Notes: generated from the sequence alone by a model not told the origin. Shown: positions 1-64,000, numbered from the stretch's first letter. The stretch is DNA of 64,000 nt from an uncultured Actinomycetota bacterium (GCA_963718235.1 CAVQYR010000001.1:288001-352000), one strand, 5' to 3'. Numbers and translations are program-made.

Positions 1-2
1 AG

Positions 3-545
3 CGGAACCTGCGCGAGTACCTCGGCGTCGAGTCGGTGATCTGGCTGCCCCAGGGGGTCCACCTCGACGAGACCAATGGCCACGTCGACAACTTCTGCCG
101 TTTCGTTGCTCCCGGTCACGTCATGCTGACCTGGACCGATGACCCAAGGGACCCGCAGAGCCCGATCAGCGAGAGGGCCCTCGAGATCCTGGCCGGGGCG
201 CGTGACGCGCGAGGACGACCGTTGGAGGTCACCCGGATCCACCAGCCGGGCCCGATCTTGATCAGCGAGTCCGAGGCCGCGGGTGTCGACCAGGTGCCCG
301 GCGTGCAGCCGCGGCTGACCGGTGACCGGTTGGCCGGGTCGTACGTCAACTCCTACCTGGCCAACGGGCTCGTCGTGCTGCCCGTCTTCGACGACCCGCA
401 CGACGAGGCGGCGGTCAAGAGCTACGAGCAGCTGTTCCCCGACCGACGGATCGTCACGGTGCCGGGCCGGGAGATCCTGCTCGGTGGCGGCAACGTGCAC
501 TGCATCACCCAGCAGGAGCCGGCGGGGAGCCGGCGTCGGTCCTGA
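3..545 (+). CDS. aguA: Agmatine deiminase, C-terminal part (5' end outside window)
   Basis: DETNGHVDNFCRF, RLAGSYVN and GGGNVHCITQQ motifs with the catalytic Cys. Confidence 0.9.
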   Translation, partial: RNLREYLGVESVIWLPQGVHLDETNGHVDNFCRFVAPGHVMLTWTDDPRDPQSPISERALEILAGARDARGRPLEVTRIHQPGPILISESEAAGVDQVPGVQPRLTGDRLAGSYVNSYLANGLVVLPVFDDPHDEAAVKSYEQLFPDRRIVTVPGREILLGGGNVHCITQQEPAGSRRRS

Positions 546-594
546 GCGCTCTGAGTAGGCGCGCAGCTACAGAGCGAAGTTGTTCAGAACTGGT

Positions 595-622
595 GCATCC
601 AAGACGGCCCGGCGCCGCGAAT
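595..622 (+). promoter_or_regulatory. Possible SigK-type ECF promoter
   Basis: GCATCC-16 nt-GCGAAT upstream of a fasciclin gene; resembles the CCATCC/CCGAA SigK consensus. Confidence 0.4.
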
Positions 623-682
623 CACTCTCGTCAACCGCTTCCCGGCCCTTCCCGGCCGACCCCTCGACCTACGGGAGATCTG

Positions 683-1340
683 ATGCGCCTCACCACTCGC
701 CTCGTCGCCGCCACGGCGACGCTGGCCCTGGCTGCCGGAACCGCAGCCTTGGCCGCCCCTGCCGCCTCGGCATCGGACAAGCTGGGCAAAGCCCCGCTGT
801 CCGACGTGCTCCTCGCCGACGGGGACACCTTCGACAACAACAAGTGGGACTACGACATCGTCACGCAGGCCGCGCTGACCGTGATCGGCGCCAAGGGCGA
901 GGACACCCCGGTGTACCTGCTGACCCAGGGCGACGTGGCCCTCACCGCCTTCCTGCCACGGGACATCGCGTTCTACCGGCTCGTGGAGGACCTGACCGGC
1001 AGCTGGCCGAAGAGCGAGAAGGCGGCCTTCAACACGGTCGCGAGCCTTGGGGTGGACACGGTCGAGAAGGTTCTCACCTACCACGTCGTTCCGGGCCTGA
1101 CCATCGACTCCGCGAGGCCCTGGCAGTCAGACGGCGCGAAGCTTCCCACTGCCGATGGCGGACAACACCTTCACGGTCAACGTGAAGAACCGGCCCTCCG
1201 GTGGCGTCGGCATCCGGCTGATCGACAACGACCCCGACCTGCGCAACCCGTGGGTGGTCAAGACCCAGCTGGACATCAACGAGGGCAACCGGCAGATCGC
1301 CCACGGCATCTCGCGTGTCCTGATTCCGGTCAACCTGTGA
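683..1340 (+). CDS. Secreted fasciclin (FAS1) domain protein, frameshifted near 1155
   Basis: Signal peptide, LTAFLPRDIAF and VLTYHVVPG in one frame; IAHGISRVLIP C-terminal FAS1 motif in the 1155..1340 frame. Confidence 0.8.
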
Positions 1341-1386
1341 CCTGATTCACCCCTGTTTCACCCGATTTGCGGTCAGATGACCGCCG

Positions 1387-1419
1387 GAAGGCCCGGCACC
1401 CACGAGGTGCCGGGCCTTC
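1387..1419 (+). terminator. Intrinsic terminator-like hairpin
   Basis: GAAGGCCCGGCACC-cacga-GGTGCCGGGCCTTC perfect 14-bp stem after the fasciclin gene. Confidence 0.7.
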
Positions 1420-1540
1420 GCGTGTCGGCCCGAAACCCCCTACGGTGGCTCGAAAGACCCCCGGAGGACGAACCGATGCAGGCCCCTGCCCGCGCTGCCT
1501 TTGCTGCCCTCGCCGGTGACCCGCTGACCCGGAGCCGGCC

Positions 1541-1930
1541 ATGACGAGCGCCCGCCGAGTCGCAACGCTGGTGGCAGTCGTGGTCGCCGCCACTTTGCTG
1601 CTCGGCGTCGCGCCAGCCCTGGCGTTTCGGGACCTGACCGTCACGCCGAAGGCCAAGCACTCACGGGCGTACCGCGAGCAGGTCGACCTCACGACCTGGC
1701 GTGCGTCGCCACACGGCCAGGAGATCTCGTGGCGGGAGTCCAACAACGTCTGTCACGTCGTCAACCCCTCGGGCTACAACCGCGGCAAGTGGCAGATGAC
1801 ACTCACCCTGTGGCGATCCTTCGGTGGGCGGCAGTTCGCCCGTTCCCCCGAGCGGGCGACGTGCAAGGAGCAGGACCGGGTCGCCCGCCGGGTGTGGGTC
1901 GACTCGTGGTGGTGGCCCTGGGGTGGGTGA
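1541..1930 (+). CDS. Secreted Rpf-like / lysozyme-like transglycosylase
   Basis: Signal peptide; RES (catalytic Glu), GKWQM..TLWRSFGG, AT..EQDRVA, terminal PW motifs. Confidence 0.75.
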   Translation: MTSARRVATLVAVVVAATLLLGVAPALAFRDLTVTPKAKHSRAYREQVDLTTWRASPHGQEISWRESNNVCHVVNPSGYNRGKWQMTLTLWRSFGGRQFARSPERATCKEQDRVARRVWVDSWWWPWGG

Positions 1931-1988
1931 GCCCACCTGAGGACGTTCGCCACTGCACCCGCCCCTCGCCGACGCCGATAGTGGGGTC

Positions 1989-2564
1989 ATGACGCTTCCC
2001 CGGGGTTGGCTGTGGCTCATCGTGGTGTCCTCGGCGGTGGGCATGGTCGCCACCGTGATGCAGCTGATCGAGCGGGTCCAGCTGGCCACCGAGCCGGACA
2101 AGGCCCTGCTCTGCGACATCAACGCCACGCTGTCCTGCGGGACCGTTCTGGAGGCCTGGCAGTCCAGCGTGTTCGGCCCGATCCCCAACGCGGCGATCGG
2201 GCTCGTGGTGTTCACCGTGATGCTCACCTCCGCCCTCGGGGTGCTGCTCGGGTCGACGCTGGCCCTTCGTGCGTGGGGAGTGCTCGCGTTCTTCGCGGCG
2301 TTCATGGCCGCCTTCACCGTCTGGTTCCTCGCCCAGACGACCTTCTCGATCAACGCGCTGTGCCTGTACTGCCTGGCCATCGGGACGGCCGTGGTCCTGA
2401 TCAACGCGTCCTGGTGGAGGGTGGCCGCAGCCAATGGCTGGCTGGTCGGTCCGTCGCGGTTCTTGGGGGTGGCCGGGCGGCTGGTCGCCGGCGGCAGCGA
2501 CCTGCTGATCTGGGCCGGGCTGTGGACCGCTGTTGCCGCGATGATGGTGATCGGCTTCAACTGA
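1989..2564 (+). CDS. Vitamin K epoxide reductase (VKOR) family protein
   Basis: CDINATLSC loop, FGPIPN, CLYC CXXC motif, TM helices. Confidence 0.9.
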   Translation: MTLPRGWLWLIVVSSAVGMVATVMQLIERVQLATEPDKALLCDINATLSCGTVLEAWQSSVFGPIPNAAIGLVVFTVMLTSALGVLLGSTLALRAWGVLAFFAAFMAAFTVWFLAQTTFSINALCLYCLAIGTAVVLINASWWRVAAANGWLVGPSRFLGVAGRLVAGGSDLLIWAGLWTAVAAMMVIGFN

Positions 2565-2612
2565 GCCTCGGCCGGTCTGGCCGCGGGTTCTCCGACGGGT
2601 CACGATGGGGTC

Positions 2613-3497
2613 ATGGACACCGGCATGCAGATCGAGGCGATGCAGCCGGACGACCGAGCCGGCGTCGCGGCCGTCGCCCGGTCGACCGACCAGGCAGCCG
2701 AGGGGTTGGCGGGGGACCCCACCTACACGAGCCACGTCGCCCGGCGCGGCCAGTTCCTGGTCGCGCGCCGGGCCGGGCGGTGCGTCGGGTTCGGTGGGCA
2801 GGTCCCGGTCCAGGTGACGGTCCAGGTGACGGTCGACGGTGAGGTCGACAGTGCGGTCGAGAGCGCGGCGATGTTGACCGACCTGTTCGTCGAGCCGGTC
2901 GAGCAGGGGACCGGCGTGGGCTCGGCGCTGCTGGACTCCCTGTGGTCGGCGTCACCCGCGCGCCTGACCTTCGCCAGCCAGCGGCCCCCAGCGATCGCGC
3001 TGTACGCCCGCTGGGGGCTCTTGGCCCGATGGCCCTTGCTGTACCTCGCCGGCGACCCCGGGCGGCTGCCCGATCCGCGACTGGTCGTCGAGCGGGTGGA
3101 CGCCGACACGGCCGCGCACAGCGAGCGCGCCTGGACCGGTGCGGACCGGGCCAGTGACTACGCCTACTGGTCGGAGCGGCCCGGCGGTTTCGCCCTCGTC
3201 GTCCGTGACGGGGACGACCTGGTGGGGGCTGGGGCGGTGGGGGGCGAGGGCGAGGAGTTCGGTCTCACCCACTTCCGAGCACGTGCGGCCGTGGTGAGTG
3301 AGGCCGCGACCACGGCTGCCCTGCGAGCGGCCGGACCTGGCAGGTCAGGGTGCCTGCTGTGCCTTCCGGGCCCGCACCCGTCCGTCCGAGTGCTGCTGGA
3401 GCACGGCTTCCGGATCGTCGACCACGACCTCCACATGGCGACCGACGATGTCGTCCTCGACCCACTGACGCTCGTCGCGCACCCTGGCCTGGTCTAG
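2613..3497 (+). CDS. GNAT family acetyltransferase
   Basis: LTDLFVEPVEQGTGVGSALL acetyl-CoA motif, AIALYARWG. Confidence 0.8.
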   Translation: MDTGMQIEAMQPDDRAGVAAVARSTDQAAEGLAGDPTYTSHVARRGQFLVARRAGRCVGFGGQVPVQVTVQVTVDGEVDSAVESAAMLTDLFVEPVEQGTGVGSALLDSLWSASPARLTFASQRPPAIALYARWGLLARWPLLYLAGDPGRLPDPRLVVERVDADTAAHSERAWTGADRASDYAYWSERPGGFALVVRDGDDLVGAGAVGGEGEEFGLTHFRARAAVVSEAATTAALRAAGPGRSGCLLCLPGPHPSVRVLLEHGFRIVDHDLHMATDDVVLDPLTLVAHPGLV

Positions 3498-3721
3498 CTC
3501 GGTCGACCCCGGCCGGTGCTGACCCAGCGCCCGGTCGGGGGCTGCTGTCCACATGAGTTCCCGCTTGGGCCCGGACAGCAGGAAAGGCGCCGACGATGCC
3601 ACCCCCTCGCGTGGCACCGGCTGCGCCTTTCCCCCTACTGCATCGGTTCGGGGCGGTGCTACCCGTTCACCCGAGCGGGTGATGTGCACTTTCTTGGACG
3701 TGGAACGAGCAAGATGGTTCC

Positions 3722-4950
3722 ATGCGCGTCGTCTCGATCGAGAAGCTCACCGGCATCCTCGGCAGCCTCCCCCCGGAGCCACGGGTCGTGGCAAGCGGCA
3801 ACTTCGCCACGCCCACGCGGCTGCTGGAGCTGGTCGACTCTTCCATCGAGCGCTACCGGCTGTTCGTCCTCAATGCCCAGCACGGGATCGCCGACCGCGA
3901 CGGCGTCACCTTGGAGACCTGCTTCGTCGGGCCGGGCATGCGACGCAGGGCCGGACTCCGCTACGTCCCGGCCCGGCTGTCGCTGGCCCCGATGCTCTTT
4001 GCCACGACCATGCCGCCCGACGTCGTCGTTCTGCACACCTCGGCGCCGTCCGCGGGAACTGTGTCGATGGGCACCGAGGTCAACGTGCTGCCGGCCGCGG
4101 TGGAGGCCGCCCATCGACGAGGCGGACTGGTGATCGCCCAGGCGAACGCAGCGATGCCCTACACCTACGGAGACGGGGTGCTCAGTGTCGACGACCTGGA
4201 CTACCTCGTGGAGGTCGACGAACCGCTGGTCTCCCCCCGCCCCTCGAGCTCGACGAGTGCTCCCGACAGATCGGCGCCAAGGTGGCCAGCCTGGTCAACG
4301 ACGGCTCCACGCTCCAGATGGGAATCGGGGCGATCCCGGACGCCGCACTGCACGGCCTCGGCGGGCGACGAGGGCTGCGGGTGTGGTCGGAGATGTTCTC
4401 CGACGGGGTGCTGGAGCTGGACCGGCAGGGTGTCCTCGACGTCGACGCGCCCCTGGTCGCGTCCTTCGTCTTCGGGTCACCTGAGCTGTACTCCTGGGTC
4501 GACCGCAACCCGCGGGTCCGGATCAAGCGCACCGAGAAGACCAACGATCCCCGCGCGATCGCCAAGAACCCCGCGCTGGTCAGTGTGAACTCCGCCCTTC
4601 AGGTCGACCTGTTCGCCCAGGCCAACGCCTCGCGGATCAACGGGCGCATCTACTCCGGGTTCGGGGGTCAGACCGACTTCATCGTGGGTGCCCTGCACTC
4701 TCCCGGCGGCCAGGCGCTCATCGCCTTGCGCAGCTGGCACCCGCGCGCCGACGTCTCGACGGTGGTGCCGTTGATCGACGAGCCGGTCACGAGCTTCCAG
4801 CAGAGCGCGATCGTCACCGAGAACGGGATCGCCCCCCTGTGGGGTCGCAGCCAGGAGGAGCAGGCGCGGTCGCTGATCGAGCAGGCGGCACACCCGCAGG
4901 TCCGGGAGGAGCTGTGGGAGGAGGCAGCCGCCCTGGGCCTTGTGCTGTAG
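3722..4950 (+). CDS. Acetyl-CoA hydrolase/transferase (4-hydroxybutyrate CoA-transferase-like), frameshifted at the C6 run near 4233-4238
   Basis: N-half in frame 3722; TLQMGIGAIPDA, SEMFSDG, SGFGGQTDF in frame ending 4950. Confidence 0.85.
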
Positions 4951-5018
4951 GCGAACGACAGCAGGCAGCACCGGCGCGGTCATGGACGAGGCTCGGCGGC
5001 AGGTGGTACGCATCACCC

Positions 5019-6008
5019 ATGCGCATTCTGGTCATCGGGGGCACGAGGTTCGTCGGACGGCACATCGTCGAGGCTGCGCTGGCCCACGGGCACCAGCTCA
5101 CGTTGCTGCACCGCGGCAGTGGCGACGACCCCTTCCCCCAGTGCGAGCACGTGCACGTCGACCGAGACGGTGACCTCTCGGTGCTCGCCGACCGGAGCTT
5201 CGATGCGGTCGTCGACGTCAGCGCGTACGTTCCGCGGCAGGTGAACGCCCTGGCCGACGCGCTGGGTGAGCGGGCCGGTCGCTACCTGTTCATCTCGACG
5301 GTGTCCGTGTACGACCTCCCGGCCGAGCAGCCGTTCGCCGAGGACGGCGCGCTCACCGCACCTCCGGAAGACCCGGCCACCGAGGAGGTCACCGAGCAGA
5401 CCTATGGCGGGCTCAAGGTGCTCTGCGAGCAGGCCGCGAGCGAGCGGTTCGGCCAGCGGCTCACCGTCGTCCGCCCGACGTACGTGGTCGGGCCGTTCGA
5501 CTACACCCACCGGTTCACCTACTGGGTCGAGCGGCTGGCCCGCGGTGGTGAGGTGCTCGCACCCGCGCCGGCGGAGGCCTGGCTGCAGATCATCGACGCC
5601 CGCGACCAGGGGGCGTTCGTCGTCCAGCTGCTGGAGAACGACGTCGACGGCACGTTTCACACCGTGTGGCCCGGCACGGAGGAGGCGACGTTCGGCCAGG
5701 TGCTGGAGCAGGTCGCGGCCGCCGTGGCACCCGAGGGCACCACGATCACCTACGTCGACCCCCAGTTCCTGCGCGACCACGAGGTCGACGGCCGAGCCCT
5801 CCCGCTGTGGGACGACGAAGGGGTCGAGTCAGGGGCACCGGCTCGGCCTGACGCCGCGCTCGGTGCAGGGATGAGCCCGCGCCCGATCGGTCAGACCGCC
5901 GGTGAGCTGCTCGCCGCGGAGACCGCGGACCCGACCACCGACGAGTACGGGGTTGGCTTGGCCCCTGATCGCGAGGCCGAGCTGCTGGCTGCCTGGCACG
6001 CCCGCTGA
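5019..6008 (+). CDS. NAD-dependent epimerase/dehydratase (atypical SDR)
   Basis: MRILVIGGTRFVG Rossmann motif; YGGLK; VRPTYVVGP. Confidence 0.85.
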   Translation: MRILVIGGTRFVGRHIVEAALAHGHQLTLLHRGSGDDPFPQCEHVHVDRDGDLSVLADRSFDAVVDVSAYVPRQVNALADALGERAGRYLFISTVSVYDLPAEQPFAEDGALTAPPEDPATEEVTEQTYGGLKVLCEQAASERFGQRLTVVRPTYVVGPFDYTHRFTYWVERLARGGEVLAPAPAEAWLQIIDARDQGAFVVQLLENDVDGTFHTVWPGTEEATFGQVLEQVAAAVAPEGTTITYVDPQFLRDHEVDGRALPLWDDEGVESGAPARPDAALGAGMSPRPIGQTAGELLAAETADPTTDEYGVGLAPDREAELLAAWHAR

Positions 6009-6029
6009 GCAACCCCGCTGGGTAGGACC

Positions 6030-7478
6030 TCAGGCAGCGACGGGTGACTCGGCGCGCAGCCAGGCCAGGACGTCCAGGGCCGACCAGCCGCCGGGGAACA
6101 GCTCGAGCAGCCCGGTCAGCTGGGTACGGTCCGAGCCGAGGGTGACGAGGAACGGCTCGACGGTGTCGTTGGCCCGCAGCTGGGCCAGACCGGCGGTGGC
6201 GGCCAGGCCGTTGCACAGACACATGCGGCCCACCGTGTCCTCGACGGCACCGCCCTTCTTCACGTACGCGTCCAGCGGCTCTGAGGCGCAGCGGTAGCCG
6301 ACGCTGCCGTCGTCGCGGCGGTACGGCGTGCGCAGGTAGCTGAGGTCGCAGATCCGCTCGCGCCGGCCGTACACGGTCGGGTCGGCCACGGTGTCGCCGA
6401 GCTGGGCGACCTTGAACGGGAAGCCGGTGGGGCTGGCCAGTGGGTCGGTGCGCACGCGCAGCGTGTCGGCGAGCACCCGCTCGCGCAGCACCTGGCGCAC
6501 GACGGGGGTGAGGCCGGACTCGTCGGACAGCGCGAAGGCGGTGCCGATCTGCACGCCGACCGCACCTGCTTCCTGCGCCTCGCGCAGCTTGTCGGGGGTC
6601 GCGTAGCCGCCAGCCAGCCAGAACGGGAGCCCGATCGCGTCGAGCTTGGCGAGGTCGACGACGTCGCGGGGCCCGTAGATGGGCTCGCCGCCGTCGTCGA
6701 GGACCATCCGCCGGGGCGGGGCGTTGTGCCCACCGGCGTCGGGCAGCTCGACGACGAAGCCGTCCGGGCGGGTCGCCTCGTCGCGGGCGAGGTACTGACC
6801 GAGGACGTGGGAGCTGACGATGGCCAGGAAGAACGGGCGCTTCAGTGGGGCGGTCAGGCCGGGGACCACCTGAGCAGGGTCCATGGTGATGCCGAAGGAC
6901 TCCCCGCTCTGCGCACCGGTGACGTCGATCGGCAGGCTGACCGGCTCGCACGCCGCGACCCCGTCGAGCACGCGCGGCAGGTGGGTCGGAACTCCGGCAC
7001 CGACCAGCACGAAGTCGACCTCGGCCAGGACGGCGCCGAGCAGGGCGGCTGGGGTCCACAGCTGGACCTTCTCGAGCAGGTTGATGCCGACGGCGCCGTC
7101 GTGGCCGGTCTTGGCGAGCCTCACCTGAACGTACGCACCGAGGGCGCTGAGCCGAACCGGGTCGGGCTTCTGGTGAAGGTCGAGCTTGGGGATCGGTCGG
7201 TAGGGCTTGCCCGGAGGGCGCCCGCCGTCGAGGAAGTAGCGGGCGATGGTGGCCGCGACGAACTCCTGGTCGGGGTAGCCGGCCATGGCGGCCCGGATCT
7301 CACCGGTGGGGTCGCCGTCCTGCAGCCAGCGGGAGAGAAGGAGGTCGGGGGCGACTCCGGAGATGACCCCGAGGCCACCGTGGGAGGCCACGGTGCGGGC
7401 CAGGCCCCACGAGGAGACGTTGACGCCCATGCCGCCTTGGATGACGGCGGGCAGAGTCGCCGGGACCGGAGCTGGCAT
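6030..7478 (-). CDS. Nitronate monooxygenase / FabK-like flavoprotein
   Basis: IQGGMGV, AGGHN, LAGG, GVQIGTAF motifs; GAGGA RBS before ATG 7478. Confidence 0.8.
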   Translation of the reverse strand: MPAPVPATLPAVIQGGMGVNVSSWGLARTVASHGGLGVISGVAPDLLLSRWLQDGDPTGEIRAAMAGYPDQEFVAATIARYFLDGGRPPGKPYRPIPKLDLHQKPDPVRLSALGAYVQVRLAKTGHDGAVGINLLEKVQLWTPAALLGAVLAEVDFVLVGAGVPTHLPRVLDGVAACEPVSLPIDVTGAQSGESFGITMDPAQVVPGLTAPLKRPFFLAIVSSHVLGQYLARDEATRPDGFVVELPDAGGHNAPPRRMVLDDGGEPIYGPRDVVDLAKLDAIGLPFWLAGGYATPDKLREAQEAGAVGVQIGTAFALSDESGLTPVVRQVLRERVLADTLRVRTDPLASPTGFPFKVAQLGDTVADPTVYGRRERICDLSYLRTPYRRDDGSVGYRCASEPLDAYVKKGGAVEDTVGRMCLCNGLAATAGLAQLRANDTVEPFLVTLGSDRTQLTGLLELFPGGWSALDVLAWLRAESPVAA

Positions 7479-7581
7479 ACGACTGTTCCTCACACGAGCG
7501 GTTGGAGCGGTTCGAGACGACGTCCGCGGGACCGGTTCCCGGCGAGGCGGGGGTCGAGCGGAGCTCGACGCCGCACCAGAA

Positions 7582-7610
7582 CCTACGGAACCGTAGGCTA
7601 CGGTACCGTA
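7582..7610. promoter_or_regulatory. Tandem dyad operator-like site
   Basis: CCTACGGAACCGTAGG (7582-7597) and TACGGTACCGTA (7599-7610) in a divergent intergenic region. Confidence 0.6.
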
Positions 7611-7656
7611 ACCAGGCGCGCCTGGCGAACCCGGCGAGCCGGAGGAGGATGGCTTC

Positions 7657-8523
7657 GTGCCCGAGCTGCCGGAGGTCGAGGCCCTCGTCGCCTTCCTGCG
7701 CGGGCGGCTGGTCGGCCGGGTCGTGGCCCGGGTCGACGTCGCCTCGATCAGCGCTCTGAAGACCTACGACCCACCGGTCAGCGCCCTGTCCGGGCTGGAG
7801 GTCACCGCGGTCAGCCGGCACGGGAAGTTCGTCGACGTCGACGTCGACGGGGTCCACCTCGTCGTGCACCTGGCCCGGGCCGGGTGGCTGCGGTGGAGGG
7901 AGTCGCTGCCTGTGGCACCACCCAAGCCGAGCGTGAAGAACCCGGTCGCCGTGCGCGTTCACCTCGACGACGGCTCGGGGTTCGACCTCACCGAGGCGGG
8001 AACCCGCAAGAAGCTGGCGGTCTACCTGGTGCGCGCGGTCGACGACGTGCCGGGTGTGGCCCGACTGGGCCCCGACCCGCTCGCCGAGGGCTTCGACCAG
8101 GCGGCCCTGGACGCGATCGTGGCCGCGCATGCGCGCAGCCAGCTGAAGGGGCTGCTGCGAGACCAGTCGGTGATCGCCGGGATCGGCAACGCCTACAGCG
8201 ACGAGATCCTGCACGTCGCGCGGCTGTCGCCGTTCACCCTGGCCGGCCGCCTGGACGCGGACGGCCGGGCCACGTTGTACGCCGCCGTCGTCGAGTTGCT
8301 GGGAGACGCCGTCGAGCGGGCGAGAGGACTCGCCGCGTCGGACCTCAAGGACGACAAACGGGCCGGGATGCGGGTGCACGGGCGCGCGGGTCAACCGTGC
8401 CCGGTCTGCGGCGACACCGTGCGCGAGGTGTCGTTCGCCGACAGCGCCCTGCAGTACTGCCCGACCTGTCAGACCGGGGGCAAGCCACTCGCAGACCGGC
8501 GGATGTCCAAGCTGCTGAAGTAG
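7657..8523 (+). CDS. Fpg/Nei family DNA glycosylase
   Basis: MPELPEV N-terminus, GIGNAYSDEIL H2TH motif, CPVC...CPTCQ zinc finger. Confidence 0.95.
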   Translation: MPELPEVEALVAFLRGRLVGRVVARVDVASISALKTYDPPVSALSGLEVTAVSRHGKFVDVDVDGVHLVVHLARAGWLRWRESLPVAPPKPSVKNPVAVRVHLDDGSGFDLTEAGTRKKLAVYLVRAVDDVPGVARLGPDPLAEGFDQAALDAIVAAHARSQLKGLLRDQSVIAGIGNAYSDEILHVARLSPFTLAGRLDADGRATLYAAVVELLGDAVERARGLAASDLKDDKRAGMRVHGRAGQPCPVCGDTVREVSFADSALQYCPTCQTGGKPLADRRMSKLLK

Positions 8524-8574
8524 CCGGGTCGACGGCCTCTCCCGCCGACGTGCGCCTCCCTAGACTCCTCAGTC

Positions 8575-9903
8575 GTGAGCCTACGTCCCGGTCGCTCGAG
8601 CAACGAGGCGAGGGACCGCGGGCTGGTGTCCGCGCTCGTCGACGTCGTGGGTGTCGAGCACGTGCTCACCGACCCCGACCTGACGACGTCGTACACGCGT
8701 GACTGGACCGGTCGGTTCGTCGGGTCGGCGGCGGCGGTCGTGCGCCCGGCCGACACCGCCGAGGTGGCGCAGGTCCTGGCTCACTGCCTGCGGCTGGGAA
8801 TCCCGGTGGTCCCCCAGGGCGGCAACACCGGGCTGGTCGGCGGCGGCACACCGAGAGGCGACGACATGGTGGTGCTGTCGACCCGCCGGCTCGACGGGCT
8901 CGGGCTGGTCGACGTCGACGCGCGGCAGGTGACTCTGGGGGCAGGAGTCACCGTCGTTCGAGCGCACGCGCACGCGCATGCGTCCGGGCTCGCCTACGGC
9001 GTCGACCTGGCCTCGCGCGAGTCGGCCACGATCGGCGGCACCGTGGCCACCAACGCCGGCGGGGTCCGGGTCGTGCGGCACGGGGACACCCGGGCACAGG
9101 TGGTGGGCGTGGAGGCCGTGCTGACCGACGGGCGGGTCGTCTCGCACCTGCAGGGGCTGCCCAAGGACTCCGCAGGCTACGACCTGTCCGGGCTGCTCGT
9201 CGGGAGCGAGGGAACCCTGGCGGTGGTCACCGCGGCCCGGATGCGGCTGGTCGAGCCATTGCCCCGGCAGCGGTTCGCGCTGCTCGCCGGGGTGGCCGAC
9301 GTCGAGACCGCCCTGCGGCTCACGCGGGCCCAGCCCCGCCTGCTGGCTGCTGAGTTCGTGCTGGGCCACGCCATGGATCTGGTGTGCACGGCGACCGGTC
9401 TTGCGTTCCCGCTGCAGCAGGCGTGGCCGTTCTACGTGCTGCTCGAGACGGCCGACGAGCCTGTCGTCGAAGCAGGCGTCGACGACACCGTCGTTGATCC
9501 CCGGGTCTGGGCCTACCGGGAACGCCAGACCGAGGCCATCGCCACCCTGGGGGTCGTGCACAAGCTGGATGTCGCCGTCCCGGTCCACCGGCTGCAGAAG
9601 CTGCTCGACGGGCTCGCGTCGGCAGTGGCGCCCCACGACGTGTTCGCCTTCGGTCATCTCGCCGAGGGGAACGTGCATGTCGAGGTCGTCGGCGCGGCGC
9701 CGGACGACGAGCGCCCCGACGAGGCCGTGCTGCTACTGGTCGCCGCCCTCGGGGGCACGATCAGCGCCGAGCACGGGGTCGGTGTGGCCAAGACACGGTG
9801 GCTCTCGCTGTCCCGGTCGCCCGACGAGATCGCCGCGATGCGGTCGGTGAAGGCCGCCCTCGACCCCGCCGGTCTGCTCAACCCCGGCGTGTTGTTCACC
9901 TGA
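8575..9903 (+). CDS. FAD-binding oxidoreductase (D-2-hydroxyacid dehydrogenase/GlcD-like)
   Basis: PQGGNTGLVGG, ATNAGG, GSEGTL, SAEHGVG, DPAGLLNPG. Confidence 0.9.
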   Translation: MSLRPGRSSNEARDRGLVSALVDVVGVEHVLTDPDLTTSYTRDWTGRFVGSAAAVVRPADTAEVAQVLAHCLRLGIPVVPQGGNTGLVGGGTPRGDDMVVLSTRRLDGLGLVDVDARQVTLGAGVTVVRAHAHAHASGLAYGVDLASRESATIGGTVATNAGGVRVVRHGDTRAQVVGVEAVLTDGRVVSHLQGLPKDSAGYDLSGLLVGSEGTLAVVTAARMRLVEPLPRQRFALLAGVADVETALRLTRAQPRLLAAEFVLGHAMDLVCTATGLAFPLQQAWPFYVLLETADEPVVEAGVDDTVVDPRVWAYRERQTEAIATLGVVHKLDVAVPVHRLQKLLDGLASAVAPHDVFAFGHLAEGNVHVEVVGAAPDDERPDEAVLLLVAALGGTISAEHGVGVAKTRWLSLSRSPDEIAAMRSVKAALDPAGLLNPGVLFT

Positions 9904-9945
9904 GCCGACCGGCGCCGACCACCGTCGTCCCCCACAATGGTCGCC

Positions 9946-10740
9946 GTGACGGCGCACCCCCTGGTCGTGGCGCACCGCGGCGCCTCGGAGACCGCGCCCG
10001 AGCACACCCTGGCCGCCTATCGCGAAGCCATCGAGGCCGGCGCCGACGGGCTCGAGGCCGATGTGCGCCTCACCGCCGACGGTCACCTCGTCTGCGTCCA
10101 CGACCGCCGGGTCGAGCGCACGTCCAACGGCTCCGGCGTGCTCTCGACGCTTCCGCTGTCCGAGCTCGAGCAGCTGGACTTCGGGTCGTGGAAGGACACC
10201 TGGGACGACGACGATGAGCCGGACCTCGACGACCCGGACCGACGCCAGGTCCTCACCTTCGAGCGGCTGCTGTCCCTGGTGCGCGACGCCGACCGAAGGA
10301 TCGAGCTGTTCGTCGAGACCAAGCACCCGACGCGCTACGGCGGCCTGGTCGAGCGGCGTCTCGTGGAGTCGTTGCGCCGCTTCGACCTGCTGCGGCCGCG
10401 CAACGGGCAGCCCAGCCAGGTTTCGCTGATGAGCTTCTCGGAGGTGGCGCTGCGGCGGATGCGGCGGATGGCGTCCGACCTGCCTCTGGTCTACCTGATG
10501 GAGCGGGTGCCGGTGATGTACCGGGCAGGGGCGCTGCCGCGCGGGGTGAGCGTGGCGGGCCCGTCGATCGACGTGGTGCGCAGGTACCCGCAGTACGTCC
10601 GACGCGTTCACGAGGGCGGGGGTCGGGTGTTCGTGTGGACGGTGGACGACCCGGCCGACGTCGTGCTCGCGCAGGAGGTCGGGGTGGAAGCGGTGATCAC
10701 CAACCGCCCACAGGCCGTGCTGCACCAGCTGGGCCGCTGA
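9946..10740 (+). CDS. Glycerophosphodiester phosphodiesterase
   Basis: VAHRGAS..PEHT, EADVRLTADG..VCVHD, VWTVD, ITNRP. Confidence 0.92.
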   Translation: MTAHPLVVAHRGASETAPEHTLAAYREAIEAGADGLEADVRLTADGHLVCVHDRRVERTSNGSGVLSTLPLSELEQLDFGSWKDTWDDDDEPDLDDPDRRQVLTFERLLSLVRDADRRIELFVETKHPTRYGGLVERRLVESLRRFDLLRPRNGQPSQVSLMSFSEVALRRMRRMASDLPLVYLMERVPVMYRAGALPRGVSVAGPSIDVVRRYPQYVRRVHEGGGRVFVWTVDDPADVVLAQEVGVEAVITNRPQAVLHQLGR

Positions 10741-10810
10741 CCCACGACCGCCGGAGACTGCCGTGGCCTATCGTCGTCACGTCAGGCGGGAGCGCGGGAG
10801 GGGGTCAGTC

Positions 10811-13597
10811 ATGACTAGCCCTCTGGTCGCGACCAAGCTGTTCGTTCCACGGCTGCGCCGCAGCGTCGTCCCACGTACGCGACTCACCTCACGGCTTCGC
10901 GGTACTGCCGAGACCAAGCTCACGTTGGTCTCGGCACCTGCAGGCTTCGGCAAGACGACTGCAGTGACGGCCTGGCTGTCAGCGTCGTCGGCCGAGGAGC
11001 ACGCCGTCGCGTGGGTCTCACTGGAGGACGGCGACGATCGCGCGGTCTCGTTCTGGACCTACGTGGCGGCGGCTCTGCAGGTGGCCGTACCTGAGGTCGG
11101 CGCTGGGTTGCTGCCCTTGCTGCAGTCCGGTCAGCATCCCACCCGTTCCTTGCTCACGACACTGGTCAACGAGATCGGGGACCAGGTCGTCGACATCGAT
11201 CTCGTTCTCGATGACTACCACCTCGCCGAGGGCCCCGAAGTGGCCGACGGGATGACCTACCTCCTCGACCACCTGCCGCCCAACCTGCGCATCGTCATCA
11301 GTACCCGCGTGGACCCCGACCTGCCGCTGGCTCGGCTGCGGGCTCACGGCGAGCTCGTCGAGGTCCGTGCTCGCGACCTACGGTTCACCGAGGACGAGAT
11401 CGCCGCCTACCTCACCGACGTCGGCGGTCTCAGCATCGGTGAGCCGGACCTAGCAACGCTCGCCGACAGGACTGAGGGGTGGGCGGCGGCCCTTCAGCTC
11501 GCGACCCTGTCGATGCAGGGTCGCGACGACGTCACGGGTTTCGTCGCTGGCTTTGCCGGGGACGACAGCTACGTTGTCGACTACCTCGTCGACGAGGTGC
11601 TCTCCCGGCAGTCCGACGAGGTGCGACAGTTCCTCCTTCGCACGTCGGTGCTCGAACGTCTCAGTGGCGATGTCTGCGACGCAGTGACCGGCCTCTCCAG
11701 TAGCCGCTCGATGCTCGAGTCGCTCGACAGATCCAACCTCTTCCTCGTGCGGCTCGACGACCGACGGCACTGGTACCGGTACCACCACTTGTTCGCCGAC
11801 GTCCTGCGGGCGCACCTCGACGCCGAAGATCCCGATGAGGCTCCGTTGCTGAACCGACGCGCGGCCGAATGGTACGCGACGGCCGGAGAGACAGTCCCAG
11901 CCGTGCGGCACGCACTGGCTGCCGGCGATATCGATCGTGCCGCAGAGCTCGTCGAGGCTGCCGTGCCCGCCCTGGGCCGAGCCCGCGCCGAGGCGACGCT
12001 GCGTGGCTGGGTCGACAGCTTCCCCCGCGAGGTGATCCGTCGCCGGCCGCTTCTAGCCCTCGGCCTGGTCGGGGGCCTCATGCAGAACAACGAGTTCGGC
12101 CAGGCCCAGGAGTTGCTCGGCGAGGTCGAGCGTTGGCTCCCTGCGATCCGCACGCGACTGGGACTCGCCGCCGATACGGACGACGAACCGGTCGACGGTG
12201 TACCGGGCGCGGCCGATCTGGTCTTCGTCGACCTCGACGCGCTCACGCGCGTTCCGGCGAACGTCGAGATGTACCGCGCGGCGCTAGCACTCGTGCACGG
12301 TGACCCGGCGGGTACGATCCGGCACGCGGAGCGCGTGCGGGTCGAGGCTGTGCCGGACGACAACCTGGCCCTTGGTGCTGCTGCAGCCCTGTCCGGCCTG
12401 GCGAGCTGGGCTACCGGCGACATTGAAGCGGCGTTTCAGCAGTACTCGACGTCGGTGGTCCATCTCCTCCGCGCCGGACACGTTTCAGACGTTCTTGGTT
12501 GCACGATCACGCTGGCGGACCTGCGTATCGCACAAGGCCGGCTCTCGGATGCCCTGAGGGCGTATGACGAGGGGTTGCGGCGTGCCGGCGATGACGTGGC
12601 GCCGTTGCGCGGCGCCGCCGACATGCACACCGGGCTTGCCGAGATCGCCCTCGAGCGAGGAGATCACGAGTCAGCGCGGCAGCATCTGCTGCGCAGCCGA
12701 GAGCTGGGCGACGCCCTCTCTCTGGGCCAGAACCCCTACCGGTTGAGGGCGTCGTCGGCCGCTCTGGCCGAAGCGGACGGCGACCTCGTTGCGGCCCGCG
12801 AACTCCTTGTGGAGGCGGAGCAGGTCTACCTCGGTGACTTCTCGCCCAACGTACGTCCCCTACACGCCCGGATCGCCCGCCTCGACATCGCACTCGACGA
12901 TCTCGACGCCGCGCTCACATGGGTCTCGGAGCACGACGTCACGGCCGACCAGGCGCTTTCCTACGCGCACGAGTTCGAGCATGTCACGCTGGCCGAGGTC
13001 CTGCTCGCGAGGTATCGGCTCGCTGGCGACCTGCTGGCCCTGGGCCAGTCTCGAAACCTCCTGGCACGGCTACTCGTCCAGGCAGAGAGTGGCGGGAGGA
13101 CTGCAACCACCCTCGACGTCCTGGTGCTCATGGCGCTGGGAGCCGACGCGGACCGTGATGTGACGACGGCCGACGCGACCCTGCGCCGCGCTGTGTCTCT
13201 GGCTGAAGTCGATGGTCACATCAGGGTCTTCGCCCGCCACGGTGCACGCCTGGCCCAGATGCTCGAACGGATCCTTGCCGGCAGTCCCTCGCCGTACGTG
13301 AAGCGACTGCTGAGCGCCGTCGCGCGCCGTTCGACGAAGCCGGCCCCACCCGCGGTGCCCAGCTCAACGGCCGTCCAGCGGATGGCCGGACTCGTCGATC
13401 CACTGAGCCCGCGCGAGCTCGAGGTGCTGCGACTGCTGGCCAGTGACCTGAACGGACCAGACATGGCCCGGCACCTCGTGGTCTCGGTGAACACGCTACG
13501 GACCCACACCAAGAACATCTACGCCAAGCTCGGTGTCACCAGCCGGCGTGCTGCCCTGCGCCGCGCACACGAGCTGGGCCTCCCGCTCAGCGGCTGA
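10811..13597 (+). CDS. MalT-like LuxR family ATP-dependent transcriptional regulator
   Basis: APAGFGKTT Walker A, VLDDYH, YRYHHLF, C-terminal LuxR HTH LSPRELEVL...HTKNIYAKLGV. Confidence 0.92.
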   Translation: MTSPLVATKLFVPRLRRSVVPRTRLTSRLRGTAETKLTLVSAPAGFGKTTAVTAWLSASSAEEHAVAWVSLEDGDDRAVSFWTYVAAALQVAVPEVGAGLLPLLQSGQHPTRSLLTTLVNEIGDQVVDIDLVLDDYHLAEGPEVADGMTYLLDHLPPNLRIVISTRVDPDLPLARLRAHGELVEVRARDLRFTEDEIAAYLTDVGGLSIGEPDLATLADRTEGWAAALQLATLSMQGRDDVTGFVAGFAGDDSYVVDYLVDEVLSRQSDEVRQFLLRTSVLERLSGDVCDAVTGLSSSRSMLESLDRSNLFLVRLDDRRHWYRYHHLFADVLRAHLDAEDPDEAPLLNRRAAEWYATAGETVPAVRHALAAGDIDRAAELVEAAVPALGRARAEATLRGWVDSFPREVIRRRPLLALGLVGGLMQNNEFGQAQELLGEVERWLPAIRTRLGLAADTDDEPVDGVPGAADLVFVDLDALTRVPANVEMYRAALALVHGDPAGTIRHAERVRVEAVPDDNLALGAAAALSGLASWATGDIEAAFQQYSTSVVHLLRAGHVSDVLGCTITLADLRIAQGRLSDALRAYDEGLRRAGDDVAPLRGAADMHTGLAEIALERGDHESARQHLLRSRELGDALSLGQNPYRLRASSAALAEADGDLVAARELLVEAEQVYLGDFSPNVRPLHARIARLDIALDDLDAALTWVSEHDVTADQALSYAHEFEHVTLAEVLLARYRLAGDLLALGQSRNLLARLLVQAESGGRTATTLDVLVLMALGADADRDVTTADATLRRAVSLAEVDGHIRVFARHGARLAQMLERILAGSPSPYVKRLLSAVARRSTKPAPPAVPSSTAVQRMAGLVDPLSPRELEVLRLLASDLNGPDMARHLVVSVNTLRTHTKNIYAKLGVTSRRAALRRAHELGLPLSG

Positions 13598-13625
13598 AGC
13601 GCAGCAGGGCGCCGACTCGCTCGCG

Positions 13626-13669
13626 GAGATCACCACCAAGATCACCAACTGTGGTGATCCGCGCTCACC
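13626..13669 (+). promoter_or_regulatory. Conserved ATCACC-repeat operator/promoter, copy 1
   Basis: GAGATCACC-n5-GATCACC-n5-TGGTGAT-n2-GCGCTCACC; same pattern at 15552. Confidence 0.75.
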
Positions 13670-13750
13670 CGCTCACTTCTTACCTTCCTTCTCGACACAC
13701 CGGCCGATCCGCTGTCGCGGACACCGCGCCGACCCGACAGGGGGAGCACC

Positions 13751-14032
13751 GTGGACAAGCCCACCGGACCCACCGGGCAGGACGGGATCCGCTACGCCGT
13801 CCGCCTGGCCGGCCACCTGCACGCGAGGTGGGCGGTGCGCTTCGAGGGCATGAGCCTCACGTATCGCGACGACGGCACGTCCGTGCTCGAGGGGGAGGTC
13901 ACGGACCAAGCCGCGCTGCACGGCGTGCTGCGCACCTTGCTTGGCCTCGGCCTTCCTCTGGTCTCGCTCACCCGGCTCGACGAGCCGGAGCCCACTACAG
14001 ATGTCCAGATCGACACCACAACGGGAGACTGA
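13751..14032 (+). CDS. Small conserved hypothetical protein of MalT-like regulator loci
   Basis: YAVRLAGHL..RW..RFEGM..G.VTDQAALHGVL..LGLPLVS; GGGGAG RBS. Confidence 0.75.
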   Translation: MDKPTGPTGQDGIRYAVRLAGHLHARWAVRFEGMSLTYRDDGTSVLEGEVTDQAALHGVLRTLLGLGLPLVSLTRLDEPEPTTDVQIDTTTGD

Positions 14033-14033
14033 C

Positions 14034-14768
14034 ATGACCACTACCGCCACGGCTACCGACCTCGCTGCACGACCGACGAGGGACTGGACCCGCGGAAATG
14101 CGCGCGTCGCGGGCATCGCCTACCTCGTGACCTTTGCCGCCTCGATCCCCGCGGTGCTCCTGCTCGGACCGATCCTCAACGACCCCAGCTACATCCTCAC
14201 CGGCAGCGCGGACACGCAGGTCGTCATCGCCTGTCTCCTCGACACCGTCAACGCCATAGCCTGCATCGCCACCGCGGTCGCCGTGTTCCCCGTCGTACGA
14301 CGACAGAACGAGTCGCTGGCCCTGGGATTCGTCACCTCGCGGGTGATGGAGGCCGCCGTCATCATGATCGGCATCGTCAGCCTCCTGGCCGTGGTCACGC
14401 TCCATCAGGACGTCACAGGCGCGACCGGAGCCGACGCTTCGTCACTGCAGGCTACCGGACAGGCCCTCGTCGTCGTTCGAGACTGGACGTTCCTCTTCGG
14501 ACCCAACGTGTGCGCGGCCATCAACGCCCTGCTGTTCGGCACCTTGCTCTACAGGTCGCGCCTCGTGCCCCGCATCATCCCGACCCTGGGCCTGGTCGGA
14601 GCACCCCTACTGCTCACCGCCAGCGCTCTTGCGGTGCTCGGGGTCGCCGAAGTCGGCTCCGCCTGGTTCGTCGGAGTGCTGCCCATCGCCGTCTGGGAGT
14701 TCTCCGTCGGCTGCTACATGGCGTTCAAGGGCTTCCGCCCTTCGGCTGTGACCGCGATCGCCCTCTGA
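14034..14768 (+). CDS. DUF4386-like membrane protein
   Basis: ARVAGIAYL, LYRSRLVPR, WEFSVG; multiple TM helices. Confidence 0.75.
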   Translation: MTTTATATDLAARPTRDWTRGNARVAGIAYLVTFAASIPAVLLLGPILNDPSYILTGSADTQVVIACLLDTVNAIACIATAVAVFPVVRRQNESLALGFVTSRVMEAAVIMIGIVSLLAVVTLHQDVTGATGADASSLQATGQALVVVRDWTFLFGPNVCAAINALLFGTLLYRSRLVPRIIPTLGLVGAPLLLTASALAVLGVAEVGSAWFVGVLPIAVWEFSVGCYMAFKGFRPSAVTAIAL

Positions 14769-14779
14769 CCCCTCGTCGC

Positions 14780-15018
14780 GTGACAGGCTTCCTGGGCCCA
14801 AACGGCGCCGGCCAGTCCACGACGATGCGCATCATCGTCGGCCTGACATCACCGACCTCAGGCGTCGCCCAGATCATGGGTCGGCGCTTCGCCGACCTAC
14901 CCAACCCCGGCCGCGAGGTAGGTGTCCTCCTCGACGCTCCTGCCCAGCACGCCGGCCGCACAGGGCGTGAGGTCCTCACCCTCGCTGCACGCACGATGGG
15001 CCTCCCGTCGGGCCGGGT
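14780..15018 (+). pseudogene. ABC transporter ATPase internal fragment
   Basis: VTGFLGPNGAGQSTTMR (Walker A K->Q); no N-terminus, signature motif or Walker B. Confidence 0.75.
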
Positions 15019-15474
15019 GCCGTCGTCAGCCAGCGCAACGTCGACCTTGCACATGATCTGGGCGCCGAGCGGGTCGTCGACTACAGCGTCGCCGACTTCA
15101 CAGAGTCTGCGGAGCAGTACGACGTCGTGCTCGACCTCGTCGGCAACCGGGGTCTCGATGACCTCCGGCGTGCTGCCCGTCATGGAGGCTCGCTTGTCCT
15201 CTCCGGCGGCGGGGTGCCGGGCACGGGGCGAGTTGTCGGCCCGTTCCGACTTCTCGTGCGGGCCCAACTCGCAGCACGTCGCTCCGAGGTCCGGATCCAG
15301 GTTCCGAAAGGCGCCCCGACGACCGATCGGTTCCAGCGACTGGCTGAGCTGGTTGGGTCTGGGCAGGTGACCCCCGTCATCGACCGCACGTACCCACTCG
15401 AGCGGGTCGCCGCCGCCGTGACCTACGTGGAGACGGTGCATCCGCAGGGCAAGGTCGTCATCCGGATGACCTGA
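15019..15474 (+). pseudogene. NAD(P)-dependent MDR/alcohol dehydrogenase-like C-terminal fragment
   Basis: DLGAERVVDY..YDVVLDLVG..VTPVIDRTYPLE..GKVVI; N-terminal domain missing. Confidence 0.75.
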
Positions 15475-15551
15475 CTGTCCGCCGCTTGTGGACTGTGCTC
15501 CCTCTCAGCCGGCGCCACCGTGCCTCCTGCGCGTGGTTCGTGCCATGTCGA

Positions 15552-15595
15552 GAGATCACCAAGCCGATCACCTCACCTGGTGATGTGCGCTCACC
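15552..15595 (+). promoter_or_regulatory. Conserved ATCACC-repeat operator/promoter, copy 2
   Basis: Same 44-bp pattern and spacing as 13626-13669, about 70 bp before ATG 15665. Confidence 0.75.
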
Positions 15596-15664
15596 ATCCC
15601 GATTCGTAGCGTCCCGACATCGCCGAGCGCTCAGCCCGGCCAACCGGCACGAAGGAGAACCCAC

Positions 15665-16366
15665 ATGACGATCACCCCTGCAAGCCTCATCCGAGCTTCC
15701 GGGCTGGCTGCCGCGGCCGCCGGCGCCATCTTCATTGGCGTTCAGGTCGGACACCCGCCGATGGATGTCGCAGTCGTCGACAGTGCGGACTGGGTGATCC
15801 GCAGCATCGCAAAGGTTGTGATGAGTGGCTTGGCGCTGGCCGGCATCACCGCGTTGTACGCACGTCAGGTCCGTCAGGTCGGGGTCCTCGGGCTGGTGGG
15901 CTACCTGCTCTTCGCGACCGCGTACCTGCTCATGCTGCCCGTTGAGATGATCGCAGCATTCGTCCTGCCGTCGTTGAGCCACGTTGCCCCCGAGTTCGTC
16001 GGCGACGTCCTGCTCGCCGCTTTCGGCGGCAGCCCGAACGGCGACCTGAGCCTGCTGCCTGCCTATCTGGCGGTCACCGGGCTCTTCTTCACGGTCGGCG
16101 GAGCGGTGTTCGGCATCGCGCTGTTCCGCGCTGCGATCGTCGCTCGCTGGGCGGCTGCTCTGCTTGCGATGAGCACCACCGCGACCCTTCTGCTTGCGGT
16201 GCTCCCCGACTCGCTCAACCGGCCGATGGCGGTCCCGACCGGCGTGGCGCTCGTCGGCCTCGGAGTGTCGCTGTGGCGTGGCAGGGACGACGACGGCAAC
16301 GCAGCGGTTGGGACGCGTTCCACCGAGACATCGGTGACGGTCACATCTGCACCGGCGGTCCCTTGA
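15665..16366 (+). CDS. Hypothetical multi-pass membrane protein
   Basis: AAGGAG RBS; about 6 hydrophobic segments. Confidence 0.75.
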   Translation: MTITPASLIRASGLAAAAAGAIFIGVQVGHPPMDVAVVDSADWVIRSIAKVVMSGLALAGITALYARQVRQVGVLGLVGYLLFATAYLLMLPVEMIAAFVLPSLSHVAPEFVGDVLLAAFGGSPNGDLSLLPAYLAVTGLFFTVGGAVFGIALFRAAIVARWAAALLAMSTTATLLLAVLPDSLNRPMAVPTGVALVGLGVSLWRGRDDDGNAAVGTRSTETSVTVTSAPAVP

Positions 16367-16412
16367 GCCTGCTCCACGCTGGGCCGCTGACCCGACGGCT
16401 TAGGCTTCGAGG

Positions 16413-17363
16413 ATGGGTCAGCGATCGGCGCGAGGCGCCACAGGTACGTCCGAGGTCGAGGTCGCAGTGGTCGGGCTGCGCGAGCCGTGCCCGTGCGGCT
16501 CGGGTCGTCGGTACAAGGCCTGTCACGGGCGGGCGGCCGCCCGGCAGGAGCACGTGCGCGTCCTGCGCCCCTTCGAGGGGCTGGCTGGCGAGGCCGACTG
16601 GGTGGCCATGCGCGAGCTCGTGCCGGCGGGCACGGCCGCGCTCACGCTGGTCGGCGACCATGCCGACCGCCAGGTGACGCTGGCGACGGTCTTGCCGATG
16701 GCCTGGCCGGCGATGGTCCGACCCGATGGCCGCATCCTGCTGGCCACACAGCTCCAGACCTCCTCCGCCGACGTGTCCCGCGAGCTCGGCGACGCCCTGG
16801 CCAGGGCTCTCCAGCTCGACGGGGGTGGCGCGGTGCCGCCGCGGCCGGTCCCGGCGGAGGCGCCGCGCCTGCAGGGGTTGCTCGACGTCGACGCGCCGCT
16901 GCACGTCGTCGTCCACTCCGGGTTCGACTACTGGCTCGACGAGAGCGAGGACGTCGACGACGACACCCGGGCGTCGCTGGAGCGGGCCAACGAGGCCGTG
17001 ACCCCCACCGCACGGCTCGCTGGGGTCGAGGCCGCGTACTGGGTGTCCTTGGGCGGCCGCCGGCAGGTCCGGTGGGTGTTGCCCCAGCCCGAGGACGACG
17101 TCGTCGACGCGTTCGCCCGGCTCGAGGCGGCCGGCACCCTGGCGGTGCTGCCGGAGTCGCGTTACCTCGGGTCGTTTCGTGCGCTCGGGCTGGCGATCCC
17201 GGTGTGGGACCTGCCCGACGACACGGAGGTGGACGACGTCGAGGAGCCCGCGATCGCCTTCGCCGCCCGCCTCGCTGAGGCGCTGGGCGAGACTGCGCCG
17301 CTCACCGCTGACGAGCGACGGGCCCGATCTGCGGTCCGGGCCAGGCAGCTCACCGTGCAGTAA
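16413..17363 (+). CDS. SEC-C motif protein (DUF5926-like)
   Basis: REPCPCGSGRRYKACHG, EADWVAMRELVP, GSFRALGLAIPVWDL. Confidence 0.85.
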   Translation: MGQRSARGATGTSEVEVAVVGLREPCPCGSGRRYKACHGRAAARQEHVRVLRPFEGLAGEADWVAMRELVPAGTAALTLVGDHADRQVTLATVLPMAWPAMVRPDGRILLATQLQTSSADVSRELGDALARALQLDGGGAVPPRPVPAEAPRLQGLLDVDAPLHVVVHSGFDYWLDESEDVDDDTRASLERANEAVTPTARLAGVEAAYWVSLGGRRQVRWVLPQPEDDVVDAFARLEAAGTLAVLPESRYLGSFRALGLAIPVWDLPDDTEVDDVEEPAIAFAARLAEALGETAPLTADERRARSAVRARQLTVQ

Positions 17364-17458
17364 GCGCGCTGCCGGTAGGGGCGGAGCTCCCCTAGTGTTC
17401 CCCCAGTGTTGTCGCGGGGCTCGCTCGGTCCCGCCCAGGAACGGAGAGGCTCGGGGCC

Positions 17459-19450
17459 ATGGAGTTCGCGCACTTCCACGCGTTGGGCAAGACGCCGTCG
17501 TCGGCGACATCGGCCGTGCGCGTGGCGCAGAGAGCGCAGCTGCCGTTCGATGATGAGCGTGACTTCGACGAGGCACGCCGGGGTTTCCTCGCAGCTCCGC
17601 CGTACCGGCAGATCATGGCTGAGGCCGGTCACGTCGCCTGGGACATGGGCAGCTACGACTTCTTGCTCTCGGGCAACGACTTCGAGTCGATCCACCCGTC
17701 GCTGCAGCGTCAGGCGATCCTCAACATGGAGTACGGCCTGTTCGAGGTCGTCCCGGACCGGATCTACCAGGTGCGTGGCTTCGACCTGGCGAACATCTCC
17801 TTCATCCGTTCCGACACCGGATGGATCGTCTTCGACCCGCTGACGGCGAAAGAGACCGCAGCAGCCGCGCTGGCGCTGGTGAACGAGCAGCTGGGTGCCA
17901 GGCCCGTGGTGGCGGTGGTGTACTCCCACTCTCACGGGGACCACTTCGGTGGCGCGCACGGCGTCGTGGACGAGGCCGACGTCCGCTCGGGAAAGGTCCC
18001 GGTCATCGCACCGGTGGGGTTCCTCGAGCACGCGGTCGCCGAGAACGTGTATGCCGGCAACGCGATGAACCGGCGCATGTTCTACCAGTACGGCTCGTTG
18101 CTCGACCGAAGCCCGTTCGGTCACGTGGACCAAGCGATCGGCAAGGGTGTCGCCGCCGGCACCTCGGGGCTCATCCCTCCCACGATCGACATCGTGGAGG
18201 ACATCGAGGAGCGCACGATCGATGGCGTTCGCATGGTGTTCCAGAACACGCCGGGCACCGAGGCCCCGGCCGAGATGAACACCTGGTTCCCCGATCACCG
18301 GGCGTTCTGGGCGGCGGAGAACATCGTCGCGACGGTCCACAACATCTACACCCTGCGCGGCGCCCTCGTGCGCGACGCCCTGGAGTGGTCGCGCCAGATC
18401 AACAAGGCCCTCTACCTGTTCGGGGACGACGCCGAAGTCATGTTCGCCTCGCACACCTGGCCGAGATGGGGCAACGAGCGCATCCGCGAGGTCATGCGCA
18501 CCCAGCGAGACGTATACGCCCACCTGAACAACGGCGTGATGCACCTGGCCAACCAGGGGGTCACGATCAACGAGATCCACCGGGTCTACCAGGTCCCGGA
18601 GTCGCTGCAGAACAGCTGGGCTGCGCGCAGCTACCACGGGTCCGTGGAGCACAACTCCCGCGCGGTGATCAACCGTTACCTCGGATACTGGGATGGCAAC
18701 CCGGCCACCCTGATCCCGCTGGCGCCGCGGGAGTCCGCGCCGCTGTACGTGGAGATGATGGGCGGCGCCGACACCATCGTGAGCCGGGCGCAGCAGCTGT
18801 TCGAGGCCGGTGACTACCTGCTGGCGGTCGAGGTCCTCAACCGGCTCGTCTACGCGGAGCCGGAGCACGTGGCAGGGCGCCGGCTGCTCGCCGACGCCTT
18901 CGAGCAGATCGGCTACCAGCAGGAGAGCCCCAGCGTGCGCAACAGCTTCCTCGCCGCCGCCCTGGAGCTGCGGTCCGGCATACCCGCTGGTGCCGCCCCC
19001 AACAGCACGGGGCCCGATCTGGTCCGTGCTCTCAGCACGCTGCAGTTCCTGGACTATCTCGGGATCCGGCTGGACTCCGCCGCAGTGGGCGACGCCGCCT
19101 TCGTGATGAACCTGGTGACGCCGGACAACGGGGAGCGCTTCGTCGTGGAGCTGAGCAACGGCACCCTGACCAGCCTGCAGGGCTTCTTGTCCTCCACGCC
19201 GGATCTCACGCTGACGATCAACCGGGCAGACCTGGAGAAGGCGATGATCGGGGTCGTCCCGTTGCAGCAGCAGGTGGCCAGCGGAACCGCGGTGCTGGAG
19301 GGGGACGCGAGCATCCTGCTCACGCTCGCCGGCGTGTTGACGCAGTTCGAACCCACCTTCGCCATCATGCCCGGCACCACTCCCGACGCAGCCGCGGTAC
19401 CGGCGGACGCGTTCGCATACCGCGATCTCGGCGACAGCACTGGTGGCTGA
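17459..19450 (+). CDS. Alkyl sulfatase (SdsA1/BDS1-like MBL fold with SCP2-like C-terminus)
   Basis: YQVRGFDLAN, HSHGDHFGG, TPGTEAPAEM, HNIYTLRGA.VRD. Confidence 0.92.
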   Translation: MEFAHFHALGKTPSSATSAVRVAQRAQLPFDDERDFDEARRGFLAAPPYRQIMAEAGHVAWDMGSYDFLLSGNDFESIHPSLQRQAILNMEYGLFEVVPDRIYQVRGFDLANISFIRSDTGWIVFDPLTAKETAAAALALVNEQLGARPVVAVVYSHSHGDHFGGAHGVVDEADVRSGKVPVIAPVGFLEHAVAENVYAGNAMNRRMFYQYGSLLDRSPFGHVDQAIGKGVAAGTSGLIPPTIDIVEDIEERTIDGVRMVFQNTPGTEAPAEMNTWFPDHRAFWAAENIVATVHNIYTLRGALVRDALEWSRQINKALYLFGDDAEVMFASHTWPRWGNERIREVMRTQRDVYAHLNNGVMHLANQGVTINEIHRVYQVPESLQNSWAARSYHGSVEHNSRAVINRYLGYWDGNPATLIPLAPRESAPLYVEMMGGADTIVSRAQQLFEAGDYLLAVEVLNRLVYAEPEHVAGRRLLADAFEQIGYQQESPSVRNSFLAAALELRSGIPAGAAPNSTGPDLVRALSTLQFLDYLGIRLDSAAVGDAAFVMNLVTPDNGERFVVELSNGTLTSLQGFLSSTPDLTLTINRADLEKAMIGVVPLQQQVASGTAVLEGDASILLTLAGVLTQFEPTFAIMPGTTPDAAAVPADAFAYRDLGDSTGG

Positions 19451-19536
19451 CCGTCCACGGCTGCGCGGGCTGGTCGGCCCCACCCGGCTGCGGCCGGACC
19501 TCTGCGCGCAGCGGCAGCGTCTCGCCACGGACGTCG

Positions 19537-20340
19537 TCAGTCGCCCTGGCTGCCTCGGGCGAGTCGCTGGAGCTGCCCGGCGTGCACATCGCCCACCCAC
19601 TCCCAGCCCGGCTGTGCCGACTCACCGACCCGCGGGTCGGTGAAGACACGGGGGTCACTCAGGGCCTGCACATACGCCCGATCCTGGTCGATCCGTGCCT
19701 GCACCTGGTCAGCTCGGCCGACGGACCCATGGCCCGGGACGAGGACGTCGACGTCGCCCGCAACGCTCTCGAGCAGCCGAAGCGCCATCAGGTAGTCCTC
19801 GACCGGGTCAGCAGCTCCGTTCACGTCGAGCATCGGAACCAGGACGTCGGAGAGCATGTCGCCGGCGACGAGGACCCCACGTTCCTCGATCAACAGACCC
19901 GCGTGGCCCGGGGCATGCGCCTGATGCTCCATGATCCGGACGTGAGGGCCATCCCAAGGAACCCGAGCAGTCTCGGCGGGCAGGCTGATGACTTCGCCGA
20001 GCAGGTCCAGCGGCACCTGCTCGGGGATGCCGAGTCGACGTGAGTCGATCCCGCCCGACAACCGATCTCGGGCAGTAGCGGCACAGCGCGCCGTTCCGTA
20101 ACGAGGCGGCGCGCCGAGCCTGGCGTGCCAGAGCAGATGATCCCAGTGCGGATGCGTCGAGAAGCCCGCCACGACGGTCTGGCCCGAGTCGGACAGGTCG
20201 TTCGCGAGGCAGTCCAGCTCGTCGCCGTGCACCCCGGGGTCAATGAGCAACACGCCAGCCCGGCCTTGCACCACGACAGCGTTGCTCTGGCAGAACTCGC
20301 TCTCGTGGATCAGCACCCCCTCCGCAACCTGCTTCAGCAC
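19537..20340 (-). CDS. MBL fold metallo-hydrolase
   Basis: THPHWDH, HAPGH, AGDMLSD, VPGHG; GAGGAG RBS. Confidence 0.88.
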   Translation of the reverse strand: MLKQVAEGVLIHESEFCQSNAVVVQGRAGVLLIDPGVHGDELDCLANDLSDSGQTVVAGFSTHPHWDHLLWHARLGAPPRYGTARCAATARDRLSGGIDSRRLGIPEQVPLDLLGEVISLPAETARVPWDGPHVRIMEHQAHAPGHAGLLIEERGVLVAGDMLSDVLVPMLDVNGAADPVEDYLMALRLLESVAGDVDVLVPGHGSVGRADQVQARIDQDRAYVQALSDPRVFTDPRVGESAQPGWEWVGDVHAGQLQRLARGSQGD

Positions 20341-20503
20341 GGGTGGCTCCTCTCGGCGGTGTCCGGACGAGTTTCGCCGGAACCGTAGCGGCATCGGTTG
20401 ATGGACTCCGCAGATGCCCGATGCCTGACACCCCTCTCGGAGCCCCCGCCTCGACAAGTCCCGGCTGGCCAGAGAAACCCTCTGCACTGCTAGCGTCGAC
20501 GGC

Positions 20504-20620
20504 GTGGGGAGCCTGTTGGTGTATGTCGCGATCACGGCGCTTTGGGTAGCGATCGCGATCGGGGTAGTGGCCGCTACTCGCTGGGGCGTTCAATCGATCC
20601 GCGCACGTGGTCGGACCTGA
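20504..20620 (+). CDS. Putative 38-aa leaderless single-TM small protein
   Basis: MGSLLVYVAITALWVAIAIGVVAATRWGVQSIRARGRT; TAGCGT -10 element 7 nt before GTG. Confidence 0.45.
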   Translation: MGSLLVYVAITALWVAIAIGVVAATRWGVQSIRARGRT

Positions 20621-20963
20621 GTCGCCCGCGCATTGGTCAAGACTTCGTCAAGACGGCCCGGTCGGGGTTGCACGAGGGAAAACCGACGGCAACGCTGAAC
20701 CAGGTCCGGGCGCCACTGCATCCCCCGTCGGTGGCGCCCGGACCTCTGCTCTGTCGGCACCCCCGATCGAGCAGCGAGCCACTTGGCAGCGGCGACCCTC
20801 CCGACCAGCCAGTGACGCAGTCGCACCAGACTTCTGCTTGCCGGCCCGGGGTCACCGGACCTCAGCACGGCGGGCCTGCCGTGAAGTCGACGATGGTCGG
20901 GCCCGGCGCCGCGGGGTCGGTCGATACCCTGGGCCGACCTCTCCTCCCGATGATGGACCTGCC

Positions 20964-21470
20964 GTGACCTTGTCGCTCGACCTCGACCCCTCCCTCACCG
21001 CTCTGCTCGCGATCATCGGGGCGGCCGCCGGCGTGATCGCCCTGCTGCTTGCCGTCGTCGCTCTGGCGAAGATCCGAAGGCTGCGCCGGTCGTACTCGGT
21101 GCTGCAGGGCAACGGCAACGCTGAGTCGTTCGTCCAGGTCGTGGAGCGCAAGACGGCCGAGGTGGAGCAGCTGCAGCTCCAGGTCGAGGACCACGCGCGC
21201 CACGTCGAGGCGCTGCGGGTAGACCTCCATGACGCGATTCGCCATGTTGCGGTCGTGCGCTACGACGCGTTCAACGACATGGGCGGGCGGATGTCCTTCA
21301 CCGCGGCCATGCTCGACGACGGCGGTGACGGCCTGGTCATCACCTCCATCAACGGACGTACCGAGACGCGCACCTACGCCAAGGGGATCAAGGCAGGAAC
21401 GAGTGAGGCCTCACTGTCCCCTGAGGAGGAGCAGGCCGTCAGCTACGCGCGACGCGCCCCGGCCTCCTAG
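20964..21470 (+). CDS. DUF4446 family membrane-anchored protein
   Basis: N-terminal TM; [36 protein letters not shown]. Confidence 0.85.
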
Positions 21471-21496
21471 CGGACCGGGTCGAGACAGGAGCACCG

Positions 21497-22507
21497 ATGC
21501 AGGACGACGACACCCGACCTGGGCCGCAGACCGCCGGCCTGGGGGAGCCCCGCAACGTGCACGGAGACGTCACCGCGCAGGTCGACGCACTTCGGGTGCC
21601 CCGGTTCGCCGGGTTCAGCACGTTCGCCCGGCTGCCCCGGCTGGAAGACGTCGACCGCTTCGACATCGCTGTGGTCGGGGTGCCGTTCGACTCGGGGGTC
21701 TCCTACCGTCCCGGAGCCCGTTTCGGTCCAGGGGCGATCCGCCAGGGCTCTCGGCTGCTCCGGGCCTACAACCCGGCCCTCGGTGTCGCACCCTTCCGCG
21801 ACCTGCAGGTGGTCGACGCCGGTGACGTGGCGGTCAACCCGTTCGACATCGAGCAGGCCCTCGCCCAGACCCAGGAGGGCCTGGCCGAGCTCTCGTCGGG
21901 GGGCCGACCCGTCGTCACTCTCGGGGGTGACCACACCATCGCGCTGCCTGCCCTGCGGGCCATGCACGCGCAGTACGGGCCGATCGCGCTGGTCCACTTC
22001 GACGCCCATCTCGACACCTGGGACACCTACTTCGGCGCGCCCTACACGCACGGAACGCCGTTCCGCCGGGCCTGGGAGGAGGGCCTCCTCGACCCGGACC
22101 ACACCATGCATGTCGGGATCCGGGGGCCGTTGTACTCCGAGGACGACCTCACCGACGACGCCGGCATGGGCTTCTCGATCGTGCATGCCCGCGAGCTGGA
22201 GGAGCTGAGCGTTCGTGAGGTGGTCCAGCGGATCCGGGCCCGGGTGGCCGACGCGCCGGTGTACCTGTCGGTCGACATCGACGTGCTGGACCCGGCCCAC
22301 GCGCCCGGTACCGGAACCCCGGAGGCTGGTGGGCTGACCAGTCGTGAGCTGCTCGGGATCATCCGTGGCTTCGACGGTGCACACGTGGTCGGCGCCGACG
22401 TCGTCGAGGTGTCACCCGCGTACGACCATGCCGAGATCACCTCGATCGCGGCGGCCAACGTCGCCTACGAGTACGTCTCGCTTTTCGCCAAGAACGCCCG
22501 CAGCTAG
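21497..22507 (+). CDS. speB: Agmatinase / guanidinobutyrase (ureohydrolase)
   Basis: [35 protein letters not shown]. Confidence 0.9.
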
Positions 22508-22541
22508 CCGGACTCAGGGGCCCGGTCGGTAGGCTCCGCAC

Positions 22542-23492
22542 GTGTCCGAGCCGCCCCTGCCCACCTACGCCTACCTGGGCCCCGCGGGCACGTTCACCGA
22601 GGCGGCGCTGCTGGGCTGGCTCGACGGGCGAACCGCCGACCTGGTGCCCTGCACTACGGTCGACGTCGCCCTCCACTCCGTGCGCACTGGGGACGTCGAC
22701 GGCGCGATGGTCCCGCTGGAGAACTCGGTGGAGGGCTCGGTCAGCGCCACGCTCGACGCCCTGGCCAGCGGTGGCCCACTCGTGATCACCGCCGAGGCGC
22801 AGGTCCCGGTGTCGTTCGCGCTCATGGCGGCACCCGGCACGCTGCTGGACGACGTGCGGGCGGTGACCACGCATCCGCATGCCGAGGCGCAGTGCCGCAG
22901 CTGGCTCACCGAGCACCTGCCCGAGGCCCGGCTGCTCCCCGCCGCGTCGACGGCGGCGGCTGCGGCCTCCGTGGGCGACCCGGCCCGAGGGACCGAGGTC
23001 GGCCTGGCGGCGATCGCGGCTCCGCTGGCCGCGGAGGTCTACGGCCTGGACGTGCTGGCGGCCGGTGTCGGCGACAACCCTTCGGCGGAGACCCGGTTCG
23101 TGCTCGTGCGCCGGCCATGCGCACCGGAGCCGGCCACCGGCTCGGACAAGACCTCCCTCGTGCTGTTCATCGGTGAGGACCACCCGGGGGCCCTGCTGGA
23201 GATCCTGACCGAGTTCGCGGTACGCGGGGTGAACCTCACCCGGATCGAGTCCCGTCCCACCGGCGGTGGCATCGGCGACTACTTCTTCTCCGTCGACATC
23301 GAGGGCCACGTCGACGACGCCCGGGTGGGGGAGGCGATGACCGGGCTGCGGCGGGTGTGCGCGGAGGTGCGCTACCTGGGCTCCTACCCGCGCAGCGACC
23401 GCGCCCGACCCCACCTCAGGCGCGGGGTCACCGACGAGGAGTTCCGCGAGGCGCAGGCCTGGCTGGCCCGGGTCCGCGAGGGGCGGGGCTGA
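22542..23492 (+). CDS. pheA: Prephenate dehydratase
   Basis: YLGPAGTFTE, PLENSVEG, TRF, ACT domain NLTRIESRP. Confidence 0.95.
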   Translation: MSEPPLPTYAYLGPAGTFTEAALLGWLDGRTADLVPCTTVDVALHSVRTGDVDGAMVPLENSVEGSVSATLDALASGGPLVITAEAQVPVSFALMAAPGTLLDDVRAVTTHPHAEAQCRSWLTEHLPEARLLPAASTAAAAASVGDPARGTEVGLAAIAAPLAAEVYGLDVLAAGVGDNPSAETRFVLVRRPCAPEPATGSDKTSLVLFIGEDHPGALLEILTEFAVRGVNLTRIESRPTGGGIGDYFFSVDIEGHVDDARVGEAMTGLRRVCAEVRYLGSYPRSDRARPHLRRGVTDEEFREAQAWLARVREGRG

Positions 23493-23618
23493 ACCACGGG
23501 GCTGGACCACGGGGCTGGACCACGGGGCTGGACCACGGGGCTGGACCACGGGGCTGAACCACGGGGCTGGACCACGGGGCTGGACCACGGGGCTGGACCA
23601 CGGGGCTGGACCACGGGG
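23484..23618 (+). repeat. 13-bp tandem repeat x10 (CGGGGCTGGACCA)
   Basis: Ten units from 23484; units 1 and 6 are the GAACCA variant; first unit contains the pheA stop. Confidence 0.95.
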
Positions 23619-23664
23619 TGGGCCGGGGCCTACAGATCCCCTCCGATCGGGCCGATCACGTGTC

Positions 23665-25671
23665 GTGCGACGTTTCTCCCTGATGACAACGTTCGCTGTT
23701 GTCAGCCTGTCGACAACGGCTGTCCTCGCGATCGCCCTCACCTGGCTGTTCGCCACCACGCTGCAGAGACAGGCCCGCGAGGACGGTATCTCGATGGCCG
23801 AGACGTTCGTCACCGTCGGCGTCCAGGAGAAGATCACCAACACCACGGCGGCCTCCTTCTGGACCGATCCCCTGGACGCCCAACGGATGGCGAACTCGGG
23901 CTCCCTCGACGGCCTCGCTCGAGGGGCCAACCAGCAGTCCCTGGACTCGTTGAACCTGTACACCCGCGATGGTGCCCTGCTGTGGACCAGCACCGGCGAC
24001 ACCGTGCACGGGCCTTCGGCGCGCCTGGGGTCCTTCATGACCGCGGTGAAGACGGTGCGCCCGGTGTCGGAGCTGCGGGACGGCGAGAGCGGACCGGTCC
24101 TGTCGGTCTACGTGCCGGTGACCTACGGGGACTCCTACGCGGGCGTCTACGGGGTCGCCGAGGTGAACCTCCCCTGGGGTGACACCCAGGCCCTCGTGCG
24201 CAACTCCACGATCACCGTGGCCGCGCTCACCCTGACCGTGCTCCTGCTGGCGTGGCTCCTGCTCTACCGCACCGTGCACCGGGCCAGCACGAGGCTGCGG
24301 CAGCAGGCGCTGGACAACGAGCGCCTCGCTCTGCACGACCCGCTGACCGGGCTCCCGAACCGGCGACTTCTGGCCGACCGGCTGGAGCGAGCGATCGTGT
24401 CGAGCACTCGCGGCACCGAGCACGTGGCTTTGATGATCTTGGACGTCGACCGGTTCAAAGAGGTCAACGACACTCTCGGCCACGACCGTGGAGACGCACT
24501 GCTCGTCGAGGTCTCCGAGCGGGTCGCCACCGTCCTGCGCGACGCCGACACGGTGGCCCGGCTGGGCGGTGACGAGTTCGCCGTCCTCGCCCCTCGGGTC
24601 GCGTCGGTGGAGGACGCGGAGCGGCTGGCCCGCCGGGTGCGCTCGGTCTTCGACAAGCCGTTCTTGCTGGGAGACCTGGTGCTGCACGTCGAGTCGAGCG
24701 TGGGCGTCGCCGTCCTGCCCGACCACGCCGACGACGGCATCGAGCTCATGCAGCGTGCGGACATCGCGATGTACGCCGCCAAGCAGGGCCACCTCGGGGT
24801 GGTCGTGTACAACCCGGTCGACGACGGCAGCAGCACCGAACGGCTCCTCCTGCTGGGAGACCTGCGCAGCGCACTCGGCACCGGACAGCTCACCGTCCAC
24901 TACCAGCCCAAGGTGAACCTGGGGTCCGGTCAGGTGGTCGGCACCGAGGCGCTGCTGCGCTGGCAGCACCCGACCCGCGGGAACATCCCGCCCAACGACT
25001 TCATCCCGCTGGCCGAGCGGACCGGCCTCATCCACGGGCTCACCCGCTACGTGCTCGAGCTGGTCGTCGTCCAGATGGGTGAGTGGGACAACGAGCGCAC
25101 CGACTTCGCGCACCTGCCCGTCGCGGTCAACCTGTCGGCGCGCAACCTGGTGGAGCCGTCGTTCGCAGACTTCGTCGAGGACCTGCTGGCCAGTCACGAC
25201 ATCGCGCCTGAGCGCCTCGAGCTCGAGGTCACCGAGAGCGCGCTGATCGAGGACCCGGTCCGCAGTCACGCCATGCTGAACCGCCTGGCCTCGATGGGCG
25301 TGACCATCGCGGTCGACGACTTCGGCACCGGCTACACGTCGATGGCCCAGCTCGAGCAGATGCCGTTGAAGACGCTGAAGATCGACCGCTCCTTCGTGGT
25401 CCGGATGATCGAGGACCCCAACGGCGCCACCCTGGTCCGGGCGATCGTCGAGCTCGCGCACGAGTTCGGGCTCGAGGTCGTGGCCGAGGGGGTCGAGGAC
25501 GAAGAGGTGACTGCCCGGCTGCGGGAGATGGGCTGCGACGTCGGACAGGGGTTCCTCTGGTCTCGACCGGTCCCGTCGTCTGAGCTCGCGACGGTCATGC
25601 TGGCCCTGTCGTTTCGCCGCGCGGCCTCGGAGGTCGTCGACCCGGCCGCAGTCGGCTCGACCCACGCCTAG
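23665..25671 (+). CDS. Membrane GGDEF-EAL diguanylate cyclase/phosphodiesterase
   Basis: Two TMs, DPLTGLPNR, RLGGDEF, EALLRW, DDFGTGY. Confidence 0.95.
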   Translation: MRRFSLMTTFAVVSLSTTAVLAIALTWLFATTLQRQAREDGISMAETFVTVGVQEKITNTTAASFWTDPLDAQRMANSGSLDGLARGANQQSLDSLNLYTRDGALLWTSTGDTVHGPSARLGSFMTAVKTVRPVSELRDGESGPVLSVYVPVTYGDSYAGVYGVAEVNLPWGDTQALVRNSTITVAALTLTVLLLAWLLLYRTVHRASTRLRQQALDNERLALHDPLTGLPNRRLLADRLERAIVSSTRGTEHVALMILDVDRFKEVNDTLGHDRGDALLVEVSERVATVLRDADTVARLGGDEFAVLAPRVASVEDAERLARRVRSVFDKPFLLGDLVLHVESSVGVAVLPDHADDGIELMQRADIAMYAAKQGHLGVVVYNPVDDGSSTERLLLLGDLRSALGTGQLTVHYQPKVNLGSGQVVGTEALLRWQHPTRGNIPPNDFIPLAERTGLIHGLTRYVLELVVVQMGEWDNERTDFAHLPVAVNLSARNLVEPSFADFVEDLLASHDIAPERLELEVTESALIEDPVRSHAMLNRLASMGVTIAVDDFGTGYTSMAQLEQMPLKTLKIDRSFVVRMIEDPNGATLVRAIVELAHEFGLEVVAEGVEDEEVTARLREMGCDVGQGFLWSRPVPSSELATVMLALSFRRAASEVVDPAAVGSTHA

Positions 25672-25693
25672 CTGGTCTCGCTAGGCTTCGAGG

Positions 25694-26959
25694 GTGCTGG
25701 ACCTACGTGCCCTTCGTGAAGACCCCGACGCCGTGCGGGCGTCGCAGGCGGCCCGGGGCGAGGATCCCTCCCTGGTCGACGTCGTCCTGGCAGCCGACGA
25801 GCGTCGTCGAGCGGCGGTGTCCCGGTTCGACGGCCTGAGGGCCGAGCAGAAGTCCCTGGGCAAACAGGTGGCCACGGCGACAGGAGCCGACAAGGAGGCG
25901 CTGCTCGCCCGGGCCAAGCAGCTCAGCGCCGACGTCAAGGCCGCCGAGGTCGACCAGAGTGGCGCCGAGGCCGAGCTCCGCGCTGCGTCGCTGGAGCTGT
26001 CGAACCTCGTCGAGCCCGGGGTGCCCGTCGGCTCGGAGGACGACTTCGCTGTGCTCGAGCGGGTGGGAGAGCCGCGCGACTTCGCCGCGGAGGGGTTCGA
26101 GCCGCTCGACCACGTCGAGCTGGGCGAGCGGCTCCACGCGATCGACATCGCCCGCGGGGCCAAGGTGTCCGGAGCCCGCTTCTACTACCTCACCGGCCCC
26201 GGTGCCCTGCTGGAGCTGGCGCTGGTCAACCTCGCCGTGCAGCAGGCGGTGTCCCACGGTTTCACGCCCATGGTCACACCGGTCCTGGTCAAGCCCGCTG
26301 CGATGGAGGGGACGGGGTTCCTCGGCCAGGCGGCGGAGAACGTGTTCGCCCTTCCCGAAGACGACTTCTACCTGGTCGGGACCTCCGAGGTGCCCTTGGC
26401 GGCCTACCACCTCGACGAGATCCTCGACGGTGCCACCCTGCCGTTGCGCTACGCCGGGCTTTCCACCTGCTTTCGCCGGGAGGCCGGCTCCTACGGCAAG
26501 GACACCCGCGGCATCATCCGGGTGCACCAGTTCGACAAGGTCGAGATGTTCACCTTCTGTGCCCCCGAGGACGCCGCGGCCGAGCACCGGCGCCTGCTGG
26601 GCTGGGAGCGGGAGTTCCTCGACTCCCTCGGCCTTCCCTACCGGATCATCGACGTGGCCTCCGGCGACCTGGGCTCGAGCGCGGCCCGCAAGTTCGACTG
26701 TGAGGCGTGGATCCCCACCCAGGGCAGGTACCGCGAGGTCACCTCGACGTCGAACTGCACCACCTTCCAGTCCCGTCGGCTCAACGTGCGTGCGCGCACC
26801 GGCGACACCATCGGCCCGGTGGCCACGCTCAACGGCACGCTGGTGGCCATCCCGCGGGTGATCGTGGCGATCCTGGAGAACTTCCAGCAGGCCGACGGGT
26901 CGGTGGTCGTCCCGCAGCCCCTGCGGGCCACGGTCGGCACCGACGTCCTGCGCCCCTGA
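25694..26959 (+). CDS. serS: Serine--tRNA ligase
   Basis: [39 protein letters not shown]. Confidence 0.97.
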
Positions 26960-27005
26960 CCGCCGACGATCAGATCGGCAGTGGATGGGTCCGAGGGGGT
27001 CCCGG

Positions 27006-28361
27006 TCAGACCGCGGGGATCGTCTCCAGGGCAGCGGCGAACCGGGCCTCACTGACCTCCTCGTCGACCATGCGTGAGGTCAGGTAGGCGTCGTAGGCAG
27101 CCATGTCGAAGTGGCCGTGGCCGCACAGCGCCGTGAGGATCACCTTCTCCTCACCGGACTCCTTGCACCGCAGCGCCTCGCGCACGGTCTCGGCCAGCGC
27201 GTGGGTGGGCTCGGGGGCCGGCACGATCCCTTCGGTGCGGGCGAACTGAACGCCCGCCTCGAAGCACTCAGTCTGCGGAATGGCCACCGCATCCATCAGA
27301 CCGAGCTCGTAGACGTGTGAGATCAGCGGTGCCATGCCGTGGTAGCGCAGTCCGCCGGCGTGGATCGGGTCGGGGACGAAGTCGTGGCCCAGCGTGTGCA
27401 TCTTCATGAGCGGGGTCATGCCGGCGGTGTCACCGAAGTCGTAGGCGTAGCGACCGTGGGTCAGCGAAGGGCACGATGTGGGCTCGACCGCCCGGATCTG
27501 CGGGTCCATCGCCCCGGCCAGCTTCTCGCGCAGGAACGGGAAGGCCAGGCCGGCGAAGTTCGACCCGCCGCCGGTGCACCCGACGATGAAGTCGGGCACC
27601 TCATCGACCTTGGCGAGCTGCTTGAGGGCCTCTTCTCCGATGATCGTCTGGTGCAGCAGCACGTGGTTGAGCACGCTGCCGAGGGCGTACTTCGTCTCCG
27701 GGTCGCCGGCCGCGACCTCCACGGCCTCGCTGATCGCGATGCCGAGCGAACCCGGGTGGTGTGGGTCTTCGGCGAGGAAGCGCCGTCCGGCCTCGGTCAG
27801 GTTCGAGGGCGAGCGGTGCACGGTGCCCCCGAAGGTCTCGATGATCGTGCGCCGGAACGGCTTCTGGTCGTACGACGCCCCGACCTGCCAGACCTCGCAC
27901 TCCATGCCGAACATCGAGCACGCCAGCGCCAGCGCGGTACCCCACTGGCCGGCTCCGGTCTCGGTGGTCAGCTTCCGGACGCCTGCCTTGGCGTTGTAGA
28001 AGGCCTGGGGGACGGCGGTGTTCGGCTTGTGCGAGCCGGCGGGGGAGACGCCCTCGTACTTGTAGTAGATCCGAGCGGGCGTGCCCAGGGCCGCCTCGAG
28101 CCGGTGGGCCCGGTACAGGGGTGACGGCCGCCACAGCCGGTAGATGTCCTGCACCTCGTCGGGGATGTCGATGTACCGGTCGGACGAGACCTCTTGCAGG
28201 ATCAGGTCCATCGGGAACAACGGCGCGAGGTCGTCGGGGCCGACCGGCTGCAGGGTGCCGGGATGCAACGGCGGTGGCGGGGGGCTCGGCAGGTCGGGGA
28301 TCACGTTGTACCACTGCGTGGGCATCTCGGACTCGTCGAGGAGGATCTTGTGCTGCCGCAT
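27006..28361 (-). CDS. trpB2: TrpB2-type tryptophan synthase beta chain
   Basis: GSHKPN PLP lysine, [24 protein letters not shown]. Confidence 0.92.
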
Positions 28362-28460
28362 CGAGGGCGCTCCCGGAGATCATGGGCGTCATGAGGCCTG
28401 GACCGGCCCCAGGTGCCATCTTGCCCGTGTTCGGTGGCGTTGGGGAGGGAGGATGGTCCG

Positions 28461-29249
28461 GTGATCCGACTGGTGGCCACCGACCTCGACGGCACCGTGG
28501 TGGGTCATGACGGGACGATCAGTGCCCGGACCCGGGCCGCGCTGACCGCGGTTCAGGATGCCGGGCTGCGCCTGGTGTTCGTCACCGGTCGACCACCACG
28601 CTGGATGCAGCAGGTCGCCGACGCCACCGGCCACCGCGGGCTGGCCGTGTGCGCCAACGGGGCCTACGTCTACGACCTGCACGCCGAGACGGTGGTCGGG
28701 TCGTTCCCGCTGGCGGCCGACCGGGCGCTGGAGGTCGTCCACCGGCTGCGGACGGTGCTGCCCGACGCGGGGTTCGGCGTGGAACGGGCCGAGGGGTTCT
28801 CCCACGACCCGGGCTACCACCCGCGCTGGGACGCCGGATCCTGGCACGTCGCCCCCATCGAGCAGCTGCTGGACCGGCCGGTCGCCAAGCTGCTCGTGCG
28901 CGACGAGACGTCGTCGGGCGACGCGATGCTCGCACTGGCCCGACCCGTCCTCGACGGGCTCGCCGACGTCACGCACTCCAACGTCAACGACTGCCTGCTC
29001 GAGGTGTCCGCCCACGGGGTGAGCAAGGCGTCCACCCTGGAGTGGCTCGCTGCGTCGTGGGGGATCCAGCGGCACGAGGTGATCGCCTTCGGCGACATGC
29101 CCAACGACGTGGCCATGCTGCGGTGGGCAGGGGTCGGCTACGCCGTGGCTGACGCGCACCCGGAGGTGCTCGCTGCCGTCGACCACGTCACGGCAGGGGT
29201 CGACGCCGACGGCGTCGCGCTCGTGCTGGAGGCCCTGCTCGCCGGCTGA
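28461..29249 (+). CDS. Cof-type HAD-IIB hydrolase
   Basis: ATDLDGT, VTGRP, SKA, FGDMPND. Confidence 0.92.
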   Translation: MIRLVATDLDGTVVGHDGTISARTRAALTAVQDAGLRLVFVTGRPPRWMQQVADATGHRGLAVCANGAYVYDLHAETVVGSFPLAADRALEVVHRLRTVLPDAGFGVERAEGFSHDPGYHPRWDAGSWHVAPIEQLLDRPVAKLLVRDETSSGDAMLALARPVLDGLADVTHSNVNDCLLEVSAHGVSKASTLEWLAASWGIQRHEVIAFGDMPNDVAMLRWAGVGYAVADAHPEVLAAVDHVTAGVDADGVALVLEALLAG

Positions 29250-29308
29250 GCCGGTCCCGGCCGGGATCCTCACTCGAATGTCAGGATCCGTCCTGGCAGG
29301 CTGGCCCG

Positions 29309-29519
29309 ATGGATCTGAACGGGTTTTCCCCGCTCGCCCAGGCCCGGCCCACCGGGCCCAGGGGCTGGGGCGGCTTCGCCCGCTACCGCGCTGTGCGGAG
29401 GGGTCGTCACCGGGCACGACTGGCGGATGCCGGAGCTGCAGGAGCGCTACGCCGGCTGGTTCTCCGGGTACCTGCAGCGGCGGATCGCCGCACTCCCGGC
29501 CACCGGGTCAGTCCACTGA
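29309..29519 (+). CDS. Possible small hypothetical protein, apparently frameshifted
   Basis: ATG 29309, and a host-like-codon segment DWRMPELQERYAGWFSGYLQRRIA ending TGA 29519 in another frame. Confidence 0.3.
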
Positions 29520-29564
29520 CGGTGCCGGGCGGGCGTGCGGTGAGCGAGGGTCAGGCCCGCTCGC

Positions 29565-30125
29565 TCACAGGTACGGGCCGCTGGTGATGTGCGGACCCGT
29601 GCTCTCCGGTTCGCTGCCCCCGTGCCCGGCCCCCGGAGGCAGCGCGGCCTGCCGTCGCATCTCCTCGAACTGAGCCCGGGCCGCCACCTGCTGGGCGAAC
29701 AGCGCCGTCTGGATCCCGTGGAAGAGGCCCTCCAGCCATCCGACCAGCTGGGCCTGGGCGATCCTCAGCTCGGCCTCCGAGGGCGTGTGGTCCTCGTCGA
29801 ACGGCAGCGACAGGCGCTCCAGCTCGTCGACGAGCTCCGGGGCCAGCCCGCTCTCCAGCTCGCCGATCGAGCGGCGGTGGATCTCCTTCAGCCGTTCGCG
29901 GCCCGCCTCGTCCAGGGGTGCCTGGCGCACCTCCTCGAGCAGCTGCTTGATCATCGTGCCGATCCGCATCACCTTGGCCGGCTGCTCGACCAGGTCGGTG
30001 ATGGTCGGCTCGCCGTCACCCTCGGTGGGAGCCGACAGCTGCCCGACCGGCTGACCGTCGGGTCCGACCACGACGACGAGGCTGTGGGCGTCGCCGGACC
30101 CGGGGTTGCTCTGCTCTGAGTTCAT
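29565..30125 (-). CDS. bpa: Bacterial proteasome activator (Bpa/PafE)
   Basis: QPAKVMRIGTMIKQLLEEVR, ELRIAQAQLVGWLEGLFHGIQ, C-terminal GPYL. Confidence 0.93.
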   Translation of the reverse strand: MNSEQSNPGSGDAHSLVVVVGPDGQPVGQLSAPTEGDGEPTITDLVEQPAKVMRIGTMIKQLLEEVRQAPLDEAGRERLKEIHRRSIGELESGLAPELVDELERLSLPFDEDHTPSEAELRIAQAQLVGWLEGLFHGIQTALFAQQVAARAQFEEMRRQAALPPGAGHGGSEPESTGPHITSGPYL

Positions 30126-30189
30126 GGCCGACATCCTCTCCCGGAAACTCGTTGGACGGCAGCCGGGGGTGGCGGCACTGTGGCCTCTC

Positions 30190-31164
30190 GTGGCTCACTC
30201 ACTTCCGGCAGGCTTCTCGGCCAGACCCGCGACTCCCGGCGACGTCGACCCGATCATGGGGCTGATGGCAGCCTCGGCGATGGCCGCAGTGGGCGTCGCC
30301 GACGTCACCCGAGACGAGGTCGAGTCCGACCTCGCCACCCCGGGCCTGGACCTCGCGCACGACTCCTGGCTGGTGCACGACCGCTCAGGTGCAGTAGGCG
30401 CGTTCGGGTTCGCCCTCGACGACGGCTCCGAGCGGGTGTTCGTCGACGTCTACCTGCACCCCGACCACGACGACGCCACCTACCGCGAGGTCGGCGGTTG
30501 GTTGATGGACCAGGGCCTCGCCCGGCTGCAGGTGAGGCTGGAGGGCTCGAAGCGGCCATCGGCCGTCGTGGGCTCGGGCTGCTACCGCTCCGAGCGTCGT
30601 CAGGCCGGTCTGCTCGTGGGCACGGGTATGGCGTGGGACCGGACGTTCTGGCGCATGCACAAGGACCTCAGCACCGCCGACACCGACCCGGTCGAGCTCC
30701 CACCGGCGGTGCGGGTCCGCCTCATCGACTTCGCCCGGGAGAGCGATCGGCTCGCCGCGCACCGGATCTCCAACGACGCCTTCCGTGAGCACCACGGGTT
30801 CGTCGAGGTCGCTGCGGACGACTTCTGGAAGGAGGCCGAGCGACCCCCGCTGTTCGACCCGACCCAGTGGTGGTTGGCGGAGGTCGACGGCGAGCCGGCT
30901 GGCCTTCTCATCGGCGACGAGAGCCGGGCCGAGATCGGTATCGGCTACGTGCGCCTGCTGGGCGTGCTGTCGCAGTTCCGCGGCCGAGGCGTGGCGAAGG
31001 CGTTGCTGCGTACGGCCTGGGCCGACTTCGCCGGCCGCGGTCGGACTGCGACCGAGCTCGGGGTCGACAGCGAGAACAGCACCGGCGCCACCGCGCTCTA
31101 CGAGTCGGTCGGCATGGCTCCGACGCTGGTCATCGACTTCTATGTGCTGACGCTGCGGGCGTGA
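30190..31164 (+). CDS. Tandem-domain GNAT acetyltransferase
   Basis: LGV..QFRGRGVAKALL, LGVDSENSTGATALYESVGM. Confidence 0.85.
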   Translation: MAHSLPAGFSARPATPGDVDPIMGLMAASAMAAVGVADVTRDEVESDLATPGLDLAHDSWLVHDRSGAVGAFGFALDDGSERVFVDVYLHPDHDDATYREVGGWLMDQGLARLQVRLEGSKRPSAVVGSGCYRSERRQAGLLVGTGMAWDRTFWRMHKDLSTADTDPVELPPAVRVRLIDFARESDRLAAHRISNDAFREHHGFVEVAADDFWKEAERPPLFDPTQWWLAEVDGEPAGLLIGDESRAEIGIGYVRLLGVLSQFRGRGVAKALLRTAWADFAGRGRTATELGVDSENSTGATALYESVGMAPTLVIDFYVLTLRA

Positions 31165-31834
31165 CGTCGGCGACTTCGGACAAGAACGCGTCGACCAGGG
31201 CGTGGCACCGCTCCCGGGACGAGGCGCACTGCGCATCGGTCTCGGCGTACATCGCTTCCAGGTCGATCCCCTCTCGGGTGGCCTGGTCGCGCGACCCGGC
31301 GCCCCAGCGGCGGACGATCTGCGGTGACACCTCGGGGTGGAACTGCCAGGCCAGCATCCGGCCGATCCGGAACGCCTGGGGCCCCGCCGCAGACTGCGCA
31401 AGCACCTCGGCTCCGTCGGGCGGGGTGAACGCGTCGACGTGGAACTCGAACCACGGACCGGACGGCGCGAGCTGCTCGTCGTCGCTGTCCAGGGCGAACC
31501 ACCCGATCTCGGTCCGCTTCGCGGCATGCACCGAACCACCGAGTGCATGGGCCATCAGCTGGGCGCCGTAACAGATGCCCAGCACCGGAAGGTCACGGAC
31601 ACCGGCCTCCCGGACCAGCGCGCTCTCCCGCTCCACCTCGTCTCGGACGTGCTCCCAGTACGTCGACCAGTCCGAGCCGAGCATCACGACGAGGTCGAAG
31701 CCGTCGAGGGTCGAGGGAAGCGCACCCGGTGCATCGCGGTAGCCGACGACCAGCTCGACGCCTCGGTCGCGCAGCCGTTCTCCCACGTACCCGGCGTCGT
31801 CGTCGCCGGTGTTGGCGATCAGCAGTGCGCGCAT
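31130..31834 (-). CDS. Type 1 glutamine amidotransferase
   Basis: PVLGICYGAQL and QFHPE catalytic triad motifs. Confidence 0.9.
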   Translation of the reverse strand: MRALLIANTGDDDAGYVGERLRDRGVELVVGYRDAPGALPSTLDGFDLVVMLGSDWSTYWEHVRDEVERESALVREAGVRDLPVLGICYGAQLMAHALGGSVHAAKRTEIGWFALDSDDEQLAPSGPWFEFHVDAFTPPDGAEVLAQSAAGPQAFRIGRMLAWQFHPEVSPQIVRRWGAGSRDQATREGIDLEAMYAETDAQCASSRERCHALVDAFLSEVADVTPAASAHRSR

Positions 31835-31844
31835 GGCGGGCAGG

Positions 31845-32840
31845 CTACGCGGTGGGGCCGCCGACGCGCAGCAGGATCTTGCCCACGTTTGCGCCCGCCT
31901 CCATCTGCTCGTGCGCGCGGGCTGCGTGCTCGATCGGGACGACCTCATGGACGACCGGCACGATCGTCTGGTCCTCCACCAGCGGCCAGACCTGCTGCCG
32001 CACGCCCCGCACGATGTCCGCCTTCTCGGCAGCGGGTCGTGCTCTGAGCGTGGTCCCGTGCACCGACGCTCGCCGGCTCATCAGACGTCTGAGGTCGAGC
32101 TCGCCCTTGGCGCCCCCTTGCAGGCCGATCACGACGAGCCGGCCCCCCGGTGCCACAGCCCGCAGGTTCCGGTCGAGGTAGGAAGCCCCCATCACGTCGA
32201 GGACGACGTCGACGCCGCGACCGTCGGTGGCCTCGCGCACCGCATCGACGAAGTCGACCTCGCGGTAGTTGATCGCGACGTCGGCACCCAGGGCTCGCGC
32301 GGTGTCCCCCTTGCCCTGCGAGCCGACGGTGACGAGCACGCGCACCCCCAGCGCACGGGCGAGCTGGACGGCGAACGTCCCGATCCCCGACCCGCCGCCG
32401 TGCACGAGCAGCGTCTCGCCCCGCTGGAGCCGGGCCACCAGGACCAGGTTCGACCACACGGTGCAGGCGACCTCGGGCAGTGCCGCGGCGGTGACGACGT
32501 CGACCCCGCGCGGCACGGGCAGCAGCTGCCCTGCAGGGACGGCGACCCGCTCGGCGTACCCGCCGCCGCTCAGCAGCGCCGCCACCTCGTCCCCGGGCCG
32601 CCACTCGGTGACCGCGCTGCCCACGGCGGTGACGGTGCCGGAGACCTCCAGCCCGAGCAGCGGCGAGACCCCTGGCGGGGGTGGATAGTGGCCACGACGT
32701 TGCAGGAGGTCGGCGCGGTTGACCCCTGCGGCCGCCACCGAGACGAGCACCTCGTCGTCGGCGCAGGCGGGCTCGTCGACGTCGTCGCGCCACTTCAGCT
32801 GCTCGGGTCCGCCGGGCTCCCCGACCACGATCGCGCGCAT
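31845..32840 (-). CDS. NAD(P)H-quinone oxidoreductase, PIG3 family
   Basis: GVNRADLLQR.G.YPPP, LVHGGGSGIG, GTTLRAR. Confidence 0.92.
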   Translation of the reverse strand: MRAIVVGEPGGPEQLKWRDDVDEPACADDEVLVSVAAAGVNRADLLQRRGHYPPPPGVSPLLGLEVSGTVTAVGSAVTEWRPGDEVAALLSGGGYAERVAVPAGQLLPVPRGVDVVTAAALPEVACTVWSNLVLVARLQRGETLLVHGGGSGIGTFAVQLARALGVRVLVTVGSQGKGDTARALGADVAINYREVDFVDAVREATDGRGVDVVLDVMGASYLDRNLRAVAPGGRLVVIGLQGGAKGELDLRRLMSRRASVHGTTLRARPAAEKADIVRGVRQQVWPLVEDQTIVPVVHEVVPIEHAARAHEQMEAGANVGKILLRVGGPTA

Positions 32841-32895
32841 GTGCTGACCCTAGGTGGTGACCGTGAGACGGTGGGGTAGACCAGGTGGAGGTTCC

Positions 32896-34734
32896 ATGGC
32901 GCGCCCGTTGCGCATCGCCAACTGCAGCGGCTTCTACGGAGACCGGCTGGCAGCGGCTCGTGAGGTGGTCGACGCCGGGCCGCTCGACGTCCTCACCGGC
33001 GACTGGCTGGCCGAGCTGACGATGCTCATCCTGGCCCGCTCGAGGTTGAAGCGCGGGCCCGGCAGCGGCTACGCACGCACCTTCCTCGACCAGATGGACG
33101 ACGTGCTGGACCGCTGCCTGCACCGGGGGATCAAGGTGGTGAGCAACGCCGGAGGCGTCGACCCGGCCGGCCTGGCCGCCGCTGTGCACGAGCTGGCCGT
33201 CCGGCACGGCCTGCGCCCACGGATCGCGTACGTGCTCGGAGACGACCTCGTGCCGCGCTTCGACGACCTGACGGCCGGGGGCGAGCCGTGGCTGAACCTC
33301 GACACCGGTGAGCCGTTCCGCGAGGTCGGGCAGCCGCCTCTGACCGCGAACGCCTACCTCGGTGCGTTCGGCATCAAGGCGGCGTTGGACGCCGGGGCCG
33401 ACGTGGTGATCACCGGCCGAGTCACCGACGCCTCGCTCGTGGTCGGCCCCGGCGCCTGGCACCACGGCTGGGGTCCCGACGACCTCGGCCCCCTCGCCGG
33501 GGCGACGACCGCGGGGCACCTCGTGGAGTGTGGGACCCAGGTGACCGGGGGGAACTTCGCCTTCTTCACCGAGGTCGCCGGCCTGAGCCGGCTGGGGTTC
33601 CCGGTGGTCGAGCTGGCCGCCGACGGCTCCTGCGTCGTCACCAAGCAGACCGGCACCGGAGGTGCGGTCACGCCGGACACGGTCACCGCTCAGCTGCTCT
33701 ACGAGATCGACGCCCCGCGCTACCTGGGGCCTGACGTCGTCAGCCGCTTCGACACCGCCGAGCTGGCGGTCGTCGGACCGGACCGGGTCGAGGTGCGCGG
33801 CGTCGTCGGTGAGCCACCACCGGGCAGGCTCAAGGTGGCCCTGAACTACCTCGGCGGGTTCCGCAACACGGTCACCTTCGTGCTGACCGGCCTGGACGTC
33901 GAACGCAAGGCACAGATCGTGGTCGAGCAGCTCTTCGCCGACCTCCCGGGCGGTCGGGACTCCTTCGACGACGTCGACGTGCAGCTGCTGCGTCATGGGG
34001 CCGGGCTGGACCCGCAGACGCTGTGGCAGGCCCAGTCCGAGCTGCGGGTGACGGTGAAGAGCCGCGACCCCAACCTGGTCGGCCGCGCCTTCACGGCCAA
34101 AGCGGTCGAGCTCACGCTGTCGTCGGTGCCGGGGCTCTTCCTGCCCGGACCGCCACCGGCGCCGTCGCCGTTCGGGATCTACTGGCCGACCACGGTCGAT
34201 GCCCGAGCCGTCGAGCAGCGGGTGCTGATGCTCGAACCGGTCCTGGACACCGGGTCGCCACAGGAGGCCACCGAGGTCGCGTCGGTGTCCGCCAGCGGGG
34301 TGCCTGCCGTGGCTGCGCCTGCCCCGTCGTACGGGGTGGCTGCACCAACGGCTGTCCCTCCCGGTTCGCGGGTACGGGCTCCGCTCGGGGTGATCCTCGG
34401 CGCCCGCTCCGGCGACAAAGGGGGCAACGCAAACGTCGGCGTGTGGGTGAGGAGCGACCACCCGCTGCGCGAGGCAGCCTACGAGTGGCTGGTGGCGGGG
34501 CTTACGGCCCAGCGGTTGGTCGAGCTGATGCCGGAGACCGAGGGCCTGGTCGTCGACCGCTTCGTACTGCCCAACCTGTACGCGGCCAACTTCGTCGTGC
34601 GGGGTCTGCTCGGACGTGGCGTGGCGGCGAACACGTCGGTCGATCCGCAGGGCAAGGGGCTGGGAGAGTACCTGCGGGCGAAGGTGGTCGACCTGCCCGC
34701 CGACCTGATGACCGGACTCGAGGAATCGCCATGA
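32896..34734 (+). CDS. AtuA family (acyclic terpene utilisation, DUF1446) protein
   Basis: RIANCSGFYGDR, DWLAELTM, GHLVECG, ARSGDKGGNANVG, DPQGKGLGE. Confidence 0.9.
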   Translation: MARPLRIANCSGFYGDRLAAAREVVDAGPLDVLTGDWLAELTMLILARSRLKRGPGSGYARTFLDQMDDVLDRCLHRGIKVVSNAGGVDPAGLAAAVHELAVRHGLRPRIAYVLGDDLVPRFDDLTAGGEPWLNLDTGEPFREVGQPPLTANAYLGAFGIKAALDAGADVVITGRVTDASLVVGPGAWHHGWGPDDLGPLAGATTAGHLVECGTQVTGGNFAFFTEVAGLSRLGFPVVELAADGSCVVTKQTGTGGAVTPDTVTAQLLYEIDAPRYLGPDVVSRFDTAELAVVGPDRVEVRGVVGEPPPGRLKVALNYLGGFRNTVTFVLTGLDVERKAQIVVEQLFADLPGGRDSFDDVDVQLLRHGAGLDPQTLWQAQSELRVTVKSRDPNLVGRAFTAKAVELTLSSVPGLFLPGPPPAPSPFGIYWPTTVDARAVEQRVLMLEPVLDTGSPQEATEVASVSASGVPAVAAPAPSYGVAAPTAVPPGSRVRAPLGVILGARSGDKGGNANVGVWVRSDHPLREAAYEWLVAGLTAQRLVELMPETEGLVVDRFVLPNLYAANFVVRGLLGRGVAANTSVDPQGKGLGEYLRAKVVDLPADLMTGLEESP

Positions 34735-35528
34735 CCGTGCAGAGCAGCGTGCAGATCAGCCGCGACACCGGGGTCACCACCTTGATCCTGGACCGCCCCG
34801 AGCGCCGCAACGCCTTGAACCTCGCGATGGTGCAGGAGCTGCGGGCGGCCCTGGACGCAGCCGCGTCCGACGACTCGGTTCGGGTCGTCGTCCTGACGGG
34901 AGCCGGCAGCACGTTCTGCTCAGGCGCCGACCTCACCGATGCCGCCGAAGGCGGTGCCGAGTCCTTCGCAGGAGGAGTGCCCGCCGCGTTCGCCGACCTG
35001 CTCGGTGCGATGGTCGACCATCCGAAGCCGATCATCGGCCGGGTGCAGGGTCACGTGGCCGGTGGAGGCATCGGCCTGGTCGCCGCGTGCGACCTGGCGG
35101 CGGCCGTCGACGGGGCCTGGTTCGCCTTCGCCGAGGTCCGGCTCGGGGTCGTGCCCGCCGTCATCGCTCCCTACGTCCTGCGCAAGCTCGCACCGGCCGC
35201 AGCCTCGGAGCTGATGCTCACCGGTGAGCGGGTCAGCGCGGAGGTCGTGCGTGAGGCGGGGCTCGTGCAGCGCGTCGTGCGCAGCGAGTCCCTCGATGCC
35301 ACGGTGTTCGCCTGGGCCGCCCAGCTGCGCCGTGGTGGTCCCCAGGCGATGGCGGTCACCAAGCGGGTGCTCACCCGGGTCCCCACGATGGAGCGGGCCG
35401 AAGCACGCGCGTGGACGACCGCGGTGTCGGCCGCGGCGTTCGGGTCGGTGGAGGCACAGGAGGGCATCGCCGCCCATGCGGGACGTCGCGACCCGTCGTG
35501 GGCCGGCCCGGGGGCTACTGCGTCGTGA
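34731..35528 (+). CDS. Enoyl-CoA hydratase (methylglutaconyl-CoA hydratase-like)
   Basis: RPERRNAL, FCSGADL, GGGIGLVAACD, EVRLGVVP; ATGA overlap with the atuA-like gene. Confidence 0.88.
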   Translation: MTVQSSVQISRDTGVTTLILDRPERRNALNLAMVQELRAALDAAASDDSVRVVVLTGAGSTFCSGADLTDAAEGGAESFAGGVPAAFADLLGAMVDHPKPIIGRVQGHVAGGGIGLVAACDLAAAVDGAWFAFAEVRLGVVPAVIAPYVLRKLAPAAASELMLTGERVSAEVVREAGLVQRVVRSESLDATVFAWAAQLRRGGPQAMAVTKRVLTRVPTMERAEARAWTTAVSAAAFGSVEAQEGIAAHAGRRDPSWAGPGATAS

Positions 35529-36060
35529 GGTCGTCGGGGGAGTCGACGTCGACCAGCGAGCCGGTCGGCGCCGCGACCGTCACAGGGTCGAGCCCCTCGT
35601 AGAGCGTCATCATCGCGGCGCCCTGGACCTGGCCGAGGGCGGCGAGCCGACGCATGAGGTGCCGTCGGGGCCACAGGGCGGTGAGCGGCTGGGTACGCCC
35701 GTCGTCGTCGGCCATGACGACGACCCGCTCGGCGTCGCCCGCGCACTCGATCAGTGCCGCGACCGCCTGAGCGACGCGGGGCATGTCGCCGGCCAGGATC
35801 ACGATCCGGTCGGCGCTGGTGCACGCGAGTCCGGCGGCCAGCCCGGCCACCGGGCCACCGCCTGCGGGCACCTCTCGGGTCCAGGTGACGGGCCGGGCCG
35901 TCGTCCGCTGCGGACCGACGACGACGGTGCGTTGCGCGTGGGCGACCGCGTCCAGGGCGTGGTCGAGCAGGGGCCGCCCCTCCAGGGCGTGGGCGAGCTT
36001 GTCCGAGCCGAACCTGCGGGAGTCGCCGCCGGCCAGCACGATGGCGTCGAAGGCGATCAC
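35515..36060 (-). CDS. mobA: Molybdenum cofactor guanylyltransferase (MobA-like)
   Basis: IVLAGGDSRRFGSDK, GGPVAGL, LAGDMP, DVDSPDD. Confidence 0.8.
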   Translation of the reverse strand: MIAFDAIVLAGGDSRRFGSDKLAHALEGRPLLDHALDAVAHAQRTVVVGPQRTTARPVTWTREVPAGGGPVAGLAAGLACTSADRIVILAGDMPRVAQAVAALIECAGDAERVVVMADDDGRTQPLTALWPRRHLMRRLAALGQVQGAAMMTLYEGLDPVTVAAPTGSLVDVDSPDDLTTQ

Positions 36061-36149
36061 CCGGGCGCCCTGCCTTGCGCGTCGTTGCCTACGGTGTGGT
36101 CCACGGTTGGGAGAGTAGGCCGGTTTCCGGTCGGTGAGGAGGGCACGGC

Positions 36150-36623
36150 ATGTCCGAGGCGCCGGTCGCCTTTCGGCGGCACCGGTACGACGAGGTCGTC
36201 GTCCACGGCCTGATCGAGGAGCTGCAGGAGGAGTACGTCGTCCGCTACGGCGGCCGTGACGGCACACCCGTCGACCCCGAGCAGTTCGCGCCGCCGACGG
36301 GCTCCTTCCTGGTCGCCACTCAGGACGGCGAGCCGGTCGGTTGTGGCGGGTTGCGGCGCCACGACGAGCGGCAGGTCGAGGTCAAGCGGATGTTCGTGCG
36401 CACCCCGTTCCGGGGACGGGGCCTGGCCCGGGTGCTGCTGGCGGCGCTGGAGGACGAGGCTCGTGCGCTCGGCTACGCACGGATCCTGATGGAGTCGGGC
36501 ACCGCACAGCCGGAGGCGATGGCGCTGTACGAGTCGAGCGGCTACGTGCGGATCCCTGGCTTCGGCTACTACCGGGACTCACCGGAGAACCGCTGCTACG
36601 CCAAGGACCTCGCCGCCGCGTAG
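36150..36623 (+). CDS. GNAT family acetyltransferase
   Basis: EVKRMFV...RGRGLAR, QPEAMALYESSGY. Confidence 0.9.
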   Translation: MSEAPVAFRRHRYDEVVVHGLIEELQEEYVVRYGGRDGTPVDPEQFAPPTGSFLVATQDGEPVGCGGLRRHDERQVEVKRMFVRTPFRGRGLARVLLAALEDEARALGYARILMESGTAQPEAMALYESSGYVRIPGFGYYRDSPENRCYAKDLAAA

Positions 36624-36662
36624 GGGCCGTCGGCCGCCGGTACGGCACAATGCGTTGACCCG

Positions 36663-36747
36663 GGAGGGTTGGCAGAGCGGCCGAATGCACCCGCCTTGAA
36701 AGCGGGAGATGCGCAAGCATCCGGGGGTTCAAATCCCTCACCCTCCG
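36663..36747 (+). tRNA. tRNA-Ser(UGA)
   Basis: GGAGGGT/ACCCTCC acceptor stem, CCCGC-CTTGAAA-GCGGG anticodon arm, long variable arm, GTTCAAATC T-loop. Confidence 0.95.
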
Positions 36748-36762
36748 CGCCGGGCGCGGTGC

Positions 36763-38087
36763 TCACCGGACGACGCGCCCACCCTTGACGACTGCCCGGA
36801 CGTCGTCGGCGAACACGCTGAGGTCGCCGAGGTCACGGCCGCCGACGGCGACCAGGTCGGCGTATCGGCCGGGCTCCAGGGAACCGACCGAGTCGTCGTC
36901 CATGCACTCCGCGGCCCACAGCGTGGCGGCGCGCAGCGTGTTGATCGGCGAGAGCCCGAGGCGCACCATCACGGGCAGCTGTCGGGCGTTCATGCCGTGC
37001 GGGTACACCCCGGAGTCGGTGCCGAACGCGATGCGCACCCCGAGCTCCACGGCCCGGGTGAAGGCGGCGCGCTGGGTCTCGGTGGTGTCGGTGTTCTTCT
37101 GCAGCGTCGCGGCCGGCCAGCCCTCGGCGCGTCCGGTCTCGGCGATCCAGTCACCGTTCCAGACGTCGGCCACCAGGTAGGTGCCCGCCTCGGCCATGAG
37201 CTGGAGCGCCTCCTCGTCAGCGATCGAGCCGTGCTCGACCGAACGGACGCCGGCGCGGACGGCTCGCTTGATGCCCTCGGCCCCGTGGGCGTGCGCAGCC
37301 ACGAACGTGTCGTACAGCGCGGCCTCGTCGACGGCAGCCCGGATCTCGTCCTCGGAGAACTCCGGCGCACCCGGGGTCGTCCCCGGTGCGAGGACGGCCC
37401 CTGTGGCGATCACCTTGATGAAGTCGGCGCCGCCGGCGAGCAGCAGCCGCACGTTGCGACGCACCTCGTCGACGCTGTTGCTCACGCCGTAGCGCAGGGA
37501 CCGGGGCAGCTCGATGTCGTGGGCGAAGCCGGTCACCCCACCGCCTCCACCGTCGGTCGTGATGTACGCCCCCGAGCAGCGCATGCGCGGCCCCTCGAAC
37601 CAGCCGGCCTCGATCCCGCGCTTGAGGGCGACGTCGGCGAAGGCCCGGAAGGTGCCGACGTCACGCACCGAGGTGAACCCGGCCCGCAGGGTGTCGCGCG
37701 CGTGCTTCACACCGACCAGTGCCTCGTCGGCCTCGCTCTTGGTGAGGATCTCGGCGTACGAGCCGCCCTCGATCGCGCCGACCAGGTGGGTGTGCAGGTC
37801 GATCAGGCCGGGTGCGACGGTGCAGTCGCTCAGGTCGAGGACCGCTGCGTCGGCCGGCAGCGGCACGTCACCCGCCTGGACCGAGGCGACCCGCTCGCCG
37901 TCCAGGACCAGGACGACGTCGTCGCGGACGACGCCGGCGCGCACATCGACGAGGCGACCGCAGCGGACGACGTCCACGGTGGTGGCGCGGGTGGCGAAGG
38001 AGTCCGGCGTCACGGTGTGGTCGGTGTGGTCGGTGTGGTCGGTGTGGTCGGTGGGTCGTGGTCGGTCTGGTCGGTCTGGTCAGACAT
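36763..38087 (-). CDS. Metal-dependent amidohydrolase (prolidase-like); probable N-terminal frameshift, ORF track starts at 38013
   Basis: PGLIDLHTH, FIKVIATG, AHAHG, FGTDSG; TAGGTT -10 element 7 nt before ATG 38087. Confidence 0.85.
38014..38081 (+). repeat. 9-bp tandem repeat (GGTGTGGTC x4, then GGTCTGGTC variants)
   Basis: Directly visible; would encode (D-H-T)/(D-Q-T) repeats on the minus strand. Confidence 0.85.
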
Positions 38088-38108
38088 GACGGCGAACCTA
38101 CCCCCCAC

Positions 38109-38178
38109 CCAAGTTGATCATGCAGAAGTTGCGGTCCCAGGAGGTCGAACCGGGAGATCATGTCCAAGATCAACTTGG
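38109..38178. repeat. Solo hairpin element (REP/MITE-like), related to 51568 and 52657 elements
   Basis: CCAAGTTGATC...GATCAACTTGG ends; 38113-38178 aligns ungapped at 51/66 with 52657-52722. Confidence 0.85.
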
Positions 38179-39141
38179 TGGGGTGGGGGTGGCGGCGAGG
38201 CGGGCGAAGCCCTCGTCGAGGGTGACCCGGGGGGACCACGCCAGCGCCTCGCGGGTGCGTCGCTGGTCGAACCAGTGGGCAGTGGACAGCTGCTCGGCCA
38301 GGAACCGGGTCATCGGGGGCTCGTCGTCGCGTCCCGCCAGCGACCACGACGACTCGACGAGCGCGCCGCCGGACCGGGCGACCGCGCTTGGCACCGACCG
38401 GGTCGGAGCAGGCGCGCCGCACGCCAGGCAGATGCGGGACAACAGCTCGCACACGGTGCGCGGCTGGCCGTTGGTCACCACGAACGCCTCCCCGTGGACG
38501 ACGTCGGCCCGGTCGAGCGCGGACACGACGGCGTCGACGGCGTTGTCGACGTACGTGCTGTCGATCAGTGCGGTGCCCCCGTCGACCAGGACCAGCCGCC
38601 CTCGGTGGGCGCGCTCGACGATCCGCGCGACGAGCTGGGTGTCACCTGGCCCCCACACGAGGTGCGGGCGTACCGCCACCACGGCGAAGCCGTCGGCGTC
38701 CGCGGCGAGGGCTGCCTGCTCGGCCAGGGCCTTGCTCCTCGCGTAGTGACCACGCGCACGCTCCGGGTCGGCCGGTGCGGCCCCCACCCCGACGAGGGGC
38801 TCACCGGCGTGGGCCACCGAGGGCGACGACACCTGGACGAACCGGTTGGCCCCGGCGGCCCGCGCTGCGGCCAGCAGGGCCCGCGTGCCCTGCACGTTGA
38901 CCCGCTCGAACTCCGCCCACGGCCCGGTCACGGACACCTTGGCGGCGAGGTGCACGACGGCGTCCTGCCCCGCCACCGCATCGGCGACCACGGCGGGGTC
39001 TGCAACGTCGCCCAGGACCTCGGCCAGCCCCGAGCCGCTCGGGCGCCGCTGCAGGACGGTGACGGTGTCTCCTCGGTCGGCCAGGGACCGGGCCACCGCC
39101 CCTCCGAGCATGCCGCTGGCCCCGGTGACGAGCACCCTCAT
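38170..39141 (-). CDS. oleD: OleD-like SDR (2-alkyl-3-oxoalkanoate reductase)
   Basis: VTGASGMLG, SSPSV, YARSK, RPHLVWGPGD; coupled to oleBC. Confidence 0.85.
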   Translation of the reverse strand: MRVLVTGASGMLGGAVARSLADRGDTVTVLQRRPSGSGLAEVLGDVADPAVVADAVAGQDAVVHLAAKVSVTGPWAEFERVNVQGTRALLAAARAAGANRFVQVSSPSVAHAGEPLVGVGAAPADPERARGHYARSKALAEQAALAADADGFAVVAVRPHLVWGPGDTQLVARIVERAHRGRLVLVDGGTALIDSTYVDNAVDAVVSALDRADVVHGEAFVVTNGQPRTVCELLSRICLACGAPAPTRSVPSAVARSGGALVESSWSLAGRDDEPPMTRFLAEQLSTAHWFDQRRTREALAWSPRVTLDEGFARLAATPTPPS

Positions 39142-41747
39142 CGTCGTGGCGCCTTCCGCCCGGCCAGGAGCTGCTCGGCCCAGCGCGCCACCTGCGCGCG
39201 GTCGATCTTGGAGTTGTGCCGGACGTCGACCGGGAGGCGGGGCGTGACCAGGACCGCCGCGACGTCGACGCCCCCGACGGCTGCGCGTACCTGGTCGGCC
39301 AGGGCCAGGGGAGCCAGTCCGGGCCGACGCGAGCGGGGCGACGTCTCCACGACGACGACCACCTGCTGGGTGCCGACCGGGCCGACGCCGACCACCGCGG
39401 CCAGGGTGACGGCATCGACCTGCTCGACCCGCTGCTCGACGCCCACCGGCGTCACGACACCGTCGGCCGTCACCACGACGTGCGCCAAACGCCCCTCGAC
39501 CCACAGCCGCCCCTGCGCATCGAGGTGCCCGACGTCGCCGGTCCGGTGCCATCCGGCGTCGCGGGCACTGGCCGTCTGGGTCGACCACAGCTGGTCGTAG
39601 TGGTCCTTCACATGGTCGGCCCGCACCACGATCTCGCCGGTGACCTCGGCCCGCATGGTCAGTCCTCCGTCGGCTGCACCCGAGGAGGACAGAGGGCTCA
39701 CCGCGACGTCGACCCCCTTCAACGGAGTCCCGACACACACGCCGGACCCGGTGCCCACGGCGTCGAGCTGGCCGAGCGTGATGTCGGCGACCGGGAGCAC
39801 CTCGGTCATCCCGTAGGGGGTGTGGGCCTCGCAGTCGCCTAGAAGGCGAGCAGCGGCCCGCAGCGTGTCCCGCGGCACGGGCGCGCCGGCCGACAGAAGA
39901 GCCCGCACTTGGGTCAGCGCGTCACGGGCGCCGGAGTCCAGCTGGTCGGCCGTGTCGACCACGTTGCGCAAGGCGGCTGGTGACCCGAAGACCACCGTGG
40001 CGTCGATCGCCTCGACTGCCTCGGCCAGCGCGGTTGCGGTCAGCGTTGCCGGTGCTGTGACGTCCATGTCGGGCACGGCGGAGGCGATTCCCAGTGCCGG
40101 ACCGTAGAGCGCGAACGGGGCGAACGCGGCGACGAGCCGGTCCTGGCCGGTGATCCCGAACAAGGTGGCGACGGCGTCGCGCTGCGCCTCGAGCTGGCGG
40201 TGCCGGTAGACCACGCCCTTGGCCGGCCCGGTGGCCCCGGAGGTGAACAGAACCGCAGCCTCAGCCTCGGCCGAAGGGGGCCGGGGCGTCGGCAGTGCCC
40301 GTCCGTCGAGCGCCACCTGCGCCAGGGTGGTGGTCGGCCGGGTGAGGGCGGACACCCGACCCGACACCGGACCGGCCGCGACCAGCTGTCCGGGGAGGCC
40401 CATGAGCCGCGCGGCGAGCAGGCCGCGTTCAACGCCGACCACGTGCTGCACATCGGCACCTTGCAGCGCCTCGCGCAGGCCCTTCAGCCCGAGCCCGGCG
40501 TCGGCGACGACGACCACGGCACCCATCTGCCAGCAGGCGTAGAGCACGGCGGTGAGGTCGGCGCCGGGCGTCACCAGGAGCGCGACCCGGTCGCCGGGCT
40601 CGACGCCGTGCTGGACGAGCCCCGAGGCGAGGTCGTGCACCCGCTGGGCGAGCTGGCGCCACGACACCGTGCGGCCCCCGGCTGACAGCTCGACGACCGC
40701 AGGGGATTCGTCGTCGGCCCGTGCGTCGAGGGCCGACCACAGTGGACGGCGAAGCGGTGCCTCGCGCGGAGGAGCGTCGACGGCGCCGGGCGTGGTGTCT
40801 GTGCTGGCCCCGTCAGCGGCGGGCTGCCGGGCGAGGGTGTCGACGAACTGCTCGATCGCCTCAGCCACGGGAGCGTCGTCGACCACCAGGTGCCCGGCGT
40901 TGGGGAACCGGTGCAGCTTCGCCTGTGGGAGTCGTCGCTGCACGTCGCGCAGGTAGCGGTCGGAGAACACCGGGTCGCGCGGACCCCACAACAGCAGGGC
41001 CGGCACCTGCGCGAGCTCGGACAGGCGCTTCTGGATCGAGGTCAGGGTGGCGAAGCTGGGGTCAGCCGGGGCCAGCGGGATGTCGTCGACGAAGTCGCCG
41101 ACCGCTTGTCGGTCGGCCGCCCTTCGGTACGGCGCGGCGTAGGCCCGCCGGACCTCGACCGGCAGCGACGGGTGGGCCAGCCGCAACGTGCCCTGGACGA
41201 AGGCCGCCGTCCGGACCGTCGAGGTGCGCAGGACTCCCGGCGTGCGAGCCGCGGCGATCAGGGCCGGCAGCCGGGCGTCGTCGGGCTGGGCCACCGCCGT
41301 GTTGGTCAGGACGACGCCGGTGAGGTCGCCGGGGTGGTCCAGGGCCCAGCCCAGCGAGATCGAGCCGCCCCAGTCGTGGCCGACGGTGACGACCGGACCG
41401 CTGACGTCGAGGGCCCGGGTCACCGCCCCGAGCTCGGCGACCCGGTCGGCCAGTCGGTGCTGCTCACCGGTCCGCTCGGAGTACCCCATGCCGAGGTGGT
41501 CCACCGCGACCACCCGCCAGCGGTCGCCTAGCCGGGCGGCCACCGACCGCCACAGGTAGGACCAGGTGGGGTTGCCGTGGACGCACAGCAGGGTGCCCAC
41601 GGGGTCGGCCGGTGCGGTGTCGAGGACGTGCCAGGTGCGCAGCCGCCCGTGGGAGTCCCTGGCGGAGACGAGGCGGGACCACGCAGGGTCGAGCCCGCAG
41701 AGCCCGGGCGGTGGCAGCGTGGCCGGTGCGGTGGGACCGACCGTCAC
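39138..41747 (-). CDS. oleBC: OleBC fusion (alpha/beta hydrolase + AMP-forming beta-lactone synthetase)
   Basis: HGNPTW and HDWGG haloalkane-dehalogenase-like motifs; FTSGATGPAKG, YGMTE, HNSKIDR. Confidence 0.88.
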   Translation of the reverse strand: MTVGPTAPATLPPPGLCGLDPAWSRLVSARDSHGRLRTWHVLDTAPADPVGTLLCVHGNPTWSYLWRSVAARLGDRWRVVAVDHLGMGYSERTGEQHRLADRVAELGAVTRALDVSGPVVTVGHDWGGSISLGWALDHPGDLTGVVLTNTAVAQPDDARLPALIAAARTPGVLRTSTVRTAAFVQGTLRLAHPSLPVEVRRAYAAPYRRAADRQAVGDFVDDIPLAPADPSFATLTSIQKRLSELAQVPALLLWGPRDPVFSDRYLRDVQRRLPQAKLHRFPNAGHLVVDDAPVAEAIEQFVDTLARQPAADGASTDTTPGAVDAPPREAPLRRPLWSALDARADDESPAVVELSAGGRTVSWRQLAQRVHDLASGLVQHGVEPGDRVALLVTPGADLTAVLYACWQMGAVVVVADAGLGLKGLREALQGADVQHVVGVERGLLAARLMGLPGQLVAAGPVSGRVSALTRPTTTLAQVALDGRALPTPRPPSAEAEAAVLFTSGATGPAKGVVYRHRQLEAQRDAVATLFGITGQDRLVAAFAPFALYGPALGIASAVPDMDVTAPATLTATALAEAVEAIDATVVFGSPAALRNVVDTADQLDSGARDALTQVRALLSAGAPVPRDTLRAAARLLGDCEAHTPYGMTEVLPVADITLGQLDAVGTGSGVCVGTPLKGVDVAVSPLSSSGAADGGLTMRAEVTGEIVVRADHVKDHYDQLWSTQTASARDAGWHRTGDVGHLDAQGRLWVEGRLAHVVVTADGVVTPVGVEQRVEQVDAVTLAAVVGVGPVGTQQVVVVVETSPRSRRPGLAPLALADQVRAAVGGVDVAAVLVTPRLPVDVRHNSKIDRAQVARWAEQLLAGRKAPRR

Positions 41748-42766
41748 CAGGTGATCTCGCAGAAGGCGGTGTTCAGCCCGGACCCGATGCCCATGCAGAG
41801 CACCCGGTCGCCGGCCCGGAGCGTGTCGACCTCACGGGCCAGGGTGAACGGCACTGACGCCGGCCCGATGTTGCCGAACTGCGGGAACGTGATCGGCACC
41901 TTGGAGGTGTCCAGGTCGAGGCGTTGGCACAGTGCCGCCGTGTGCACCTGCGACACCTGGTGCAGGACGTACCGGTCCATGTGCTGCCAGTCGTTGTCCA
42001 GCAGCGCCTCTTTCCACGCCGCCTCGGCGAGCTCGAGACCGGCGTCGAGCAGCCCCTTGGTGTCGGTGCGCATCGACTCGTTGTCGCCGATGCAGAGGGT
42101 GTGGTGCTCGGTCGCGGCCCGGGAGATCCCGCCGACCAAGCGGTGCGCCTCGGGGTGCTTGTCGAGGCGGCCGAGCACCATCGCGGCGCCGCCGGAGCCC
42201 AGGGTGAGGCTGGCGAACTCGTTCATGACGTCTTCGGTGGTGGAGTCCGGCTGGCTGAGTCGGCGCAACGTCCGTTCCTGGACCGGACGTGCGTCCTCGC
42301 CGTCGACCACGAGTGCGTAGTCGATGTGGCCGGCGTCGATCATCGACGCGGCCAGGTGCATGCCGTTGACGAAGCCCAGGCAGGCATTGGCCAGGTCGAA
42401 GTTCGTGCAGGACGTCGGCATGCCGAGGCGGTGGTGGATCTCTACGGCCGACGACGGCTCGAGGTACTCCCGTGACACCGAGGAGTTGATCATCAGGCCG
42501 ATCCGGTCCCGGTCGACCCCGGACGCGTCGATCGCGGACTCGGCGGCCTCCACGGCTCCGTCGGCGAACCGGGTTCCCTCAGCCCACCAGCGACGCTCGT
42601 AGATGCCGGCGAGTCCTTCGAGCAGACCGGCCCTCATCCCGACCCGGTCGTAGGTGGGGCCCAGGATCGCGTCGAACGACGTAGAGGTGACCACGTGGGG
42701 GGCTTCGGCGGCCGTCACCGACAAGATCGCGGTGTTCGTGTGCCGGTAGGCGGAGTTGCCGTCCAT
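41744..42766 (-). CDS. oleA: OleA acyl-CoA condensing enzyme (thiolase/FabH-like)
   Basis: YLEPS, NACLGF, HQVS, GNIGPAS, MGIGSGLN. Confidence 0.88.
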   Translation of the reverse strand: MDGNSAYRHTNTAILSVTAAEAPHVVTSTSFDAILGPTYDRVGMRAGLLEGLAGIYERRWWAEGTRFADGAVEAAESAIDASGVDRDRIGLMINSSVSREYLEPSSAVEIHHRLGMPTSCTNFDLANACLGFVNGMHLAASMIDAGHIDYALVVDGEDARPVQERTLRRLSQPDSTTEDVMNEFASLTLGSGGAAMVLGRLDKHPEAHRLVGGISRAATEHHTLCIGDNESMRTDTKGLLDAGLELAEAAWKEALLDNDWQHMDRYVLHQVSQVHTAALCQRLDLDTSKVPITFPQFGNIGPASVPFTLAREVDTLRAGDRVLCMGIGSGLNTAFCEITW

Positions 42767-42854
42767 CGGTTCCTCTCGGGCTGATAACCGCAAGAGTGTC
42801 GCACGCGCCCCGGCCGCCCACCCAACTCCGGCCCGGCATGGGTCTACCCGGGAT

Positions 42855-44327
42855 CTACAGCGAGACGACGACGCCGACCCCGCCCCGGCGTGGGTCGCCA
42901 TGGGCGCTGACCGCCCCGGCGCCGTCGAGCCCGACGGCCTGCGCCCCCCCGAAGTACAGGTCGCGCCGGGTCCACTGGTTGGTCGGCCGCCACTCGGCCA
43001 TGGCCGCCACGGCGTCCGGCGTCCAACCGGGTTCGACCTGGACCCGCTGTCCGTCCCAGTGCACCCGGGGCGCCTCGATCGCCGGCTCGACCCCGACGCC
43101 CTGGTCGACGAGGTGGACGATGACCTGGAGGAGCGCGCTGCGGATCCGTTCGCTGCCGCCGCTGCCCAGCGCGATCACGGTCCCGTCCGCGCGGTCGACG
43201 ATGCTGGGCGCCATCATCGACCCGATCCGGGTGCCCGGAGGGACCGAGTGGAACCCGGCCGGGTGCAGGTCGTCCTCGCCCATCACGTTGTTGAGCTGGA
43301 CACCGGTTCCCGGTGCGAAGACTCCCGAGCACGAGCCGTTGGACGTCGTCATCGAGACCATGAGCCCGTCGGCGTCGACCACGCTCACGTGGGTGGTGCC
43401 CCGTCGCGCCTGAGGGACTGCGGCCGCGGCCTGGCGCTTGTGCCGTTCGGTCGCGCCGGCGAGCGCCTCGAGCAGTCGTCGCACGTCCGGCGGCGACCCG
43501 GTGGAGGGACTCTCGGCGGCGAGCACCTCCAGCGCGGCGGTGAGGATCGCCCCGCCCGATGAGGGCAGGGGGTTCGTCGCCACGCGCGCGCCCCGGTACT
43601 GCAGGACCAGTGGCTCGCGGACGATCGGTGCATAGGCGTCGAGGTCGGTCTTGGTCAGCAGGCCGTGGTGCTCGGTCATCGCGTCGACCAGCGGACCGGC
43701 CACCTGGTCGGACGCGAAGCCGTCCACGGCCCCGCACCCCACCTCGCTCAGGAAGTCGCCGAGAGCGTGGTTGGAGAGGGTGTCCCCGGCGCGAACCAGT
43801 GCACCGTCGGGGGCGAACAGCCGACGACCCGTCTCGGTCAGCGTGACGATTCCGGACAGGAGCCCGAGGACGGCAGCCTGCTTGCCCGACAGCTCGACCC
43901 CCTGGTGCGCATAGGCGACTGCTGGCGACACGACGTCGGCCAGCGCCAGGCGCCCGAACGCCCGGTGCGCAGCCAGGTAGCCGGCCAGACAGCCGGGGAC
44001 GGCCACCGACCCCCAGCCCGCGTGGAACACCTGCTCGGCGCCGGCGAACTCGACCACGACCGGGGTGAAGTGGGGGGTCCGCTCGTCGGCGGGCAGCCCT
44101 CGGCCGGGCGCGTCGACGAAGAAGTCCAGCAGCTGCTCACGCCCGTCGGGAGTGCGCACGAGCAAGAATCCGCCTCCGCCGAGGCTGGTCATGCCGGGCT
44201 CGGCGACCGAACCGGCGAAGCCGGCCGCGAGGGCTGCGTCGACGGCGTTGCCGGCCCGTCGCAGCACGTCCACCGCGGCCGCCGCGCTGGCTTCGCTGCC
44301 TGCGGCCACTGCCGCCCGCCGGGCCAT
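42855..44327 (-). CDS. ggt: Gamma-glutamyltransferase family protein
   Basis: GNAVDAA, SLGGGGF, TTHVSVVDADG, SMMAP, GSGGS. Confidence 0.88.
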   Translation of the reverse strand: MARRAAVAAGSEASAAAAVDVLRRAGNAVDAALAAGFAGSVAEPGMTSLGGGGFLLVRTPDGREQLLDFFVDAPGRGLPADERTPHFTPVVVEFAGAEQVFHAGWGSVAVPGCLAGYLAAHRAFGRLALADVVSPAVAYAHQGVELSGKQAAVLGLLSGIVTLTETGRRLFAPDGALVRAGDTLSNHALGDFLSEVGCGAVDGFASDQVAGPLVDAMTEHHGLLTKTDLDAYAPIVREPLVLQYRGARVATNPLPSSGGAILTAALEVLAAESPSTGSPPDVRRLLEALAGATERHKRQAAAAVPQARRGTTHVSVVDADGLMVSMTTSNGSCSGVFAPGTGVQLNNVMGEDDLHPAGFHSVPPGTRIGSMMAPSIVDRADGTVIALGSGGSERIRSALLQVIVHLVDQGVGVEPAIEAPRVHWDGQRVQVEPGWTPDAVAAMAEWRPTNQWTRRDLYFGGAQAVGLDGAGAVSAHGDPRRGGVGVVVSL

Positions 44328-44349
44328 GGGCGGTCAGGGTACGCGCGGG

Positions 44350-45480
44350 TCAGCCGGCGTGGCCGGGGCCGGGGCCAGGCGACTGGGTCGACGACTGGGC
44401 CGACGGTTGGGCCGACGGTTGGGCGCTGCGCACGGCGATGACCCGGTCCCCTGACCTCAAGGGGCCCAGCGCGTCGTCGTCGTAGCGGCGTACGTGGTCG
44501 TCGCGGACGACGGCCAGGATCCGCTCGTTGAGCTCGGACACCACCCGTCCGATCTCCTCGCGGGAGACCGGTCGGTCGATGACATCCAGGCCGCTGCCGG
44601 TGCGCAACAGGTCCTCGACGACCTGGCCGACTGCGGGCTTCTCCGCCGCCATGCCCAGCATGCGTCCGGCCGCCTCGGAGGACGTGATGACCGCGTCGGC
44701 CCCGCTCTGCTCCAGCAGCGGGACGTTCTCCGACTCCCGGGCCGACACGACGATCTGCGCCGTTCGGTTCAGGCGACGGGCACTCAGCGTCACGAGTACC
44801 GCGGTGGCGTCGTCGTCCGACGCGACGACGACCGCTGCGGCCCGGCCGACCCTGGCCTGCTCGAGCACCTCGTTGCGTGTGGCGTCGCCGAGCACCGCTG
44901 CGTAGCCGAGCTGGTTGGCTTCCTCGACCGAGGTTGGGCTGGCGTCGATCACGACGATCTTCTCCGGAGTGACCCCGTGTTCGCGAAGCTCGCGGGCCGC
45001 AGCCCGGCCCTTCACGCCGTACCCGACGATGACGGTGTGCGCGATCAAGGTCTGCCTCCATTTGCTCACGCGGTACTCGCGTCGGCTGCGTTCGGTCAGG
45101 ACCTCCAGCGTGGTTCCGACGAGTGCCACGAGGAACACGATCCGCAAGGGCGTGATGACCAGGATGTTGAACAGCCGTGCGGCGTCGCTCTCCGGTGTGA
45201 TGTCGCCGTAGCCGGTCGTGGTGAGGCTGACCGTGGAGTAGTACACCGCGTCGAGCAGGCTGAGCCCGTCTCCGTTCGCGTCGCGGTAGCCGTCGCCGTC
45301 GAGCCAGACCAGGACGCTGACGACGACCGTGATGAGCAAGGCGATCACCACGCGCCGGCTGACCTGTCGCAGGGGGCTGGCCGGGGCCTCGGGCAGCTGA
45401 ACCACTCCGACGGCGTCGAGGTCGGGGCGCGAAGACGCGCCCCCGATGCTCGTCGGGCGCCTCAGGCTGCTGGGGATCAC
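44350..45480 (-). CDS. Potassium channel with RCK/TrkA-N domain (start uncertain)
   Basis: TTTGYGD selectivity filter, VGYGVKG RCK motif. Confidence 0.92.
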   Translation of the reverse strand: MIPSSLRRPTSIGGASSRPDLDAVGVVQLPEAPASPLRQVSRRVVIALLITVVVSVLVWLDGDGYRDANGDGLSLLDAVYYSTVSLTTTGYGDITPESDAARLFNILVITPLRIVFLVALVGTTLEVLTERSRREYRVSKWRQTLIAHTVIVGYGVKGRAAARELREHGVTPEKIVVIDASPTSVEEANQLGYAAVLGDATRNEVLEQARVGRAAAVVVASDDDATAVLVTLSARRLNRTAQIVVSARESENVPLLEQSGADAVITSSEAAGRMLGMAAEKPAVGQVVEDLLRTGSGLDVIDRPVSREEIGRVVSELNERILAVVRDDHVRRYDDDALGPLRSGDRVIAVRSAQPSAQPSAQSSTQSPGPGPGHAG

Positions 45481-45646
45481 GAATGACGAGCCTAATCGGG
45501 GGCGCCGGGACCAGCCGCCCACGCATCCGGACTAACCCGTTTGGGTCAAGTTCACGCCCGGGGGTGCCGATTCCAGGGGAGGTCCGGCGTGGGGTCCGGC
45601 CACACAACCGGGTGCGAGCCCGGGGGGTTCGCGACGAAGGGCTGGG

Positions 45647-47173
45647 ATGGACAACCCGCAGCCGTTGGCACGCACGGGCGCGGTGGCCGCTTGGGTCAAC
45701 GCCGGTCTCGGGCTGGGCCTGACGCTGCTCTACATCGTCACCGAGCCGGGCATCCCGGTGGCTCCCCTGCCCGCCCTCGTCTGGTGCGCCCTGGGTTTCG
45801 GGTTCGCAGCCTTGGTCACCGGGCTGTTCGTCCATGCCCGGCGGGCCGACCTCCAGTTCGTCGAGCGCCGGGTCCCGCTGGTCCTGATCTCCGCCCAGAT
45901 GGTCTGGGTGGCGGGTCTGGTGGCCCTGTCCGGGGGGATGCAGAGCCTCACCTGGGTGCTGATGGTCACGGTCGCGGTGTTCGTGGTCGACACCGTGGAG
46001 CGCGCGGGGCTGGTCACGTTCACCGTGCTTGCCGACGGCCTCCTCATCGCGTCCGCGGCAGCGGCCGGCACCCTGAACCTGCAGACCCTGCCCGCCCTGG
46101 TGGCGGCCTGCGCCGTCCTGCCACTTGCCGTGTCGTTCGACGAGATGCTCAAAGGTCGGATCACCCAGGACCACCACGACCGCCTCGAGAAGCGGGTCGA
46201 GGAGCTGTCGGTCTCCCTCGGCCAGGCCGCCGAGGGAGACCTCGCCGTCCACATCCCGACGCCGGACGACGACACTGCACTGCGCTCCCTGGCGATCAAC
46301 ATCGACGAGACACTCGTCTCCCTTCGGATGCTGGTCGACCGGGTGCGAGACGGCGGTGAGCGGATCTCCGACAGCGCTGCTCACCTGCTGAACGCCGCGC
46401 AGGAGCAGGCGGCGGCGTCGACCAAGCAGTCCGGGGCCGTGGTGGAGTCCACGAGCACCCTGGAGCAGCTGGCCCAGATGGCCGAGACGATCGCGGCCAG
46501 CAGCTCGGAGGTCGTCGAGCATGCGGCCCTGACCTACCGGTTCGCCGAAGAGGGTCAGGAGGCGGTCACGAACGCCGTGTCGGCCATCGACGCCATCGCG
46601 ACCCGGTCGCGGCTGGTCGCCGAACGCACCGCGGCACTGGCCGACAAGTCCGGCGAGATCGGACGGATCCTGGAGGTGATCGACGACCTGGGCAGCCAGA
46701 CGAACCTGCTGGCCCTGAACGCGGCGATCGAGGCCGCCAGAGCGGGCGAGCACGGTCGTGGCTTCGCCGTGGTGGCGGCAGAGGTCCGCAAGCTGGCCGA
46801 ACGGGCCCAGGCATCGACCAAGCAGATCCAGGGCATCGTCTCGGAGATCCAGGCCGAGATGCGGGCGACGACCGCGGCCACCGCCGAAGGGGCCGAAGAG
46901 GTCCTCAACGGAGTGGCCCTGGCCCGTGACGTGGTCACCGTGCTCGAGCGGATCTCCGACATGGCCGACGAGACGACAACCGCTGCGCGGGAGATCTCCA
47001 ACGCCAGCCAGCAGCAGCGCACAGCCTCCTCGGAGGTCGTGTCCGCGATGAGTGAGGTCTCGGCGGTCAGCGAGGCCGCCGCTGCCGGGTCACGGGAGGC
47101 GGCGGCGGCCGCAGCGACGATGACCGGCCTGGCAAACGATCTTCGGGACTCCATTTCCCGCTTCCAGGTCTGA
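45647..47173 (+). CDS. Methyl-accepting chemotaxis protein
   Basis: QTNLLALNAAIEAARAGEHGRGFAVVAAEVRKLA hairpin tip; multi-TM N-terminus. Confidence 0.95.
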   Translation: MDNPQPLARTGAVAAWVNAGLGLGLTLLYIVTEPGIPVAPLPALVWCALGFGFAALVTGLFVHARRADLQFVERRVPLVLISAQMVWVAGLVALSGGMQSLTWVLMVTVAVFVVDTVERAGLVTFTVLADGLLIASAAAAGTLNLQTLPALVAACAVLPLAVSFDEMLKGRITQDHHDRLEKRVEELSVSLGQAAEGDLAVHIPTPDDDTALRSLAINIDETLVSLRMLVDRVRDGGERISDSAAHLLNAAQEQAAASTKQSGAVVESTSTLEQLAQMAETIAASSSEVVEHAALTYRFAEEGQEAVTNAVSAIDAIATRSRLVAERTAALADKSGEIGRILEVIDDLGSQTNLLALNAAIEAARAGEHGRGFAVVAAEVRKLAERAQASTKQIQGIVSEIQAEMRATTAATAEGAEEVLNGVALARDVVTVLERISDMADETTTAAREISNASQQQRTASSEVVSAMSEVSAVSEAAAAGSREAAAAAATMTGLANDLRDSISRFQV

Positions 47174-47189
47174 GCGGTTCAATGGCCGG

Positions 47190-47459
47190 GTGAGCCGAAC
47201 CCGACGCATCGTCCTCGCCGTCCTGGCCGTGCTCTTCTTCGCGCTGGCCGCCGCCACCCTCGTCGCCGGAGGGCCTTGGTACATCCCCTTGGGCTGGGTG
47301 GTCTGCGGCGTCGTGCTCCTGCTCGTCGTCCGCAAGACCGGGGGCCTTCGTTCCGGCCGACCCGGCCCGTCCGACTCCGGCAACGACCCGGCCAAGCGGG
47401 CCCGCCGATCGGGCAACCCGGCGATCCGAGCGGGTGTGGAGCCGCCGAAGCAACCGTGA
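47190..47459 (+). CDS. Small 2-TM hypothetical protein
   Basis: Two hydrophobic helices; stop overlaps the chrA GTG (GTGA). Confidence 0.6.
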   Translation: MSRTRRIVLAVLAVLFFALAAATLVAGGPWYIPLGWVVCGVVLLLVVRKTGGLRSGRPGPSDSGNDPAKRARRSGNPAIRAGVEPPKQP

Positions 47460-48778
47460 CCGCCGGCGGGCTCGGCGAGTCAGCTCGCACCTGGGGCTAT
47501 GTCGGTATCAACAGCTTCGGGGGGCCGGCGGGACAGATCGCGGTCCTCCACCGGGTCGTGGTCGACGAGAAGCAGTGGGTCGACGAGAAGCGGTTCCTGC
47601 ACGCGCTGAACTTCTGCATGCTGCTGCCTGGTCCGGAGGCCATGCAGCTGGCCACGTATCTGGGGTGGCTGCGCAACGGGATCCGCGGCGGCCTGATGGC
47701 CGGAGGCTTCTTCGTCCTCCCAGGTGCCGTGGTCATGCTCGCGCTGGCTGCGGGGTACGTCGTGTTCGGCGACGTGTCGTGGGTCTCCGGGCTGCTGTTC
47801 GGCGTCCAGGCTGCGGTGATCGCCATCGTCGCCCAGGCCGTGGTGCGCATCGGTGGGCGCGCCCTGAGGACCCCGGCCAGCGTTGCGATCGCGGTCGGCT
47901 CCTTTCTCGCGATCTTCGCGTTCGGCCTCCCTTTCCCGGTGGTGGTGGTCGCGGCCCTCCTGCTGGGGTGGGTGATCGCGAAGACGGCGCCAGATTCCCT
48001 GAACGTGCAGGTGGCGCACGACGAGTCGCACGACGTCGTGGGTACGCATCGGGCCCGGCGCACGCACCTCGTCGCCTCCGCGGTGTTCGTGGTGTGGCTT
48101 GGCTCGATCGTGACGTTGGTACTCACCCTCGGTCGCGACAGCGTCTTCGCCCAGGAGGCGGTCGTCTTCGCCCAGGCGGCGATCTTCAGCTTCGGTGGCG
48201 CCTACGCGGTGCTGGGCTACGTCACCTACCAAGCGGTCCAGAACTACGGTTGGGTCACCACCGAGGACATGGTCACCGGCCTCGGACTCGCCGAGACCAC
48301 ACCTGGACCGCTGATCCTGGTCTGCCAGTTCGTCGGCTTCGTCGCGGCCTACGAGGCGGCGCCGGCCGGGATGGCGCCCCTCCTCGCCGGAACGCTCGGT
48401 GCCGTCGTCACGTTGTGGGTCCTGTTCCTGCCGTCGTTCTTCCTGGTCTTCGCCGGCGCGCCGTACGTCGAGCGGCTGAGGCACAACGTCCGGATCGCGG
48501 GGGCGCTGGCTGCAGTGACGGCGGCGGTCGTGGGCGTCATCGCCGACCTCGGGCTGTGGTTCGCGCTCAACGTGCTGTTCGGCTCGGTCGGGGAGCAGAC
48601 GTCCGGGGTCTTCGCCGTCGCCTGGCCTCAGTGGGACACCTTCGACCCATGGGCGGCCGCCCTTGCCGCGTTGGCGGGCGTCCTGGTCTTCTGGCGCCGG
48701 CTGGGGATCCTGCAGGTGATCGGGGTGTCTGCCGCGCTCGGCCTGCTGCTCGCCGTGGCCGGGGTCCACCAAGCCTGA
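47456..48778 (+). CDS. chrA: Chromate efflux transporter (long-chain CHR)
   Basis: SFGGPAGQ, LLPGPEA.QL, SFGGAYAVL, ETTPGP. Confidence 0.93.
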   Translation: MTAGGLGESARTWGYVGINSFGGPAGQIAVLHRVVVDEKQWVDEKRFLHALNFCMLLPGPEAMQLATYLGWLRNGIRGGLMAGGFFVLPGAVVMLALAAGYVVFGDVSWVSGLLFGVQAAVIAIVAQAVVRIGGRALRTPASVAIAVGSFLAIFAFGLPFPVVVVAALLLGWVIAKTAPDSLNVQVAHDESHDVVGTHRARRTHLVASAVFVVWLGSIVTLVLTLGRDSVFAQEAVVFAQAAIFSFGGAYAVLGYVTYQAVQNYGWVTTEDMVTGLGLAETTPGPLILVCQFVGFVAAYEAAPAGMAPLLAGTLGAVVTLWVLFLPSFFLVFAGAPYVERLRHNVRIAGALAAVTAAVVGVIADLGLWFALNVLFGSVGEQTSGVFAVAWPQWDTFDPWAAALAALAGVLVFWRRLGILQVIGVSAALGLLLAVAGVHQA

Positions 48779-48862
48779 GCGACACGGGGGTGCGGGGCCG
48801 GGCCGGTACCGACTTGGTCAAGGGGGTGACGGGTCGAGAGGTTCGTTCCTACCCTTGCTCTC

Positions 48863-50230
48863 GTGGTGACCCGAGGCCAGTTCGCTGCCGCCAGGAAGGC
48901 CCTGGGCGAGCAGTACGCGGCCCTGCCGGTCGGCTCCCCGGTGCGGCTGGCCAAGACGACGTCCAACCTGTTCCGCGTGCGACGCGACGTCGCTACTGCC
49001 GGACTCGACGTGTCGGCGTTCGACGGGGTGATCGACGTCGACGTGTCGAAGAGGACTGCCGACGTGCTGGCCATGACCACCTACGAGCACCTGGTCGACG
49101 CCACGCTGCCGTTCGGCCTCATGCCGAAGGTGGTGCCTGAGCTCAAGACGATCACACTCGGCGGGGCAGTGACCGGCCTGGGCATCGAGTCGTCGTCCTT
49201 TCGCAACGGCTGCCCTCACGAGTCGGTGGTCGAGCTCGAGGTGCTCACGGGCGACGGTCGGTGCCTGACCGCCACGGCGGACGGCGAGTACGCCGACCTC
49301 TTCCACGGGTTCCCGAACTCCTACGGAACGCTGGGCTACGCCCTGCGTCTGGTGATCGAGCTCGAGCCCGTGCGGCCGTACGTCGAGCTGACCCACACCA
49401 GGTTCGGCAGGGCGGAGGCGTACTTCGAGGCGGTCGCGGAGGTCGTGGCCGACCAAGCCTGGCGCGGTCAGCACGTCGACTTCGTCGACGGCACCGTCTT
49501 CGGTACCGACGAGATGTACCTCACCACCGGCCGCTTCGTCGACGAGGCGCCGTACGTCTCCGACTACACCGGGCGCGGCATCTACTACCGCTCGCTGCGT
49601 CTTCGGACCCGCGACTACCTGACGATCCGCGACTACCTGTGGCGCTGGGACACCGACTGGTTCTGGTGCTCGCGGGCGCTGGGCGTGCAGCACCCGCTGG
49701 TCCGGCCGTGGGTCCCGCAGCGTCTGCTCAGGTCGGACTCGTACTTCAAGGTGGTCGCGTTCGAGCGCCGGCACCAGGTGGTGGCTGGCGTGCAGCGGCG
49801 CCTGGGGCGTCCTCGCCGCGAGCTGGTCGTGCAGGACGTTCAGGTGCCGGTCGACCGGGCGGCGGAGTTTCTCGACGTCTTCCACCGCGAGGTCGGGATC
49901 TCGCCCGTCTGGATGTGCCCGCTCCGGCCGCGCGGCGGAGCGCAGGCCTGGTCGCTGTACCCGCTGGATCCTTCGACCACGTACGTGAACTTCGGGTTCT
50001 GGTCGTCGGTGCCCCTGACCGCCGGCCAACCGGACGACGCCCACAACCGCCTGGTCGAGCGACTGGTCAGCGACCTGGGGGGCCGCAAGTCGCTGTACTC
50101 GACGTCGTCGTACGACCGCGACGAGTTCTGGTCCCTCTACAGCGGAGCCGAGTACGAGGTGCTCAAGAAGGCCTACGATCCTGACGGTCGGCTCCTGGAC
50201 CTCTTCGACAAGTGCGTGCTCGGGCGCTGA
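48863..50230 (+). CDS. FAD-binding oxidoreductase (Rv3719/TmsA/BfaA-like)
   Basis: LAKTTSNLFR, ITLGGAVTGLGIESSSF, WRWDTDWFWCSR. Confidence 0.85.
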   Translation: MVTRGQFAAARKALGEQYAALPVGSPVRLAKTTSNLFRVRRDVATAGLDVSAFDGVIDVDVSKRTADVLAMTTYEHLVDATLPFGLMPKVVPELKTITLGGAVTGLGIESSSFRNGCPHESVVELEVLTGDGRCLTATADGEYADLFHGFPNSYGTLGYALRLVIELEPVRPYVELTHTRFGRAEAYFEAVAEVVADQAWRGQHVDFVDGTVFGTDEMYLTTGRFVDEAPYVSDYTGRGIYYRSLRLRTRDYLTIRDYLWRWDTDWFWCSRALGVQHPLVRPWVPQRLLRSDSYFKVVAFERRHQVVAGVQRRLGRPRRELVVQDVQVPVDRAAEFLDVFHREVGISPVWMCPLRPRGGAQAWSLYPLDPSTTYVNFGFWSSVPLTAGQPDDAHNRLVERLVSDLGGRKSLYSTSSYDRDEFWSLYSGAEYEVLKKAYDPDGRLLDLFDKCVLGR

Positions 50231-50251
50231 CCGGTGTGGGAGAGCGGTGAC

Positions 50252-51538
50252 ATGAGACCAACGATGACGCTGGCCGAGATGTTCGTCCGCGTGGCCGGGC
50301 TGCCCGAGGGCGTGCGCTTCGAGGGGTACGACGGCAGCTCCTCGGGACCGTCGGACGCCAAGGCGACGCTGATGGTGCGTCGTCCCGAGGCGCTGGAGTA
50401 CATCATCCGGGCCCCGACCGACCTCGGGCTGGCCCGGGCGTACGTGACCGGTGCGCTCGAGGTCGAAGGCGACCTGCACCACCTGATCGCGGCACTTCTC
50501 CCGAGCCGGGCGCAAGGTGTTCGGTGGCGCGAGCTGGCCGCCCTGGTGCCCGCGTTCCGCCAGCTGCTGCCTTTGACGCTCGCCCGGCCGCCCGTTCCGG
50601 AGACTGAGGCACCGCCGCGCTGGCGTCGGGGTCTGGTCCGGCACTCGAAGGGACGCGACGCGGAGGCGATCTCCCACCACTACGACGTGTCCAACACGTT
50701 CTACGAGATGGTGCTCGGTCCGTCGATGACCTACACCTGCGCCGTGTACCCGACCGCCGGGGTGTCGTTGGAGGAGGCGCAGTACGCGAAGTACGAGCTG
50801 GTGGCGCGCAAGCTCGACCTGCAACCGGGCATGCGACTCCTCGACGTGGGCTGCGGCTGGGGCGGCATGGTCATGCACGCAGCGATGCACCATGACGTAC
50901 GGGCGATCGGCGTCACGCTGTCGCGCCAGCAGGCGGAGTGGGCCGCCAAGGCGATCGCCGACCGCGGGCTGTCGGACCGGGCCGAGGTCCGGTTCATGGA
51001 CTACCGCGACCTGCAGGAGTCGTCGTTCGACGCGATCAGCTCGATCGGGCTGACCGAGCACATCGGGCAGGACAACCTGCAGCCGTACTTCCACGGACTG
51101 CTCGAACGGCTGCGCCCGCAGGGGCGCCTGCTCAACCACTGCATCACCCGGTCGGTCCCGGGGCGTCCGGCCCGAGCGAAGGCGTTCATCGACCGCTACG
51201 TCTTCCCCGACGGTGAGCTGGAGTCACCGGGCTACATCATGGAGGCGATGAACGGCGCCGGGTTCGAGATCCGGCACTCGGAGAACCTGCGCGAGCACTA
51301 CGCGATGACCCTGCGCGACTGGGGGGTCAACCTGGAGCAGCGGTGGGATGAGGCGGTGGCGGAGGTCGGGCTGGAGCGCGCGCGGGTGTGGCGGCTGTAC
51401 ATGGCGGCGTCGAGAGCCGGTTTCGACACCAACCAGATCCAGCTGCACCAGGTGCTCGGGGTGAGGCCCAGCCGGTCCGGCCGTTCCCGTGGCCCGGTGA
51501 ACAGCGGATTCCCCCTGCGCCCCACCTGGCTCTCCTGA
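50252..51538 (+). CDS. Cfa-family SAM-dependent fatty acyl methyltransferase (Rv3720/TmsB/BfaB-like)
   Basis: HHYDVSN.FY, MTYTCA, LLDVGCGWG, FIDRYVFPDGEL. Confidence 0.88.
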   Translation: MRPTMTLAEMFVRVAGLPEGVRFEGYDGSSSGPSDAKATLMVRRPEALEYIIRAPTDLGLARAYVTGALEVEGDLHHLIAALLPSRAQGVRWRELAALVPAFRQLLPLTLARPPVPETEAPPRWRRGLVRHSKGRDAEAISHHYDVSNTFYEMVLGPSMTYTCAVYPTAGVSLEEAQYAKYELVARKLDLQPGMRLLDVGCGWGGMVMHAAMHHDVRAIGVTLSRQQAEWAAKAIADRGLSDRAEVRFMDYRDLQESSFDAISSIGLTEHIGQDNLQPYFHGLLERLRPQGRLLNHCITRSVPGRPARAKAFIDRYVFPDGELESPGYIMEAMNGAGFEIRHSENLREHYAMTLRDWGVNLEQRWDEAVAEVGLERARVWRLYMAASRAGFDTNQIQLHQVLGVRPSRSGRSRGPVNSGFPLRPTWLS

Positions 51539-51561
51539 CCCCTGACCCCTGACCCCTGACC
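51534..51561 (+). repeat. 7-bp tandem repeat (CCTGACC x4)
   Basis: First unit contains the stop of the methyltransferase gene; lies next to the hairpin element. Confidence 0.9.
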
Positions 51562-51567
51562 CCCTAC

Positions 51568-52722
51568 CCAAGTTGATCTTGGACTTGATGTGCCATCTCA
51601 ACCTGTTTGGCCGACATCTTCTGCATGATCAACGCGAGCCAGGACGACGCCGGCGTCCACCTGGCTCTTGGGTGAACGAGAAGTCCGGGTGGCCGGTCCA
51701 GCCCCGGGCGCGTAGCGCGGCGGCCACCGGCTGGACCACCGTCTGCGGCGATCGGAGCATGTGCTGCTCGAGGTGGACCACCAGGAAACCGGCCTCCTGC
51801 AACCGGTTGCGCCGGTCCAGGTCGTCGGCGTACTGGTCGGCGTCTCGGTGGTAGCGCCCCTCGTACTCAACGGCTATCCGGTACTCCCGGATGCAGAGGT
51901 CGACCCGGGCGACGAACCGCCCGCCCGGGTCGGTGATGACCACGTTGGGCTCGGCGGCCGGCAGCCCGGACAGGTGGAGCCACACCCGCACAATGCTCTC
52001 CGGCGGCGACTCGGCGCGGGCGTCGAGCAGCTGCGCCGCCCGGCGCGCCGTGAGAATGCCCCGACGGCGGGTGCCCCTGCCCACGATTGACTCGATGTCC
52101 GGCTGCGTGGCCTGCCCGCTGCGCAGCGCCGCGTCGCCGAAGGCCACCAGCTGCTCCAGGCGCAGAGTCGGCGCCAGGTCCATGAACGCGCGGGCGGCCG
52201 AGACGACCGGCACGCCGTCCACCTGGGTGACGTGTTCCGGTGGAAGCCAGCACCCGTGGGAGGTCACCTGCTGACGCCGGGTCACGGTGGCTTCGCGCGG
52301 TACGGCGACGTGCAGCGGCTCCCGCTCACTGACGAAGACCGGCAGGCTCAGCAGTCGGGCACCGGTGCTCAGGCAGAACGCCGACCCGCTGGGCAGCACC
52401 TGGGTGAGCGCCTGGCAGCGGGTGAGCAGGGTGTCCTCGGTGTCGGCGGGCAGGTAGACGTCGCGGCTGAGCCGGCGGAACCGTCGTCCGCGCAGCTGGC
52501 TGGCCGTGACCCCTGGGGGGAGGTCGCTGGCTCGAAGGATGGAGGTTGAGGTCATGCCGCACCCTGAGGCTCCTGGCCGCGGCGCACGGCTGCCCGCCTG
52601 AGCGCTGTGGACGACGGAGCCGTTCACCGGCTCGCAGTCACCCCGCCCCCGCCAAAGTTGATCAAGCAGAAGATGAGGGCCAAACACGTTGAGGTGGCAC
52701 ATCAAGTCCAAGATCAACTTGG
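51568..52722. mobile_element. Putative hairpin-bounded element carrying an AbiEi-like/DUF559 nuclease gene
   Basis: 66-bp inverted repeats 51568-51633 and 52657-52722 (61/66 identical) enclosing one gene. Confidence 0.6.
51629..52555 (-). CDS. AbiEi-like N-terminal region + DUF559/Vsr-like PD-(D/E)XK endonuclease
   Basis: RRLSRDVY, VDGVPVVSAARAFMDL, AESPPES..R, VDL..IAVEYEG.YH, D..RRNRLQ.AG. Confidence 0.85.
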   Translation of the reverse strand: MTSTSILRASDLPPGVTASQLRGRRFRRLSRDVYLPADTEDTLLTRCQALTQVLPSGSAFCLSTGARLLSLPVFVSEREPLHVAVPREATVTRRQQVTSHGCWLPPEHVTQVDGVPVVSAARAFMDLAPTLRLEQLVAFGDAALRSGQATQPDIESIVGRGTRRRGILTARRAAQLLDARAESPPESIVRVWLHLSGLPAAEPNVVITDPGGRFVARVDLCIREYRIAVEYEGRYHRDADQYADDLDRRNRLQEAGFLVVHLEQHMLRSPQTVVQPVAAALRARGWTGHPDFSFTQEPGGRRRRPGSR

Positions 52723-52742
52723 ACGCTGGGGGTGGAGGTGGG

Positions 52743-53744
52743 TCAGATCCAGCGCTTGCGGCGGAAGACGACGTACAGGGTGCCGCTCATACCCACCCAG
52801 ACCAGCGTGCTGGTGAAGAAGCCGGCCGGTTGCAGGAACCCGGGGTAGGGCACGTTCTGCCCGTAGAACCCGGTCACCGCCGTGGGGACGGCGATGATGG
52901 CCGCCCAACCGGTGAGCTTCTTCATCACCGTGTTCAGGGTGTGGTCGGCCATCGCCAGGCGGGTCTCGTAGATCGTGGTCAGCAGGTCGCGCAGGCCCTC
53001 GATCGAGTCGTTGACCCGCAGGACGTGGTCGTACACGTCCTGGTAGTACGGCATCAGCCCGGGCTGGACCGGCGTCGGGTCGTCCTCCTCGCGCCGCATC
53101 AGTCCGCTCACGAGCTCGCGCATGGGCTGGGCGACCCGGCGCAGCCGCACGAGCGACTTGCGCGTGGCGAAGCCACGACGTTGGAGGTCACGGGGGTCGT
53201 CGTCGACCGAGGCCGGGCCGTCGAAGAGGAGGTCCTCCATGCGGTCGACGTCGTCGCCCAGGGCGTCGACGGTGTCCAGGTGGGAGTCGACGACCAGGTC
53301 GAGCACGGCGTACAGCAGCGCCGGGCTTCCGTACTTCAGAAGCTCCGGGTGTTCGCTCCACCGCTCAGCCAGCTCTCGGTGAGTGAAGCCGTGGGCCCGG
53401 TTCACCGCCACGACCCAACGGCTGGAGACGAATACGCCGATGTCGGCCAGCCGGAGAGCCCCGGCCTCGTCCAGCGAGGTCCGGTACAGGTAGAGGAAGG
53501 AGTAGCCGGGGTAGCGGTCGAGCTTGCTGCGCTGGCCCATCTCTACCGCGGGCGGCGCGGGTTTCACTGCGTCGTCGACGGAGTGGTGGTGCAGGCCGAG
53601 CGGCTCGGCCAGTCCGGAAAGCTCTCGAGGCTCGACCTCGAACCACACGCACGTTCCCGGCTCGTGAAGGGCCTGGAGCCCCACGTTGAGCGAGGCGGAC
53701 TCAGTGCTCAGTGCTCCGTCGCGCAGGATCCGGACCGTGGCCAC
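52743..53744 (-). CDS. corA: CorA family Mg/Co transporter
   Basis: QRSKLDRY, YQDVYDH, MKKLT, TGFYGQNV. Confidence 0.9.
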   Translation of the reverse strand: MATVRILRDGALSTESASLNVGLQALHEPGTCVWFEVEPRELSGLAEPLGLHHHSVDDAVKPAPPAVEMGQRSKLDRYPGYSFLYLYRTSLDEAGALRLADIGVFVSSRWVVAVNRAHGFTHRELAERWSEHPELLKYGSPALLYAVLDLVVDSHLDTVDALGDDVDRMEDLLFDGPASVDDDPRDLQRRGFATRKSLVRLRRVAQPMRELVSGLMRREEDDPTPVQPGLMPYYQDVYDHVLRVNDSIEGLRDLLTTIYETRLAMADHTLNTVMKKLTGWAAIIAVPTAVTGFYGQNVPYPGFLQPAGFFTSTLVWVGMSGTLYVVFRRKRWI

Positions 53745-53867
53745 GCCCCTACCGTAGAGCCCCTCACGGCCGCAGGGGCCTGCGTCGCGGCGGGGCATCG
53801 TCACCCGAAACCTCGGTGGTCTCCTGGCGGCCGTATAGTTTCGTTGCCGCTCGAACCAGGGTGCGTT

Positions 53868-53958
53868 GGAGGCGTCGCCTAGCCCGGTTTATGGCGCCCG
53901 CCTGCTAAGCGGGTTGGGGACTCAAAGCCCCTCGCGGGTTCAAATCCCGCCGCCTCCG
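53868..53958 (+). tRNA. tRNA-Ser(GCU)
   Basis: GGAGGCG/CGCCTCC acceptor, CCCGC-CTGCTAA-GCGGG, long variable arm; TATAGT -10 at 53834. Confidence 0.95.
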
Positions 53959-54053
53959 CTGGTCAGCCCGTCCCGGTCGTCGTGATCGGGGCGGGCTGTT
54001 CCGCCTTGTTGGCGGGCAGGTTGCGGGTGACGAGCTGCACTCGGGGGGCGATC

Positions 54054-54761
54054 ATGGTTGACCCGGCTGCCACGTTGGCCGTTGCCCTACTGCGTTCGGC
54101 CGACTGCGAGGCAGCAACCGGCGGTTGGCTCAGCCAGCCAGCCAATGCGGTGTCGAGCCTCGCCTACGTCGTGGCCGGGCTGTGGGTCCTGTACTGGGCG
54201 CGCCGTCGTGACGATGTCGACGTGCGTCAAGCTGTCGGCTACGGCCTCGCTGTGTTCCTGACCGGACTCGGGAGTGCCGACTACCACGGCACTCGCTCAC
54301 CCGCATCGTCCTTCCTGCACGACTGGGGGATTTCGTCGACCTTGTTGTTCATCGTGGTGTTCGACTTGTCGCTGCTGCTCGGGTGGGAGCGTGCCAAGCA
54401 GTGGGCCGCCTTCCTCGCCGCGGTTGCGACGACCGGCGTGGTGCTCATGGTGGCGCCGACGATGGGCGCAGCACTCACCGGAGCGGGTGCGCTTGCGGTG
54501 GTCGTCGCCGAGGGCGGACTCCTCGTCACTGGACGACGGTCGTGGTGGCGTCCGGGAGGCTCCCCCGAGGCGGCGGCGTACTCGATGGCGGCGACGGCCC
54601 TGCTGGTGAGTGTGGTCGTCTACCTGGCGAGTCGCGCCAACGGCGTCCTGTGCGACCCGGACTCGTTGCTCCAAGGGCACGCGGCCTGGCATGTTCTGAC
54701 GGCGCTGGCGCTCGGAGGCTGGGCTCGGGCCTCACTCCCCGGGGCCGGGCCGCGGCACTGA
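54054..54761 (+). CDS. Ceramidase-like (CREST superfamily) membrane hydrolase
   Basis: DCE..QPANAVSSLAY, GLGSADYHG, QGHAAWH. Confidence 0.75.
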   Translation: MVDPAATLAVALLRSADCEAATGGWLSQPANAVSSLAYVVAGLWVLYWARRRDDVDVRQAVGYGLAVFLTGLGSADYHGTRSPASSFLHDWGISSTLLFIVVFDLSLLLGWERAKQWAAFLAAVATTGVVLMVAPTMGAALTGAGALAVVVAEGGLLVTGRRSWWRPGGSPEAAAYSMAATALLVSVVVYLASRANGVLCDPDSLLQGHAAWHVLTALALGGWARASLPGAGPRH

Positions 54762-54964
54762 GCGCCCGGCGCCTGGCCACAGGGACGTCGGGTCACGCGC
54801 GCCTGGGCGGCAGCCCATTCCTGGAAAAGGGCATGGCTGCTCAGCAGTACTCGCTCCCTGCCGACCGCCTTGCCGGCCCAGGAGCTCCAAGACAGACGAC
54901 CCGGTGGTCGCGAGACACCGTTGGAGTAGCGTGCCGTGCCGTCGAGCGGTGGAGGAAGTCGCGT

Positions 54965-55915
54965 ATGCGGTTGGACAACCTGCGCCGGCGGTCCGGAGGC
55001 GTGGGCGACCGTCGCGGACAGCCAGGTCGGTCGTCCCGCCCCTCTACGGGAGGCTTCCCGGGCGGTGGCCAGGGTGGTCGAGGTGGGCTCGGTGGTCTGC
55101 CGATTCCCGTGGGCCGAGGCGGGTTCGGCGTCGTGGCCCTGTTGATCGTGGTCGTGGCGTTCCTCGTGCTGACCCAGTGCCTGGGCGGCTCAGGCCTGAT
55201 CCCGAACCCCGGCGCGATCGATGGGTTCCCCGGTGTCAGTGGCAGCGGCGGCGGGACCGAGGTCGACCCGAGCGACCCCACGGGCGCATTCGTGGACGCC
55301 GTTGCCGACGACGTCCAGATCACGTGGGACGACGTGTTTCGGCGCGCGGGCCAGCAGTACCGTCCGACCGAAGTTGTGCTGTTCCGCGGTCGGACGCCGA
55401 CCGGTTGTGGGCTGGGATCGGCCGACACTGGCCCGTTCTACTGTCCCGCCGACAGCACGGTGTACCTGGACACGTCGTTCTTCGCCCTGTTGGACAAGCG
55501 TTTCGGAGCGGCTGGAGACTTCGCCCAGGCCTACGTGCTGGCCCACGAGATCGGCCACCACGTGCAGAATCTGCTGGGAATCAACGGCCAGGTGCAGGAG
55601 GCCAGTCAGCAGAACCCGTCACAGGCCAACGACTTGTCGATCCGGATGGAGCTGCAGGCCGACTGCCTGGCCGGCGTCTGGGCGCACTCCGCCGACGAGC
55701 GAGGCGTGCTGGAGGCCGGTGACCTGGAGGAGGGGCTCCAAGCGGCAGCCGCTGTGGGAGACGACCGGATCCAGGCTTCGGTGACCGGGCGGATCGATCC
55801 GGAGTCGTGGACTCATGGTTCGGCCGAACAGCGGGTGCGGTGGCTGCGGCGAGGGTTCGACTCCGGCACGATCGAGTCGTGCGACACGTTCTCGGTTGCG
55901 AGCAACGAGCTGTGA
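54965..55915 (+). CDS. Neutral zinc metallopeptidase (YpfJ-like)
   Basis: GPFYCPAD, AHEIGHHVQ, ELQADC, THGS. Confidence 0.9.
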   Translation: MRLDNLRRRSGGVGDRRGQPGRSSRPSTGGFPGGGQGGRGGLGGLPIPVGRGGFGVVALLIVVVAFLVLTQCLGGSGLIPNPGAIDGFPGVSGSGGGTEVDPSDPTGAFVDAVADDVQITWDDVFRRAGQQYRPTEVVLFRGRTPTGCGLGSADTGPFYCPADSTVYLDTSFFALLDKRFGAAGDFAQAYVLAHEIGHHVQNLLGINGQVQEASQQNPSQANDLSIRMELQADCLAGVWAHSADERGVLEAGDLEEGLQAAAAVGDDRIQASVTGRIDPESWTHGSAEQRVRWLRRGFDSGTIESCDTFSVASNEL

Positions 55916-55949
55916 CGAGGACGTCCAGGTGCGAGGACAGGAGAACGCC

Positions 55950-56576
55950 ATGACCGACCCCGTCGTCACCGTGCGAGGTGAGGCCGTCGTCGCCGGGCGT
56001 CCGGACGAGGGTATCTGGACCGTCGAGGTCACCCGACAGGACAGCGGTGCTTCGTCGGCGCTCGCGGAGGTTGCCACGCGCAGCCAGGCTCTGGAGTCGC
56101 TGTTCGACGAGCTCGGCATTACGTCGGCGAAGAGGTCGACGAGCGGAGTGACTGTCCACGAGGAGTTCGACTACGTCGATGGCAAGCAGGCACACCGTGG
56201 CTTCCGGGCGACGAACTCCGTCGTGGTCCGGGTCGCAGACTCGTCGGTCGCTGCGACCCTGGTCGAACAGGCAGTGACCCGGGCAGGAGCGAGCGTGCAG
56301 GGACCGACCTGGTTCGTGGCCGCGGACAACCCGGCCCGACTCGACGCATGTCGTCTGGCTGCCGCGGAAGCGAAGCAGAAGGCCGAGGCGTACGCGGCTG
56401 CACTCGGGCTTCGCCTTGGTGCGGTGTCCGAGATCCGGGAGGCACAGGAGGGCACGGGCGTGCTGCCGCGCACGGGGATGCTCAGGGCCGCCTCGATGGA
56501 GGCCTCGGTTCCGGTCGACTCTGGTGACCTGAGCATCGTGGCGCGAGTCGACGTGACCTTCCGCCTCGCGGACTGA
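55950..56576 (+). CDS. SIMPL domain (DUF541) protein
   Basis: VTVRGEA...PD, A..KAEAYAAALGLRLG.V, V.VTF. Confidence 0.85.
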   Translation: MTDPVVTVRGEAVVAGRPDEGIWTVEVTRQDSGASSALAEVATRSQALESLFDELGITSAKRSTSGVTVHEEFDYVDGKQAHRGFRATNSVVVRVADSSVAATLVEQAVTRAGASVQGPTWFVAADNPARLDACRLAAAEAKQKAEAYAAALGLRLGAVSEIREAQEGTGVLPRTGMLRAASMEASVPVDSGDLSIVARVDVTFRLAD

Positions 56577-56583
56577 GCCGACG

Positions 56584-56952
56584 ATGAGCAGAACGCGCCG
56601 GAGCTCCGCGAAGCACATCCGAGCGGTGGCTCTGGGCTTTCCCGAGTCGACTGAGCAGGTGACGTGGGACGTGCACCCGACCTTCCGGGTTCGCAACAAG
56701 ATGTTCGTCATCCTCAGCGAGGACGGGGCGACGGCCACAGTCAAGGCGACGCTCGAAGAGCAGCGGGCGCTGGTCCACCGATCCCCGGACACCTACGCCG
56801 TGGCGTCCTACGTCGGACGTTTCGGCTGGGTGTCGGTGACCCTCGAGGCGGCCGATCAAGCCGAGGTCGCCGAGCTGGTCGAGGATGCGTGGCGGTCGGT
56901 CGCCCCGAAGCGCCTGGTCACGGCTTGGGAGCAGCGAACGGCACCAGGCTGA
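56584..56952 (+). CDS. MmcQ/YjbR family protein
   Basis: PTFRVRNKMF, YVGRFGWV, LVEDAWRSVAPKR. Confidence 0.88.
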   Translation: MSRTRRSSAKHIRAVALGFPESTEQVTWDVHPTFRVRNKMFVILSEDGATATVKATLEEQRALVHRSPDTYAVASYVGRFGWVSVTLEAADQAEVAELVEDAWRSVAPKRLVTAWEQRTAPG

Positions 56953-57021
56953 GTGGTCCACCCGGGGATTTCCGCTGCACTCGGGCCTGCCGGTAGACTC
57001 CCGACCCGGCCGCAAGGCCAT

Positions 57022-57094
57022 GCGCCCGTAGCTCAACGGATAGAGCATCTGACTACGGATCAGAAGGTTGGGAGTTCGAGTCTCTCCGGGCGCG
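57022..57094 (+). tRNA. tRNA-Arg(ACG)
   Basis: GCGCCCG/CGGGCGC acceptor, TCTGA-CTACGGA-TCAGA anticodon arm, GTTCGAGTC T-loop. Confidence 0.96.
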
Positions 57095-57111
57095 CAACGT
57101 TCGCCCAGGTC

Positions 57112-57717
57112 TCATTCCGACGTTCGTCCCACCAGCAGGGCGATCGCGGCAATCAGTCGGGTAGCCACGATGTCCGGGTCCGCGCGTCGAGTCGAAATGG
57201 CGAGCTCCATGCCATCGACTAGGGACAGGATGGCTTCGAGAAGCTCTTCTCGGCTCAGCGCAGACTGAAACGTGCCTTGCGCAAGACCGCGATCGAGCAA
57301 GCCCTCGATGAGTTGAGCCCAAGCCTTGTTGACCTCGTCGACGATCTGTTGGAGCGTCGCCACCCGCACAGCCGTCGCGGACAGCTCGATCCATGAAGCA
57401 GCGTCGTTGTCCTCGGTTGCTCCGAGGAATCGGAAGACTGCGACCAACCCCTCCCACGGGTCAACGGCTTCCGCGGAAAGGGCCGCCGCCGCATCGAGGG
57501 CATCGATCGTCTGCAGGCGGTACGCGTCGAAGACGAGAGCGTCGCGTGATCCGAAGTAGTGCTGCAGCGTGCCGATGGAGACTCTCGCAGCTTCCGCCAC
57601 GTCGACGAGCCGTACGGATTCGGCGCCCTTGCTTGCGATGGCGGTTCGTGCGGAACGAAGGATCTGCTCGCGCCGCGCAAGCATCGCTTCAGAGGGTGGT
57701 CGTTCGCTGGTCCTCAC
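57112..57717 (-). CDS. TetR family regulator (BetI-like)
   Basis: RREQIL..A..VRLVDVAEAARVSIGTLQHYFGSRDAL HTH. Confidence 0.9.
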   Translation of the reverse strand: MRTSERPPSEAMLARREQILRSARTAIASKGAESVRLVDVAEAARVSIGTLQHYFGSRDALVFDAYRLQTIDALDAAAALSAEAVDPWEGLVAVFRFLGATEDNDAASWIELSATAVRVATLQQIVDEVNKAWAQLIEGLLDRGLAQGTFQSALSREELLEAILSLVDGMELAISTRRADPDIVATRLIAAIALLVGRTSE

Positions 57718-57771
57718 GATGCTCCAGAGTAGGCCAATCGATGGTCGGGCCGAGGACGGCGGCAACCCGCT

Positions 57772-59282
57772 TCAGCTGGTGGTGGCGGATTCTTGTCTCA
57801 GCTTGAACTTCTGAAGCTTGCCGGTGGCGGTGCGGGGGAGAGCCTGACGAAACTCGATGCGCTTGGGACACTTGAAGCCAGCCAACGACTGGCGGCAGTA
57901 CGCGATCACATCGTCGGGCGTCAGGTTCGGATCGTCGGTCACTACAAGGGCTGTGACCACTTCGCCCCACTTCTCGTCGGGGGTGCCGATGATCGCGACC
58001 TCGCGGACGGCCGGATGCGAGGAGATCACGTCCTCGACCTCGATCGACGACACGTTCTCGCCCCCGCTGATGATGACGTCCTTCTTGCGGTCCTTGATCG
58101 TGAGGTAGCCGTCAGTGAGCGTGCCACCGTCACCGGTGTGGAACCAGCCGCCGTGGACAGCCTCTGAGGTGGCGTCTCGCTGGTCCCAGTAGGAAGCCAG
58201 CACCACGTTCCCCTGGGCGAGGACCTCACCGGAGTCGTCGACGTCGAGTCGGACGCCGAGGGCCGGTGTGCCGGCCCGCACGAGCTTCCGAGCTCTCTCC
58301 GACGCGGCGAGGTCGTCCCACTCCTGGCGGCGCCGGTTGACGGTGAGCAGCGGTGCTGTCTCGGTGAGCCCGTAGATCTGGATGAACTCCCAGCCGAGCA
58401 CCGCTTCGATCTGCTCGATGACATGGGTGGGCGGAGGGGCACCGGCGACCACGACCCGCACGGAGTCGCGTCCGGGGATCGGCCCGTCCCACCCTGCGGC
58501 GGCCTCGAGGACCATGGCCAGCACGGTCGGGGCGCCACACAAGATGGTGACCCCGTGGCGCTCGATGCGGTTCAGGATCTCCCGTCCGTTCACCTGTCGC
58601 AGCACGATGTGCTTGCCGCCCAGGCCGGTGAGGGCGAAGGGCATTCCCCAGCCATTCACATGGAACATCGGGAGGGTGTGCAGCAGCACGTCTCGGTCGC
58701 TCAGACCCAAGTGGACCGCCATCGTCATGGCATTGACCCACAGGTTGCGGTGCGTGAGCTGAACGCCCTTTGGGCGTGCCGTCGTGCCTGAGGTGTAGTT
58801 GATGGCGGCCGTCGCGTTCTCATCGCCGGCCCACGGCTCTGCAGATCCCTTCCCAAGAAGAACTCGTCGTCGCACTCGCCGAGCACGAAGGCATTGCGCA
58901 CCGACACCTCGTCGAGGACGTGACGAAGGTCGGGGTCGGCAAACAACGTCTCCGCCCCGCTGTGCGCCTCGATGTAGGAGATCTCCGCCGGGGTGAGTCT
59001 GAAGTTGATCGGCACCAGCACCCGACCCGAACCACTGACCCCGAAGAAGGAGGCCAGCAGTCGGGCGGAGTTGTGCGACACGATCGCCACCCGCCCGCGG
59101 ACGGGTACGTCGAGACCCTCGAGGGCAGCCGACTGCGCCTGGGCCACTGCCGAGAGGTCGTCGTAGGTCCACGGGCCGATGGCTCCAGCCGGCTGGTCAG
59201 GCTCGTCGACGACCGCGACCCGGTCTCCGTAGACGAGCCGTGCCCGGTCGATGAAGTCGTTGACGGTGAGCGGAACGAGCAT
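57772..59282 (-). CDS. Acyl-CoA synthetase (AMP-binding), frameshifted near 58850
   Basis: N-terminus MLVPLTVNDF in one frame; YTSGTTARPKG, YGLTET, HTGD, TGKLQK in another. Confidence 0.85.
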
Positions 59283-59352
59283 CGACGGCACCTCGGACTG
59301 CTAGACGCGGAGACCCCTTGTGAAGGCGTAATAATGCCGTACTATTCCTCGA

Positions 59353-61047
59353 GTGTCACCCTCCGAGACTGCACACGACCCCCTGTACCTGCCGTTCGCC
59401 GAGGCGCCGGCAGGGGCGGAGTCGGTGGTGGTGCCGATGCGCGACGGCACCGGGCTGCACGCCGACGTTTATCTCCCGACGAGTGCCCGCTCTGCCCGAG
59501 TTCCGGCCGTCCTCATCAGAGCTCCGTACGGCGTCCGGGAGAGCTTCATGTTGCTGCCGGAGATCGCCCGGTACCTGGCACAGCGCGGCATGGCGACGGT
59601 GGTTCAGGACGTCAGGGGCAAGTTCCGCTCAGGCGGTGAGCGCGTTCCCTTCCTCCACGAGGTCAGCGATGGGTACGACACCCTGGAGTGGCTGTCGACC
59701 CAGCGATGGTGCAACGGTGCCGTTGGCATGTATGGGGAGTCGTACTACGGCTTCACCCAGTGGGCTGCGGTCGCGTCAGGCCATCCGGCGCTGAAGGCGA
59801 TCGCCCCGATCGTCACTGGTTCCGAGCTGCCGATGTGGCACGCGCGGAGCGGCACCGTCCCGTTCCTGGCCGCACCGGTCGGCTGGTTCGCCGGCACTTG
59901 GGAGTCAGAGTCGATCTTCGTGCGCGAGGAGTCCGATGTCCTCGACTTCACGCGGGTGCCGATCCTCGATGTGCTCGCCGCGGAGTTCCCGCACGCCCGA
60001 GACCTGGTCTCCGACTTGGTGGTGGCGCCGTCGTCTGACCTACTCGCGCGGACGTACCCGACCGGGTCGCCCGCGCCCCGCGTGAGCATTCCTGTGCTGC
60101 ACCGAGGTGGCTGGTGGGACAACATCAAGGGCTCTCAACTCGATGACTGGCGCACCGTCCAGCATGCTCCGGCTCGTGACCAGCAGTGGCTGGAGATGGC
60201 CGCGATGGATCACTACAGCGAGCCTTACGGGGTCGGGGCGTCGGTAACTGCCAATGACGATCTCGATCCGCAGGCGGTCGTCGAACGCATCACCGGCTCG
60301 GCGGCGGCTTTTCTCGAGCACCACCTTCAGGTGCGTGACGGCGGCAGGCGACCTCGAGTCCGTGTCGAGGTGGCCAACGGCGGGTGGCTCGACGCGGACC
60401 GCTGGCCGTTGCCGGGCACCGAAGAGCTGGTCTGGCACCTGTCTGGTGCGTCAGCTGCCTTGGCGTCCAGCGACGGCGGCGCGCTCTCGACCGGCGCCGA
60501 CACCGATCGGACGACGGTTGCCTGGACCCACCGACCCGACGACCTGGTGCCGTCGCTGACAGTCAGCGACTTCCACATCTTGCCGGTGCTGCCGGACGAG
60601 AACGCCGTCCACGCGCGAAACGACGTCGCCACCTTCACCAGTGAACCCCTCGCCCACGATGTATTGATCGCCGGCGATGTGAAGGCGTTGCTGACCATCC
60701 GCTCGTCCTGCGTGTCGGTTCCCGTCCTCGCAGGTCTGCATCGGGTCAGCAGTGGCGTTGCCACGTTGGTCACCGAGGGGTCACGCGCTGTCGTCGTCGA
60801 TGGCGGCGAGGCCGTCGTCGAGGTCGACCTCGGCGCCGTGGCGATCGGAGTGCCTGCCGGTGACCGGTTGAGGCTGTCGGTCAGCGTCAGCCGGTTCCCT
60901 CGGTACCTGCCACCGTCGGGCACCGTCGAGAGCTCGTGGCTGGCGGCCGACCGAAGGCCGTTCGACGTCGCGCTGGTCGTCGGGGGAGGGTCGGCAGCCC
61001 AGCTCAGAGTCCCAGTGCTGCCCCAATCGCCGGGCTGGTCTCGGTGA
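59353..61047 (+). CDS. CocE/NonD family serine hydrolase
   Basis: VPMRDG..L.AD, QDVRGKF.S.G, GESYYG nucleophile motif, SRFPRY. Confidence 0.88.
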   Translation: MSPSETAHDPLYLPFAEAPAGAESVVVPMRDGTGLHADVYLPTSARSARVPAVLIRAPYGVRESFMLLPEIARYLAQRGMATVVQDVRGKFRSGGERVPFLHEVSDGYDTLEWLSTQRWCNGAVGMYGESYYGFTQWAAVASGHPALKAIAPIVTGSELPMWHARSGTVPFLAAPVGWFAGTWESESIFVREESDVLDFTRVPILDVLAAEFPHARDLVSDLVVAPSSDLLARTYPTGSPAPRVSIPVLHRGGWWDNIKGSQLDDWRTVQHAPARDQQWLEMAAMDHYSEPYGVGASVTANDDLDPQAVVERITGSAAAFLEHHLQVRDGGRRPRVRVEVANGGWLDADRWPLPGTEELVWHLSGASAALASSDGGALSTGADTDRTTVAWTHRPDDLVPSLTVSDFHILPVLPDENAVHARNDVATFTSEPLAHDVLIAGDVKALLTIRSSCVSVPVLAGLHRVSSGVATLVTEGSRAVVVDGGEAVVEVDLGAVAIGVPAGDRLRLSVSVSRFPRYLPPSGTVESSWLAADRRPFDVALVVGGGSAAQLRVPVLPQSPGWSR

Positions 61048-61262
61048 GCATCGTCGACTCTGGCGGATCCGCATCCAGTCTCCGAGGCCCACGAGCCCCC
61101 GCCGCTGGTGTGCAGACCCGAGCCAGACGTCTGGGCGGGGTGTTGCGAAGCCTGCTGTGGCGGGTGTTCGGACTGATCGTGACGCTCCTGGTCGCCAGCT
61201 TCCTGATCTTCTCCGCGACCTACCTGGTGCCCGGCAGCGTCGTCACGACGATCACAGGCTGA
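61044..61262 (+). pseudogene. Truncated DppB/OppB-like ABC permease N-terminus
   Basis: LLWR....IVTLLVASFLIF....LVPG then an early stop; GTGA-coupled to the CocE gene. Confidence 0.65.
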
Positions 61263-61584
61263 GCTCCAGTACCAGTGGGCGGCCATTCGTGGGGACATCC
61301 GCAGGTAGGTACAAGGCGCCCCACCGGGCTACCTCGAAAGGCGTCGATATCCACCTGGCCCTCCTTCGACCTAGAGATCCAGGCGATCGATTCATAGGAA
61401 ACCGGGCAAACCTATGAATTACCCAGCGGTATCTATACCCAGGCGCCCCTGCCTGTGGATTCGGTGTGGCCGGCCGGTTCGAAGAGCCATGACACCGCCT
61501 GGGCGACGGGCGCGGAAGGGGCCGTGGCCGTGATTCCGGTCCTGGCAAACGTGGGTTCGTCGGCGAGTCATCCGCCATTATCGA

Positions 61585-62406
61585 GTGGTGAATGTCTTCG
61601 AGGCGACGCCAATCGATGTGCGATCTCTGCTCCCGGGTGACCGAGATGAACTGGTGGCATCCCTGGGGGCGCTTGCACCAGCCGAATGGGAATCGCCATC
61701 AGCCGCACCAGGCTGGAGTGTGAAGGACCTTGCCTTGCATTTGCTTGATGACGACCTCGGACTTCTCTCACGAAACCGAGATGGTGACAGCACGGGGCTG
61801 CTGGACGCGGCCGACCACGAGACCTTTGTCCGAGCCTTGGCGGCGAAGAACCAGCGGCGGATAGACGGTGCGCAAACCCTCAGCCACCGCGCCATCATCG
61901 ACCTACTGGACTGGGCTGGCAGTGAAGTTGATGCGTACTACTCCACCGTGGCGCTGACTGGTTACGGGCACGTGAGTTGGGCAAGCGACGAACCGGTTCC
62001 CATCTGGCTCGACATGGCTAGGGAATTCACCGAAAGGTGGGTCCATCAGATGCAGATCCGGGAGGCCGTAGGCCGGGTCGAACGCTATGCGGCTGCCTAT
62101 CTTCCGACCGTGCTCCGGACGTTCGTCTGGGCGATCCCCCACCAGTATCGAGTCGCTGCGGATCGAGGGGTAAGAGTCCAAATCGACCTGGGTTCCGGGG
62201 GCGTGTGGCACCTCGTGTGCAACGGGAAACTGGATTGGTCGCTCAACGAAGGTCCCGCTGTGTCTCCTGAGGCCCACGCGACGATCGGCGACGATTGCGG
62301 CTGGCGAATGTTCACCGGCGGGACGTATTCACCGGAAGGGCTCGATCTTCAAGGACCACCCCGTTTGTGTGAGCCTCTGCTGCAGGTGCGGGCGATCATC
62401 ATCTGA
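61585..62406 (+). CDS. Mycothiol-dependent maleylpyruvate isomerase (MDMPI/DinB) family protein
   Basis: W..PS.APGWSVKDLALHL, ERWVHQMQIREAVG. Confidence 0.85.
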   Translation: MVNVFEATPIDVRSLLPGDRDELVASLGALAPAEWESPSAAPGWSVKDLALHLLDDDLGLLSRNRDGDSTGLLDAADHETFVRALAAKNQRRIDGAQTLSHRAIIDLLDWAGSEVDAYYSTVALTGYGHVSWASDEPVPIWLDMAREFTERWVHQMQIREAVGRVERYAAAYLPTVLRTFVWAIPHQYRVAADRGVRVQIDLGSGGVWHLVCNGKLDWSLNEGPAVSPEAHATIGDDCGWRMFTGGTYSPEGLDLQGPPRLCEPLLQVRAIII

Positions 62407-62557
62407 GTCCTGTGTGCACGCCAGTCCGCACGACGCAGCACCTCACCTAACAGGGTGGTCCTGGCATCTGCGGACAGTCGTGCCTGCTATCCCTTGTCAA
62501 GAAATCAGCCGCCGAGGGTGTTGATTCCAACCGTCGTGGAGCGGACCCCACTGATGA

Positions 62558-62580
62558 GCTACTGCAACCGCTACTGCAAC
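62558..62580 (+). repeat. Direct repeat GCTACTGCAAC x2, candidate integrase arm-type sites
   Basis: 62558-62568 and 62570-62580, about 90 bp inside the att copy. Confidence 0.55.
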
Positions 62581-62671
62581 GCCGAGGAACCGAGGGAGAC
62601 TTCGGGACACTTCCTGAGAATGATGTGAGCGTGCTGACACATCAGGAGACGCTCTGAGACGCCAGAACTAG

Positions 62672-62717
62672 GACTACGGATCAGAAGGTTGGGAGTTCGA
62701 GTCTCTCTGGGCGCGCA
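62672..62717 (+). repeat. att site: duplicated 3' half of tRNA-Arg
   Basis: GACTACGGATCAGAAGGTTGGGAGTTCGAGTCTCTCTGGGCGCGCA matches 57051-57096 at 45/46. Confidence 0.92.
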
Positions 62718-62759
62718 GTCATCGTTGCAGGTCAGAGTTGGGTTACGTCGCGGTAAGAG

Positions 62760-63216
62760 GCTTCGTGCGGATGTTCGCGACTGCCGCGGACTGGGTCACC
62801 TGCCTAACCGACGCGCACCACACCGGACGAGTGCACGACGAACCACGGCGCCTTGGCCGTTACCCGCTGATCGTGGTCGACGAGGTCGGATACATCCCTT
62901 TCGAACCCGAGGCTCCGAACCTGCTCTTCCAACTCGCCTCATCCCGCCATGAGCGCGCCCCAATGATCGTCACCAGGGACGACCCCTTCCGGCGCTGGGG
63001 GGAGGTATTCGGCGGCGACGTCGCGGCCGAAGCCATGATCAACCGGCTCGTCACCGCGCCGAAGTCATCGTTCAAGAAGAACAACCGCTACCGACTCAAA
63101 GACCGAGACTTCGGCTGCGTTCCCGCAGCCACCAACGGCAAGACCAACGACAACCAACCACAAGCGGAAAAACGTTCACCTGCCGAAGGGGGATCAGGCT
63201 TCAGCCGCCGTAGACA
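62760..63216 (+). mobile_element. istB: IS21-family remnant: degenerate istB C-terminus plus right end
   Basis: FATAADWV, LIVVDEVGYIPF, WGEVFG.DVAA.AMI.RLV, YRLKDRD; ends TTCAGCCGCCGTAGACA. Confidence 0.8.
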
Positions 63217-63233
63217 ACTGGCAGTATGGGGAC

Positions 63234-63998
63234 ATGAAGATCACCCGTGCGACGTTGGTGCGCCAGATTCGACGAATACCCGGCGCTGGCACCGTCAAGT
63301 CGAAGCTGAGCCCTGCCAAGCAGCAACCCACCACGGAGTCTGCCCAACGAACGCGCGGGGCGGAGCCCGCACGTAAGAAGCGCCCATTTCACGGCTCGGC
63401 AGACTTTTGGGAACAGCGCTATGCGATGGGCGGTGACTCCGGGCGTGGATCACGGGGAGTGCTTGCTGAGTACAAGGCTGAATTCCTGAGCGACTTCATC
63501 ATCACGCACGATGTCACGTCGGTCACGGAGCTGGGATGCGGAGATGGTGCGCAAATTTCCCTGGGCAACTATCCGCAATACACCGGTCTCGATGTTTCTG
63601 CCACGGCCGTGCGCTCCTGTGTCAAACGCTTCGCTGACGACCCGACCAAGACGTTCTCGGTCTACGCCTCCGGTGCAATTGCGGACCCGCGGGGCCTGTT
63701 GACATCTGATCTCGCGATGTCACTGGACGTGCTCTTCCACCTGGTGGAGCAGGAAGTGTTCGAACTCTACATGCAGGATCTCTTCAGTATGGCTCGCCGC
63801 TTCGTCATCATCTACGCGAGTGATGAACGTCCCGAATCGGCAAGCCCGTCCGTCACGAATCGCTCCTTCACTGAGTGGATCGAGCAGAACATCAACGGCT
63901 GGAAGCTCCAACAGCACGTGCCAAACCCGCATTCCTGGACCGGCGACCGCAGTACGTCCACATTCAGTGAGTTCTTCGTGTACGTGCCATCGGACTAG
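63234..63998 (+). CDS. Class I SAM-dependent methyltransferase-like protein
   Basis: WEQRYA.GG.SG.GS.G, ELGCGDG, GLDVS, SLDVLFHL; lower GC than the core genes. Confidence 0.8.
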   Translation: MKITRATLVRQIRRIPGAGTVKSKLSPAKQQPTTESAQRTRGAEPARKKRPFHGSADFWEQRYAMGGDSGRGSRGVLAEYKAEFLSDFIITHDVTSVTELGCGDGAQISLGNYPQYTGLDVSATAVRSCVKRFADDPTKTFSVYASGAIADPRGLLTSDLAMSLDVLFHLVEQEVFELYMQDLFSMARRFVIIYASDERPESASPSVTNRSFTEWIEQNINGWKLQQHVPNPHSWTGDRSTSTFSEFFVYVPSD

Positions 63999-64000
63999 AG

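Follow-up and report, generated by a model that had tools for sequence, protein, structure and literature searches.

A nuclease gene framed by dispersed hairpins in Actinomycetota: a candidate REP/REPIN-like partnership with a PD-(D/E)XK enzyme

The locus described here lies in a 64,000-nucleotide stretch of the genome of an uncultured Actinomycetota bacterium (GCA_963718235.1, CAVQYR010000001.1:288001-352000; henceforth the window), between convergent genes for a cfa-like synthase and a CorA transporter (Table 1). Two segments, 51568-51633 and 52657-52722, form an inverted repeat whose 66-nt arms are complementary at 61 of 66 positions (92%) and lie 1023 nt apart. Exactly one long open reading frame is found between them: it is encoded on the minus strand and specifies 308 amino acids from an ATG at 52555. 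Each arm contains a 62-bp core that ends in GTTGATC and GATCAAC, and the TGA of the enclosed gene (51631-51629, minus strand) falls within the terminal heptamer of the left core. The G+C content of the cores is 47% and 48%; that of the gene is 72%, and the window as a whole has 70%. The initial annotation had portrayed the locus in these terms – inverted 66-bp elements around a single gene whose stop codon lies inside the left element, outer arms of GTTGATC/GATCAAC, a composition richer in A+T than the flanks, and a position between convergent cfa-like and corA genes – and the alignment of the arms, the base counts, the strands and the Pfam matches all bear the portrayal out.

Table 1. Features of the cassette and its neighbours, in coordinates of the window.
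Feature	Position	Strand	Remarks
Solo 62-bp hairpin with C-rich and G-rich arms	38113..38174	-	genome C1:326113-326174
cfa-like cyclopropane-fatty-acyl-phospholipid/mycolic acid synthase, left neighbour	50234..51538	+	TGA at 51536-51538; Pfam CMAS E 4.9e-94
C-rich outer arm, left	51536..51571	+	four tandem TGACCCC heptamers, then on to ...CCCAA
Left 62-bp hairpin core, GTTGATC...GATCAAC	51572..51633	+	canonical orientation; contains nuclease stop codon
Nuclease gene, 308 aa	51629..52555	-	predicted AbiEi-like winged-helix module (~1-190) and Vsr/DUF559-type PD-(D/E)XK nuclease (~200-285)
Leader/promoter spacer, 101 nt, upstream hairpin to ATG	52556..52656	-	read from sequence
C-rich inner arm of right hairpin	52640..52656		distal end of leader spacer
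Right 62-bp hairpin core	52657..52718	-	inverted relative to left core; 5 positions differ
G-rich outer arm, right	52719..52742	+	adjoins corA stop codon
corA magnesium transporter, right neighbour	52743..53804	-	stop 52743-52745; Pfam CorA E 4.7e-39

The first heptamer of the left outer arm begins at the stop codon of cfa, and the repeats supply TGA in three frames. On the right, the G-rich outer arm pairs with the C-rich inner arm when the extended copy is folded. No target-site duplication was seen, either at this locus or at two clean empty sites compared in a genome of the same genus (G001), in keeping with the earlier remark that none was clear. A consensus scan found neither a sigma-70-type promoter nor a terminator-like T-tract; a scan of 51000-53300 against Rfam, with E up to 1, returned two chance-level matches, neither of them on the hairpins.

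Both elements had been described as imperfect hairpins, a description that folding energy upholds for one of the two. The left copy folds as DNA at -11.1 kcal/mol (z -3.05), a value equalled by 2 of 200 shuffles. The right copy folds at -6.0 kcal/mol (z -0.77), and 40 of 200 shuffles do equally well. By folding energy alone, then, only the left copy is clearly hairpin-like; the right is no better than shuffled sequence.

The protein encoded between the hairpins matches Pfam DUF559 (PF04480) over residues 218-281 with 22.2 bits (cut-off 20.6), and it was also above the cut-off in a scan of the genome; Pfam MTES_1575 matches as well. NCBIfam holds no family for it, no Pfam AbiEi model reached E 0.01, and neither Pfam nor the fold search revealed a GIY-YIG domain. 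An AlphaFold model (pLDDT 92, pTM 0.90) was compared with known structures using Foldseek. For residues 1 to ~190 the matches were 6y8q (E 3e-4), an AbiEi antitoxin, and 1zel, which is Rv2827c. For the last 100 residues they were I-Bth0305I, a homing endonuclease (3r3p, TMt 0.73), NGO0050, a DUF559 protein (3hrl, TMt 0.66), and Vsr (1vsr, 1cw0). A family profile searched against the PDB also found 3hrl (2.3e-5) and 3r3p (4.5e-5). The residues that are invariant among 63 relatives (S183, E186, R190, D219, E230, Y231, G233, D245 and R248) are all kept, as is H236, which is near-invariant (at least 90% of the 63). The motifs AESxxES and EY(D/E)GxxH, named in the initial annotation, are present as RAESPPES and EYEGRYH and sit on invariant columns of the family alignment. 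Judged by model and alignment, the protein is predicted to combine, in one chain, an AbiEi-like module for DNA binding and a nuclease of the Vsr/DUF559 type whose catalytic residues are intact. A scan of metagenome contigs with the single source protein found no relative. Among public sequencing runs no RNA data set was listed as matching, and the best DNA runs contained at most 0.41 of the sampled words.

The hairpins are members of a dispersed family. The pattern GTTGATC-N48-GATCAAC occurs in 22 exact copies in the source genome (3.17 Mb, 70% G+C, two contigs), a number far above chance: the reversed control pattern does not occur there at all. An nhmmer profile built from the exact copies extends the family to ~28 loci, so that ~26 solo copies, unaccompanied by the gene, exist beyond the two that frame it. 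The genome-wide recurrence that the initial annotation had envisaged is therefore real. Both ends of the 62-bp core are kept among copies and its centre is variable. Most copies have a C-rich run ending in CAA on the 5′ side and TTG followed by a G-rich run on the 3′ side; in folds of single copies these arms pair in most cases, giving a hairpin of ~95 nt, and the apical stem differs in sequence from copy to copy while the stem itself is kept. A consensus fold with RNAalifold gave an empty structure under DNA parameters and, under RNA parameters with flank-extended copies, a short local stem only.

Solo copies favor the ends of genes. With gene positions taken from our own crude caller of open reading frames, 24 of the 28 copies in the source genome lie no more than 61 nt from a predicted 3′ end, and 10 of the 28 separate a pair of convergent 3′ ends, in many cases directly abutting the stop codon on either side. 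Orientation relative to the upstream gene is not informative (8 co-oriented and 4 anti-oriented copies in tandem contexts). One solo copy lies within the window itself (Table 1). The two hairpins of the cassette obey the same rule, the left one lying 33 nt past the stop codon of cfa and the right one 24 nt past that of corA: since both sit where solo copies usually do, position alone does not link them to the nuclease gene. Furthermore, the nuclease gene is not the only one to be enclosed. A second inverted pair of the 62-bp hairpin (C1:623968/624684) surrounds a gene for a cNMP-binding protein, and a direct pair (C1:181531/182026) surrounds a 153-aa open reading frame without a Pfam match. 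The notion that hairpin and nuclease are exclusively paired in the source genome must accordingly be given up.

Two other identities for the family were considered and set aside. Source-genome copies cluster in parts of the contigs, as might be expected of macrodomain or partition sites; in the sister genus (G005, see below) the copies are spread over 5 of 7 contigs. The ends GTTGATC/GATCAAC resemble GTTRRRY, the core of integron attC sites; the polarity of the two end motifs is reversed and the copies are scattered rather than in arrays, and attC sites were rejected.

Comparison of the cfa-to-corA stretch with 20 relatives revealed a clean empty site. In G001 the TGA of cfa is followed by 6 nt and then by the stop codon of corA; neither nuclease gene nor hairpin is there. 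The stretch missing from G001 corresponds to 51539-52742 of the window and comprises the gene, both hairpins and the outer C-rich and G-rich arms. The cassette is thus an insertion of 1.2 kb, present in the source genome and missing from a genome of the same genus, and the empty site predicted for relatives exists. G001 contains no copy of the hairpin family, not even when the left arm is permitted 3 mismatches, and no homologue of the 308-aa protein detectable with the source protein as query. At the same junction G003 has just a 26-nt small hairpin, and in the remaining f1 genomes the matches to cfa and corA are near one another, with none to the nuclease gene in the interval. A second comparison with G001 concerns a site at C1:55788, where the source genome has 16 + 62 + 17 nt and G001 a 26-nt spacer; from this comparison it follows that the C-rich and G-rich arms arrive together with the core. 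We also considered that pre-existing terminator hairpins might serve as targets for insertion: the two clean sites in G001 (6 nt and 26 nt) are devoid of C-rich and G-rich arms, and for these two sites the idea was dropped.

A different picture is found in G005, which belongs to another genus of the same family. Its genome has 46 copies of the hairpin at N48, or 54 if the gap is relaxed; their ends match those of the source-genome copies and their centre differs. At its cfa-corA junction is one hairpin followed by ~190 bp encoding the C-terminal end of the nuclease (residues 246-297 of the 308-aa protein, at 56% identity); there is no second hairpin, and the genome yielded no further close homologue of the nuclease. 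Hairpins are therefore retained even where the gene is not: G005 has 46 to 54 of them and only a remnant of the nuclease. Six of 43 hairpin sites examined in G005 are also occupied in the source genome, where many of the others are clean empty sites. Six of 43 is more than we would expect by chance and is compatible with hot spots for insertion as well as with ancient insertions common to both genomes; old vertical inheritance of the shared sites would argue for low mobility.

The source genome encodes a second member of the protein family, at C1:471758-472471. It is 28% identical to the first, has the same domains and is framed by a different palindrome, of 53 bp, which itself has ~6 to 8 solo copies in the genome. 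DUF559 is above the cut-off in this paralogue; AbiEi_4 (24.1 bits, cut-off 25) and AbiEi_1 (21.1 bits, cut-off 22.2) are just below, and relatives carry AbiEi domains in precomputed Pfam annotation. Likewise, one Pseudonocardiales contig contains two paralogues with different hairpins. The supposed association of the repeats with DUF559 paralogues is thus found, with the qualification that the second paralogue has a palindrome family of its own. That each paralogue has its own hairpin family, complete with solo copies, fits a dedicated partnership.

The arrangement of gene and hairpins is not confined to a single genome. The closest homologue, 46% identical, is encoded in an unpublished genome of another family (G033); it is framed by GTTGATC hairpins of 63 and 62 bp, the downstream of which contains the stop codon of the homologue. 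A scan for homologue loci, which used the closer set of relatives as query and one genome per species, yielded 345 loci, of which 80 were kept and 76 had full flanks; the kept loci come from genomes titled Geodermatophilus, Modestobacter, Blastococcus, Pseudonocardiaceae, Arthrobacter and others. A repeat shared between upstream and downstream flanks was present at 50 of the 76 loci (at least 20 bp long at 45, at least 40 bp at 19). When the windows were shifted 900 bp outward a shared repeat was found at 4 of 70 loci, none reaching 20 bp or 40 bp; when flanks were drawn from mismatched loci the count was 5 of 76, with 4 of at least 20 bp and none of at least 40 bp. The remaining 26 loci have no shared flank repeat by this simple test and include the four closest homologues from the genome set, at two of which degenerate palindromes are visible. 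The flank repeats are long palindromes with conserved stems and free loops, and the two copies may be direct or inverted. The median distance from the stop codon onward to the start of the downstream repeat is 7 nt (29 of 45 within -10 to +30 nt), in a table of distances in which a few stop calls are unreliable; from the end of the upstream repeat to the start of the tblastn match it is 149 nt, comparable in size to the spacer of 101 nt in the source cassette.

These flanking hairpins are also dispersed in their own genomes. There are 15 copies in a MAG of the Jiangellales and 4 to 5 in two Geodermatophilus genomes; counts of arms range from 5 to 81 per strand in five genomes titled Pseudonocardiaceae, Pseudonocardiales or Actinomycetota MAGs (one of them, G046, unpublished), and the arms of the flanking hairpin in an Arthrobacter genome number 13/20. 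Hairpins of the GTTGATC type are themselves widespread: by our count from the table, 36 of 401 sampled genomes of the class have at least five, with a maximum of 146. The association was also approached from the opposite direction, by taking five genomes from five families, picked solely for richness in GTTGATC hairpins. In three of the five a homologue with GTTGATC hairpins on both sides was found (5 loci), and in the other two a homologue with such a hairpin on one side; six further paralogues in these genomes lie between other repeats, which exceed 50 bp in length. The pairing of gene and repeat across Actinomycetota, originally no more than a suggestion, thus recurs with hairpins that are specific to lineages.

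Small multi-copy palindromes with a resident nuclease gene have precedents. The accessible parts of the REP-RAYT literature (PMC3479197, PMC3686654, PMC3733652, PMC5581495) describe a single-copy gene of nuclease type framed by short palindromic repeats, tens of further repeats outside genes, mostly behind 3′ ends, and repeat classes that are lineage-specific, each paralogue having a class of its own: in all these respects the cassette is alike. The enzyme of REP-RAYT is an HUH/Y1 transposase, whereas the gene framed here encodes AbiEi-like and DUF559 modules. The repeats are longer (a 62-bp core, ~95 nt with arms), the host belongs to the Actinomycetota, and the cores end in GTTGATC/GATCAAC rather than carrying the GTAG or CGTC tag that the consulted portion of one report (PMC3733652) ascribes to REP repeats. 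No match to RAYT (PF01797) was found in the source genome, which is 95% complete; the proposed parallel with RAYT-REPIN systems, minus the canonical transposase, is to this extent sustained.

A second precedent is the Ssn-SRM system. According to the accessible text of Chenal et al. 2025 (PMC11893778), Ssn genes are flanked on both sides by a cognate hairpin in 42% of homologues; as with the cassette, the repeats are dispersed and multi-copy, gene and repeat co-vary as pairs, and loops are free while stems are kept. In the same text, Ssn is a single-domain GIY-YIG protein (cd10448) of ~94 aa and the SRM hairpins measure 20 to 50 nt; here the protein has 308 aa in two modules, one of them of the PD-(D/E)XK type, and the hairpin core has 62 bp.

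Parts of the cassette also recall other elements. The catalytic domain is related, by profile and by fold, to NGO0050 and to the Vsr-like homing endonucleases of the I-Bth0305I/EDxHD type, and both I-Bth0305I-type genes and the cassette stand in the context of selfish elements; unlike homing genes, however, the cassette gene is intergenic rather than within an intron, intein or host gene, whole hairpins rather than halves of a target site lie on both sides, and an AbiEi-like module is added at the N-terminus. AbiEi of type IV toxin-antitoxin systems (6y8q; Rv2827c, 1zel) shares the fold of the N-terminal 190 residues; in contrast to AbiEi/AbiEii pairs, no nucleotidyltransferase partner adjoins, a nuclease is fused at the C-terminus and dispersed repeats frame the gene. 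MITEs, Correia elements and RPEs are short, richer in A+T than their genomes, intergenic, patchy among close relatives and equipped with terminal inverted ends, all of which is true of the cassette hairpins. The cassette hairpins differ in that no target-site duplication was seen, that no parent insertion sequence with matching ends was found (with PF01797 as the sole transposase family searched), and that the one gene regularly associated with them encodes a nuclease, not a transposase.

How should the arrangement be understood? One account holds that the two hairpins are ordinary solo copies attached to the 3′ ends of cfa and corA, with an unrelated DUF559 gene lying by chance between them. 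Their distances from the neighbors' stop codons are just those of solo copies, most of which lie near 3′ ends, and hairpin pairs enclose other genes in the source genome. Against this, gene and both hairpins are absent together from G001, where only 6 nt are left; the layout recurs in other families with different hairpins, at 50 of 76 loci as against 4 of 70 in the shifted controls; and the stop codon lies in or beside the downstream hairpin in many lineages. The empty site, the flank-repeat counts and the genomes chosen for their hairpins have already largely refuted coincidence, and we regard it as highly improbable. Another alternative is that the hairpins are cis-regulatory, one the operator and the other the terminator of an autoregulated AbiEi-like gene, perhaps with a role in defence or akin to toxin-antitoxin systems, in which case the nuclease would move nothing and solo copies would be terminators or decayed cassettes. 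AbiEi represses its own promoter by binding to inverted repeats, and the likeness of the N-terminal 190 residues to 6y8q and Rv2827c lends the idea weight, as do the placement of one hairpin ~100 nt before the start codon and the other at the stop codon, and the terminator-like occurrence of solo copies at gene ends. Yet the cassette consists of one gene, with no partner of the AbiEii type; the tens of solo copies are lineage-specific and absent from a genome of the same genus, unlike ordinary terminators; the scans found neither T-tract nor promoter consensus; and a conserved nuclease active site requires a substrate. We consider this explanation unlikely.

It could also be that the nuclease uses the hairpins without spreading them. 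It might be a selfish gene of the homing type whose target is a repeat family propagated by different means, or a site-specific nuclease in the service of the host, with dispersed sites that label self DNA or serve to restrict DNA from outside, as is reported for Ssn with NTS/SRM (PMC11893778). The match of the nuclease domain to I-Bth0305I in both profile and fold is consistent with such a role, as is the retention of hairpins by G005, which has no intact gene; moreover SsnA, a hairpin-flanked GIY-YIG nuclease, cuts single-stranded DNA near its hairpins, according to the same source. Insertion of a homing gene into its own target would nevertheless leave half-sites, whereas whole hairpins flank the gene; no RAYT or other candidate mobilizing enzyme was identified (PF01797 being the sole transposase family searched); and each paralogue has a hairpin family with solo copies to itself. 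A nuclease that exploits the repeats without propagating them seems to us improbable, to about the same degree as the regulatory account.

The explanation that we favor, and hold to be probable, is a partnership between nuclease and hairpin that works in the manner of REP-RAYT or Ssn-SRM, with a PD-(D/E)XK enzyme in the place of theirs. The cassette (51539-52742) would be a self-contained unit, one gene together with two copies of its cognate hairpin, bounded by the stop codon of cfa on one side and that of corA on the other. The winged-helix module would recognize the palindromic arms, probably through their conserved GTTGATC/GATCAAC ends, and the nuclease domain would introduce a nick in the hairpin or close to it. 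Such nicks would serve to maintain the hairpins and the cassette, to copy them or to move them. Binding to the hairpins, their cleavage and the way in which they spread are steps that we infer. A more ambitious version, which we advance tentatively and as a possibility to be taken seriously rather than as the expected outcome, is that the system constitutes a third independent class of nuclease-hairpin partnership, found in Actinomycetota, after RAYT-REP and Ssn-SRM: an AbiEi-type reader joined to a Vsr-type nickase would recognize palindromes with GTTGATC ends, and others specific to particular lineages, multiply them (up to ~146 per genome) and set them precisely at stop codons.

The layout matches that of REP-RAYT and Ssn-SRM, and the enzyme differs from both. 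In literature that mentions DUF559, as far as its texts are accessible and with subscription journals outside the scope, we found no description of hairpin-flanked DUF559 cassettes. DUF559/AbiEi-like genes are very common in actinobacteria and are routinely annotated as hypothetical protein, endonuclease or antitoxin; to our knowledge they have no known substrate. Tying the gene to the hairpin that frames it provides every member of the family with a testable DNA target, and makes its members candidates for structure-specific nucleases of the kind that the Ssn family has given. Should the third class be borne out, each paralogue would be a programmable nuclease, specific for both structure and sequence, with a known natural target, and hairpins at stop codons may double as terminators and spare stop codons. 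If true, the partnership would also account for short dispersed repeats across the class, where 36 of 401 genomes have five or more GTTGATC hairpins, and would bring to three the enzyme chemistries represented among the few systems in which a repeat is accompanied by its caretaker.

The source genome (G000) carries two further homologues of the nuclease that lies between 62-bp hairpins at the cfa-corA junction. One, a second AbiEi-like/DUF559 paralogue, is flanked on both sides by a 53-bp palindrome of its own, of which ∼6 to 8 solo copies occur elsewhere in the genome. Neither hairpin family was found near the other, a partial homologue, where the sole flank match seen spans 14 nt.

Features associated with the nuclease and its hairpins (G000, source genome; G001, same genus)
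Feature	Location	Locus	Details
Second nuclease paralogue	G000:C1:471681-472722	L198	317 aa; outside the window
Third, partial homologue	G000:C1:160432-160914		35% identity, residues 99-260
Inverted 62-bp hairpin pair	G000:C1:623968-624745	L197	around small cNMP-binding-domain gene
Direct 62-bp hairpin pair	G000:C1:181531-182087	L109	495 bp apart, around 153-aa ORF
Extra sequence relative to G000	G001:C339:5916-6788	L123	∼870 bp, at site of G000 solo hairpin C2:859868
Four tandem TGACCCC heptamers	window 51536-51563		shortly before left hairpin

The 62-bp hairpin also encloses other genes in G000. The right copy of the inverted pair is degenerate, and a GntR/FCD regulator gene adjoins the cNMP-binding-domain gene enclosed there. 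The ORF within the direct pair encodes a hydrophobic product without a Pfam match; both its ends are set by stop codons lying within the hairpins. At the cfa-corA junction, the cfa stop codon forms the first bases of the heptamer array, whose tandem repetition places TGA in all three frames just ahead of the left hairpin. TGAC followed by a C-run is also present 12 to 20 nt 5′ of the core at many solo copies.

In G001 the extra sequence is apparently an additional gene. The sister genus (G005; L003, L127-L166) has 46 to 54 hairpin copies, with a centre that differs from that of the G000 hairpin and within which the GTTGATC end is repeated; of the nuclease gene only a remnant was found. A genome of another family (G308) contains three paralogues (L172, L177 and L182), all framed by GTTGATC hairpins that differ in length from one paralogue to another (61/59, 71 and 72 bp) and belong to a total of 141 in that genome.
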